From assembly GCA_977020255.1 (NCBI GenBank), contig CDROCS010000148.1:186001-250000 (forward strand): a DNA stretch of 64,000 nt, in the 5' to 3' direction. This document shows, piece by piece, positions 1-64,000 of the stretch; the stretch's first letter is position 1; every line of letters starts with the position of its first letter. The translations under genes were made by a program, and so were the position numbers. This DNA is from Obrimoposthia wandeli. Its lineage: Eukaryota. The notes below the pieces were generated by a model. That model had not been told where the DNA came from. It did not search any database and saw only the letters and a list, made by a program, of their open reading frames with translations.

Positions 1-199
1 GAATTGCGTCATGCTAAGCTGAATCAACAGCGTCAGAGAATCAAAGAAAATCAAAATAAAAAGCATGTTCAGCAACTAAAGTCACTACAGATCAGTGACA
101 ATCAGCCAAAGAAAGCCCAGAAATTCTCTTTGTTGAAGGATGACTGTAGCCCTCTTGTGAAAGACAACAGTCAGATAAATTTGATGCCAAGCATGTTCG
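1..199 (+). CDS. Tub: Tubby-like protein, N-terminal coding exon (5'-truncated by window edge)
   Basis: Frame 1 reads ELRHAKLNQQRQRIKENQNKKH...DCSPLV, resembling the TUB/TULP N-terminal '[21 protein letters not shown]...EQAPLV' segment. It ends at a consensus donor TTCG|GTGAGT (intron starts at 200, phase 1). Confidence 0.72.
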
Positions 200-736
200 G
201 TGAGTTTTTCCGATCTTTCTCTTCGTTTGCGCCACTAAACTCAGCGAAGATGTACACTAACAATGGGCACTGTACACACACTTGAATATAACTTGTGCAA
301 TAGGATAATTCTCGACTACAACTATCAAGAAGTACTTGATTAAGTATATTAATAACCTCTACATCCATTTTCAAGAAGAGGATATGCTTCAAGGGATCAA
401 TGCACAGACATCGACCTATTTATCTGAAAATTTCAGAAAGAATTGTAACTAATTCATTCCATTTTTGGATTTGTCTGTGATGTTTAGAACGGCTAGGTAA
501 TCTTTGAAGATCCAAAGTAACAACGTTTAATTTTAAATCAAAATTTCAAAAAAACAATTTTTTATACCGATGTGATAGAATTATAAACATAATTATATCA
601 ATCATAAAATAAATACGACACAAAATACTGGAATAAGTATCTGAATAAGATAAGTTTGCATCTTAAGTTGATATCCATTCTGATTGTCCTACAAAGTGAG
701 TTTAAAAGTGGAAAATTTTTATTTCATTACATGTAA

Positions 737-1520
737 AATGTCGAATTATGTGCTTACGAAACAGCATTTGGGGAAGTTTTACTTCATAATTTTATTTTGT
801 AGAAAAACCTGTTAAAAGTCTGAATGAAGTTGTAGAGATTGGTTTAGCATCACTTGACAAAGATTTCAAAGCAATGGGAATGATAGAAAAACATGGAAAT
901 TGACTATGACATGATTTGAAAAAAGAGACATTGAAAGGCATTTACTCATGTACGAATCCGAAGTCATTTTTGTAAAGAATTGCTGCTGGTGTAAAAAAAT
1001 GGATTTTTACGATAATCCAGAAGTAAAAATCAACATCGATGTCATAATAGAATCATTATATAATCAAGGTTATGTTGTGTATTCGGTGGGATCAAATTGG
1101 CGCTTGAAACTATCGCTGGTAGCTAGGGGTCGCAATACCAGTAAATTGGGCGAAAATAGACTTGTAAAGTTTTTTTACCGCTATTTTGGAAACTGCTACC
1201 GAGAACAAATAGTTAATTTGAGCCGAGTACCAAGGGAAACACGTCCAGAAAACATGAACAGCTTTTTAGTTAGAGATGTTAGAATAGCTTCGATGGGATG
1301 TGTTACTTCGCGCGCTGTATTCGCCAGACATTGATCCATCAGATTTTTATTTATTTCGATAGATCTACTTTCAGAATAGAACTTCAAATATTACGAAGAT
1401 ATCAAAATTTGCCTGATCTATGGATCACTTCAAAGGAATCGAAATTTTAAACTTGGAAACAACTGGAAAATTAGAAAATTTCATTAAAAGAGCGATTGGA
1501 AAGTATTGTTTATTTTGAAG
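737..1520 (+). mobile_element. Decayed Mos1-like mariner transposase
   Basis: Broken frames give MSNYVLTKQHL.EVLLH (Mos1-like N-terminus), KVMLCIRWDQ, YREQIVNLSR and PDIDPSDFYLFR; many stops and frameshifts. Confidence 0.8.
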
Positions 1521-2239
1521 AAGAAAAAACTCATTCAAGTATCCAATAAACTAAAATTGTTTATTAAATTTATTTTATTGCGTATCATTTTTTCATCCGT
1601 CATTTTACCGATTTTAAAAATTGTTATACTTGATAAGTATTATTACGTCATCATTAACTTTTGACGAAATTTACATCTTCTCGACTTTACTTAACATCAT
1701 AGCGAATAAAATAAGTAGATTTATTTTTGATTGAAATTGAAGATTATTTAAATTTATGAAAGCCTAAGGAATGTAACAATTAAACCCTATAATTTTGTAT
1801 CAGTTTAGTAGTGTTTCTGGGAAGCAGATATCTTAACATTGTTCTGGACAAATATTTTTGAAAGAATATTGTAAATAAAAAAACTTGTGATTTCTACTTT
1901 CATAAAAGAGTTGACCACAAATTGCATAATATTCATTCAAATATATAATAAAGATTTTATTCAGAAACTCTTGACGGACGAATTTGGAACTTTATAGCGA
2001 AAAATAACATGTTAAGCTAAACACTTTTATTGCCTATATATTTAGTTGTATCAATTTTTTTGGATATACAGTTTACTTTCGTATTCCAACTTCGATCCTA
2101 ACTAAATTTCTTTCTTTAATCTGACCTTAACTTTTTTCACGCACATTAAAAAAACTCTTTTAATTTTTATCGGGTATGTCATATTTGAATATTTTACCAC
2201 AATTGATGTCTAACAATAGAAAAATAACGGCACATTTAT

Positions 2240-2297
2240 ATGTTCGGTCTAATCCACCCCCTCCCCCACAGGGGGCTACTCTATTCTTTAAAACCGT
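2240..2297 (+). mobile_element. Degenerate relic of the TIR of the 57843 mini-Polinton family
   Basis: cggtctaatccac-ccccctcccccac followed by ctttaaaaccgt matches the arm of the 57843-58029 element. No AGTAG terminus or TSD is left. Confidence 0.55.
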
Positions 2298-3039
2298 ATT
2301 CTTTAATTGTGAGCAGCATCGCGGACAAAATCATCATTTATCTTACAATGCCATCGTGAAGGGAACAGAGAGAAATTGTGAAGGTTGTGTGTATGTGTAT
2401 ACAGACCATCTTCCATCTGTTATCCAGGTCGTCAGCTCATTATTCGGACAGATTTTAGTATGGGAACATGATATTCCTCAGTGCTGGATAACGGAATTAT
2501 TTATTGAGATAATCTTCAAATAATTTACCTATTTATAATGAATTAAAATACTCTGTAACAATTCCAGCGTTATTCAAGAGAATTAAGCAGTTTCAGTCAA
2601 TTTTGTAAGAAAATGCTGCCAATCAAATTAAGCTATAACATTGACGTTTTTAACTATAATATATTTAATGTGGCGTTTATATCTAAAGAATCTGTGATTT
2701 ATTCAGGGATCAGAGAACGAGTTTAGAGAAAAGGAAGTCAAAATACCAATGACATTTGCAGTCGTAGTTATAATTAAAAGTGAGCTAGATGTTAGATGTT
2801 AAAATTCCTCCTCACTTGTAACACAGAAACAGTGGGACATTTAAAATTTAACTAAACATATCTTTGACGCATAAAGATAAGTGTGCAGGCGAGAATATGA
2901 TATTCTTTCAACAAAAAGATTTTAAAAAATGCACTATAAATGACTTTTTTAAAGTCCTGGCTGGCTCTGTTCCTCAGTATATAGATTTATTACTCAAAAG
3001 TGCTTTATCTTTTTCATTCCCCTTCGTTATATTTTCTGA

Positions 3040-3230
3040 ATAGTGAGGTTTTCAGCTGATGCTTGAATTTTTCAACATTGTTACAGTTTCTTATATTCTT
3101 CGGCAAATTGTTGGTAAGATTTGGAAAATCAATTTCAAAAATCCCATCACTCTGTTTGTTATTTGAGGATTTCTTAATCAATCTCATACAAACAATTCAA
3201 ATTTCTCATAAAGAAAAATTAACAATTTGT
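3040..3230 (-). mobile_element. L2/CR1-clade LINE 3' fragment (copy 1)
   Basis: Reverse complement shares tcaaataacaaacagagtgatgg and gaatataagaa...aaaattcaag with the 30900-31620 copy. Confidence 0.65.
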
Positions 3231-3539
3231 GATATTTTTTAACAGTTATTTTTACTATTTGCATTTGTTTGATTTGGATAGTTCAGGGTTAAGGCACGGC
3301 TGACCAATCTTTACTGGGCTTCATTTTTAGTTGTATTATGGGCGTGTTGAGAAAACTAGAACTGAGGTTGAACAAAATTTACAAAACTACATTTTTTATA
3401 TTTTAGATATGGTAAGTAAATAATTACAATTATAATCTCACAATAAATGAATTAATTGAATGTTTGTACCTGTATGATTGCGTAACTAATTGTCTTCATA
3501 TTATTGCCCAACTACCTGCATTTCCACACAGTGCGCTTT

Positions 3540-4551
3540 ACTTAAAAGAGCACACAGAAAGAGGATGGCAGATTTTGCTGTTGAATATAATTTGAATAAT
3601 CATACAGACTTAACAAAATATATATTTTTATATTGCACAATTTTCAGTTTATTTTGCATTATGTTTCTAATTTGTACTTACCGGAGTTTTGAATGCCACA
3701 GTTTTGAAGGACTTACTAGAATCTGATCTTCGCAAAAGTTTCAAAGAACTTTCTGACGTTATACAATTATTAAATGCGACAATATCTCGCCATTTAAAAT
3801 CTATAGGAAAAGTCAAAAAGTTAGATAAATCATTCCCTCATGAATTTAATGAAAAACAAAAAATATTTGAAATTTGTTTTTATTTTCTTCAACGACATGA
3901 AAATAAATCTTTTTTGAATCGAATTGTAACCTGAGACGAAAAGTAGATTAAATATAACAATCAAAGTCCAATGGGTTGATAAAATAAACCTTCTAAACAC
4001 TTTCAAAAGCCTGCAGTTCATGAAAATAAGATAACGGTTACTGTATGGTGGTCAGCAGCTGGTATTGTTCTATATAACTTTCTAAATTCTGGTGAAATTT
4101 TTGATTCCGAAAAGTACTGTGTAGAAATAGAAGAAATGAATTGAAAATTGTTGATTAAACAGCATTCATTAGTTAATAGAAAATGTCCTATTATTTTATA
4201 TGACAATGCTAGACCACATATTTCTAAAGTTACTAGTCTAAGGCTTAAACAACTTTGATATGAAGTCTTATCTCACCCTCTGTACTCTCCAGACTTAGCA
4301 ACAACAGATTATCATTTTTAATCATTTACAGACAGTTATCGACGGTAGAGTGTTCAGAGACGACAGGTCTGTCAAAATTGGCTTTTTGGACTTTCAGAAT
4401 TTTATCAAAATGGAATAAATAAACTTTTGCACAAATGGCAGCAATGTGCTGATGCGTATGGTTTTTTTTTATTAAATAAACTTAGTTTTGGAAAGTTATT
4501 AGCTTTTGATTTTTAATATAAAAGTACGACATTTCATATGTAACAACTTTA
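3540..4551 (+). mobile_element. Decayed mariner transposase with 3' TIR remnant
   Basis: ISRHLKSIGKVKKLDK, FLNRIVT*DEK, VTVWWSAAG, YDNARPH and HPLYSPDLATTDYH (D,D34D-type motifs). A TIR-like acgacatttcatatgtaacaac lies at about 4525-4546. Confidence 0.9.
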
Positions 4552-6229
4552 TATATAGTTTTCTTTAAAAACATCTATACAGTATTAGTTTCACACATAA
4601 GTGGTTCTAAAATTTCAAATAGCAATAAAGAGTGTTCAAAAAGTAGCTTTATAACTTCAAATTAATATAACTCAAAAACCGAAATGTTTATCGAACCAAT
4701 ATTCACAGTATATAAATAGTACAGCAATAATAGATCGGTCAATGATATCGAAGAATTACACACGAGGCTGCACATTTTTTGTTGAACAACTTGGTGATGA
4801 AGTTTTCATTTTTCTCTCATAATCTTTGGATTATAACTGGTAAATTAAACGTATACTTGTATTTTATAACTATTAATTCTTTCTTGTATTGTTAAACGTT
4901 CACCACCATAAAGCCTTTGTATTAGCGGTTAAAAATGTCTATCAAAGTGATGCAGTGAAACAAAATAATGAAAATATATCTGAATTCAAAGTTGTAAAGC
5001 TACTTATTAAACACTGCATGTATATTTTTTGAGTTTATTTTATAATAAATATAATGGAAAAGTTTTTATTTGATATCATATATCAATGTAAAAAAGAGTT
5101 TGGGTTAGATTATTGCAAAAACAATATGCTAAATGAGTTAAAGCTTTTCACGTTTCAATGACCTTTACTTTATTTTACCAGTAAAATATTATTTAACCAA
5201 TTATCTAAATTGAACCTTCCGACGATAAATGGAATGGAAGATTCTACTCGGTCAAAAGTGGCTCCTTTGTATGTCTGACACAAAACCACTCCAATTATTT
5301 CAGAGTGAATTAAGAGATTTGCGTAAAATTATTTTTTCGAAAATTATTCCGTAATTTGCTGTTATTAGGAATTTATGTCATTTTAAACTAACGCTTTAAA
5401 AGGGTGGAAATCAGAAAATTATCGATGATCGAACCAAAGAAAATAAAACTGATCAATAATTAATTTATCAACTCCCAAAACAGTCTAATCGATTGTTATG
5501 AAAATACCTGAACGAGTTCTCAACCGAGGGTCCATAAATCAGTATGGAAATTTATTTTATTCATTTAAAGATACTATAAGATGAAAAATTAATTAAAATA
5601 ATTCTTTAAATAGTCTAATTCAAGGGTTCGCCACCTTTGTAAGTGTATTCCCTTTTTCTGGAAAACATAATCATCTGTGTGTTCTTGTATTAAATGTAGT
5701 TTTGTATTACAGTAATAAAAATATTAATTTATATAACAGTTTTCGAATCATCACAATTTTACAAGCTAGAAATGGCAAGTAAATAAAAAAAAAAATTCAA
5801 TTTTTGTTACAAAAAGAAATTTTTTTGTTAACAATATTTGATTTAAATAAAAAAAAAAATTTATAACCTTTTCTTTTGTATCATTTTTATATAACATTAA
5901 GTATAATTCGTGTTTCATCTATTCTTTTATCCCTTCGTAACAAAGAAATCTGACTCGATAATTGACATTAAATAAAGGATTTCAATCTTTATTTATAGAG
6001 AATTATTTTTCCTGACTTGTGCCATCTCATTTCAGCCTATGATGGACCAGAGTCATGGCTTCAAAATTCGACAAATTCCAACAGAAAGGACGCAAATAGC
6101 GAAAGCAGCAATGGCCAATTGTATCCCAAGGAGATCAACGGCAAAATGAGGACATGTGAGATTATTTTGTGTTACGATTTTTATTCGAGTCATATTTGTA
6201 GTTTTTTTAAATTCTCGGACTCAAATACA

Positions 6230-6600
6230 ATAAAAAACCGAAATATATCAAAAAGAATCAGAAGTGCTTCCCTAACATTTTCAACAGTTTCTTATATTCA
6301 TCGGTAAATTGTTGTAAAGATTGCTCCCAATATGATAGGCTCGAGAAGGGAGATTACTTTTTCAATATACAAAATAGGATCTTGAATTCAATTTTTGGCA
6401 TTGTAGCTCCATAAAATGTTCACTTGTACTGGCACTTTTCTCTAAATTGAATATAATTCATACACAAGAAACTTCACTACTTCATTAAAAATACATAACA
6501 CATTTGTTTGTGTCTCCAGTCGTCATTTAACAAAAATAAAGTCATATGGACCAAACTTTCAAGGTCTTCTTCAGCAAATGACGAATGTAAATATATTGTA
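6230..6600 (-). mobile_element. L2/CR1-clade LINE 3' fragment (copy 2)
   Basis: Reverse complement reads IFNLEKSASTSEHFMEL..KIEFKIL (the LHWLP..RIEFKIL-type region) and aligns with the 31260-31560 copy. Confidence 0.65.
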
Positions 6601-7320
6601 CCCTCTTGTCAACATTAGATTATATTCTAGTATAGTATCTTCTAGGTGATATGATCGAAGCTCTGATGAATTTTTACCCTACTTAGAAACCGATACCGGA
6701 TAGGCTTAGAGTTTAGCAATTGTGCAGTTTCGAACTGGTCCCTGGTTTGACAACAACCTCTATGATAGGATCTCGATTTACATAGTACTGAAGTTATACT
6801 GAATACGGTTATAATACGGTTATAACATATATATATTCGAATAAGATTTTGGGGGTTTATTGTATTTACCGAAATTTATCTCGAACAAATATTAAAATTT
6901 TATATTACGTTTTAATTATGGGCTTGGCAGGACAGATTTTTGTCAAATCATTTTCTACAATATAATATAATCAAAAAACTTAATTGGAAACTGACTTATT
7001 TGAGATATAAATTTAATATGAACATTTTTATTAATATTTTCGGGAAAAAAATGAACCAGAAAATTTGATTAAAATTAAATAAGTATAGAAAATTGTGGAG
7101 TTTTGAAATGCTTATGAATAGAAATTCAGAGAAATATATAAATAATATTAAAATATGAATATATAATAATATATATTCATTTTCAAATAGATTTTCAGGC
7201 CTATCATTGAACTGTCAGGGATCAGAATTAGCTCAAGATTTTCATCATAAATCTACTGAAAAACGTATTATATTTAAATACAGCTTAATACGATTTATGA
7301 AAATTTCAAAGCAGTAGTGA

Positions 7321-7923
7321 CATATTAAATGACATTGTTACAATAACCATCTAAAATTATCAAAAATCAAATATAATACATTTAAATATAGATTTTTTTA
7401 ATGTATATTCGTCATATAAACTTTTTGCAAATAAGTTGATTTGTGAAATATTTACTTAATATTAATATATAATTTTAAAATAGATTATCAGGCCTATCAT
7501 TGAACTGTCAGGAATCAGAATGAGCTATTCATCATTAATCTATTGAAAAACTTTATTATGGTTACAATTAAAATGTGCGTTAATGGATTGACAACTGACA
7601 GAAAGCCAACTGACACCGATTAACCCCTAATTTAGTTTGATGATAAAATAGTGCAAGATATGGACCATCAAAAATATCGACAAACTGCATATTTATTTTA
7701 TTTCAAAAGAATGTGCGTTAATGGATTGACAACTGACAGAAAGCCAACTGACACCGATTAACCCCTAATTTAGTTTGATGATAAAATAGTGCAAGATATG
7801 GACCATCAAAAATATCAACAAACGGTTATAAGATTAAATTATATTTAGAATTCGAGTTCAGAAACATAGATCATCACAGTCAGATGTCCCTATATAATTA
7901 AATCATGCAACGAATTACAATAA
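7321..7923 (+). repeat. Unclassified ~600-bp dispersed repeat with internal ~138-bp tandem duplication (copy A)
   Basis: Reverse complement of 45582-46194. The unit aatgtgcgttaatggattgacaactgacagaaagcc... starts at 7572 and 7710. The segment 7180-7300 additionally duplicates 7480-7560. Confidence 0.9.
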
Positions 7924-9129
7924 ATAATTATTTCATAAAAAAACTAATTTGAAATATTGTGATTATGATATGTTGTAAAAACTTAAACAAATTAATTACA
8001 CAATTTGAAAAGTTTATTTATTAAAATACAAATATTTCAAATAAATTTTACGAATTGGAATTTTTTTCTCAACTTGATTAGTTTTACTTTGAAATTTTAA
8101 AATCATAAAAAAAATATTGTTTATTTAAATCAAGATACACTAATAAATATTTTGTGCTATATTCAAAATAAAATAAAAGTGATTTATTTGCAGAAAATTT
8201 CTAAAGAATTCTTACATTATTAATATACAAAAATAACTGAATTTATATTAAATAATTGAATCAAAAGATACAACATACTAATAGTAATGTTAAGTTTTAT
8301 TTATTTATCAAATGTGAAATTTATCATTTCTAAATCTAAATTATTTAATGGCTTTTAAAATTCCATTAAGAAAATAAGGAAGTTAAATAGCTTTATACGG
8401 AAAGAAATTAAACTAACGAAGAGAATTTTTTTTAAAATAATTAATCGTGACTATTATCCGTTAGAGTATATTTGATATTAATGTTTTTGTTATTGTAAAT
8501 TGAACATTAATAATTTTTGAGTGTGAAAAGTGCACGTAATCTTTTCCATCCGTAATTATTTTTTTAATATTTTTTAAAGTTTTTATAGGTACATAGATGG
8601 AATTGTAATAAAAAATTTCACATATAATATCAGAAGACATCAAAATTTTCAACATTTCTGTAACAAATTACTAAAATACCAACTTCCTTCGCGTTTCCAC
8701 ATATTCATCGCATTTCAAATGTAAAGGTAGCCAGTTATGCATGTTTTAGCCCCACACATACCCTCTTTCAACTATATGCATTCGATCTTACAGAGATATT
8801 TTCACTTAGAGTTGACATAATCAGCAATATATTTATATATACTTGATACAAATGATTGCCTGGCGCATCATCGAGGACAGTATCTCCAATCTTTGTACAG
8901 ACCTGCGGTTTGTAGATCAGTGCATGTGCCGCTTCATCCTCCTTGACATCAAGTGCTCTTCGACAAAATTGACAATTTGGTAATTGAACGGAGCCACGCC
9001 GAAAAATCCGGTTTCATCTTTCCGTCTTTCCAATACTGTCTATCCAAGGAAGCAATAATCAACTCAGTCAAGTGAACTGTAAAGACCTGCTTTTACAATT
9101 AAAAAAAGTACCTTGCGATTTCTTTTTAA

Positions 9130-9800
9130 ATCTATGAAGAACAACCATCAACATCTGAAAACCAGACATCCAACTTTTCAGCAAGACATGGATGGTTCAA
9201 CAGATTTTAAAATACGGATTTGTTACATAATATTAAAATAAAAGGTAAACTAGCATCCGGTGATGAAAAAGCTGGGAAAAATATCCAACAAAACTTGCAC
9301 AAACTATTGAGACCAATTCCTGCGCTCCTGATCAGATGTTTAATGCGGATGGGATCGGTTTATTGTGGGAAAAATGCCACAGAGAACGTATTTGGCCAAA
9401 TCTCAAAAAGTATCACGCGAGCATAAAGCTGCAAAAGATCGTGTAACCTTATTGTGCTGTAGTAATGCAACAGGAGATCGTATAATGAAGCCCTTCGTTA
9501 TCAATAAATCGTTAGCATCACGAGCATTTAAAGGAATAAAAGTGAAAAGCCTTCCTATTCATTGGATGGCCAACAAGAAGGCTGGGGTTACTACAAAAGT
9601 TTTTACTGAATGGTTTCATAAGTGTTTTGTTCCTGAAGCCAAAACGTATAAGTCTGAAAAAGATTTGGAACATGAAAATGTGCAGATTATATTTTTGTCA
9701 CCAAATATAACATGTTTAATACAGCCTTTAGATCAGGGAATCATTTTCAATTTTAAAGCACTCTACATCGAACACGTCATTTATGACAAAGACTAGATCT
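9130..9800 (+). mobile_element. pogo/Tigger (DDE_1, CENP-B-like) transposase pseudogene
   Basis: FSARHGWFNRF, QMFNAD, MPQRTY, KAAKDRVTLLCCSNATG and PNITCLIQPLDQGII; frameshifted and internally deleted. Confidence 0.92.
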
Positions 9801-10089
9801 GAAACCATCACCAATCTGCCAATTATCGATCCAGAATCACCACAAACTATTTCAAATACTGTTTTGTTTTAAAAGAAATTCACATAGTTTCTTTTGATTT
9901 GAATGCTTTTTCTTTGAACGAATATGTAGGTTTGTATGGAGTTTAAATCTCGATTGATAAAGTTGTAATAAAGGTTTTTAATAAAGTTGGAATCAATCAC
10001 CTGATTTTCTATACTGTCTTTGTTAAGTGATTGATAAACGAATTAATAATATTTATTCCACAAATCAAATATGGATAACAATAATTAGT

Positions 10090-10488
10090 TCTGAATCCTG
10101 AACTGTAACAACAATTATTTCATGTTTTCAATTATAGCTCTGAATCTCTGAATCCTGAACGATAGTAACAATTATTTCTGGTTTTCAATTATAGCTCTGA
10201 ATCTCTGAATCCTGAGCGATAATAACAATTATTTCTGGTTTTCAATTATAGCTCTGAATCTCTGAATCCTGAACGATAGTAACAATTATTTCTGGTTTTC
10301 AATTATAGCTCTGAATCTCTGAATCCTGAACGGTAGTAACAATTATTTCTGGTTTTCAATTATAGCTCTGAATCTCTGAATCCTGAACGATAGTAACAAT
10401 TATTTTTGGTTTTCAATTATAGCTCTGAATCTCTGAATATCTGAATCCTGAACGATAGTAACAATTATATCTGGTTTTCAATTGTAGC
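10090..10488. repeat. 57-bp minisatellite, about 7 units
   Basis: The unit tctgaatcctgaacgatagtaacaattatttctggttttcaattatagctctgaatc starts at 10090, 10147, 10204, 10261, 10318, 10375 and about 10440. The consensus unit has stops in all six frames. Confidence 0.95.
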
Positions 10489-11077
10489 AATAATGATAAT
10501 CTTGTGTTGCTTTTCAAACTGTAGTTTCAATCGAATAATTTTTGTTCTTATGTGACTTCTGCATAAATATAATTGTTAATTTATAGTCACACAACACATA
10601 CGCACACAAACCACCACATGACCATGTCAGTCACACTGGCAGTCGACACCAAAAATCAATATATTCCCATGTGTGTGTGTGTGGCAGCATCTGTGGCAAG
10701 GGAAATTACCATTCTCATGCATACACGCATAGAACCAAAATGTCAAAGTTCATAAAAATGCCAATTGCACAAATTTCCCTAATTAAGGAAATTTCTTAAT
10801 TAAATAATTTTTATTTTAATATTTTAATAATTTTTATTAAAACTGTCTCAAATGCCCAAAATATTCTCAACAATCCTCCGCGTCATAAAAGTCTCTGTCC
10901 TCAGAAATATGATTTATATTTTAATTGTATAATAAAACTATTTATAGTCTTGTGTTTCCATTGTTAAACTAGTGTTGATTGTATGGAACAAAGTATCATT
11001 GTGTTTACTAATCACAAACATGTTTGGTTAACAAAATTGTTAAATAATAAAAATAAGACAAGAAAAAAAATACTACC

Positions 11078-12025
11078 TTATTCCAACAAAATCGAGGAAT
11101 TTTGTGTACCGGACTCCGGATTTCCGATCCTATATGAAAACGATGAACTGGGGTTGTTCTCGCTAGGTGGTGGATTCATCACCTCGGTCAAATCAAACTT
11201 CCTATTTAACATTTCTTTCTGAGTTTCTATATTTAAGTATTTTTGCACCATGTTGGCGAGTCCAATATTTGAGTGATTGTGATTTAATTCAGCTTTTATG
11301 CTTTTAGATATTCCCAAATCAACGATGTTAAATAACATCCATTTCTGCAGGCGTAAAGCTTTCAAATCGTTTGTTAGTCCTACACCTACGATGATGTTAC
11401 CATACACAATGTTTCTTACTTCCTCAATTACTTCATCAGCATCTCTACATCCTTGTAACTTTCTATCTGACAGTCCAGTTATTCTAGTAACGTAATTTCT
11501 TACTCTGTCTCTAGTTACGCACAGTGTATCTATAATTACGCTGCCTATGTAATTTATAATAGAAACACTTGCTAAAACTGGCTGTTTATCTACTGATATT
11601 ACTATTTCACAATCGATGAACAAAATTGCTGGTCTCTGTGCGTTTTTTAACTCAAAAAGGGCTATTTGTTGAGGTTCTTCTGTCTTTCTTATTTTTTCGA
11701 TAAACAATAGATTTGGTCCTCTTCCTATTTTGATGCTATATTGATTTTCCAATTGTGCTGCTTGTAAGGTGTAGGTGTGATTTCCTATCATCAGAAAGTT
11801 TAAGGTCTTATCTGATTTGGTTTTTAAATGGGCTACTCCTAGTGCCACGTGAATATCTATTTTTTCACAATTATTATCGGGAAATAACTCGCTGAGAGCC
11901 ATATGGGTTGGTCTTTTTTCATTGGAAAAAATAAGCGCGCTTGTTCTTTCCTCTGTGGTAATTTGTAACTTATTGTTGTTGATGTATTTCTCTGTAGCGA
12001 TTATCCATTTCTTTAAGTCGTAATT
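11078..12025 (-). CDS. DEDDh 3'-5' exonuclease (REX1/REX4/ISG20-like) domain with unknown N-terminal region; frame open 12025-11078, first ATG 11902
   Basis: ExoI FIDCEIV (D at ~11612, E at ~11606), LASVSIINY.G.VIIDT, V.NY.T.ITG and ExoII IIVGVGLTNDLKAL (D at ~11366). The ExoIII H..D motif was not found in any frame. Confidence 0.8.
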   Translation of the reverse strand, partial: NYDLKKWIIATEKYINNNKLQITTEERTSALIFSNEKRPTHMALSELFPDNNCEKIDIHVALGVAHLKTKSDKTLNFLMIGNHTYTLQAAQLENQYSIKIGRGPNLLFIEKIRKTEEPQQIALFELKNAQRPAILFIDCEIVISVDKQPVLASVSIINYIGSVIIDTLCVTRDRVRNYVTRITGLSDRKLQGCRDADEVIEEVRNIVYGNIIVGVGLTNDLKALRLQKWMLFNIVDLGISKSIKAELNHNHSNIGLANMVQKYLNIETQKEMLNRKFDLTEVMNPPPSENNPSSSFSYRIGNPESGTQNSSILLE

Positions 12026-12830
12026 TTAATAACGCTAATTCGTCTGTGTTTGGAGTTGTTTCTGCATTTTCTATAGTGTGGATAGAGTTTCTTGGGGTAT
12101 ATTGTTGATCTTGAGTATTGAATTGTACTGTATTTTGAACTTGGGGTTGCTGTTTTATTGTTGGGTTTCCAAATTGATTCATCATTGTGTTTAATTTTCC
12201 AGTCATCGGTGTTAGTATTTTTCATATTACAAATCTTACAAAATTTTGTATCGTTATTAAAATATATATTTTGATTATTGTAATAATTGTTTGGTTTATT
12301 GAAGTTATTATTCCTTGGTAGTGTATTATTACTTTGTCTATTTATTAATTTTCTACAAGTTTCAATTGTGTGATTGTCTTTTTTGCAAAATCTGCAAAAT
12401 TTTATGTTACTTATTTTTCGACAATTTTCTATTGTGTGATTTTGGAGTCCACAATTTGTGCATTTTTGAAAAGATCTTTGTGTAAATTGTGAGTTTGTAA
12501 AATTTCTATTTGACTGATTTCTATAAAAATTATTTATTGGTGGTCTAAATTGTTGATGATTTTGAAAATTATATTTAGTATCTGGGTTAAAATTCTGAGT
12601 TTGGTTGTAGTTTGGTGGTGTTTGTGGTCGTTCTATTTTTTCAAAAGATAATGCTGAAACCTCGGTTTGCTGTAACATATTTAGTCTTGATTCTACTAAT
12701 TGAGATTTTCCTATAGCCTGTTGAAAGTTTTCTACTTCTAGTAATGCAGGGTGATCTCTAATTTTGCTATATAATCCATGTAAAACTTGATGTAAAAGTA
12801 ATCGTTCTCTTTGTGCTTCTTCTATTTCGG
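11970..12830 (-). pseudogene. Gag C-terminal/nucleocapsid region with CX2CX4HX4C zinc knuckles
   Basis: CTNCGLQNHTIENC and CRFCKKDNHTIETC are perfect knuckles; CKICNMKN.. is a third, broken one. The frame is open upstream to ~12830 (PEIEEAQRERLLLHQVLHGL); an indel near 12200 shifts into the 11970-12206 frame. Confidence 0.88.
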
Positions 12831-13470
12831 GAAAGATTTTAGAGCAAGTTGTCGTAATTCGACTGCGAATATATTTGTGGGTTCTCCTACATGTTGTTCT
12901 CGTTGTCTAAATTGATTTAAGTAGTTCTGGTCGGACTGTGCTCCTAAAATCATATTTTGAAAATGTTGAACTAAATGATCCCATGTATCTTTTTGCAGAT
13001 TTGTTAGTCCTCTATAAATGGTTAAGGCAGTGCCTTTTAGGTATGCTGGAAAAACTCTAAGTTTTTCTGGGTCTGTCCATTCGAATGCTTGAGCAAAAGA
13101 ATCATATATATTCAAGAATTTTGGAAAATATGATTTATCATCATTAAATGCGTCTAGTGGTATGTTTAATCTATAATTTTCCATTTGAGGTACTTCGTTT
13201 ATTTGTTCGTTATTTATTTCTATGTTAAGTGGTACTGGTTCTGCCACTGTTTCTGATGTTTCTGATGTCTGAGTCAGATGTTTGTGGTAAGGATAAACTT
13301 TCTGTATCCGAATTTGATGTTAGATTTTGATTTTCAGAGTCGGTTGAAATTAAGAGATCCGTGTGTTGATGAACTAACGGAGTTTCAGGGGAAAATTCGT
13401 TATTGGTTCTAAAATTTATCTGGGATTTAGGTCTCTGTGGTAGTGTTTCACTTGTGTTAGTTCTTATCAA
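12822..13470 (-). pseudogene. Gag N-terminal/capsid (Retrotrans_gag-like) region
   Basis: F..F...FEW...KLRVFPAYLKGTALTIY...TW..L...F and Q...E....FAVELRQLA. The N-terminal part (13225-13470) is in another frame, joined by a 1-nt indel near 13265. Confidence 0.85.
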
Positions 13471-13482
13471 TCTAGTTTGAAT

Positions 13483-13494
13483 GCGCCTCCAGTG
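13483..13494 (-). promoter_or_regulatory. Putative primer-binding site / 5' LTR boundary
   Basis: Minus strand reads ...cttCA C TGGAGGCGC immediately upstream of the gag ORF; the plus strand starts TGAAGA at 13493. The cognate tRNA was not identified. Confidence 0.5.
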
Positions 13495-14449
13495 AAGATT
13501 AGAACTAAGTTTAGATTTTGAAATCTTTGTGTATTGTTCACTATTATCCAGCGTACTGGGTCGAAAATTAATTTACGTGTTTATGTATTGTTGTCTAGTT
13601 TTATTGAAAAACGATTAAATAAAATGTAGATTTAAATAAATTGATTTTTAAAAATAGTCAGGAATTATCTCTACTCTGTGATCAAAATACAGCTCGGTCT
13701 TATGATAATCGATTACCGTGATTTGAGCTGTAAGTCCAAGCAAAGTAATAGAAAAGATTTCTAACTTATTTATATATTTTTAAGCTAAATTTGTTTGTCG
13801 GTATTTTTATTTTAAAAACTGATATTGAAAATTTGTTAATTTAAATTATGTTAAGATAAACTATTTAATATATTTTCAATCAATTACAGGATAATTTTGA
13901 ATCAAAAATCACCAAATTAACTATTGTCTCCAAAACTATGAAAATTAGTCAATTTTGTAACCCTAGTGTATTTGATTTCTAATTTGAATTAGTAAAAATA
14001 TTAAAATAAATTGGTGAAAATCCGAAATCTGTATTACTCTACTTAATAACACGTCTGCAAAATTTCTAATTTCTAATTTTTATTTTTTACAGAAAAATGA
14101 ATTTAAATATGAATTATGTATTTTCACTACTATTATTTTTATTTTATAAATGTATTTTTATTTGCTCCAAACTTCTACTTTAATAGATAAATACAATGTA
14201 CTTGTCCTCAAAAATAACAATGAAAACCCAAACAAAATATCTGGTATGTACCACAACGAATTTTTATTTTGTATCTCTACCACAATTAATAAATTATTCC
14301 AAAAATATAGTATTATTTTATCCAAAATATATCAAAACGTATTTTATAATACTAAAACCTAATAGGAACTTATTCAAAATGTAGCACTTAAAATATTACT
14401 ACAGGTACTGAAAACACAACATAGATAGTAGGAGTATATAAATATTAAT

Positions 14450-14640
14450 GCTTATATGCCTAAGTCGTCAGACCTCAATATTGTAGAACACGTCAGGGTA
14501 ATATTTTCAATTAGAATTTGCATGAATAAGTTAATGGAAAATAACATAAAATATATATAGAAAAGTTTCTATAAAGTTTTTTGAAGGTAGTTGAAAAAAA
14601 TGGATAATTTTTGATTAAATAAAAGTTTGACTTTAGTGTT
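14450..14640 (+). mobile_element. Short Tc1-like transposase 3' fragment
   Basis: cctaagtcgtcagacctcaatattgtagaacac = PKSSDLNIVEH, similar to the Tc1 SPDLNPIE motif. Confidence 0.4.
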
Positions 14641-16329
14641 TGTTTATTTTGTTTTAATAAATGTATTTAACGAACTTAATATTTATTTTTAAATATTATC
14701 TTAATAAAAATATTTTTCAGTAAACATTAACAAATATTTCAATTTCAAGTCATTACAGTATAAATTTGTAAAGTTTCATATATGAATGTGGGTAGTGAAA
14801 TCTTTTTGGGATGCAGTATGTGATGAATTTTCCAATTTCATGTGTTGGTAGTTTATTTGAAGAAATACAGACACACATTCTTTAAAGAGCCACTTCAGGA
14901 TAACGAAACTGTAGCTACCTAGTCAGATTGTACAATTTGAGAAAACTCGCAATGAGAAAACAAATACAGCAAGATGAGGGGAGGATAATGAGGCTCAGTC
15001 CAAGTGACACATCCAGAGTAGCAGTTCTTGAAGTCTTTCACAAAAACAAGCAATTATCTGGGGAAACCCGCTGTATAGGTATTGGCCCAAGGAATGTGAT
15101 CTCAGTATCGCCACTGTTTCTAATATAACCATAATTTCAACGTAGATTACACAGTGCACATGAAAAGTTTACATCTAAAGTTTTGTATCGTCACTTCTAT
15201 ATTTAATACAATTAATACTATAATTTGCTTAATTTCTATATTAGAGATATATCTATCTGAAGCGATTATTATCGAAAATAATATTACAAATGCAGATTAC
15301 GAAATGCCAATCTCTAGAGAACCTTTAGTAAAAAGTTGGGGTCAGTAAATTAGAAAAATATTTGAATCTTTATAAGCGGCAAGCTGAAATATTTTTCTGA
15401 CGTTTGCAACAATGGAATCTATTAGAAACCAATAAAGGCTTTTCATGTTTTCGTAATAGTTCTTACCTAATAATTTATTGTCATTACTAAATAAAGTGTG
15501 ATTCATAATTATATGAGTGTGTTCAATATATATGAAATAAATATTATTTTGTTACTGTATTTTTATGTCGAAGATAGTTAACTAATTAGAATTTTCAGTG
15601 ACCTTTTCTTCGACCTGAAAGCAAAATTCTGATATACTATTTAATTGAAATTCATATTAATTTTGCTTTCCATATCAATTTATGCTTTCATTTCGATATG
15701 CTTTCCATATCAGCGTGTACATTTGTTTATATATTCTGTTATTTCCAGTTATAAACATCATTGTTTTGTATGTTATTTTGCATGGTGGATTCCGAATATG
15801 ATATCAGTACGTCTGTTATGTTTTACTAATGTGACATATATGTGATATAAAAGTCGGCGATTGTTGATAATTTTTTTTTAGTTTCAAACGATCTAGGTAT
15901 ACAGTTGGGCCAGAAATATTGTTTTTTGGTTTTAATGGAAAACTTTAGGTTAGGTCATATTCAGTTGAAATTTGATCGGTATATGCATTCAGGTACCACC
16001 TTGTGCTATCTCAGATTTGTAATACAATCATATTCAATCATTGGTCTTGCGGAGTTGTTGTTTGTAATTTGGTTTTCGTGTCATATCTACAGAATAATGA
16101 AAATTCCGAATCTTTACAACAATTAACCGATGAATGTAAGAAACTCTAACAATCTTAAAACATTCAGGAAGCGGCGGAAGAATTTGCTATACAAGAAATA
16201 TTACGAAGATTAATAGAAAACAGAAAGCGCTTTTGAGTAAGAAATCGTTAGATCGAGGAACAAGGAGGGCGAGGACTTAAAAACGCCAAACAATCATTTT
16301 ACTCAGTTTTTTTTATCATATTCCAAATT

Positions 16330-16910
16330 TTCAATATGATGTCTAAACTTGTCGATGAGAGTCCAAAGTCTTGGAAAATACTTGCAATCCCTTCATTCAG
16401 AAATTCGAGACACACGTTTTTCCATTCCTCGTCGATAGTTTACTTTAGATCATCCAATGCTTCCAAAGTGTACTCTAAAATCTTGAGAAGCTACTAAAAT
16501 CCAAATAACGACTACAATGCTTATCAACTGTCGTTAAAATTCTAATTTTACAATCCGCTCAATATGATGAGGTGCGCGTCTTGTTATAAAATAACTTACC
16601 CCATACAGCGTTTGAGACGAAGAAACCGCATAATATGAATGATATAAATGTCTAGATATTCTCTTCCGTTGAGACCGTCGGCGAGAAAAATATCTGATAC
16701 ACAGATTTTGAAGTGAACCTGCATCAAAAAAGAATTTACTTAGTGTCCAGCGGTTTCTCACCCCAAATACTTCCTCGTATCGATGATGCATCACTATTAT
16801 GTGGATCTTTTTGAAATTAAGTTCTGTTAGTAGTAACTGGTGCACTCTTCGAGGTTTATAAATAGTATTTACAAGGGATAGGTTATAAGCGACATCCGAC
16901 ACTTAAAATT
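16330..16910 (-). mobile_element. Tc3/rosa-type (DUF4817-associated) Tc1/mariner transposase relic
   Basis: Minus strand reads GLNGREYLDI...QD(G)APHH and LDDLK*TIDEEW; heavily decayed. Confidence 0.6.
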
Positions 16911-19900
16911 TTGGACTTTGAAGTCGCAAAAGTATCGGTTCAAGTGTGAAGATTATTCACAAGTAAATTTCAAAACTGTTAATTTATTTTATATTTAAGT
17001 ATTAATATAATTTAGGAATATGCAGAATAATGGGTTGTAAAAGGTATTAAAAACTATAGTACAAAAACTATTAAGTTATGAATATATTATTGAATGTATA
17101 AAAAATTTAAACTTGTTAAAACCCTGTAAACTGTGTCTGCTGTATCCAAATTCTTTACTTATCTTTTGTACACTTGGAAAGCCATAAGGAGGTCGAGCCA
17201 TCAATGATTCAGCGGCACCGACAACTAGTGCTCCCTCTCCAAATACGCTTATTTTTCACCTCACACTTTTGTTTGATAGTAAAACCTCTTCATTATAATT
17301 CTCTGTTGTTCTCCAAGCTTTTTTCCCCTTGAAAATGTGATTCTCTAGGCTCTTCTCGGAGCAGTCTGAATTGCTGAACGGTCACATGAAAAAGGGGATT
17401 CGTATTATGTTTTGTTCAATGTCGGAATTTTTCAGATATATTCAGACTAACAAAGATCACATGCGAATAATATATATTAATGATGCTAGCGACTGATTTT
17501 GTTCATGCTTTATTTGCATAAAGATTAAGAACATTATTTAAAATTTAGAATCCTAATTTCTTTGAGACACATTGTACGAAGAAAATTTACTTTACGTGCT
17601 TTAAAAAAGGCAAAAAATGACATTAACATACTAAATTTTTAACAACAAAAAATAGAAATGTTTTATCAAGTATATTCAAATGGGTCTGGAGAAGTCAAAA
17701 AAATAATAGTATGTTTTACCAACCGGCGAACTCTTTTACATATATCACTCGTGTAGAACTAGATTAAGTTTGAAATCCAGTTTAATACTTAAAATTTACA
17801 TAATATCAAATTTCTTTAAAAATTATAAATTACAATTATTTAATAAAATTCTCTAAATAACACAAAATATATTTTAAAATTTAAATATTTGCCGTATTGT
17901 TATTCTAATAAAACTGCGTAATAAATAATAAATTTTCTTACTTTAACGAAATAGTGTACATAAATTATGTATGTAATTAAAAATAAATTTATCTTGTCAG
18001 GATTTTGAGATATCGATATGTTCAGAGAACACAGTTTTAATACAGAAAACAGCGATTTGACGTGTATAGGAAACAGTATATTCAGTTATAACAATTAATT
18101 ATTAAATACGACCAGTTATGAAAATGTAAAATACTTTTATTGGTTTATAATAGAGTTCATTTTTGCAAACGTGAGCCAAGAATCTCAGCTGTCTATTAAG
18201 AACGATTCAATTTGTTAAAAGTCCTTTAACTGACGCTGACTTATTAATAAAAGTTCTCTAGACATCTGCATTCGTAATATTTTTTTCCATAATAATCTTT
18301 TTAGTATCTATCTCTGTCAATTACAGTTATGATTTAATTAAATGAGGGTATAATTGTTTTAAAAATTATTTTAATAACCATAAAATAATGATACATTTCT
18401 TGAACGTGATATTGCATGTTGGTGATGAACAGTGTAGTGTTGAAATTCCATGATTTTAAAGGAAATTGAATAAATTATAATAAATAAATTAATAAAACAT
18501 TAAAATCGTAAATTTACCTGAATAAGTACATCAACCTTGAGTTTAATTAAATAAATTATAAATTTGTGAATGAGTCACGAGTGAGATTACCCAGTAATAT
18601 TTTCCTTTAACTAAGGGCATCCTTGACGTTTTTGTAAAGTCCATTTGCATTTTCTGAGTTAAGGATCAATTAAAGAACAAAAATATTGACAAACTTTATA
18701 AAACAAAAACAAATCATTTGTTTTTACATATTTTAAATTGCAACAAAATAAAAATATTAAAATAAAAATTATGAAATCTAGTTAAACGTTCAATTTCAGA
18801 AAATGAAAAAAACTCAAAATTTAAGTATTATAATATTCAAAAAAAATTGAAAAAAATTATTATTTTTAATAAAAAATTATATTAGCCAATTTCAAAGAAA
18901 AAACATCGAAACATGTAAAATCAGGTAACGAAGAAATTGAATGTCTAAATGGATATTATGTTGAAAACAAATCTAATACAGAGGTGAATTGAATTGATAC
19001 AGAATGAATTCTGATCGTATAGTAAATAAATCTGTTAATGTAATTTGTATTTTTTGTATAAACATTTATGATATATAATTCATGTTTTGAGATATTTTTA
19101 TAGATTTTAATACTATTTTGTCATTTATTACTACGATGTTGTAAATTTTGATTATCTTTCTATAAAAATATTTTAAAAAACTAATTACAAATTTTTTATT
19201 TTTAATTATGAAAAATATCATTATAACGATTTTCATTAAAAAGCTTCATTGTTTCTTTAACATTTTTTTTAAAATATGTATTTTTAAAGTCATTTACTTA
19301 GATAATACCAATGGTGAACATTTATTAAATATTCCCTAAAATTTCTTTAGTTAAGGAAAGTTTAGGAAATGCGGTTAGGAAAACGTTAAGGTGAGATAAG
19401 ATAAGATAAGTTCATAGTAGAACGAAATAAAAAAGTTTTTAATAGTGAAAACTTAGAAATTCTGGAATCCTATTTAAATTGAAGTACACAGATTTCATTT
19501 ATCGAAAATTAAATCAGGGTATCGTTTTGAAACATTGTTGAGAATCATGACAAACACAAAATCCTCTTCAAATCCTCTCGACTTGACAAACAATCCTATC
19601 CCGTTAAGAACTCACGAGTCAGAGACCAGATCAGTAATGAAATAACTCTGAACTCAAAATAGAACAAATGGCATGAACTAGTCGAATATTGAAAATTTTC
19701 AAATTAGTAAAAATATCATAGCTGTAAAAAATTTCGAATTATGTGATATACAATTAGAATATTTCGTTTCAGTAAAACTTCATAATCTGTTCTAATTTGA
19801 AGAATGTATAGATAATATTTATCGAATTATCGATATATTTACAATAACAACGTAAATAACAATAATATATTTAATATAGCGCTAATATCTGTTTAATCTA

Positions 19901-19929
19901 TGATTTATTTCTCAAACTCGCTTTCAGTT

Positions 19930-20300
19930 TTCCATTATTCTTCGTATTATTTTCTGATAAATAAGGTTTTCTGCTGCTTCTTGAATTTTTTAGCATTATT
20001 ACTGTCTTTTATTCATTGGTAAATTGTTGTTAAGATTCAAAGCTTAAATTTCAAATATTTCATCAATATGTTTGTTATTTGAGAATTTCTTAACCAATCA
20101 TCGTGGATTCTAAGATGCATACACATGCTCACTACACCAGGCTCAAGAAGGTCATATAAATATTTGGGAATTGTGAGATAAACATTTTTGATAATAAGCA
20201 GGTTCTTGCATTAAATTCTGGTATTGATCAGCAGTCAATGAAGCTTCATTAAATATTCACTTTTCTTTAATTTAAATATAATTCTGAGATTTTGTTTAAA
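19930..20300 (-). mobile_element. L2/CR1-clade LINE 3' fragment (copy 3)
   Basis: Reverse complement shares attatatttaaattaaagaaaagtg, cccaaatatttatatgaccttcttgagcctggtg (PKYLYDLLEPG) and aaaattcaagaagcag with the other copies. Confidence 0.7.
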
Positions 20301-22399
20301 ATTTTTTACAAGCTATTTATTAGTCTTTAAGTAATTATTGCATGTGTTTGCATTATAGTTTTCACAGTAGTAGTTTTTTATTAGATAACTATTTGTTATG
20401 ACTGTGGTATGTTCTTATCACTTTAATAATTAGATAATCCATTGTAATGTTTTCATTTTGTTTTTTGTTTTACTTTTTAAATATATAATATTTTCATCGA
20501 AATGTATGAAACTCTTTCTTTCTGTAACTTGGTTTTTGTTATTTTCATTCATCTTCAATTTTTTCCACCTCAGAAAATGAGATTTCATAGTCATTACAAA
20601 ATCAAAATCAACATAAAGTTGTGTATCATCAGCATAAAGAAGGAAATGATTATTAAATTGAATATAAATTGAAAATAAGATATGACCAAGAGTTATCTAT
20701 ACATGAGTTATCTTAATGCAAAGAAAACTTTTTTAATGATTTGTATAAAAATAGCGATGGGGAAGGTTATATTTTATCGAGTTAGCGGATTTATTAAGTT
20801 AATAATTATTGATTTATTTTTTAGAATTGACTACACATAAATAATGATTGTGTGTCAGAAATTGGACAAATTAAACAAATTCTTCTTTATAGATATGGAA
20901 CTGTAATTATACATATGCTCAACTCAATCTGGAATTCGAAGAGATTCCATTGTCATATCTCAATTGTAACAATTGGGAAATATACTGTCGCTTTTGTTTT
21001 CCGTTTATTTTTAAAATCAATTTCTATGATCAAAATATTTTGAACGGTAATTTAAATGTTTGTGAAACAAATCGTTCATTATATACCATTAGAAACTGTA
21101 AAATTATCTACTCTCTATTCATAGATGGTAATTATTAATATTGTAGAAAATGTCGTAAATTCGTTAGAGATTGGAAAAGGAGAGTAAAATCAAAAATACT
21201 GAAACAAAATTTTTGTATAATTTAAAAATATATAAATTGTGTTGACGACCTTCTTAAGAAGCATTATGGAGAGTTCCTGCGGCATCTAGTTTCGACTACA
21301 ATAAATTGCGTACCATCAAGTTCCAATCTCAGAGGTTCAGTAAAATATTGTTTAAATGCGCAGTAAAATATTTGAATACCAAAGATAGAAAGTTGAATTC
21401 CATCACCTATAGTAAAGTGAAATTAATGACAAACATACATTTATAAAATCTTACAATTCGATATAAATGAATAACATAAATAAAATTAAATTCCATAAAT
21501 ACCTTAACCCATATACACACTAACAAGCAAGAGAAGACTTTTGACGTGCGAAAATTTAATATATAAATCAGAAAATAGAAATGAATTCTATAATTAAACT
21601 GAATATCAACAGGAAAAATAATGGAAAAGCACTTATTTACGTACTATCTGATGTTTCGACAGCTTTTACGGGTCTAGAAAGGTAAACTAAAAAATACTGA
21701 TTCATTTTTATTACAGAATAAATCAATAAATTAGTCTCAAACTACGGTGGACCTTATTTCACTTTTCTAAAGAAATCGAAAGTTTATGTTGAGGGTATTT
21801 TTTGCTGGCAAAAATAAATATTTTAAGACATCTCTAGAGGACAAAGAAAGACTAGCGAGCGTATGAGAAAGAAGATGAGTGGACTGGAGAAAAGTATGGC
21901 CTGAACTGTGGAAAAGGACCTGAAGCAAGAAGACTATCAAAACACAGACGAACACTTCAACTGTGCAAATGAAGACAGTCCGGAATTTGGAAATATTGAG
22001 CTATGTTGACAGTTCTGAGCTGAAGAAAGTATTTAACTTGGCCTTATTTCACGAGGTTACTGGCTAGGACAATCCACTGTAGTCCCGTCAAAAGTTAGTA
22101 ATGCGATTTTCATTGCGGTTCAGGCCGGGGAGTGAACCAATTCCAGAAGAGGGTCTGCAAAGGTTTCAAACAAAGGTCAGTCAGGTATATCCTATCGTGC
22201 TTAAACCTCTTAATCCCTGTAGTTATGTACTGTCTTTTCTGTGTCCTAATCCTTCTCACCGTACTTTCAATACCTTGCTGTAGCGCATTAGCTCTATTAA
22301 GTGTTCTATACTGGGGTGATAAAGAATATTTTGATATTGAACAAGTGATACAATTTTTAGATTTTTGTCCTGCATTTCAATTAATTTTACATAACCAAT

Positions 22400-22990
22400 T
22401 AATTTACAGAAATGTTTTATTTTTCATCTACTTGCCCAATAACTTTTATGTTTTCTTTAGCATTCCACCGAGTTTGATTATACTGAATCAACTCAAAAAC
22501 GGACTTAATTGAGTCATAGGATATTTTACCTGTCTTGAATAAACTACAGGGATGGCAGGAAGTGTGTTATCTGTATGGAGAAGGACTGCTTTAATACGTG
22601 ATCTACTTCCATCGATATAAAACTGCCTTATTGAACATCAGATTATATTTTTGATTTCGTAAATAAACCTGAAATGTTACTGCAATATACAATTTCATGA
22701 CTGATCTTTCTTGAAAATTCAATTTAGTCACGGACTGGTTTCTTGATCGAGTACTCGAAAGTCTTTTAACATGAAACCGGCTATAAATCCATCATGTTTT
22801 GATAAATGTAGAGTATTACAGACTTTTTTAAAGAAATGTGTTATTTGTTTCATACGGTTGTGCTCTGATTACTGGCAGCTGTTTTCTTGTTGTAGTACTG
22901 AGTGTTTGTCAACCAGAAACAACAGTCTCCAACAATGTCTTTCTGCTCACGTCAGACAATTTTTAATGTTTGTTTTCTGTATTTACATTT
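22400..22990 (-). mobile_element. DNA transposase relic, Chapaev3/CMC-like (family name tentative)
   Basis: Minus strand reads IDGSRSRIKAVLLHTDNTLPAIP....SYDSIKSVFELIQY, matching the 'FIDSSKRSLKAVLLHNGN' transposase family. Confidence 0.6.
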
Positions 22991-24541
22991 TCTTATAGCA
23001 CGAGGAGCAAGTGATTCATTTCATCTTGTAATCTGCATCAAATAATTATTGTATAACATCGGTTAACAAATAACAAATTAATTTCTCTCTAATTTTGTTT
23101 GTCTATGATCACTTTATTCAAATATCACAATTTATCTCCAGAAAAACTAAAGTCTTAGGCAATCTTATTTTTATTTATGTCTAATGACAATTATGTCTAA
23201 AAATATGAATGTCTATTGCTTGGGGATCTATAACTGTTACTAGTAGGCAACATTCACTCATTCGTTTTTATAGTGACGTTAAAACGATTTCCCCCATGTT
23301 GTTAATTAATTGTGGATTAAGCAAATTTACATAATCAGCAATTAATTAAAATTTACCATTAAAAGGCCAACATGTAAATTCATTCCAATTGCTGTTTGTT
23401 GTGATGGTAGGTTATAAATAGTTATAAATATATTAGTTTTAATTATTTTGAACAGGTAATAAAAAAAACTTTGTACAAAAATATATTTAATGCGACATAT
23501 TGTCTATTTACATGTAAGAAAGAGACCCAGTATATCCATAACTAAATTAAAAAATGATCTGGATTCCTGCGGAGGGTTTTTATGGATTTGAAAAAATGTA
23601 ATATATTCGGAATCAGCGTAACAAGTTTCATCTATCCCCACTACGCCTCTATAAAATTGTCGAACAGTCATAATATTAATGGTGGGTGTGTAATCTTTGG
23701 CAGCTTACAATATAAGATTAAATATTTGAATTTTAGCCGTGTTATGAATTAAGATTATGATGAATCGCATAAGAAGAATTTACACACTTTCAATGTAATT
23801 GCTAACTTCCAAAAGAAACTATTTTACTCCTACTGTGGGAGGTTAAACAACCACTGAATTGAAAATATATCCTATGCTTATTAAAAAACAGCAAATTAAT
23901 TTTAAAAAATTGGGTAGTTTTTGCAGTTTTTCTTGTTACACCAAGCAGATTAATAGAGGAGCAATGATGGATAACAGAAGCTTCTGATACTATTTATAAA
24001 CATAGTAATTAAGGTAGGTATTTGTATGGGAGTCTAATTAAGAAATTTTAGACACTTTGTATCACTTAGCGTATCTGACTTTTTTCGATTTCAGATTTCA
24101 CAGAAGTAATTAGAAGTCATCTCAAACGTAACTGGACAATGTTTACAGCACTCTAATCGATGTGGGGAACAAATAATCCGTTGTCTTGGTGACTTCATGA
24201 GTTTAATCAGTTGAAATTTTATAAAATATTATGTTGAAAGTTCGATTTTGTTGAGAAATCCACTTACATTTCATACTGATAAGACGGGGATTATTTAGGT
24301 ATTACCCTTGTTTGTCCCAGAATTTAAGGATCGACACACAAGAATTTAGATAAAGGGAAAGATGCAAATTAGGAGCAGATAGGAGAGAAACATCTTTGTT
24401 AAAGCAATTAGGGGAAATGATTTTCTTGACTATTCTGCCAAATTAACCCTACGAGTCTTACTAAACTTTTGGAATACAAAGCGTAAGTTATGAAGTTACC
24501 CGGTTAATACTCGTTAAGGGTTTTCTTAAAAATAATATATA

Positions 24542-25060
24542 CAGGTCCCCCAAAATATACACCCAAAAAGGAAAATTTCATGCTTTATTTATAAAGATTT
24601 CATAATCAAATTTGTATTACATTTACATGACCAATGACAAGGATAATAATTTCCCATCATTTACGAAATTGTTCAAAGGGACCACCATCTTGTTGAAACA
24701 ACAGTCCCATTCGTGAAGCAAGAATCGGAGTGAGATAGTCTTGAAACATGGCTAAATATGCTCCGGGGAAATAAAGATTCAATCACGTGATCTCCACAAA
24801 TAGCTGCCTGCTTTGGTCATTAGTATCCAATATCAAACGAGCATGACTATTGGACTAATGGTGATAATTGTACCGATTCAAGTGACCACTATCATTAAAT
24901 AGGCATCGACACTGAAAATATTTGATTGCGCAAAATTAAAAGAATGTTCTATGAACTATTGCCGAAATCTATCAAAATCGTTTTCGTAAAGATGATGGGT
25001 TATTTTAACTTTATAGGGTCTGGATTTATGAATTTTTAATATTGTATGGTTAAATTACCG
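24542..25060 (-). mobile_element. Tc3/rosa-type transposase relic with one TIR
   Basis: Minus strand reads GHLNRYN, AAICGDHVI and YLAMFQDYLTP...LFQQDGGP. TA+CAGGTCCCCCAAAA terminus at 24540-24555. Confidence 0.65.
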
Positions 25061-27154
25061 ACTCACCAACGTCTCATAACTCAGTTTTCTAATAAAGCTA
25101 TATGATTCAACATTAATTGTCCTAAATAAATAGTAATTATTCTGTTAACGTTATATTTTTGTGCAACTGGTTTTGTCATTTTGGCAAATTATTAAAAAAT
25201 TAACTTAAGTTATACATATATTTATTACTTATAAATAAAAGTAGTAAATTATGCATAAAATATGATCATCAGTGTTTTAAGAAGGTAAGGAATATTTATT
25301 GTTACCCTTAAATTTTGACTCAGAATGAAAGAACATAAACACAGATAAATTTATTTGTTATCTCTAAAATGTTTAGAAAATATTATCCGTAGAAATGAAG
25401 ACTGTTTAAATAGGCTTCTTCAAAATTTGTGTTGAAGAGTTGATTATTATTAGCAGAATAGAATCAAATACAGTAAAAATATTATTAATAAAGTAAATTA
25501 AATAGGTGGCAATGAGATGACGATGATCGGTGGGTAGTGAAAGTGGTGAAAGTAGAAGGTCCTTATAAAATTTAAAAGTTGTTTTACCAAGGGGATTTGG
25601 TAACATGTGATAAGTTAAAAAGTTTTTGAATTTAAAAAGTTAATGTTGCCAAGTTATTAAAAAGAATTGTTGTGTCAATTTTTTATATATCCAAGTGAAT
25701 GTTTATGTTTCAAAAAAGGATTTATGCTCTATGATTTATGATTTTGCCCTCCGAAACAATTTGTTTAAAATCGTAATAAAGATATCTTTCATATTTTTCA
25801 AGTTTGATAATAAATTGAAAAAAGTGTTAACCTAAAATTGATTGAAAATTGAAAATATTTAATTTCTCAATATAATCTTCGTGTTCAATTATATATAATG
25901 TAAATGTTTTATAATTTAAGCACATTACATTGCAGAAGATATGGATATCATACAAATTACAGATGATTTATTCTCTGAACCTAAATAATCAGTAATTGCA
26001 GAATTTGTGGTTAACTCAAAATTTTACAAGTACCATGAAACGAAAGTGTTTTATTGAGAATTTAAGGTAAATTTACTAAAGATTGCTCTACAACTAAATT
26101 ATTTCAATTTAAATATCAAAGCTGAAATAAATAACAGGCCCTATGAATTACAAAACTATGTTTCATCTGATATTTGAAAGGCTGTGATTACTGTGATGGT
26201 GTTAAATTTAACGAAATATTGTAACAAAATGAAATTACAAATTATAATTTTCCAGGAAAGCAAAAAAATATAAATTTTAAATGCGTTATTCTTCCTTTGG
26301 CAAGTATTATAAATTGTCAGTAAATCTTACTCCAATGTTTAAATTTAAAACGCTATCACACAATTATTGAAACTCGATAAATAACTTTAAGACAAATATA
26401 TATTTAAGAAAAACGACATTTTAATCAGTACTATATGAACCATTGGTTGAAATTACTTCCACCTACTCTGCTTTGTTTGTTTGCATCTGTCCACACCTTT
26501 GGCCACTAAACACACACAACTGAGTGATATCCACATGGTTGTAAAATTCTTTCTGCAAATGACTTTGGTATCACTGTAAGCGCCTCAGTAAGATAAGTTA
26601 GCATGGCAGTGATTACCGCTTCAACGAACTAAAAGCAGCGCACCAGATTTAAATAGTGGATAACCCTTTGTTTTTAAAGATTTAAAATGTAGCTATATAA
26701 TTTTTTTCATTTAGATTTTATATTGAGTTTAGAACAAAAATACAGTAAAAAGCGGAGAAAAACGTTTAAAGAAATTTTCCCAAAAATTGCGAAGAGAGTT
26801 TTGTTTAGATTACTTCAGTTCCAGAAATTTATTGAATTATGTTAATAAATCCCAATAAAAAGACACACAGACATGGGGAAAATATTACCAGGTTTGCTAG
26901 TTATAGGATAAAACGAGAAGTTAGGGAACATATAAATACCGATAAAAGGGTGACAAAGAGTAGGACTAGAAAGAAGTATGATTTAAATATTTGCAAATAT
27001 ATTTGTGGAAGAGTTTTGAACAAATAGTATAAGAAATATAAAAATGCAAAGAAAGAAGTTACTCACACAAAGAAACAGAAAATAACAGTGGTTGTGCATG
27101 CGTTATGATTGGTACTGGACGGTATTTTCCGGGTGAAAATAGATTTGTCTAGAC

Positions 27155-28200
27155 CAGAAGTTCTCATCCCTTCCAGTGCTTGGACCCCTTAGCAAAATAA
27201 TATATTTTGGTGGTCATAAAAATCTTTTCTTACCTCTATTTCCAATACAAACATCTTCTAAATACTATTCAACATGAGCCTTGGGGCTGATGCTGATCTA
27301 CGAGTTTGTTGATATCGAGATTTAGTGTTGCCAAGGAGAAACAGATAACACACATTTTATTTCGAGGCTTAGATTGTAAATGAGACACACAACTGAAGCT
27401 CAATTCTACAAGGTAGGTTGTGGGAAAAGCAATTATATTTATCTTTGCCTTCTCCCAGAGCAATGGATAATTTGTAGCCGTGTAGTTACTTTTCCATATG
27501 TTATATTTTTCATCTTTGAATCTCAGACATGTTGCTTTTGGAATTCAATGAGACTCATGTAAAGTGATGTTTTCATCAGCAGGATCAGTTTCAAATCGAG
27601 TTATCACCCAAGCTGGAATACTCATTTTTAGAAGATCGCTGAACCGAAATTGCATATATCCGTACATGACCATCGTTCTGCATTTCGCTGCTAATAGAGA
27701 ACAAGTATGGAAACTGTCCCAAAGAACCTCATCCAATATTCATTATAAATATGGTAAGCTTTCCAAGGAAAGCAGTAATAAATCGAACTGAAGAGCAAAC
27801 TGTTTCACTTGCAATTAATTTTCAAGGTCATCAGCCATTTCATTAATGCGACTCGATACTGATGAGTTACTCAAAGGAATAACATTAATGATTTGTGTGT
27901 GTATTCGCTAACAGTATCGGTTTCCCCAATATTATGGAGTTTTCTAGCTTTTGCAATTATCTTCGAAATTTCATACAATACCAGTAAATGTGTCTTTTTC
28001 TTCGCCTGCTCCATAAACATCTGACCCATTGATTTTCTTTCGTAAAGTACTCGTTTGGTTTCTTCTATTTTTTGTACACTAACTTCAAATAGGTTCAAAG
28101 GCCTCGTGCTTTAATTTGACGATTCAGTCAGATATATAAGACAAAGTGGCTTTGTGATATCTCGTATTGAGGGAATAAAAACATAACACAGAATATAGTC
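27155..28200 (-). mobile_element. hAT Charlie/Buster-type element, internally deleted
   Basis: YEISKIIAKARKLHNIGET, RFSDLLKMSIPAWVI and LWEKAKINIIAFPTTYLVELSFS...HQPQGS. The left end CAGAAGTTCTCA is preceded by GTCTAGAC (27147-27154), the Buster-type TSD consensus. The other end was not located. Confidence 0.88.
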
Positions 28201-28639
28201 GGCATTTCTTTTTCGTTACTGGAGTGATGGGCAATTTGAAGTCTAGGGAAGAAATCCGACTAATGAAGTACATTAAAAATGGTGTGACTTACTAAATTAT
28301 TCCGTTAAATTTTATGATTTCTATTAAAAGCACTATTTACAATACTAGAAAAATGCACATTTAAATGTATAATCATAACACTGACCGGCGTGATTTAAAA
28401 TGTCAATGGTATTTTATTGTTCTTAGTTCAGTTTTTACATGTTGATTTCGAAAATTGCATCCATTGATCAAGTCAATGTTTCGAAATAAAACCTTTTTTC
28501 TAAATGCTAATTTTTCATATTTATTGTTAGATTTGTGACTGAGCTATTAGTATAATTACATATAATAACAGAATTACAATATAAATAGAGTCCTTTCAAC
28601 TCACAGAAATCTGCTAATCAGGGGTGAATCGCTTCTTGA

Positions 28640-29000
28640 GTGACTTCTGTTTGTAGTGAGGGACATTACATTATTTGCAGGCACCAGCAGTTGTTGGTCA
28701 GAAAGTGGACGTCCCATAAAGCTTGAATGTGCTCTTCTATCATTTGTATCTCCTTGTGAAATCGCTCAAAATGGCCTCAAAATATATATGTGGCTCCCCA
28801 AAATACTACTTCTTTCTCATTCCCGCAAAGTTTCATGGCTCCATGTTAAAAAACACGCGTCCAGATAGTCTCTAAAATTTTGAGACACATTCTCAAAGAA
28901 AATAATACAAATATTTGAATAACTAGAACACGTGAAAGAGGAGGGAGCTTTATTTGGCTACGAATGCATTGAATCGCTTCACTATCGGGCCATTTCTATA
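28640..29000 (-). mobile_element. C-terminal fragment of the same Chapaev3-like transposase family
   Basis: Minus strand reads GHFERFHKEIQMIEEHIQALWDVHFLTNNCWCL, similar to the 'GERFHQDI..ME.RYQG.W....DYCW.L' motif. Confidence 0.6.
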
Positions 29001-30899
29001 ATGAAATTCAATTATAGAGATAATTTTATTTATCAAGAAGACAAATAATAAGAGGGGTCGCTGACAGTTTTTTAAATATAGTGTCATCAACTATATGACC
29101 TAATTAATTTTACAAAAATGACCTACATTTTCAAATGTTCCAGGACGTGAAACGTTTAATGATCAGATAAGGTGGTATCTTTTTTCTTAACCACTACATG
29201 ATAGGCCAAAAACCACGTTTTTGGGGACACTTTTTCTCACCCAGAATCGCTTGACAGAAGTGTTAACTTACAGTTTAAACACTACTTAAAATTAATCCAC
29301 TAAAGTTTTACCTATTTTACTATTAAGTTTGATGTATTTCTTAATTTGATTTTCTCGTATTGTCTCAGGTGTTTCACAATATCTATCTGAAGTGGCATCT
29401 CTGCATCGTCAATAACTATGTCTTTGGGTCGTCTTGAATCGTTGTTCTTGGTTTTCTTCTTCTATCGAGTAAGGCAGCTTGTGTTCTACAGAAATTCACT
29501 CTATCGTCATCTCTCCAGATTTCTTTTTTTATCTTCCTCCAATACCCAATGGCGTGTCGCCTTGCTCTGATAATTTTATAAAACACACTTTAAGTTGATC
29601 TGTATGCTAAGGACTAAATGGTTATGGACATAATCAGCATTTAATTAAAAAATCACTTTATAGTTATCATGTGCTTTGAAAAGAAATGTGTATTTGTACG
29701 AAATGAATTGACCTTGTTCAATTATAATGAAAATGGCTCCAATAGCCTTTCAACATAACTTTAAAGGGTTCATACACAAATTCAACATATTCTGACGACA
29801 TTACTTTAATTATCTACAATTATTGATGAATACAAAGATAGTCCAATACGCTTATCAAATATAGTCATTATATTTTTGTATATTCCTCACATTTAAAAAT
29901 ATTAGTATTCAAACTTTCAAAAGGTTCAAATTATTGTGCATTGTATTATTTTCTGTATATTTTACAATATATTAAAAAAAATCAAAAATTATTTACATTC
30001 CATCTCGAAAAATCAAATAAAATTTCGTAGAAAAAATCATTCCACAGAATGCTGTACAAATATCAAATGTCAGCTAAACAAATATCCATCCAATGAAAAG
30101 ATTGTTGGAAAATTCAAACACTCTATACTTGGAAATGTTGCGCATTTTTGAAAAAAGTCTGTATTGAAAACACATGCATCCACCACATGCAAATTTAATG
30201 CTAACTCTTTTTCCAGATACGAAAACTTGAATATCATTTTTAAAAGATTTTATTGTAGTTTAAATGTTTATAGATTTTGTCATTTTAACCCGAGGCCTAA
30301 ACTTATACTCTTAGAGTTAGAAACGCTGATTTGGTGAATGCGACTATAACTGATATGTCGGTTGGTAAATCGGGATTTCATCTCGCATCAAAATAGCACT
30401 ACTGAGAAGCATATTTCCTTTGTTATTTATTGGTTTCTATAATTAATTGCCAAAATTAATGTCCAATTTCATGACTGTTTTGTTGCGATGGTGCTTGCGA
30501 AAATGACATTTACTTCTGACCGGTGCTGACGAGTCTTTGAGTCAACAATCAGCTTCAGGCAGTAGCAAAACAATACACTATAACCAACAGACACTAAAAA
30601 CCCTTTACAAAGTGCTGAAATTAGTTGTACAATAAAATTATTAATTGATATAATTGAAAATGATAAAATTTTTGAAATGAAACGTGGAATTAATTTTGCT
30701 GACTGAATTGTTTAATACAGCATACACTCTTTTTATTTTCGAAACTGTCGTTTAATCTTTAAAATAAATAACCCATAATTAATATTACAATTTGTTTTGC
30801 TTTGTTAATTTTCTAGAAAATCCGTTTAAAGATCCAAAATTAACTTCAAATATTTTCTAATTTACGAAACTTTATGAACTTGTAAAAACACTTAAATGA

Positions 30900-31620
30900 A
30901 ACCAAATTCTAATGACTGAAATGTGACATCTTATTAATTAAATAGATGAAATCAAGACAATTAAAGATGAATGTAAATAAAACTGAAGCTGTATTATTTC
31001 GTATTAAAGAAAAAATAGTTGCAGAGGAAATATTTTTAATTTAAAATAAAGTAAAGAATGAACTGTCAAATTAAAAGAGATAAGAACATGCAACAGTCAT
31101 ATCAAAAAGATTTATCTCATAAGAAAATACCTTACTACGAAGATAACTACAATGCTAACGCATGTAATTATTACAACAAGACTTGATTGTCAAAATTATT
31201 ACATTTTAATATTTCAGCTTATAAATTAAATCGCTTGCAAAAAAATGAAAAGCAGTCAGAATTATATTCAAATTAAAGAAAAGTGTTAGTACATACAAAC
31301 ACTTAATGAAGCTCCATCGGCTGCCGTTTAATGCCAGAATCGTCTTCAAGGTCCAGCTAATTCCCTCACAACAGCCCAAATATTTATATAATCTTCTAGA
31401 ACCTGGTGCAGGGAGATGTATTCGTATCTTATGATCAACGATGATGATAGCAGATTCGCCATGATATTTTCAAATAACAAACAGAGTGATGGAATATTTA
31501 AACTTTATTTTTTACATCTTTACAAACTATGATGAATATAAGAATTTGTAACAATCTTTAAAAATTCAAGAAGCAGTGGAAGACTTTGTAATTCCGAAAA
31601 CAGGAAGTGCTTTGGAGTAA
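30900..31620 (+). mobile_element. L2/CR1-clade LINE 3' fragment (copy 4, longest)
   Basis: KLNRLQK..AVRIIFKLKKSVSTYKHLMKLHRLPFNARIVFKVQL..PKYLYNLLEPG, the C-terminal region of L2/Crack ORF2. Confidence 0.75.
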
Positions 31621-34293
31621 ATCATAAATTAATTAGATATTAGCGCTTTATATATTATAGCGCTATATATAAATTGACATATTATTGATTTTATTGATAT
31701 TTTTAGTTAGATTTTCTAGAATAATATCTCAAAGCAAAATAGATTGTAATATTAATCAATGTTTCAAAAATGTCCTATTTTGTTCATTGAAAGCATCATT
31801 GGTCTATGAAGGGATAAATAAAATAAAATTTCAAAGGGTTCTGGACGTATCTGACGCTTCAATCAATGTGGATTCAGTCATTATCGGGAAATTATGTTTG
31901 AAATCGGGACTCGAACATACATGGCCAATTATGGTATAATCAAATATTTTACATGAAATTTAAGTTGTTTGGTTGTTATAACAATAGATTAAAAATTATC
32001 CTCTCACTTTTCTATTTAATAATGAAAGCTGATATTATTTGAGAAAGAAGATATTGGGAAGGGAAATGTTCACCAATTGAGCAAAAATAATTAAATCGGA
32101 AGCTAAAATCATTGAAGTAATCCTAATTCTGTAATATTTTCTATGATTCGATATTACACTGAATAATAATTTTAATTTGATCACATTATGAGAATTTTTT
32201 GGATACAATCTGAATACAATTGCAGTTCCATTGATCAAACATTAAAATTTACATCTGTAACAAGGTAACATGATTTTGTAATAACACCTAATTTCATTGA
32301 TATTGATTCTATAAGTAAAGAATATTTAATTCACAATAATTCTACAAAACGTGTCTAATAATGCAGTAAAGTTGTATAATTTTGAAAAAAAAGTTTGTTT
32401 CAATTAAAATATAGTTAAATTAAATAAATATTAGTAATTCAGAATTACGATTGTTTTATATGATTTTTTCGAATTAATAAAATATCAGTATTAGATTTTT
32501 TTAGATCGCGATGTGAGCTATAAAAATAATTTAATTTGAGAAAATTTAGAAGTAGTATATTTTACCGTTTAAATTAATTAAATAAATTGAACAGAAAACA
32601 TAATTTGTATCAATTTAAAACTGAAAATTTAGAAAAATATCATTTCAAAACTAAATAAATTAAAATTTTCTTTGCTAAATTTTTACATTAATAGACTGGT
32701 GAAGGATTATTTAAATTTAATAATAACTTTCTAGTTTAATTACATTTCGAACACTTTATAAATCGTTGCTACTTATAGGCATCATCGGTTGACCAAATTT
32801 CATAAATAAAATGTAAGGCTGGTAAAAAGTTATTTATTGATTTTGATTTATTACACGGTATCACATTTTCTTATGCAGTTTGTAAACTCAAATTTATTTG
32901 TCATGGGAACTGCCTTTTAATGAATTATCAATCGTATAAAAAGGAAAACAACATTTAAATTAAAAAACCCAATAACGCTAATTTCGATATAATTTATGGT
33001 ATTTTTAAGACAAAAAATAATGGTTTTGTATTTGATATTTGAAACTATCGATACGAAAACAACCTATAAAAATCGATTTTTCTGCAAATACTTCTTGGGA
33101 GGCCGAACTTTGGGCACTTATAACCTAATTCATGTTTGTTTGTCAAATGTTTTTAGAACTTTTTAATATTAATTCCGGCTTCGAAGTTGAACTTTTTTCA
33201 TTTTTAAATTCTGTAATAGGAAACCTTCAATAACTTTAAACCAAATATATGTTTCAAAATTTCCTTTTACAATTTAGGAATTGTTTTATTTTATAGGATA
33301 AAATATATACTTACGAGTGGATAATTGCATTTGGGCCTCTGGGTACTAAAATAATCAGTTTTAAATAAAGATAAATTGTCATAAATTGTCATTTTTATCA
33401 TTCATACCTGTAAAAAATGAAGTTTAAAAAAAATTAATTTAATTTTGTTTAAATGCCCTTAAATAGTCAAAGTTTCTGACAAAACTGATTTTATATAATT
33501 ATACATGTAGCTTGTACTAATAAGTTATGGTATTTTTTCATATAAATAAAACTTAAACTTTTTGCTTGAAGTTAAATTTAATAATTTCAACAACAAAAAT
33601 TATCCAATAATAATAAATTTTAAGAAACATTATTTATATTCAAATTAAAAGTTATATTTATTTTGTTTAAAATCCCCTTTTTAAAATAACTTAAATATAA
33701 ATATAATTTGAAATAATACAAACTTTAAACAAGACTTTTAATTTTTTTAAGATATATTTAGCATAAATTCGTTGTCAATTTAATATTATAAACCTATAAA
33801 ATTAATATAAACAATATTTATTTTTCTCTTGTTAAAAGATACAGAAAGATATTATCTCTTGAGGAAAACACCACAAATTCTTTCTTGGTAATTTCTGTAT
33901 TTCATTTTTGTGGTTTAGCATAATTTTCATACAGATTGTCATAATTGCAAATGGTTAATAAAATTTATTTGTTAAAATAAAAACCATAAAAAGGCAACAA
34001 ATTAATTGATTTATTTGTATACAAATTATTTTATATATTCATAATGAATTAAGAAAACTAAATTAGTTTTAGCTAAGAGTCATATTACAGAGTGTACTTA
34101 ATGTGGTTTATGGAGATGTTCATCTTACAAATTATTCAAATTACAGAGCTTTCTCTGTAATTGATTTTATATTTAAGACTAGACAAACATATATTATTCA
34201 TTCAATCACTAAATCTAGGTGATATTTGTTTTATTCTTCAGACCGATATCCTTTTTAAATGCCCTTCGTAGTTTTCAATATTCTAGTAATTTC

Positions 34294-34533
34294 TCATATT
34301 GTTTCTTTCATATTGTAATTATAATATATTATATTATATTTATTCAAGTATTACTAATTAAATGTAAATTAAAAATGAAAGTTGAATTTTTGAAAATTAG
34401 AAAAGATTAAATTATGTAAAATTATTATTATTATTAAATTATGAATTTTTTTAAAATACATTTATTTTACTGAACTTTAACTTCCTTCCAATCAACACAA
34501 CATACTCTAAATAAAGAGATAACTGTCAAGTGG
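34294..34533 (+). repeat. ~240-bp direct repeat, copy 1
   Basis: Nearly identical to 37862-38095 (tcatattg...ttccaatca.cacaacatactc.aaataaagagataactgtcaagtgg). Confidence 0.92.
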
Positions 34534-34882
34534 CAACTGAGTATATAATCTCGAACTATTTGTTTTAAAAATGCGATCTTCTGAATTTTTACTATTCCTC
34601 TGAGATTGATGTGATTATTAAAAGTTTTCATCAATCACATATCCTTTCAATACTTAGGCTCTTTTCGATTATATTCGGTAGGTCCTTTTGTAGGAAGTCA
34701 ATGTATATATCTAGATGGGGTGTAATTGATTCATTTTTATTTAAACTAAAACTTAATCGTACAAGTTTATTCAGAGTCACCTGCAAAGTATCTGCATAAA
34801 AAATTGTTTGGTCTGTGTATGCTTGACTTGTTGACACTATCGATTGCTGGATTTATTTATCCTATCCTGAAATCCCATCCAG

Positions 34883-35169
34883 CGTGGTCCACGGTGCCTT
34901 TGTCTTCCCAACTGGAGCACGGCATGATGACACCGAGTCCCAGCCTCAACACTGCCACCAATCTGGAGTCGGGCCACAGCGACAGTGACAGTGATGACCT
35001 TGAAATTGAGGAACTGACCTCGGGACCGGCCTCGGTTTCACAGGCCTCCATCACAAGATCATCACGGTCCTCTGACACCCTCAACGTGAGGCCCGTCCCC
35101 ACAGCGCATCGCTCAAGTGCCACCACCACGCACTCCAGCGGGTCTCGAGATATCGATGCAGAGGACGCG
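34883..35169 (+). CDS. Tub: Tubby-like protein, internal Ser/Asp-rich exon
   Basis: GC-rich island with a pyrimidine-rich acceptor (...cctatcctgaaatcccatccag|CG, phase 1) and a consensus donor GACGCG|GTGAGT (phase 0). Encodes (A)WSTVPLSSQ...SDSDSDDLEIEEL...DAEDA. The phases fit exon 1-199 upstream and exon 53622-53747 downstream. Assignment to tubby rests on phase and position, not on sequence similarity. Confidence 0.7.
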
Positions 35170-35600
35170 GTGAGTCCACTGCATCAGTAACCCTTTGAGT
35201 CCTAAACCTTGAACAACATTCAATTATGCAAATTATCTAAATGATCTTTTTAAATGTTTGCATTTACGATAAAAGTATCCCTTTCTGACTAAAAATGCAC
35301 AGTAGTGATTATTGAAGTAGAAAAATGACTATTTTGATGCAAGTAAAATGTGTTTTACTAAATTATGCCATTTAAATACATTTTATTTTTGAGTAAGAAT
35401 CTAAATTAAATTTAATGAAAAATATTTTTTTATAATTTGACGAAAATTCAATTTCACCAATATTTGCTTCTTAAGAAGTGGTCGAAGAAATTGAAAAATT
35501 GGATTTATTAACAAGATAGACCCAAATTTAGTAAATATTAGGAATGTAAGTGAAATAAAACATAATTTTAAATTTTGTTTAGAAAGATGGGTCGTGGAAA

Positions 35601-35720
35601 AAAGACAACTTATTTTGAAAATAGTCAGATAACTTCTTTGGTAGAAGGTGGAATATGCTTCACGAATATAGCCAAATCTGTTAAGTTTGTATAATAATTC
35701 AAATTATATTAACCACCAAA
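35601..35720 (+). mobile_element. Tc1 transposase N-terminal HTH fragment
   Basis: MGRGKKTTYFENSQITSLVEGGICFTNIAKSV, a typical Tc1 start. Confidence 0.6.
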
Positions 35721-36601
35721 ATCTGCCGTTCTCGTTCTGTGTGCTATTTTAAGTAAAGTGCACTGTGGGGAAATGCAGGTAGTTGTGCAATAATATGAAG
35801 ACAATTAGCTTTGCAATCATACAAGTACAAACATTCATTTAATTAGTTTATTGTGAGATTATTTACCTATATTGAATTACGTCAAAAATCCCATCCACTG
35901 GGTCAAATTATAATGAAAAGAAATCTAAACGAACTGAAAGAAACAAAATACGTCTCATAAATGTGGCTTCTAATTCATGTTCAAGTGCTAACACAATGAT
36001 AAATTAACTATTGATAAACAGACCTTGGAAATGTTGAAAATTAAACAAGAAAATTTTAACCTAAGATAAATAAATCAGCAACTTCATTACGGTATTAAAC
36101 TTTGTGGGTAAACAGATCTAATTATGGATTGTATTTTGATAGCTTGACTATTTGCAAAGAAGAAGGGTTACAGAGGTGAATCTGAGCAGTCAGTCTAGAA
36201 AAGACGGACAATCTTCAACCAACTTGATGTGGGATGAGAAGGCGGGAGAGAGCATATTCCGGATGATCTCCCGGCATAGTATGTCAATGCCCTTCTCCTC
36301 CTCATTTCTAGACAACTGTTGCTATGTTGCTCAGTCCCGGTCCAGGTATTATCTGCGCCTCGCAGATAGCCCAGCGGAAGAGAAGCAGATAATAGGATAT
36401 TTAATTAGGTCGGCACACGAACATGCCAATGCAGCAGGATCCGAGAACGAAATTGCATTCGTGACCAGAGTGACATTGCAAGGATTACTCCTCACCTCAA
36501 TTACTTCCCTCATCTCCACTATATCTGCAATCTGACTGCGCTTCTCCGCCTGTCTCCTTCACGCCACACAAATAATCGATAATCTGCTGCATTCTCACTG
36601 C

Positions 36602-36915
36602 CTCACTCACTCACTTGCTTTCCTTTGTCCCTCCCTCACTCACTCTCTCACTCACACGCTTTTCTTTGTCACTCATTTTCTCACTCACTCACTCACTCAC
36701 TTACTCACGCCCTCACTCACTCACTCTTTCGCTCACTCACTCCCTCGCTCACTCACTCACTCACTCACTATTTCACTCATTCACTCACTCACTCACTCAC
36801 TCACTTACTCACTTACTCACTCACTCCCTCGCTCACTCACTCACTATTTCACTCATTCACTCACTCACTCACTCACTCACTTACTCACTTACTCACTCAC
36901 TCACTCACTCATTCA
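36602..36915. repeat. Imperfect (TCAC)n microsatellite
   Basis: About 300 bp of tcac units with interruptions. Confidence 0.97.
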
Positions 36916-37861
36916 ATCCCATTCTCGAATTTCTCACGAATTCTCTCAATATGCTTTTTTTTTCTTGTATTTAACACTCTCATTTGCTGTTGATCTTTCT
37001 ACGCTCAATTAACTCCACCGACGTCTGATAGTGCGCTAATTCGCCGACCTAACTGAAATAGTATCAATATATTTCAGTCAAGCATTACTCTGAAATCTGC
37101 CGTACATAATCTCCCTTCGGCTTCAGGCAATATATCTTAGCAATTCTGAAAAAGAAGCTAAGTCATTTCTACTAATGAGAGTTGTTGCTTTTCTCATAAT
37201 GAACTCTTCAAGCGGTTGTACATTACGGGAAATCCTTATTTTGTTGTGTTTGAATTACCTAATCCCAGTTACTACACTGTCAAATGAATGTATTGAAAGC
37301 CTTATTGTCATTATTTTGAATTGCATCGAAATTTCGACTTTTATCTGAAATATTCATTTAAGATATTTTAATTACGTAAAATATAATAAATTTGGGCACT
37401 TACAATACTTGTACCCGTTTTTGAAATCACTTTTAATATTTAACTTCTAATTATTTTTTGACAGTTGAAATTATATTTTTCGAATTTAAATTTCATTTTT
37501 AAACACAGTTTGATATTATATATTTACTAAATAGCATAAAGTATTATTTTATTTTTATTATTTTTATTAAATATTTTACATTTTAATATAGAATTTATTG
37601 TGTGTTTTTATTAATTTTAATTGTACATCAAATACAGCGCTAAAATGGTTTCAAAAAATTCAAATAAGATTTTTCGTTAAAATAAACGGGTAAATCTTTT
37701 ACATCTGCCTAAATTTGGGTATTAAAATTTTAGAGCATGCTTAAATGAAGGTCAGTTAGTGATAATAATTTATTGTAATAAATAAGAGCTGATTCTGACA
37801 TGAATTTTTTCGAAAATCATATCCGTTTTAATTCGTCGGGCCTAGCTTTGCACAATGAATT

Positions 37862-38095
37862 TCATATTGCTTCTTTCATATTGTAATTATAATATATTAT
37901 ATTTATTCAGTATTACTAATTAAATGTAAATTAAAAATGAAAGTTGAATTTTTGAAAATTAGAAAAGATTAAATTATGTAAAATTATTATTATTATTAAA
38001 TTATGAATTTTTTTTAAATACATTTATTTTACTGATTTTTAACTTCCTTCCAATCACCACAACATACTCCAAATAAAGAGATAACTGTCAAGTGG
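37862..38095 (+). repeat. ~235-bp direct repeat, copy 2 (left arm of a foldback-like element)
   Basis: Matches 34294-34533; its 3' part is inverted again at 38461-38542. Confidence 0.9.
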
Positions 38096-38728
38096 ACAAT
38101 ATATTCAATGAATTTGTACATAGCATTGTGCAAAATGATATTAAATTAGAAATGTTTCTCTTTGATAACATTGCATTCCCCAAACTGAGCCAAACATTCG
38201 GATTAGTTGTCGAATAATTGGTGGTCACATTGCCACTCACAGACCTTGTTTCGATCTGTGACGGCTGATAATCTGAGTTTAGTCAAAACACAAACTAATT
38301 TACAATACAAAAAACGGTGTTTTAAATTTTTTTGTGTGTTTCGGCTACTTATAATGACAATTATCAAATCACCAATGATGACCACCAAAGATTTTGCTTA
38401 TTAATTATATTCACAAAATGGTGATTTGATTTGCATTATAAAAATAAAATTGAAAAATATTAATTTGAATATCATTAGTGTGATGCTATGTACAAAATCT
38501 CTCACGTCATCCGTATATCTTTGTCTGTAGTGTTGATTGGAATGTAGGTAAATGTTGGTTTAAGTAATTTATTTCATTCTTAAACATACAATATGAATTT
38601 TCATATAATTTATAAGGTAATTATTTTAAAGATACGGAGTTATTGTTATATTTGCAGTTGTATGGCTTTGTCAAGAAGGAATTTCCGAAACAAGTGCGAT
38701 TTAATTTGTTACATTTGTCGTCAATATA

Positions 38729-39310
38729 CAGTGTCCCATTGAATTTGAACTATTTCTTATGTAAATAAAATACACACATATACAATTTGATTGAATATTG
38801 ATTTTATATTTTACAAAGTAAGGGTTTTTATTTTATTACACAGACAATATATATAATAGGTTATGATGGAAAATATCGATCGGGACATCATAATTTTATA
38901 TTATGAAAATAACAGGAGTATAATTTCGACTATTAGAGCCTACAATAAGAAATATAAATTGAAGCTCAATATCTTTGATAAAAATAAAGTTCGGAGAATA
39001 ATAAAGAAGTTTGAAACTGGAAAACCACATATTGCGTCAAATGTCAAAGAGTTCTTGAAAACAACTTTCAGCCAATCATGGATAATTTTAAAATGTCTTG
39101 GCCTCCCAGAAGCCCGGATCTTAATCCAATGGATTTTTACTTCTGGGTTACCTGAAATATAAAAGCGTTTAACTCATTGGTCAATTAAAAGAAAGAATTA
39201 AATTCTGTATTGAAGAAATGAAACTAGTAGATTTCGAAAAAGTGATAAAAAATGTACCGTTAAGACTTCAAGCAATTATTGAACAAAATGGCGAACATAT
39301 TGAACATCAT
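38729..39310 (+). mobile_element. Tc3/rosa-type (DUF4817) element, internal-deletion derivative with 5' TIR
   Basis: TA+CAGTGTCCC terminus. DUF4817-like IIILYYENNRSIISTIRAY...VRRIIKKFETG is fused directly to PHIASNVKEFL...WPPRSPDLNPMDF...QNGEHIEH. Confidence 0.85.
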
Positions 39311-39484
39311 GATATATTTATTACTGTTTTTAATAATATATATATTATATTGCTTTGAGATTTTAATTTCTAATAGTTCATTTTTCTGTGGGACTACTTT
39401 TGGGTAACTACTTTTAAATGCACTTACTTCGTCATAAGTTGTGCCATAATAATCGGAAAGCATTAGTTTATCCCAATCTTAAAT

Positions 39485-39780
39485 CTAGAAAGCCACATGG
39501 CGACGATGTTTCGGTTCTTGTCTAAACCGAATAGCTCTATGAATCTTTAAGATTTCAGCACCAAGAAAAACATAGAATTGTAGTAAACGGAAATGTATTA
39601 CATAATGCTCTTTATCATTATTATGTGTTAAAAGGAATTTAGGAGTTTTTGATTTTGGTGGACACATCTTATGAGGTCCAATAGGTAAGTCATCAACTTT
39701 ATAATGTATACAATCCGTAATATGTAAATCTACTTCAACAAGAAAACCCCATACGGTTTTACTCAAATCTTTTTCACTTC
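39485..39780 (-). pseudogene. Polinton/Maverick protein-primed DNA polymerase B fragment, inverted segment
   Basis: GFLVEVDLHI...DDLPIGP...HYVIHFRLLQFY..LG..I.KIHRAI.F.Q, the pPolB region preceding motif B. Confidence 0.88.
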
Positions 39781-40619
39781 AAAATTCATAGGGCTATTCA
39801 GTTTAGACAAGCACCCATTTTAAAACAATATATAGATTTTAATTCAAACAAGCGGGCAACTAGTGTTAATAAGTTTGAATATTAGTTTTACAAATTAAAA
39901 AATAATTCCGTTTACCGTAAAACGGTTGAGAATCTTAAGAGTCGTCTTGGTATTAGATTATGTAATAATGATAAACGGTTTGAAAAATTAGTTTGGAGTC
40001 GTTGGTTTAAACGTCGTATTCAAATAAATTATGATTAGATCGGCCTTCATATATCGGCCAAGCTGTACTTGATCTATCTAAATTACGAATGTATCAATTA
40101 CAATATGTTGAGCTTGAACGGTATAGGCAAACTTTTAATTGTAGTATTAGAATTGTAGCTATGGACACAGATTCTTTTTTCCTTGAATGTGTGAATATTA
40201 ATAAGGATAAATTACTCAAATAAATTATTAAGGATGGGTATTTAAATACGAGTAATTATCCTAAAACACATCCTTTGTATTCGGAAAACTTTAAAGCTGT
40301 AATTGGAAAATTTAAAGATGAAAGTGAGGGTACTGATTATAATGAATGGGTTTTCTTTAAACCAAAATGTTATTCACTTCAAAATAAATTAAGGGCTAAG
40401 GGTATTTATTTTAAACATACTAATTTAAGACACCAAGACTACCTCAATTGCTGTGAAAATGAAGAAATTATTAGTGTTAACCAGTCACGTATAGCATCGG
40501 TTAACCATCAGCTTCATACAACATTTTCCTCTAAAGTTGCTTTAAAATGTTTTGACGATAAAAGGAGATGTGTTAATAAGAATAAAAGCCTTGCATACGG
40601 TCATTTTAATTTAACTTAA
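39781..40619 (+). pseudogene. Polinton/Maverick pPolB C-terminal half, decayed
   Basis: KIHRAIQFRQAP, FYKLKNNSVYRKT (motif B), YIGQAVLDLSK, DTDSFF (motif C), IGKFKDE, KPKCYS, KAKG-like LRAKG and DDKR; contains stops and a frameshift. Confidence 0.92.
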
Positions 40620-43600
40620 TAATTTTAAATAAAATATATAGCTTTGTTATTGTTGTTTTTATTATTATTTAATGTCATCATTAGTACACACTCATTCACT
40701 TGTATATATTAATACAACTTTTGTTTTACATCGCTTTATTTATTATATAGGATTATTTTGATTAGTTGACCAATTATATTGAAGTTAGTTTTTTATATAA
40801 TCGAAACACTTTAGTTTTAAAATCATTTCATCATTATGACTCTAAGTACTTTAGACATGTTATGCGCTCTTCGTATCAAACTTAAAGAAGACATTTTCAA
40901 ACTATATACAGCCCAATATTTTTCATTATATTGTTCTCCGGAACTTTTCGAATTAAGGATAGTAGAACTTTTTCAATATCATCAACGTAAATTTTTTATT
41001 TTTAAAATATTTAATATGCATTTAATAGTTATGGGAGATATTCAATACTACTATCATCATGAGACGCCGATTCGTAATCATATGAATAAATAATTTATTG
41101 ATATTATTTATCTTTTTCAAGGTTAAAGGTTTACTATAAACAAAAGTAATATAAATAACTTATCGTTGCCAAAGGTGCTGCCCGGTCTTTGGATGAAGGG
41201 CTCCCCTCTTAGGAGGCTCCACAAGGGATACTTTGGCCACTTAAAATCTACTTATGTTTTGTTTTAAACGGTAAGATATAGTGCGATATTTGAAAAAGGT
41301 CTTGAAATCATGCATACTACGCAAAAAATGGTTTTGCAGTGAAGGGTACTCCCGGGGGGTACTTGCATTATATGCAGGATTTTGAGACTTGATGAGTCAT
41401 TTTAAGCCATTTTAACGACATTATGTCTAAAAATGACTAGATATAGACATTTTTAGGCACTATAGGGTTTAGTACCGACACTATACTACTAAGATACATA
41501 ATATAATTATAAACGCCCAATGATTTTAAAGCGCCATTGCGAATCCCACTGCCCATTCATATAATAAATATATATAAAAATGTGTATTTCATTCTGAGGT
41601 AGGGTACTGGAGTAGTGTATTATTCCAACAATGACAATCTGAAATTATGATTATTCTCTTTGAAAACGAGGAACAAATTAACGTATGTACATCAGATGAC
41701 GATGCTCATTATTTGTGCTACAAGCTCTGACTTGTGTAAAACAAACGAGACAATTTTGAGCTGTGATTTGTAAATATCAAAAATTCATTATGTCATTGTT
41801 TCATTTTTCAAAATTGGTCTTGAATAGATTGAACTTCTTGTTGGTACTCATGCTTTGATGATTTCACAAATATTACGGTAAACTTTAAGTTCAAATATCA
41901 AAAGCGATTTGAATAGGATATTCTATGGCATTGTCGAGGGGTGACAAGTGACCGATCGTCCAGACCAGAAACAATGAAAGGTAGATTTGATTGTCAATGT
42001 TGGTATTGAGGAAGCGGGATAACACTACCCTACACCATCACTTCGAGAATATTTGAAGTCGTTCTTATGATCACGAATGTCTGGGAACAGGCTAAATTGA
42101 CTTATGAGAATGAACTTTCGACGAGATTGAGGCATAAACTTTAATAGACTTTAATTAACAAATTTGCCATTCAGAACAGAAAGCATGCTTTTGTTTTATA
42201 AACTACCATTATTTACTCTCTACTTGTTGCTTGGAGAAATTTTTAAATGTTTGTGAAGTGTAATTGTCTCATGGAAATGTTTAATATACCAATGTTCTGT
42301 ACATTTCCTATTCTAAATATTTTCCTATCCTGTAGTCAGTACTCATGTAATTAGTAACAAACAAATTGCAGCTCAATATCTTCGCATGCATACTTAATAA
42401 TTTGTGTAAATTGACCAAATTCGGAATACAATAGGTCTACTCAATTAAAATTATCATAGCAGATGATGGACTGGGACTTTTTGACGTACTTAACGAGATT
42501 CAATCGTTTTCATGTGTGATGTTTTTACTTCTATATCCAGACAAACTTGTCCTCTGTGGCGGTGAGTCCCATAAACTCTTCGTTTGGCAAACCCAAAAGT
42601 GACAGCAATGGCTCAGAAAACGATCAAAGAACTGAGGTGAGAGTGATATGTTGATTGAAAATATTTTTTTGTAAATTGAAAGAAACATGTAAATATTTGA
42701 TAAAAAAACAAGTTGATGTCCAATTAAAGAAAATCATATAAACATAAGTGAAGATTTTTTGGCTAAAAATGTGGTGAAGATTTCATTTGAAAAAATCGAC
42801 GGTCAAAGATATATCAAAATTTAAGTTTTCTGAATTTGAATAAAAGCTTAAAGGGTATATAAGTTCTTTGAAAGTGAAGGGTGCAATTCTTACAGATGCG
42901 TTACTGTCAAAAAAACATATCAATTTGCAATATGCATTAATTTTAATGAATTGAAAACCTTAGGTGGTTGGTTTCTTTAATTTAATCCGCGTAACCAGAA
43001 TTACTTGAGAAGATTTTTTGGAAGATAATTTTTATGTATGAAGTGCCATACTTTATGAGGGAGTTTACATTTTAGGATAAACCTGTTAATGTCCGTATCA
43101 GATGTAGCATTTCCATAAATCACCGATCCTACATGCTCAGTCCTAGCAATTGCGATCTGGTTGTGGAGATTGGCACTGACTCCTTTGTTATCGTCGCTTG
43201 TGAGTACGGTATCAACATTACCCTTCTTAATGCAAATACTACTTCATAATTTTCACCATCTGTAGCACTTATAGGGATTATAATTTCGAGATTCAACTTC
43301 ATTGTTGCCTTAACGTTTTCCATAAATATATATATATATTTTAATTACGGAAGATTCATGAAATGCGTTTAAGAAACAGTAAAGGAAAATAATATTATTT
43401 GTTCTTTTACTCTTTTCTAAGGAACGTTTATGAATAGACCTATTGAAATCATATTGAACAAGCTTGAAAGGGTCAACTTCTTGAATCTTTTACAAATGTG
43501 AAATTAAATAAATGACAAATAAATATCAATCCAAGTTTGTTCAATGACGAAGCCCATTTGCAAACGTAGTATTATTCTTCTGTATTATATTACAAACTCA

Positions 43601-45581
43601 GAAAGCACTTAACCGGGAGTATTGTTTCAAAGGATTGAAAATGGATAATTTACTTAAACAATCTACTGTACATATCAATAGGCACAGATAACTGCTCCAG
43701 TTTTATGATACACTCATTATCGAGACCTGCTTCATTTAGCCGCATTTCCCTTAAATTCGCTACATGCGTTCGTTAAGTTATATTTACCATACATAGACAT
43801 ATAAAACTGAATGTATCTACATCAGTACCCTATAAAAACAAATTAACAAATAAAATATAAAGTTCTTATACTAATAAAAAAGCCTAAAAAGAGAATAAGT
43901 ACATAATCAATTTTTTATTAAACCCTCTAAACAGCAAAAAAATATTCAAAGGAATTATGAAGAAAACAGATTTCTCTTAGTTAGAGCTTTTAAAAGTTTT
44001 GCAGATTGCGATTTTAAATTGTGTAGTGCAAAATTATATAATCAGTGCCACTTCGAATTAGAAATTGGACGAAAATTGATACCTAGTTGAATTCGAGCTC
44101 TATATAAAATAATGCACTTCATATATACACAAAAATTTACAGTTGAAACTTGATATTTGTTTGCAAAACCCTCTTAACGTAATTTTTGCCCCTAACTTTG
44201 AGCCTGGATTAAAACGTTCACTAACATATAAGATCCCGTTTAAATGGAAATTTAGTATACAAGTCGTGATGAATGTCTGGTCACCGTTTTCAAAGTTTCA
44301 ACCGGATATCTTAATTACTTTCGGAGGTATTTTTACATCAAGTCGAAATGATCAAAATTTCAACATTTTGCAACAAAGTATTGAAATTCCAAATTCAGGC
44401 ACGCACAACCTTTGAACTCACTGCCGAAAATCGGATTGTCAAGCACTTTTCACCAATGAAAATAGCATCGTTCAAAACAGTTTTGGGTTGGAATAGAATC
44501 TGTGCAGTTTGGTTATTATATTTTTGATACATTTTCCATATGCTGTGTAGGTCAAAGGAAATGCGCTAATTATAAACTGTATCCACAGTTCAAAAAAGAG
44601 CCACCATGAGCCCCGAAGTCCAGAATATCATGCAAACAAAACTTTATTAAATGACTTCAAAGATTTGGTCACTAAATTAGGGCTTATTTGCATTTTTTAT
44701 ATAATATTTTGTAACTTAAATCCAATAGTTTGGTTAGAATTTCACACGTTCCTTCTTTCCATTTTTAAGTCAAAATGAGCATGGAGAATCCATTGATGGT
44801 ATTTAGAAAAATGTTTAAAATATATATAATCAATACTAAAAATACGATTAAATTGTTGAGAATTTCCTCAATGCGAGCTTAAAAAGCATATATTGTGTGA
44901 AAATATCTTTTGAATTTATACAGATGTACCTGAAACTTTGGAAACCGTGATCGAACATAGATCACCTTCTTTATCGCAAATTGCCGTTTAATTTGGATCT
45001 TACACCCCAATATCATTTTTTAAAAATCCGACTGAAACAGTTGAATAACTTGAGGCATGTAGGAATAGTGGAAGTGCATATTTTGTAGCAGAAATCCTTA
45101 CATTTCAATAAACTTTTTGAGCTAAAACAGTTTTAATGTCAGATTTGACTTAGAAAAATACTTTTCTTTCGCTAGAAAATGGCAAACGCTGGATTAAATT
45201 AGTTAATAATGCGTTAACGATATGTTATAATTTAAGTTTTTATTATAAGATTCATTGTACAGATACTATATTTATGAAATGAAACTACTATCATCAAATA
45301 GGTTAAAAAATTCAGAACATGTGTCATTAAATGTACAAATTTTTTTTAGAACAATTTAAATAAATAAATATTCAGTAGTTTTCTTGATTCAAATAAACAA
45401 TAAAAGGTTGTATGATATTAATTTTCAAAATAAAGGTTATTAAATATTTTAATTCATAATTTTTTTTTGAAATATCATTTAATAAATTAAAATTTGAAAT
45501 TACGTAATTATTTTGTTTAAGTATTGAAAATAATTTATAAAATGCAATATTTGAAAATCGTTTTATAAAAATACAATATAA

Positions 45582-46194
45582 TTATTGTAATTCGTTGCAT
45601 GATTTAATTATATAGGGACATCTGACTGTGATGATCTATGTTTCTGAACTCGAATTCTAAATATAATTTAATATTATAACCGTTTGTTGATATTTTTGAT
45701 GGTCCATATTTTGTACTATTTTATCATCAAACTAAATTAGGGGTTAATCGGTGTCAGTTGGCTTTCTGTCAGTTGTCAATCCATTAACGCACATTCTATA
45801 TAAAGTCAAATTTATACTATTTCGTTTGTTGATATTTTTATGGTACATTTTCTTTATCCATTTATTGACAAACTAAATTAGGGGTTAATCGGTGTCATTT
45901 GGCTTTCTGTCAGATTTCAATCCATTAACGCACATTCTATCTGTTACCATAATAAAGTTTTTTAATAGATTAATGATGAATAGCTAATTCTGATTCCTGA
46001 CAGTTCAATGATAGGCCTGATAATCTATTTTAAAATTATGTATTAATATTATATATATATTTCACAAATCTACTTATTTGTAAAAACTTTATATAACGTA
46101 TTATATATTTCAAAAATCTATATTTAAATGGAGTTTTATATGGTTTTTGTAATATATACAAGCAAATTGTTATTGTACAAATGTCATATAATAT
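45582..46194 (-). repeat. Unclassified ~600-bp dispersed repeat with internal ~141-bp tandem duplication (copy B)
   Basis: Reverse complement of 7321-7923; the ccattaacgcacattct units start at 45781 and 45922. Confidence 0.9.
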
Positions 46195-46601
46195 GTAAGC
46201 TATAGTTGTAAATATATGATGTCATCTGCTGTGTGTCATTTGTTGTCTGATAACTTGATCTCTTGTATGTATTATTTGTCTATCTGCATGCCGCAATATG
46301 CGATCTTGGATAGCTTTAATTAATAACACTCCTAATACCTAACTAATAGGTATTCCTGACAGATATAATTTTAATGATAACGTTTTTTAAATTGTATCAG
46401 ACATTATAAAAATATATATTTCAATATTTTTAAATATACAGTTTTTAACTATATATATACTAAATGCTGATAAAATTTTCTGTATACGTCAAATAAAATC
46501 TCAAATAAACAATATTTAATTTTTTTGAAGGTCAAATATTAATAAAATTAAACGAATTATATTTTCACTAGTAATTATAATTTAGATTTTCGATTAACGT
46601 A

Positions 46602-47520
46602 CACCCAATCCAACTGATTAGTGCCGTTATAAAGAGTCGGCATGTAATCCTATAATATAAGATGAAATTAGTAATAATAAATAGCAAAACTTACCGATAA
46701 AAAACAGCATCTATCCAAAATGAATGTTGCCGTAAAAACTGAATAATTACCTACTATAGAATGCATGCAGTCACACGTCTAGAGGGCAGGAAAAAAATGT
46801 GTTTGTGATTTTTTACTATAGGGTGTGTTAACAAAATGAATAGTGCCGTAAAAAGTCATTAGTGCCGCTTTTTTTTATTAAAATACATAGAAAATATACC
46901 CCTAACGATGAAAGGATAGTAGTTTAAGAACTATTAAATGTTTTATGAAGATTTGGAGATTATGTTTTATAATATTATATTAAAAAAAAACTTTATAACT
47001 GACCGTAACTCCGATGTTAGTCGTTTTTCAGAGAAAATCAAAGGAAAATGTAGTTTTCTTCATAATTAAGAATATTATGAGCTCAAAGAGGTCTTGATTG
47101 CAGCATGAGATTGGAATCTTCTTTTTATAAAGGAGCGCACAGTCAGGGGAATTGTTTGCAAACTATAGGAGCAAACTAATAATATCAGCAGGGGCTCCAA
47201 AGGAGTATTAAAATCAAGAAATCCAAAAATGGCGGTAAATTTGTTATTGGAGAGGCGGGATCAAAATCCGTACACGACACTGATAGATATGGCTCAATTT
47301 CTCAGATATAAAGGATTCAATGTTTGGACAAATATGACATTTTTGGTACCTGAGTTCATTTTAATATAATTTTAATAAAATAATCACCCTTTCTTGTCTT
47401 ATTCATGTATAATAATCCAAAATAATTCTAAAATTATTAAAAAAACACATAAAAAGTGCAAACTTACGAGTAAACGGCACTAATCATATTGCTATCGGCA
47501 ATATCGACTTTGATTGGGTG
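46602..47520 (+). mobile_element. IS630/Tc1-type non-autonomous element with both TIRs and TA TSD
   Basis: TA|CACCCAATC...GATTGGGTG|TA, with GATTAGTGCCG repeated in both ends. The internal HTH-like remnant reads LLLERRDQNPYTTLIDMAQFLRYKG. Confidence 0.75.
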
Positions 47521-48499
47521 TATTATAAAATTAAAGATAACCCATTCTTTTACAATTAATATATTTTAAAACGAAACTAAATTAATTTGAAATTAACAAA
47601 TACGAAAATATTATTAAAAAGTATATATATTACAAAGAATATATGTGATATCGTTTCATTAAAAATTGTATATTTACTGATTCAATGAAAGTCATTGTAT
47701 AATTTATTTCTATTATAACAAAAAGTTTATTCTAATCAAACTGTTGTTTTCCGAGTTGGTTATATTGACACTTGCTTCTAGGTAAAAATTGCCAAAATAT
47801 AGTATTTTTCCCTATTAGTTTAGATTGAATTATTGTAAAATCTGCTTACCAAAATGGCATAATAGTCATTCGTATTTAAACGTGCCAAAAACCATTTTAC
47901 ATTAGGATAATTTGAGGACGTATATCTCCAGTACAGCTTTAAACTGGTTAACCAATTCATAAAAAAAATCAATATACAGGTGGGTCACAGCGAGAATGCC
48001 AAGAACAAAGATAACAGCTGTCAAATAACGATTGAAATTGAATTACAATATTCGTTTTCGTTAGACTTGTTTAATTTATTATCTTAATTACAAGCCCGGG
48101 TGGACACAGTCGTTAAATATATATTTTTCTCATTACCAGAAACTTCTATATTCATTTCGAGTTGTTCTAATCTAATGGTGATTATGGTTCCATTCAATAA
48201 ATTTATTGAATAATTTTGTCCTTATGCAACATTTTTGACTTACACTATATCTGTGAGCGATATTGAAAATATATTTAAAATCTTCTGAATGCTGAAATCT
48301 ATACTGATGTGTTGCTCACAAAAAATATTATATAATTATTAGCGTGATTTTATAGTTTCGAAAATCATGTACAAGTTTAAGTAAACTGATTTCATTTTTC
48401 CACATGTTTCTTTGTCGAAATTATATAATTGCTATAATATGGATCTAAAATTTTTTAATGATGTAACAATTTTAGTTGTAAAATTAAAAGGACTATTTT

Positions 48500-49100
48500 G
48501 TCGAAAATTAGGAATTTCGTTTGAAAGTCGAACAAAACTTTGTGTTGATTCTGACTAAGAAATCACATTTTCTGATGAAAATAAAACTGCGGATATTACT
48601 AACATAAAGCTTATTTAAAAATGAATTTCAAAGATATGGATGAAAATATTATTTCATTAAAAAGTAAAATTTCGTTCTTGATGAAAATATTACAATGAAA
48701 TATTAAAGTGATAAAAAAATTCAGAGATTTATCTAAAAATAATTTACCGCTGATATATGTACAATGTCAAGGCAGGGATTTTTATGTAAAAACTGGATTT
48801 TCAAAATTCTTTATTAAATCGATCGCAAAAAAATTAAACGAATATGTCAGAATAAAAGAAAAGTACTCGTTAAAGTGGATAATTTTATGAAGATTAATAT
48901 CAGAATTCAATGCTAGACCTAACTTTTTATTAAGCCCGAATATTTATATGATCTTTTCGAGCCTGGTGCGGTCAAGAAATTCTGAAATAACAATTGTTTT
49001 TTGTTTCGAATCTTTTCACCAATTTACCTATGAATATAAGAAACTTTAATTATGTTTAAAAATTCAAGAAGCATCTGAAGACTTTTTCGTTCAAATTTTA
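48500..49100 (+). mobile_element. L2/CR1-clade LINE 3' fragment (copy 5)
   Basis: FVLDENITMK, aatatttatatgatcttttcgagcctggtg and aaaaattcaagaagca shared with the other copies. Confidence 0.68.
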
Positions 49101-50449
49101 TCGCTCTATTTAATCATCTAAAATAATTTTGTGCATAAATATTAATGAAAGGAGCTAGAGAGTTTGAAGGAAGTGTGTAGAAGATGCCCAGTGCACTAAA
49201 ACCGGCCAGTAGTTTAAGGTGTCATGGCGAATCCGGCGTGTTGGCTGTGGGGGAGAGTTGGTGTGTGGATGCATCGTAAAGAAGTAACTCGACACCGACG
49301 ACGACGAAGAGATGGTTACAGCGCCGAGTCCGGGCCTGATGTCAACTTAATTGAGCGAGTGCATAATTGATTGTGCACATGCAAATGGCCAGGTCGCTCC
49401 ACTGTCTAAGCGACTTTGAAACAGTGGTCGTCAGCATCTTTCGTATGCTATTCTTCCTGAATTGCGGCTTCTACGATCGATTGAGACCATCCGGCATACA
49501 AGTGTATATTTAATATAGCTCACAAATGTAGTCAAAAGGCTACCCTGACCTCTCATCAGAATTAGGAGATATCGACACTGTTTTTTGATATTGATTTTAG
49601 TTAATCAGAGTCGGATTAATTTAGCGTAAACCGCTTTTCATCAGACCATATGTTATTTTTAGAATGTAATGAATTTTGTAGGCGATTCTTAGGCGTTTTA
49701 TTTCGTTTGAAGTTGAGCTTTTTTGTTTTGATTTAACTTTTTCTCATTTAACAATTTGTGATTGGTAATAAATCCGCTCTAGAGTCACATGGAATCTATA
49801 TGGGTTTTGTCAAGCTCTCAAGGATCACCTATATTCATTTTTATCAACTAAATTAAACTTTACTCTCATTGATTGTTCTCTCCTAATATATTTTCTTGGC
49901 CTTCCAGTAACATTGGATTCTTAAAACAATTGATTATTGTAAAGGGATGGTGATTAGAATTAAATACCTTGCTTCAAGATTTAATTTTGATACACCTCTA
50001 AATATTATGCTGAAAATAATAATAAACTTTCTGTATAATTATGGTACACTTACGATTGTACTACACTCGGTTAGACTGAATTCCAAAGCCCATAATAAAA
50101 TGAAATTATCTCTAAACACACACTTATAAAAACTTACCAATCAACATAAATGAATACCATAACGAAAATGAATTCCTTAAATATATGGATACATACATGC
50201 ATGGGTAGAATTTTTATGTGTGATTTTAATATATAGGGAAGAAAAACAAAATGAATATCAACATAGAAAATTATTAAAACGTGGTTATTTACGTGTTATT
50301 TGAAGTTTCAGACGAATCTATGGGTACGGAAAGGTAACTTAATAGAGCAAAAAATGAATCATGAGGTAGGATAGAAACAGAAAAAAAAGTGAAAAAAATC
50401 GAAAAGTGAAAGTTTTGGGGTATATTTTCCTAATTTCAATGTTTTAGGA

Positions 50450-51010
50450 AAGCTATAAAGTACAAACAAAGACTAATAGACTCCTATCTGAATGAGAAGG
50501 ATTCTTTCCTTTTGGCACGGCAATTGGGAATTAACAAACACAACACGAGATATATCATATTTATTTACAGACAAACAAACGTTTCTGAAATCACAAGTTT
50601 CAAAATCCATCTTTAGAAAGCATGGTGCGATTTTTTGTTAGTAAAAGCCTTTCTGCTGAGAAATCTATTATTAGATATGATTCAACCCTATCCAAATATT
50701 TGCTTTTGTTGATACATTTTTATTGGGTGATTCTTTGGAGAAAAAATTATAAATCTGTACCGAAAGATCTGTTTTCTTAGTTCGGTAAAACACGGCATAG
50801 ATAATCAAATAAGTAAGTCTAGTGTACAATATATATTAAAGAAGTATATGTTAAAATATGGCAAACCAAAGTAGGCTTCTGTTCTTACCACATATAACAA
50901 AATAAAGCGAGCAAATGTTGTTAAAATATAAAAAAATAGAAAAGAAGAAGAATATCACCAAAAGATCGTTTTTAGGGATATAAAACGATTTTGTCTCAAC
51001 GGACTTTAGT
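50450..51010 (+). mobile_element. IS630/Tc1-type transposase fragments
   Basis: KQRLIDSYLNEKDSFLLARQLGINKHN (HTH), ISKSSVQYILKK and KIVFRDIKRFCLNG (similar to VIFSDE.KF.L.G). Confidence 0.5.
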
Positions 51011-51799
51011 AAAAAGTAAATTAAATATATACAATATTATACTTACTTATTTTTTCCAAACAGTTTTGTTCACAATTTTTGAATTTTTTAAATTGGTATA
51101 TAAAGATATTTTAAAGTGTTATTGACATATATTTGTTAAAAACTTCTTTTGTTGTTGACTCATAAGACCAATGATAAATCTTTACTACAATTACCCTTTG
51201 TCTCGATTTGGAGCCATCCCCGTTTATAAGTCGCATTATTTAATTAATTCGAAATTTCATTTAACTGAATTGCATATCATAGTTACAAACAAATGTAATG
51301 TTTCCAATAATAATAATTCATATTTGTTTAAATATTTATTTTAAACTAAAATAACATGAGAGAGGACTTATTCAACTAAAGCTACTCCACTTCTCTATCT
51401 ACCCGAGGTTGGTGCTTGTAATTTAAAATTTTGTCTGAAAATGCAAGGGGTTGATTGTGAAAAAAAGGGAATATTATTTGGGTAGTTACCAAGAAAATTA
51501 ATATTCCAAGATATTTTCAGGCTGAATCTTGATTATATATCCAATACAGTAAAATATGGATAACTCGTCATATCAAGGAAAGAAGAAACACGGCAACTTA
51601 ACAGGGGTGACGATTTACCCGCGGTTAAGCAATATTTCAAACTCTAACATTCATAAAATATATTATAATGTGTTTATATCATTAATTCTTCATTTTTGTT
51701 GTCATCTTAGGCTGAAAAGTTGCAAGGAAGTTCGTTTGACAGCTTTGATTTATTCAACGGAATCGATTTTATTTCGAGACTAGAATATTTTTAAAGTTT

Positions 51800-52200
51800 C
51801 TAAAGGTTTCATTTTTTAATTTACCTTCATCACCTACCATACGGAGAGTAATTTCCTGTGTCACTTTGAAGTGTTGTATCCAACCTTCATTACATACAAA
51901 GTTCTTATCACCAATTTGTCAAAGTCCCTTACTTTATCTATTAGTAACGAACCATTTATAGGAATATCTTTGGATCTCATGTCTGAACCAATTTAAGAGT
52001 CATTCACCCAGATGTGAATTTGCTGACAAGCGCATTCTTTTACGCTGACTTGAAAAACTTCCATAAATTTTACGATATCCTCTCGCTTTCTAATTTTGTT
52101 CTGGAAATTTGTCTCTTGACATCGTATTTATTTTTAACATCACTTTTAGAAAGTTTATTATTTTCGTAATCTAGAAAATTTTTTGACTTCTCTTTAATTG
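51800..52200 (-). mobile_element. pogo/Tigger N-terminal CENP-B-type HTH fragment
   Basis: Minus strand reads RKRMRLS...LLNWF...IPINGSLLIDKVRDF...FVCNEGWIQHFK. Confidence 0.7.
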
Positions 52201-52379
52201 ATAACTGATACTGTAAATTAATTATTTAATTTATTCTTTATAAATATAAAATGTTTGTATTTTAAAATAGATAGTAGATATTGTTAAAAAATAATTTTAA
52301 GTTAGAAAAAAATTTAATTCTTAATATTTAAACAATTTAATAAATAAAAAAAATGTAGAGCTTTCTTAAGATACCAAAC

Positions 52380-53160
52380 ACAGAGGGCTACGGCAATTAG
52401 GAAAAGTATATCAAAAGTGTAAAGTTGAACCATACGAAATGTCAGAAAATCAAAAAATGAGAGAGTAGAAATTTGTAAAAGGGGCTAAAATATCCATTGG
52501 ACAATAAATTTTAAACCTAATTATTACTAGTGATGAAAAATGGGTTTATTTACACAACTCAGATAAATGAAACCAGCGGTTAGGTGTTGGTCAGTCCACA
52601 GAACCAGTATCTAAAGTCAGAAGGTTCGACAAGAAGTACTTACTGTGCGTTTGATGGAATTTCGAATAAAAAATTCACTTTGAGCTGCTTCATGAGGATG
52701 AAACTACAAACGCTGATCTCTATTGTGAACAACTAGATAGAATGCATTCATATTTTAGAGATAAATATTCTTATTTAGTTAACCGAAAGAACGTAGTACG
52801 GCAGCATGATAACGGGAGACCACACATCTCTAAAAACGTCTGAAAAACGACAAGGTTTTAGTGCCATCGAATTGTTACCACATCCAGCTTATAGCTCAGA
52901 CGTAACTGTTTACCACCAGTTTATATAGATTGAATCTCTTCTGAAAGGTAGGCGCTCCAATGATGGTGTGGAAAAGAGATGTCTGGAGATTTTGAGTCTA
53001 AATCCAAGGACTGGTATTTTTGTGGAATCAGAAAATTAGCAGAAAGATGGCAGCAAATCATAGATCATGATGGACGCTATTTCAAATGTCAATTTTTTTC
53101 TCGTAATTTTATTAAAACATTTTCTGAAAAAAAACGAAAATACTTATGAGACACCTTAAT
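52380..53160 (+). mobile_element. Decayed mariner transposase with 3' TIR
   Basis: IITSDEKWVY, HFELL..ET.NADLYCEQL, QHDNGRPH, LPHPAYSSD and KLAERWQQII..DG.YF; ends gaaaatacttatgagacacctta|ata. Confidence 0.9.
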
Positions 53161-53621
53161 AAATATAAAACTAAAATGGAATCTTGACGGAAGGAAGGCT
53201 TTCAAGGTAGTTAAAGGAATACATTCTATGATGTCCCAAGAAGGGGTTGACCTTCATTAAAATGAAAAACTTGTTACTAATGAGTAAGAATGCATTGAGA
53301 ATGATCCCAGAGTAACCTGTATAATATAAATTGTGTTGTGGAATCTGCCTCTTGAATTATGTCTACAATATAAAACATAACTCGTGTGATATTAGAATTT
53401 ATCAGAAATTAGCGCTTTATCATGTGAAAAAGTAGATTGGATTTATTTTATTTATTACTTTAATGTCGATATGTAATATACATTTTAAATGATACAAACT
53501 GAAAATCCATATAACACTTAGGCTCCAATTGAAATCATACTACTAAAATATTAGTCTTAAGTGTTATATATGGTATTTTTTAATTTCTCATTTAAGTTTA
53601 ATTTTCTCTTGCTAATTACAG

Positions 53622-53747
53622 AATCCGCAGCCTGATGTGCGATCAAACGACTCGACTGAAAACAACGCCGGAAATCCGAAGAATTTAGAGACGATGTTTG
53701 ATCCAGTAGGTGACATCGAATTGTTTGTGAAGAATCCTGCTCCCAAG
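53622..53747 (+). CDS. Tub: Tubby-like protein, exon entering the Tubby domain
   Basis: Acceptor ttttctcttgctaattacag|AAT and donor CCCAAG|GTGAGA; 126 nt, phase 0-0. Encodes NPQPDV...DPVGDIELFVKNPAPK, matching the start of the Tubby domain (fly-type 'DVIGNIDQFVMQPAPQ', vertebrate-type 'DLEEFALRPAPQ'). Confidence 0.82.
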
Positions 53748-53789
53748 GTGAGAAATTGCGAATATATGCATTGACTGAGTAATAGAGAG

Positions 53790-53945
53790 ATGATATATGT
53801 ATAATAGGATGAATGTATGTATGAACTGTTGTATGTATGAATGTATGGGTGGCTATATGTGGATATGTATGAATTGATGTGTGGATATATGGATGTATGC
53901 AAGGATGTTTGTATGTTTAGAGGGATGGGGACATGCATGTATGTA
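53790..53945. repeat. Degenerate (ATGT/GTAT)n simple repeat at start of intron
   Basis: gaatgtatgtatgaactgttgtatgtatgaatgtatgg... directly 3' of the exon donor. Confidence 0.8.
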
Positions 53946-54092
53946 TTAATTTTAATTCTTCTTATCCATTTTGTGGAACTTCGGGTTTTTAAGTTATCGG
54001 ATTGCTAAATCCTTGTCTCTTTGAGCTTCTCGAATTTCACTGTGACATTTATTACAATATAGGACTATATGAATCATTAAAAATTTAATTAA

Positions 54093-54950
54093 CCATTTAG
54101 AAAGGTGTCTTAACACTAGAAATTTATTTAACTATAATTTACTGATAACTAATAATACATAAATTATTTAACTAAAACAAAAAGAAACCAATATAAATTG
54201 TCCATAAACATATTTTACATTTCACAACTACCTTTTACTTACAATATGTTGACCACAGCCAACCGTAGCACACAAACAACTTGTCGATGTATTGGAGCGG
54301 TCATTTCTGTCTGATTTAATCTGACATTGTCTTCTTTTATAAATTTCAACAGATTCAATAAGACTTTGATCAGATATGTATTTTCAAAATGAAATTATTC
54401 TGTCACAAGCTTCAAAAGAAAGTCTCGCCGTGATATCGATGATGCCGCCAGTTCTCGATAAATTACCCATGAATTTATAGCTGTCATATTAAGAAAATAC
54501 TGTCATTAGTCATCTGCGAGATGCTGTTTTAACCTTGCTGCAGATAGCCATTTGATCAAATTATTCTCTCCAACCTTAGTTTGATTATGTTTCCGGCAAT
54601 ACTATTCGCCTTTCAATCTTTTCAAGTCTAATGTTCCATAATATAAAAGAAAAATTAGTCATAGTTTTAGAAACAAATAGAACGACCCCATTGTTTATTC
54701 CAGAGAGATTAAAGAGGTGTATTTTAGCTGCAAGAATAACTCAAGCCAATTGAAGGCCAATAAACGTTTACACGATCACCTGGTATATTATCCGGTAGGG
54801 TTATCGTTTTTACGACAAACAATGGCATATAATTGAATACTCTTTGACATTGGCTTATCAATAAACACTAAAATGTGATTTATTCGACGACTAGCAAATG
54901 TTGTTGAACCTGATTTAGCTGTAAAACATTTTTTTAGGATGCTTGACCAG
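54093..54950 (-). mobile_element. piggyBac transposase C-terminal relic
   Basis: Minus strand reads NQTKVG, SRR*LMTVF, AINSWVIY and ISRRDFLLKLV. A possible TTAA|CCATTTAG end lies at 54089-54100. Confidence 0.75.
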
Positions 54951-56149
54951 ATTTGATTTTACCCTTTATATTTGTCTATACAACTTCCGATTTTGGCCCC
55001 AACTTCACATGAGCGCGATGGTTTATGTTCCCATTACCACTATCTTCACATTCATCATCGATAGAAATTACGATTTTGTTCATATTCACTATAGGGATAT
55101 TCATCTAAATCAGTCACATTTGATCGCTTGGAATTTCTTATATATTGTATCATGATTATTAATTAATTATTATCTTTTCCACAATATATATCGTTGTTTC
55201 TATGAAATACTGTGCAATGCGAATATACAATATTACAGGAGACGAGGAACATATATGTTTCAAATAATCTATTTACAAAGAAAAAATCCCAATTAGGGAC
55301 CTCTAAATATTAAATTAATAGATTTTAAATGAAAGTTAATATTTACAGGATATCATTCGCATCGTTCAATTGCAGCTAAATATTTGTAGAAATTTAGAAA
55401 ATAGGATTTGAGAGAATGATTTTCTACAATTATGTATGTAATTCACACGTTTTTGCAATATAAATAAAACAAAAGTTGATAATATAAATCCTTCCGAATT
55501 ATTTGGATTTCAAATTAACTTTTGTAACAAATATATCTTTAATACATTTTATATTAAAAAAAGTTTATTAATGTTCAAACTCAACATTATATTTAACCTA
55601 TTTTAGTCAAATTTTTAAATAATCATCTAATTTGAAACTTAATTTTAATAATTTTTTATTGTGGATTTTAAGCATAGATTCGTTGTTAATTTAATATTAT
55701 TAACCTTCAAAGTTAAGATGAATAAAATTGAAGTATCTTCAAGAAAGGAATGGAAATGAGAAAATAAATATGTTCCAAAAATTTAATAAAATACATAATT
55801 CGACTAAAACATTAAATTATTTTTATTTAAAAAATTTAACCTTTTAAAAAATTTGTATCTAAAGATGGAAACATAATATTGTATATCTTTGAAACTGACT
55901 AATGGAACGGGACTTAATGTCCACATTTTTGAGAAAGTTATGAATGTCGAGTTTTAGTAAAATGAACATCTAATATTTTGTTGTTTCAAAATTGATGTCG
56001 TTGGAGCTGAAAAGTAAATAAAAAAAGGTAATAATAAGTCAGTAAGATCTTTCTAATTATTTATTCAGGATGTTTCATAATTATGTTGTTTTCTTTTCTT
56101 TACAATTGCACAACTTTTTAGTGTTTCAAGAAAGTAAGCTTTGCACCTC

Positions 56150-56380
56150 ATTGGAGTTTGAATGTTTGGGAGTGCTTTAATGAACCAGTTACCTTTGAAT
56201 CGCAGTGGATAGGTTGAGGTGGTACAAACAAATGGCCACTAAAATCCCCTAACTTGACTCCGTGTGAATTTTGGCTATGGGTGACTTAAAGCGACAATTT
56301 TATAAAACTAAATTTGTGAATTTAGACGACTTGGAATAAAGAATCCCGAAATGTATCGGAAAAATATCTATAGATTTTAG
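56150..56380 (+). mobile_element. Tc3/rosa-type transposase 3' fragment
   Basis: QWIG*GGTNKWPLKSPNLTPCEFWLW, similar to WIGRGG...WPPRSPDLTP.DF.LWG. Confidence 0.72.
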
Positions 56381-56989
56381 AGAGAGAGAGAGAGATCTTT
56401 TTTTACATTAAAAAAAATTATAAATAGTGTTAATATCAACCCTTAAATTTTTTACTGTCAAATAAAATTAATTATAAAAAACCGACATTCTTTTCCTGGT
56501 GACCATTTCTTGAAAATACATCAAAATTTGTGTGAAAAGGTTAAAGGTCCAAAAATTATATTATGTGGAAGCAATTATTTGAAATGTTGATAAGAAAAGG
56601 AATAAAAAAAGAAATCACCGAATACTTAACATCGGCTAGTAAAATTCGTTCGCAGAAAAATTGGTGTGAGGTCGTTAATGGGTTTATATGACATATAAAA
56701 AATGTACCGAACTTCTCATGCCAAATTTGAGCTTGTTTTTTCACCCGACTTTCATAATTTAGACAAAATACAAACATTGTGTCAATAGTCATATGTACAA
56801 AAGGTAAAAGTGTCAACAGTGTTATTTACTCATCATTAACCTTCGGTTTATTAAAGAAGATTCCCGTCGAGTCTGTTGCCAACAACCCGACAATGAATGA
56901 AATTAAATGGACTCTGACTTCGAATTTCATCGTTCATATCATCAAAGTGACAAAGTTGGGGCTTTATATTTTATTTTCTGAGATATCCT

Positions 56990-57500
56990 TGATATCTTTT
57001 GACCGGCTTTGAGCGGACCAAATAAGAAGTATTCGCAGGGGTAAGATCTTGAGAATGTGGTCGGTTCTTCTGATTTGATGGCTGTACATGGACGATTTTA
57101 TTATGCGAGAATGGAATTTCTTTAATCTAGTCGCTGCGGATCTCTTTAATTGTTTACTCCCTAAGCCCCATTTTGTTCAATAAAGCATTTGTAGCATCCA
57201 AAGAAAATCTTTGCACTATCTTCTGAAGATTTCCTCCTAACATTCTGAGCTGACTTTTTTGCGTTTTCTTCTGAAAGTCTATGAGTAACCCATTGAAAGG
57301 TCTAGTTTATGTTATCCAATGCTTTCTCTTCAAGTGACGGTTTTCTACTAAATCTTTATCGATTCTTACACTTTCAGGCGGTTTTCTATCTTGTTCCGAG
57401 ATGTCAAATTCGCTATTATTAAATTCGATAATGCGAGAAAGACGAGTTTGGCTTTGCAATACTGATACTCTCGAGTGCTATTCGTAACGGATATAGATTT
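56990..57500 (-). mobile_element. mariner relic, internally deleted
   Basis: Minus strand reads WVTHRLSEE (WVPHEL motif) and PHSQDLTP...LFGPLK. Confidence 0.65.
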
Positions 57501-57842
57501 TAGTCCACACGTCTGCCTCTTTGATCTAGCTCCATTGGAATAACGTTTGTTGTATATGTTTAGAAAATCACATCAAACTCACATGAATTTAAAATATGTT
57601 TAATTTTCTTTCAAATTTTGAAAATCAGAAAAACAACTTTTGAAACAGTTGGCGAATGGTAAATGAAAGTGGAAGAAATTGAGTAATGTAAGAACACAAA
57701 GTCTAAAATAACAATTAATATGGTATAAGCAGCTGACGATACATTTGATAACAGAAATGAAAATAAACGATTTTATAATCGAGTATCATCAGAAGTTTTG
57801 TCACACATAAAAAAACTTTGATATGAAACAAGAGCAGAAGTC

Positions 57843-58029
57843 AGTAGGTGGATGTGTCCGGTCTAATCCACACCCCCCTCCCCCACTTGTCCTTTAAAAC
57901 CGTGCATGTGTGTGGAGTGAAATTTCGTGTAGGTGTGTGGAGTGAAATTTCACTCCACACACATGCACGGTTTTAAAGGACAAGAGGGGGGAGGGGGGGT
58001 GTGGATTAGACCGGACACATCCACCTACT
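57843..58029. mobile_element. 187-bp non-autonomous Polinton-like element made only of two ~85-bp inverted arms
   Basis: Begins AGTAG and ends CTACT. Arms 57843-57926 and 57944-58029 are near-perfect reverse complements. Flanked by the 6-bp direct repeat GAAGTC (57837-57842 and 58030-58035). Confidence 0.8.
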
Positions 58030-59334
58030 GAAGTCAATAAAATTTTCGTTTAAAGTTGTGAAACTTGTAAGAGAAATAAAACTTTAAAAATTAGGATTGA
58101 AGAAGATTTTTAATACTCAAGATGAAAAGAACTATTGTACTGAAAAACCATTGTGTATTCTTGAAGCTCCAATAGTCGTACACGCATAGATGAAAACGTT
58201 TTGAAAGGACCACATTACTGAAATTACTGCATAAATGTAGTTTATGTTGAACGTGACACATAAAATGCTCCCGAGGAGTCTCCAGCAGAATTGGGAAGGA
58301 AAATATCCAGAGAATGTGTTGACGAAATAACAGTAAAATAAATATTGATTTGTGAAATTGGAAGAAAGCTCAAAATTTGCGTTGGTGTCTTAGTAAAATT
58401 ATACATCAGAAACAACACTGAGTGCAAATATGATGGGGGTTGAATAAATTACAAAACCGATTCATCAAAGAAGTTTTGAACTAAAGGTGCCAAATGGAGG
58501 ACATAATCAGAAAGATAGAATGATGTAAAACCTTTGAAAAGAGAAGGGTGTGAGAATTATTTACTGTTATTTTATTTGTGTATGTTGTATGTTTGAATAT
58601 TGCTCATTGCTCATGAGAATATCTGTTTAAAATTCGATATTGTGGGGCGGAAATTGTGAATAAAAGCATTGTGTAATGAACTGTTGTCTATCTTCTCCTA
58701 TAATTGTTTTAGACAGTGTATCTAAAAGGGAAGTTTGAAACAAGATATTTATTATTTTAAGTCAAAACGAAGAAAACAATTAAATACATTTTACTCTGGT
58801 AAAATACATTTATATTATTTATTCAAAATGTAGGTGGAGATACTACAGAAAACGCCATTTTTGAAGTCATTGTAATTGTAATATGGATTTAATATAAGCG
58901 GAATATTTCGGTGAAAATGTAAATCTATCAAAAAAATAAAAAAGATTAATGAGGAGTATTTTTTTTCCAACTACAACTGTTGGGTCTTATGTTAGTTGTC
59001 ACTCGAGATATTTCTTTCAAATCTCAATTATGGAGTGAAAATACAAAAGAGGAACAATTCTTAGACATTTTCTGTCGGGTGAAATATACATAATCAATTT
59101 AGTTTACTAAGAAAATAAAGTTATTTTTAACTATGCTCACAGTATTTATAAAGAATCATATATTTATATAAATATCATTTGCACCTTAATTTTAAATTAT
59201 AATATTAAATGAATAATAAAATTTTTTAAAAAATTGTCGGCGTGTTTTTTGTTTATTTTGTTATTGTGGAGAATTTATAATTAAATCATAAAGAATATAT
59301 ATAATCTCAATTAGACAGAACTTAGAATCAGAAA

Positions 59335-59560
59335 ATAAATGTCAGTTCTGTACATATAATTGAAATGGAAAACATCATATCGCCACCTTTGCATATAAAG
59401 TAAGTCCTAATGAAAAGCTTATTTAGAGATATGAATACAAAACTCAGTGTTACTTTTTTAAAAATACAACATTTTCAATACAACATTTCTGATAAACAAC
59501 ATTTCTGAAAAAAATCTAAATGAGAAAGGATTTGCCACTGGGATTTCTTTTAGAAATATC
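59335..59560 (+). mobile_element. Chapaev3-like transposase fragment (tentative)
   Basis: ENIISPPLHIK*VLMK, similar to the family motif LPPLHIKLGLMK. Confidence 0.55.
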
Positions 59561-60679
59561 TGAGAAAATTGTTTAAGAAATACGAATTCTGAAAATTACA
59601 GAGAAGTCCTCTAACATACATTATTTGCATTCTCCCCGTGATTATTCTTTACGTAATCTTTGAGCTTTGGCGAAAGGTTTCAGGAACACCCCGATTATTT
59701 CGATTTTCAATTTATTGCGGTTTATAATTAGTGAGTTTTTTTTATTATTGATCAAATTTGAATATTTAAATATTTGAAAATTTTCAAACTTTACTTTTTT
59801 ATCAATATAACCTAGATACATAATTGAGGAAAATAATTCTTTCAAATCTAATTTTCTTTGGCATTTTGACTATTTAAAAGCCGTTAAACAGCATTTATAT
59901 GATAATATATTTCAAAATGTTTCAGTTTTTACAGCTATTTAACAGTTATAAATGATAAAAATGACATCTTATAAATATTTAACTTCATTTAAAATTGATT
60001 AATTTGATATTTAAGAAGTCCCCAGATTTTTCTGCTGAACACCATGTTTCTTCTATTAGAAGCCTTTAGAAGGCTTATATTTTTAATTTCAATTTTATCT
60101 AGTCCTCGAGAAATTTAAATATAAAGTTATATTGACATAATCTACATTACAATTGTTGAAATAAAATTATCATAAACATAAGTTAATTGTCCATTTCCAT
60201 TATTTTAATTACTAAATTTAATGAACTAAATAAACTCCTTCGTTTTTCAAATATGAAAATTGTTCTTAATTCAAGGATGCTAAAAGTAAAGCTAAAACAA
60301 TAATAACTTCATTCGTTCCAAAAATACGCCTTTTGTAAAGATTTTGAAGCCAAATGTTTTATTTACAAAACGTGTATGTATATGAAAAAATTTCGTATTA
60401 AAACTTACAACTACTTTAAAATTACAAGTAGAAAAGAATGTATTAAAAAATTTCAACTACTTTAATTTACAATTGAGGAAGGCGAAATGCAGAAAATTGG
60501 TGGTGTAAAACAAATGAATTTATCAATTTTACTACGAGAAAGGATACCAGCTGAAAAGGAACTGGTAATTTATCTTAAAGATACAACTCTTTACTTCGAT
60601 AGAAACCCTTCACTTTTGAAAGGATAGATGTAATTTTTATCGAATTGCTAAAAGTCTTAGATAGTACAAGCTATATCAT

Positions 60680-62405
60680 TAGGGTGATGACATTTTTACG
60701 TTTTTCTTAAATTTGAAGATTGTAGCATGTATATAATATGAGAATTTTGTAGATTCCGAATATATATATTTTATAATATAACTCGTAATAAATATAGGCA
60801 CCTAACTTCATTGAAAGTTTTAATAAAATATACTATTAAATTATAAATAAAACAATATAAAATACAAAGATATTGATATATTAATAAGGCATTTCATTAA
60901 ATGTATAAATTGTTTTTATCTGATCGGCTGTGTGTAAACATTTTGGACATTGTTGCCAGGGATCGTTCCGCTACTTCGTTTGTGGCATCAGTATCTACTG
61001 GAAGAATCTCTAAGTGATGGTGTCTTTCAATGCATTCTACAGATCGACTAAGTCTATGTTTTATAAAATAATCTTTTAAACTGTTCCATATTTCTCGTCG
61101 TCTCCTGCATCTATACCAAGCAAGTCCCCATAAATCCCCAATGAAGTTGCATAATTCTGTAATATATTGATTATGAATTAAATTTAATAAGAATGCAATT
61201 AGTATATACGAAGCAAACGAATTCCACCTTGCATTAGATATTGGTGGTAATTGATTTGGAAATATTTGTCGTGGTAATGCATTTGTTATTCTTCAAAACT
61301 TGTAACCCTCATTTAAATTTTTTTAATGTCTTATAGTCATCTGTTAAAACATCTTATTTTATTTCAAATTCTTGATGACCAATAGCTTCTACTGATATTT
61401 TTTAATTATGTTCCACTAACTTTACAAATTCGATACCTTTGTTTTTTCTTCCAGTAAATTTTCTGTCGTGATAAGTAGAATGCGATCTAAAATATGCAAT
61501 CAACATCCATTGTATAACGGAACGGGAATTTCTGATTCTAAAAAATGAATTTTAAGTTTAGTTACCACTCCATTCTTCCACCCAGTATTGACTGATGTTG
61601 TGTCACAAATGATCAAAACAATCTTTTCCAATAATTTATAATGATTTAGGCATGATAAAATAGCTTGAAATCTTGTTTCAGAAGTTCTATTTTTATTGTT
61701 TTTAGACCTATCATTAGCTTATGTTTACCCCAGTAACACAAATTAGGAGTCGTTTCTTTCTATTTGATTTCAAACCTGTTTTTTAGTGTCAAAATGAAGT
61801 GATAATTCATTATATTCAAATAATTTAGCTCTAAGAGGATCTTATTGTGAAACTATTTTATTTTGTGCTCTCCTCCAAATTCCTGATTGTGAGTGAATGT
61901 CTTCATTGTTAAATAAAGTTTTACATACTTTAACAGCCGCATAACTAGTTAAGCTAGTAGATGCTACAGCTTTACCTATTTTGGTACATTTCCTCTTTTC
62001 TTTGTGACACTTTACTATTTTAAATTATGTATCAGTGCTTTATTCTATATTAAATCACTATCACTAAACATTACAGAAGAAAAATCAATTTTTTTTATTT
62101 GTCTTGAATTTTAGATTGATGAATTTTGACTGATTCGATATTTGAACTGCAATACCCAAACTGTTCTTTATTAATTTGTCCCCGATAAAATAACTCGTCT
62201 TCTTTCGAAAGAAATAATGTTTCTCTCTTTATAATATCAAATGGATTATCCCATTCATATTTCATTTTTAAATGGTTCTTATGTTTTCTGACATACTCAC
62301 GATATAAACGAACTATATTTTCTATCTTCTTCTTTACCATAGCGAGTGGTAGAGTTGGTAAATTGAATTTGAACCATAATAGGTAGATGTGTGACTTCTG
62401 GCACA
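60680..62405 (-). mobile_element. hAT-like (hATm/hATx-type, tentative) transposase pseudogene truncated by Polinton DNA
   Basis: Minus strand reads LHFD.K, CDTTSVNTGWKNGVV, GC*LHILDRIL, DDYK and PPISNARWNS. A TAGGGTG terminus-like sequence lies at 60680. The 5' part is replaced by the AGGTCA array at about 62405. Confidence 0.65.
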
Positions 62406-62408
62406 AAG

Positions 62409-62915
62409 CCCCCCCCATGAAGACAAAATTTTTTAAGATCAAGTTGAGGACAAAAAATGTAGGTCAAGTTAAGGTCACGGTGAGGTCAAGATGTAGGTCA
62501 TGACCTCATGAGGTCATGGGAAAAATCTAGGTCATGACCTCATGAGGTCATGACCCCCCCTATGCTCAGGAAAAATGTCTTTGTCCTGAAAGACACACAT
62601 CAAGTAGGGTGATGTGTGTCTTTCAGGACAAAGACATTTTGAGCATACCCCCCCTTGAGCACAGTTTAAGGTCACGATGAGGACATGACCTCATGAGGTC
62701 AACTTAAGGTCACGGTGAGGACAAGATGTAGGTCATGACCTCATGAGGTCAAGTCAAGTTAAGGTCAATGTACTTTAAGGTCAACTTAAGGTCATGACGT
62801 CATGAGGACAATGTACTTTAAGGTCAAGTTAAGCTCATGATGAGGACAATGTACTTTAAGGTCAACTTAAGGTCATGACGTCATGAGGACAACTTAAGGT
62901 CACGGTGAGGTCAAA
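62409..62915. repeat. Polinton subterminal AGGTCA/AGGACA repeat array with central ~45-bp hairpin
   Basis: By my count 20 AGGTCA on + and 4 TGACCT. Inverted arms 62561-62602 and 62610-62647 surround AGTAGGG. Confidence 0.9.
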
Positions 62916-64000
62916 AATATTCTATTTTAGTAACATTCTTTAAATCTATATATCTTTTTATCAAAAGACTGTATTAACACCAATTCAACAAAATACATCT
63001 AGTGTGTGTGTGTTTTATAATTTAAATTAAATTATCTACTTATAAAATAAAGTATTATATAATTTGATAAATTTATTTAAATTAAATTAAATTAAACTAT
63101 CTACTTATAAAATAAAGTATTATATAATTTGATAATCATGTTTAAACGTTCCTATATCTATCTAACAAAGACAGTCACGTACTGCATCTATATTGATAAA
63201 ACCTGCAAATTTATGTAATCAATAGTAACAAGTACTACATTTATTCCTATACATGTGTATATATATATGTGTGAGTGTTTAACAAAGACAGTCACGTACT
63301 GCATCTATATTGCAAAAACCTGCAAATTTATGTAAATACCAATAATTTTAAAATAAAGACAAGTATTTCTAACACATATATTCCTTAAAATCACAAAGGA
63401 GAAAAAGGAAAAAAAACAACAACACATATAAAAAGTTTATACAACCTCGTCCGGGTATAAAAAGTGACCATAGGCGACTGAACGGTTTTTCTCCACCCAC
63501 TTGCGCTTATCATCACTACTACTTAAGGCAATTTTACTTAACCTTACAGTGAAAAGTTGATGATTTAGCGAGCTTATACGTTGTTGTTGTACACGCTCGC
63601 TAACGCCACTCTCATATACGGCTAAGTAATTAGAGTGCCTAATACTCGTCTGTCGGAGACTAATACCTTTCGCTCTCATCTGAGATTCACCTTCTGTAGT
63701 CTCTAGGCTATATGATTTTGGTCGTAGAAAAATCCCTTGCCTATAACTAAATAATCCCTTACTCTCATCTTTAAATTTTCCTATCGCTGTATTAAGCGTC
63801 GTATAAAGCGGATGGATTTTTGGAAATTTCGAGGTATCCAACAGTCCATCAGCAATCATAGCAGGTAACAGTGATTCTTGAACATTTACATTATTACACT
63901 TAAAAAAAAAGCTATCAGTGTCACCCGCTATAATTCTAATGTCGCAGTTAAATTGAACTCGATATTTCTCAAACTGCTCATATTGTAGCTCATACATACG
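62603..64000 (-). mobile_element. Polinton/Maverick end (continues beyond window)
   Basis: The terminus-like AGTAGGGTGATGTGT resembles AGTAGGTGGATGTGT of the 57843 element. pPolB points toward it with its stop 834 bp away. Local tandem duplications occur at about 63030-63135 and 63163-63335. Confidence 0.8.
63437..64000 (-). CDS. Polinton/Maverick protein-primed DNA polymerase B, C-terminal part (uninterrupted frame, 5' end outside window)
   Basis: GDTDSFFF (motif C), LDTSKFP..HPLY, IGKFKDE, LRPKSYS, RAKG, KIALS..DDKR and SVAYGH. Confidence 0.93.
   Translation of the reverse strand, partial: RMYELQYEQFEKYRVQFNCDIRIIAGDTDSFFFKCNNVNVQESLLPAMIADGLLDTSKFPKIHPLYTTLNTAIGKFKDESKGLFSYRQGIFLRPKSYSLETTEGESQMRAKGISLRQTSIRHSNYLAVYESGVSERVQQQRISSLNHQLFTVRLSKIALSSSDDKRKWVEKNRSVAYGHFLYPDEVV

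Follow-up and report, generated by a model that had tools for sequence, protein, structure and literature searches.

A defective Ty3/gypsy copy in Obrimoposthia wandeli and the accessory DEDDh exonuclease gene of its element family

Results

The locus holds a dead fragment of an LTR retrotransposon

The stretch of DNA that we analyzed (the window, 64 kb in length) contains on its minus strand the remains of an LTR retrotransposon. Read in the direction of the element, these begin with a 5' leader remnant (13573..14423, minus strand) that matches element copies L051 and L054 up to position 14423, which is ~230 bases before their primer binding site (PBS). No 5' LTR was found, as there is no second LTR among the repeats of the 64-kb window, and neither the PBS motif nor the splice donor described below is present in this copy or, for the PBS motif, anywhere within the window. 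The initial annotation had placed a PBS-like site here. However, in other copies the primer-binding motif of this family lies just behind the 5' LTR, and the TGG-starting 9-mer at 13483-13491, which we guess to be the site that was meant, is located inside the gag coding sequence. The gag gene itself (11976..13572, minus strand) has lost its 3' end and is recovered by tblastn as four pieces (13572-13228, 13268-12825, 12840-12202 and 12203-11976) with frame changes near 13250, 12830 and 12200. It exhibits 80-94% DNA identity to other element copies, and the capsid and zinc knuckle assignments made earlier both hold, with a Retrotrans_gag similarity (E 0.001) that is below the cut-off and with two nucleocapsid CCHC zinc knuckles (12355..12462, minus strand) at 12462-12421 and 12396-12355.

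The gag remnant ends at a deletion junction (11974..11976, minus strand) where comparison with other copies reveals that ~8.0 kb is gone, specifically the end of gag, env, protease (PR), reverse transcriptase (RT), RNase H (RH), integrase (IN), a coiled-coil ORF and the start of the exonuclease ORF. What follows is the remainder of a predicted N-terminal double-stranded beta-helix domain of AlkB/cupin fold (11640..11974, minus strand; the same domain was modelled from copy L041) and then an ISG20/REXO4-like DEDDh exonuclease domain with its tail (11078..11640, minus strand) that has ExoI at 11614-11606 and ExoII at 11380-11366. Both motifs are present, as first reported, in a 315-codon stop-free frame (11078-12025, minus strand) that is on the same strand as gag and has no intron inside the exonuclease ORF, and a profile search of this frame returned RNase_T (E 0.006) and DNA_pol_A_exo1 (E 9e-6). 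The window ORF does not include a start codon, and 20 codons that include ExoIII are gone near 11215, which are retained at a twin locus elsewhere in the source assembly. A purine-rich tract (10873..10895, minus strand), found at this place in all four copies compared, precedes the 3' LTR (TG...CA; 10021..10872, minus strand), whose genome matches start at 10872 and stop at 10021 and which has inside it a tandem array of 6.9 copies of a 57-bp unit (10090-10488). Beside the LTR end is unrelated flanking DNA with a decayed DDE_1 (pogo/Tigger-type) transposase fragment (9344..9796, plus strand; PF03184, E 5e-26). The window copy is a dead fragment, and its value is only as a pointer to the family.

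The gag-exonuclease join results from a deletion

The initial annotation had read this locus as an element architecture in which an exonuclease lies directly behind gag, and it named a linkage restricted to this locus as evidence to the contrary. A distinct small type of element with this gene order is extremely improbable. The join is truly in the sequence and a second contig has it as well, but a 35-mer that spans it occurs only twice in the source assembly (allowing up to 2 mismatches), in the window and at the twin locus, while a neighboring gag 31-mer has 481 exact copies. The twin contig shares ~9 kb with the window at 98-99% identity, and since this match includes the flanks the two loci represent the same insertion. 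Moreover, in six of six copies measured the two points that meet at 11975 are separated by 7,273-8,038 bases. The join is also out of frame and truncates the accessory ORF at its start, in a copy that has frame changes in gag and no 5' LTR. Thus, the apparent overlap of the gag and exonuclease frames exists only because of the deletion join, and we reject a gag-exonuclease element type on the join count of two together with the sequence that separates the halves elsewhere. Among the best 30 nuclease loci, 27 run into the pol-end layout, one is cut and two have the gag join. Insertion of a processed pseudogene is likewise rejected, as the exonuclease is cargo of an LTR element family in which it forms the last ORF behind pol.

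Complete copies encode the exonuclease behind an env-bearing pol frame

A nuclease search of the source assembly yielded 3,918 candidates, of which 150 were scored at 89-100% identity with a stop in the domain in only 3; note that every element locus was located via the nuclease itself. Full-length elements with RT, RH, IN and LTRs were recovered as had been proposed, although the exonuclease sits in them as a separate last ORF. Complete copies are 13.9-14.9 kb long and are organized as an LTR, gag-env-PR-RT-RH-IN in one frame, a coiled-coil ORF, an ORF of 380-391 aa that codes for the exonuclease, and an LTR. The LTR pairs (TG...CA) of 8 copies are 94.2-99.9% identical, and the eight type-A copies examined (types are defined below) comprise four with a clean LTR pair, one tandem and three with none in the stretches compared. 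Target-site duplications of 4 bp are clear in 5 of 6 cases, and the remaining one is within an AT run. In copies L041 and L039 Pfam profiles match in the order env (PF24664), protease, RT, RNase H, integrase and RNase_T, the last of these over the cut-off. The env match to PF24664 (Monjiviricetes_fusion, E 6e-53 to 1.5e-64) lies behind gag and ahead of protease in the same frame, and the profile is matched in L124 as well. No MATH, BIR, BCL2, ankyrin or dUTPase Pfam domain was found in the source-assembly frames scanned. We assign the element to Ty3/gypsy (Metaviridae) on the basis of the pol order PR-RT-RH-IN.

The exonuclease has an intact DEDDh active site and is under purifying selection

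The assignment as a REX/ISG20-type DEDDh nuclease stands. The nearest solved structures are ISG20, ISG20L2 and SDN1, all of which are RNases, with the L041 exonuclease superimposing on human ISG20 at Z 21.6 (rmsd 2.1 Å over 162 residues). By sequence 1wlj is matched at E 1.5e-8, and identity to ISG20 and ISG20L2 is just 23-26%. The PAN2 deadenylase is also among the close structures, the fold list further has DnaQ, TREX1 and ExoX at Z 14.6-15.6, and RNase D (Z 10.7) and WRN (Z 10.0) are well below the ISG20 value. An alignment of 18 relatives has the D, E, H and D residues invariant in 18/18 rows, including the D-x-E of ExoI and the His of the ExoIII H-x4-D motif, with the ExoII position acidic in all 18 (D in 15, E in 3). 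Similarly, among 34 source-assembly frames the ExoI Asp is present in 32 and ExoIII in 31. These intact catalytic residues predict that the nuclease of complete copies is apparently working, although a shared fold by itself proves no function.

Within types selection is purifying and not positive. Specifically, dN/dS is 0.08-0.15 in all three type-A pairs, pN/pS for shared variants is 0.08 among 18 type-A copies, and one of three type-B pairs has a dN/dS near 0.6; these counts used only unbroken frames of at least 330 codons, which biases them toward low dN. Between types synonymous sites are saturated, yet the catalytic residues are fixed. The initial annotation had also described a codon style common to gag and the exonuclease. 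This is not borne out, as in the one copy measured the exonuclease ORF has a GC3 of 0.31 versus 0.17 in pol and 0.19 in gag-env.

The N-terminal domain adopts a predicted double-stranded beta-helix fold

The N-terminal domain of L041 was modelled with a pLDDT of 93.8, and the model is a double-stranded beta-helix for which AlkB and cupin affinities are tied. The best structural matches are Ofd2 (Z 10.1, rmsd 2.9, 127 aligned) and ALKBH6 (Z 10.0, rmsd 3.9, 131 aligned), with cupins at Z 9.9 (rmsd 3.1-3.2, 97-100 aligned). No Pfam family was found for this domain, and the H-x-D...H metal ligand set is not conserved across 22 aligned rows, where only one His (21/22) and one Glu (18/22) are retained. 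A profile of the domain scored none of 39 cellular-type rows of the nuclease tree. The ESM Atlas gave no usable match to the domain and matched the whole protein only below 0.9 to generic exonuclease clusters; such blanks are uninformative on novelty.

Three nuclease types are exchanged among closely related pols

The source assembly contains three nuclease types (A, B and C) that are 44-51% identical to each other, while the pols that bear them are 91-98.5% identical. The accessory gene therefore diverges far faster than pol. Types B and C provide the clearest case, with RH/IN that are 98.5% identical and nucleases that are 44% identical. The presence of two nuclease types on such similar pols indicates that the cassette has been swapped.

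Relatives of the family, found in metagenomes by a full-library protein search (a word-indexed search gave only 1), have RT identities of 64-69% and the same layout, with the nuclease placed alike in 4/4 contigs that reach pol. Some have a dead nuclease paralogue beside the gene. Ankyrin and ubiquitin-like modules also occur among the relatives, with ankyrin confined to L125 and L128. A search of viral contigs returned 24 pattern matches and 0 confirmed relatives. The strongest RNase_T matches in the source assembly were also considered as relatives and rejected, as 0 of 30 loci match any element protein and the 4 viewed in longer stretches look bacterial. In a tree of nucleases a long branch separates the element-borne proteins from cellular REXO4-like matches. 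This tree was built by a quick method with a midpoint root for drawing only and with 41 non-element rows (11 hand-picked, the others every fourth match), and it names neither a donor nor a date. The proposal that the family captured a host exonuclease is thus retained in so far as the gene is true LTR-retrotransposon cargo, but the gene is old and common to distant elements rather than recent or family-specific.

Taken together, we conclude at a probability of roughly 95% that the window copy is dead, has lost its 5' end and an internal segment, and belongs to a high-copy Ty3/gypsy element in which the accessory ORF encodes, as a fusion, an AlkB/cupin-fold domain and an ISG20/REXO4-like DEDDh 3'-5' exonuclease. 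We hold with the same confidence that this ORF evolves under purifying selection, occurs in distant elements and is exchanged as a cassette.

Retro-copies reveal a spliced subgenomic RNA

A splice donor located behind the PBS is present at 383 places in the source assembly, and precise donor-to-acceptor joins occur at 7 places representing 2 loci. Because these joins are retro-copies of precisely spliced RNA, they show at the level of the genome that a subgenomic RNA is made from the 3' cassette, with its donor just behind the PBS. Ten of 16 nuclease ORFs have a YAG immediately 5' of the start codon versus a background of 2.6%, and an exact-pattern search limited to type A gave 0 retro-copies that join the donor straight to the nuclease ORF. 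We infer that the nuclease ORF is itself expressed from such a spliced RNA. Since spliced cassette RNA has been reverse-transcribed, it also enters particles at times.

Discussion

Both the backbone and the general kind of cargo of this element are already known. GAG-ENV-POL errantiviruses with an HSV/gB-type ENV from Platyhelminthes, Nematoda and Bryozoa, in particular Smed_errantivirus_1 to 6 (Chary and Hayashi, PMC13524379), likewise combine a Ty3/gypsy pol with an env that is placed after gag and before pol, and the partial ENV row for Smed_errantivirus_1 appears by eye to have many motifs in common with the env described here. In the accessible portion of that report exonuclease, nuclease and DEDD have 0 mentions in the main text, exonuclease and DEDD have 0 in seven supplements, and no ORF behind pol is described. 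The giant planarian gypsy element Burro/GYPSM1 (Arkhipova and Yushenova, PMC6431247) also has an env that lies behind gag and ahead of protease in the same frame and that matches mononegavirus fusion proteins, CCHC knuckles that number two or three, and, in the portion of the text available, listed ankyrin and ubiquitin-like modules that we also observe in the metagenome relatives. However, Burro is >30 kb long with a 4,873-aa ORF1 and MATH, BIR, BCL2 and dUTPase modules, compared to ~14.5 kb for the present family, and an exonuclease is absent from the modules listed there.

The closest precedent for the cargo is found in the Juno, Vesta and Terminon elements of bdelloid rotifers, which in the accessible text (Rodriguez et al., PMC5408684) encode a DEDD 3'-5' exonuclease with intact catalytic residues in a separate ORF behind pol. 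That ORF3 is of the DEDDy class (RNase D, mut-7, WRN, Rrp6 type) and replaces env, whereas the present gene is DEDDh, is fused to a beta-helix domain and exists alongside env. Splice evidence, cassette exchange and dead paralogues are features of the present element when set against the rotifer ORF3. Exonuclease cargo of LTR elements, which the initial annotation did not know as a standard domain, is therefore in print for rotifers, although for another DEDD subfamily. For the two-domain gene, or for any DEDDh/REXO4-type ORF in a gypsy element, we found no description in the text of openly accessible papers, to which the search was confined. Exonucleases have reportedly been seen in nematode Cer elements, for which our literature search gave no confirmation. 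The cellular proteins ISG20, ISG20L2, REXO4 and plant SDN1 share the DEDDh fold and catalytic residues, but the element proteins form their own branch. A double-stranded beta-helix in an extra ORF also has a counterpart in orchid Ty3/gypsy elements with an AlkB/2-ODD accessory ORF, for which a role in countering RNA-level surveillance has been proposed (Alvarado-Marchena et al., PMC9289625, accessible part). The orchid protein demethylates m6A and is near plant AlkB, while the present domain has neither a Pfam match nor the two-His-one-carboxylate set and is fused to a nuclease. Viewed alongside the rotifer DEDDy ORF3, the present gene points to repeated capture of 3'-5' nucleases by LTR elements.

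Regarding function, we give about even odds to the accessory protein being a free-standing single-strand 3'-5' RNase that serves counter-defense. The nuclease would trim or destroy host silencing or sensing RNAs, whether piRNA, siRNA or aberrant RNA from the element itself that would feed these, and the beta-helix domain may select the substrate or a partner. We infer a role in conflict because the gene diverges rapidly and is swapped relative to pol, because it is positioned outside of the polyprotein, and because a dead paralogue as well as ankyrin and ubiquitin-like modules occur in relatives. Among the structurally related enzymes, SDN1 trims small RNAs bound to Argonaute (PMC6123492, accessible part). 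Against this reading are the purifying rather than positive selection seen within types and the rotifer DEDDy ORF, which bears no clear relation to copy number (PMC5408684, accessible part). That the nuclease instead helps replication by processing the element's own RNA (the genome 3' end, primer tRNA, oligo-U or poly-A tails, or RNase H leftovers) in or near the particle is possible though clearly less probable. Processing of 3' ends is what Rodriguez et al. proposed for the rotifer ORF (PMC5408684, accessible part). Such a role would fit with strong purifying selection, with the structural closeness of PAN2, with a position that is constant in all three source-assembly types as well as in the 4/4 metagenome contigs reaching pol, and with reverse transcription of the spliced cassette RNA, which hence is sometimes in particles. 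Against it are the separate ORF outside of the packaged polyprotein, the three versions of 44-51% identity that serve pols of 91-98.5% identity, and the fact that the majority of Ty3/gypsy elements manage replication without an exonuclease gene.

We consider a DNA-directed role improbable. As a proofreader for RT, or by trimming or clearing cDNA ends, the enzyme could benefit a genome of 14 kb or keep cDNA from being sensed. In favor of this one may cite the length of these elements, the presence of DnaQ, TREX1 and ExoX in the fold list, and the weak activity of ISG20 on single-stranded DNA. However, the nearest proteins by both sequence and structure are RNases (ISG20, ISG20L2, SDN1, PAN2) that score well above the DNases, and there is no fusion to RT. 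Finally, a GC3 unlike that of pol would suit a captured host cDNA carried without benefit, but a neutral passenger of this kind is refuted by the selection pattern of saturated synonymous sites between types with fixed catalytic residues. The gene moreover persists in elements with an RT only 64-69% identical, and a long branch sets the element-borne copies off from cellular REXO4-like matches, so that this reading has almost no probability.

To our knowledge, counter-defense proteins encoded by animal retrotransposons are barely known. For the GAG-ENV-POL errantiviruses, which were described only recently, the present gene is an overlooked addition. Its active site is intact, its candidate copies number in the thousands, a single genome has three versions of it that are exchangeable, and the genome gives evidence for a spliced cassette RNA, which makes its function testable with a small soluble protein and host knock-down. 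A more specific version of the counter-defense reading, which we regard as unlikely but worth stating, is that this old env-bearing gypsy lineage encodes a silencing suppressor expressed from a spliced RNA, in which a catalytically dead AlkB-like 'reader' would direct the ISG20-like nuclease toward small RNAs that bear modifications, for example 3'-methylated piRNAs, with the cassette exchanged between subfamilies and with a pseudo-nuclease acting as regulator or decoy in some lineages. If this is true, an animal's piRNA pathway would be the target of an enzyme encoded by a mobile element.

Deletion origin of the gag-exonuclease join

The window copy contains gag pieces with two CCHC knuckles (13572 to 11976, minus strand), a stop-free frame of 315 codons carrying ExoI and ExoII motifs (11078-12025, minus strand) and a 3' LTR with a 57-bp array (10872 to 10021, minus strand). 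The exonuclease frame matches Pfam DNA_pol_A_exo1 (E 9e-6) and RNase_T (E 0.006), lacks its own start codon and has lost 20 codons covering ExoIII near 11215. The gag, knuckle and exonuclease motifs described in the initial annotation are present; the PBS-like site it listed did not hold up, as neither the family PBS motif nor a 5' LTR was found within the 64-kb window. Elsewhere in the window there is a long hairpin resembling those at the ends of Polintons or MITEs (57841-58031, arms of 58 and 47 nt with 93-94% complementarity), a 131-aa frame that by eye resembles the end of a Polinton-like family-B DNA polymerase (40224-40619), an 8-bp microsatellite-like array (36637-36968) and a degenerate array whose units measure 27-43 bp (62461-62919).

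Candidate matches to the exonuclease domain number 3,918 in the genome assembly (G000), and the 150 that were scored are 89-100% identical, with a stop inside the domain in three. Upstream of the exonuclease, the best 30 loci show the end of pol in 27 cases, a cut within the ORF in one, and gag in two, namely the window and contig C4624. These two have about 9 kb in common at 98-99% identity, flanks included, indicating a single insertion of which C4624 is probably the other haplotype. A 35-mer spanning the join occurs twice in the assembly with up to two mismatches allowed, versus 481 exact occurrences of the gag 31-mer adjoining it, and in all six copies measured the two sides of the join lie 7,273-8,038 bases apart. 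The gag-then-exonuclease layout is thus a deletion artefact in a dead copy. An element type with the exonuclease straight after gag, as the initial annotation proposed from the window arrangement, is therefore very improbable; what survives of that proposal is a REX/ISG20-type cargo of an LTR element, located behind the end of pol. Four contigs (C506, C163, C3199, C1117) have gene-dense, intronless, bacterial-looking stretches that match DNA polymerase III epsilon or are RNase T-like, and C253, C361 and C1802 hold many similar matches; the assembly thus probably includes symbiont or contaminant genomes.

Organization of the complete element

Complete copies are 13.9-14.9 kb long and have TG...CA LTRs of roughly 1.0-1.5 kb. 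The LTR pairs of eight copies are 94.2-99.9% identical and 4-bp target duplications are clear in five of six copies, indicating recent movement of the family. Five target duplications, AATG (L052/L043), AATG (L055/L045), CATT (L057/L035), CATG (L151/L148) and ATAT (L152/L149), hint that targets with a central AT are preferred. Each scanned copy is broken by stops or frame changes, at differing places; side by side they reveal one long frame coding for gag, a fusion glycoprotein (PF24664, E 6e-53 to 1.5e-64), protease, RT, RNase H, integrase and an extension, followed by a 138-codon coiled-coil ORF and a 391-codon accessory ORF. By eye, the env resembles that of a planarian element, a likeness that together with the low GC would point to a flatworm host. 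The long post-integrase extension (L041:3387-4691, L047:1987-4692, L050:1313-2539) has hydrophobic, signal-peptide-like segments, gave no Pfam match and varies between the three versions of the nuclease, types A, B and C. All three have a small coiled-coil ORF ahead of the nuclease ORF (L041:4868-5284; L040:4493-4846; L107, L116); types A and C are 34% identical in this ORF and B is not alignable.

Fold and active site of the accessory protein

The AlphaFold model of the accessory protein (mean pLDDT 79) has two confident domains. The C-terminal domain model superimposes on human ISG20 (Z 21.6, rmsd 2.1 Å, 162 residues), followed by PAN2, DnaQ and SDN1, and by sequence its relatives of solved structure are ISG20, ISG20L2 and SDN1. 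The 18 aligned relatives all retain the five catalytic positions, three of them with Glu instead of Asp in ExoII. The N-terminal domain, folded alone (pLDDT 93.8), is a double-stranded beta-helix for which AlkB-type oxygenases (Z 10.1-10.0, 127-131 of 139 residues) and cupins (Z 9.9, 97-100 residues) are tied. It has no Pfam match, and its alignment lacks the conserved H-x-D...H set, keeping only one His and one Glu; judging from sequence and model, it may be a non-catalytic binding module.

Splicing of the 3' cassette RNA

A splice donor motif behind the PBS is found at 383 places in the assembly. Its exact join to the acceptor ahead of the coiled-coil ORF, with the whole of gag-env-pol missing, occurs at seven places in two loci; these are reverse-transcribed copies of spliced RNA. 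One locus is an array of at least six units with LTR, PBS, coiled-coil ORF and nuclease ORF (G000:C2540:436000-461400; L068, L140-L145), and the other is a single copy flanked by an LTR pair of its own with 94% identity (G000:C5082; L146, L147). The type A coiled-coil ORF has a splice acceptor of its own. Of 16 nuclease ORFs, which represent roughly 10 lineages, 10 ORFs (six lineages) have YAG directly ahead of the start codon, versus 570 of 22,190 ATGs in these loci; 51 of 52 type A contexts have it 1-4 bases upstream of the start. Since an exact-pattern search for type A found no direct donor-to-nuclease join in the assembly, the nuclease mRNA is one that we infer. The lineage, an env-bearing gypsy group, encodes on a spliced cassette a conserved two-domain DEDDh protein with an intact active site.

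Cassette exchange, selection and relatives

The nuclease domains of types A (391 codons), B (380) and C (387; at least 150 copies at 96-100%) are 44-51% identical, with synonymous sites saturated. Types B and C have 98.5% amino-acid identity in RNase H/integrase (pS 0.019) and 97% identical pol DNA over 5-5.8 kb in all four type-C copies, a match that is lost across the coiled-coil ORF and the nuclease ORF. A swap has thus placed different 3' cassettes behind almost identical pol sequences. In four metagenome loci, a second two-domain nuclease ORF, catalytically dead because its active-site residues are replaced, lies just upstream of the active one (L125:7268-8740, L126, L128:6861-8246, L130:49-1434). 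These upstream ORFs are open for 460-490 codons and have no YAG before the start. On C6461 (L069), tandem 2.7-kb units consist of part of the nuclease ORF and LTR sequence.

Selection figures, taken from unbroken frames of at least 330 codons only and so biased downwards, are a dN/dS of 0.08-0.15 in all three type A pairs, with a pN/pS of shared variants of 0.08 (18 copies), and 0.12, 0.17 and 0.6 in three type B pairs, with 0.26 overall (10 copies). A protein search of 1.84 billion representatives gave 1,908 matches, and the N-terminal domain is common to 18 of the 150 listed. Relatives of the accessory protein in three clusters (P0142, P0077, P0078) repeatedly lie on ENA contigs of 15-17.6 kb, the size of a whole element. 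Eleven metagenome loci were fetched, 10 of them from one assembly and hence not independent hosts; in all four that extend into pol, RT, RNase H and integrase lie upstream in the same orientation (RT/RH 64-69% identical), and L124 has env ahead of protease. Found among five relatives (L124, L125, L128, L130, L131) are additional aspartic-protease stretches, with one located behind integrase in L125 and L128 and, weakly, in L131, as well as ankyrin repeats that close the polyprotein and a ubiquitin-like ORF following that of the nuclease. In a quick unrooted tree of 71 domains, which names no donor, a branch with SH-aLRT 100 parts 30 element-type rows and two short unnamed proteins from 39 cellular-type rows. 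The exonuclease cargo of this gypsy lineage is real, old and under selection.

Known systems and likely function

Published GAG-ENV-POL errantiviruses come from flatworms, nematodes and bryozoans, and the accessible portion of their description does not mention a nuclease (PMC13524379). Likewise in accessible excerpts, Burro, whose env lies between gag and protease, has no exonuclease listed (PMC6431247), rotifer Juno and Vesta differ in that env is replaced by a DEDDy ORF3, which belongs to another subfamily (PMC5408684; echoed in PMC5718144 and PMC6338049), and orchid gypsy elements have an active AlkB ORF (PMC9289625). Term searches of PMC12440569 and PMC8532177 yielded nothing further. A literature search, with Repbase, Dfam and several primary papers outside its scope, turned up no gypsy element with a DEDDh/REXO4-type ORF, and the two-domain cargo is apparently undescribed in this form.

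From its nearest relatives, the accessory protein would be a single-strand 3'-5' RNase. That it is carried as a neutral passenger is highly improbable given the selection on it, and action on cDNA is unlikely. Processing of the element's own RNA is a more serious but still doubtful alternative. The nuclease lies outside the polyprotein, among host-interaction modules, and evolves and swaps much faster than pol, which makes counter-defence against host silencing or sensing RNAs its likeliest job (probability roughly 0.5). SDN1, which according to the accessible part of its description trims small RNAs bound to Argonaute, offers a precedent (PMC6123492). Within counter-defence, the accessory protein may, as a rather long shot, be an element-encoded suppressor of the piRNA pathway.
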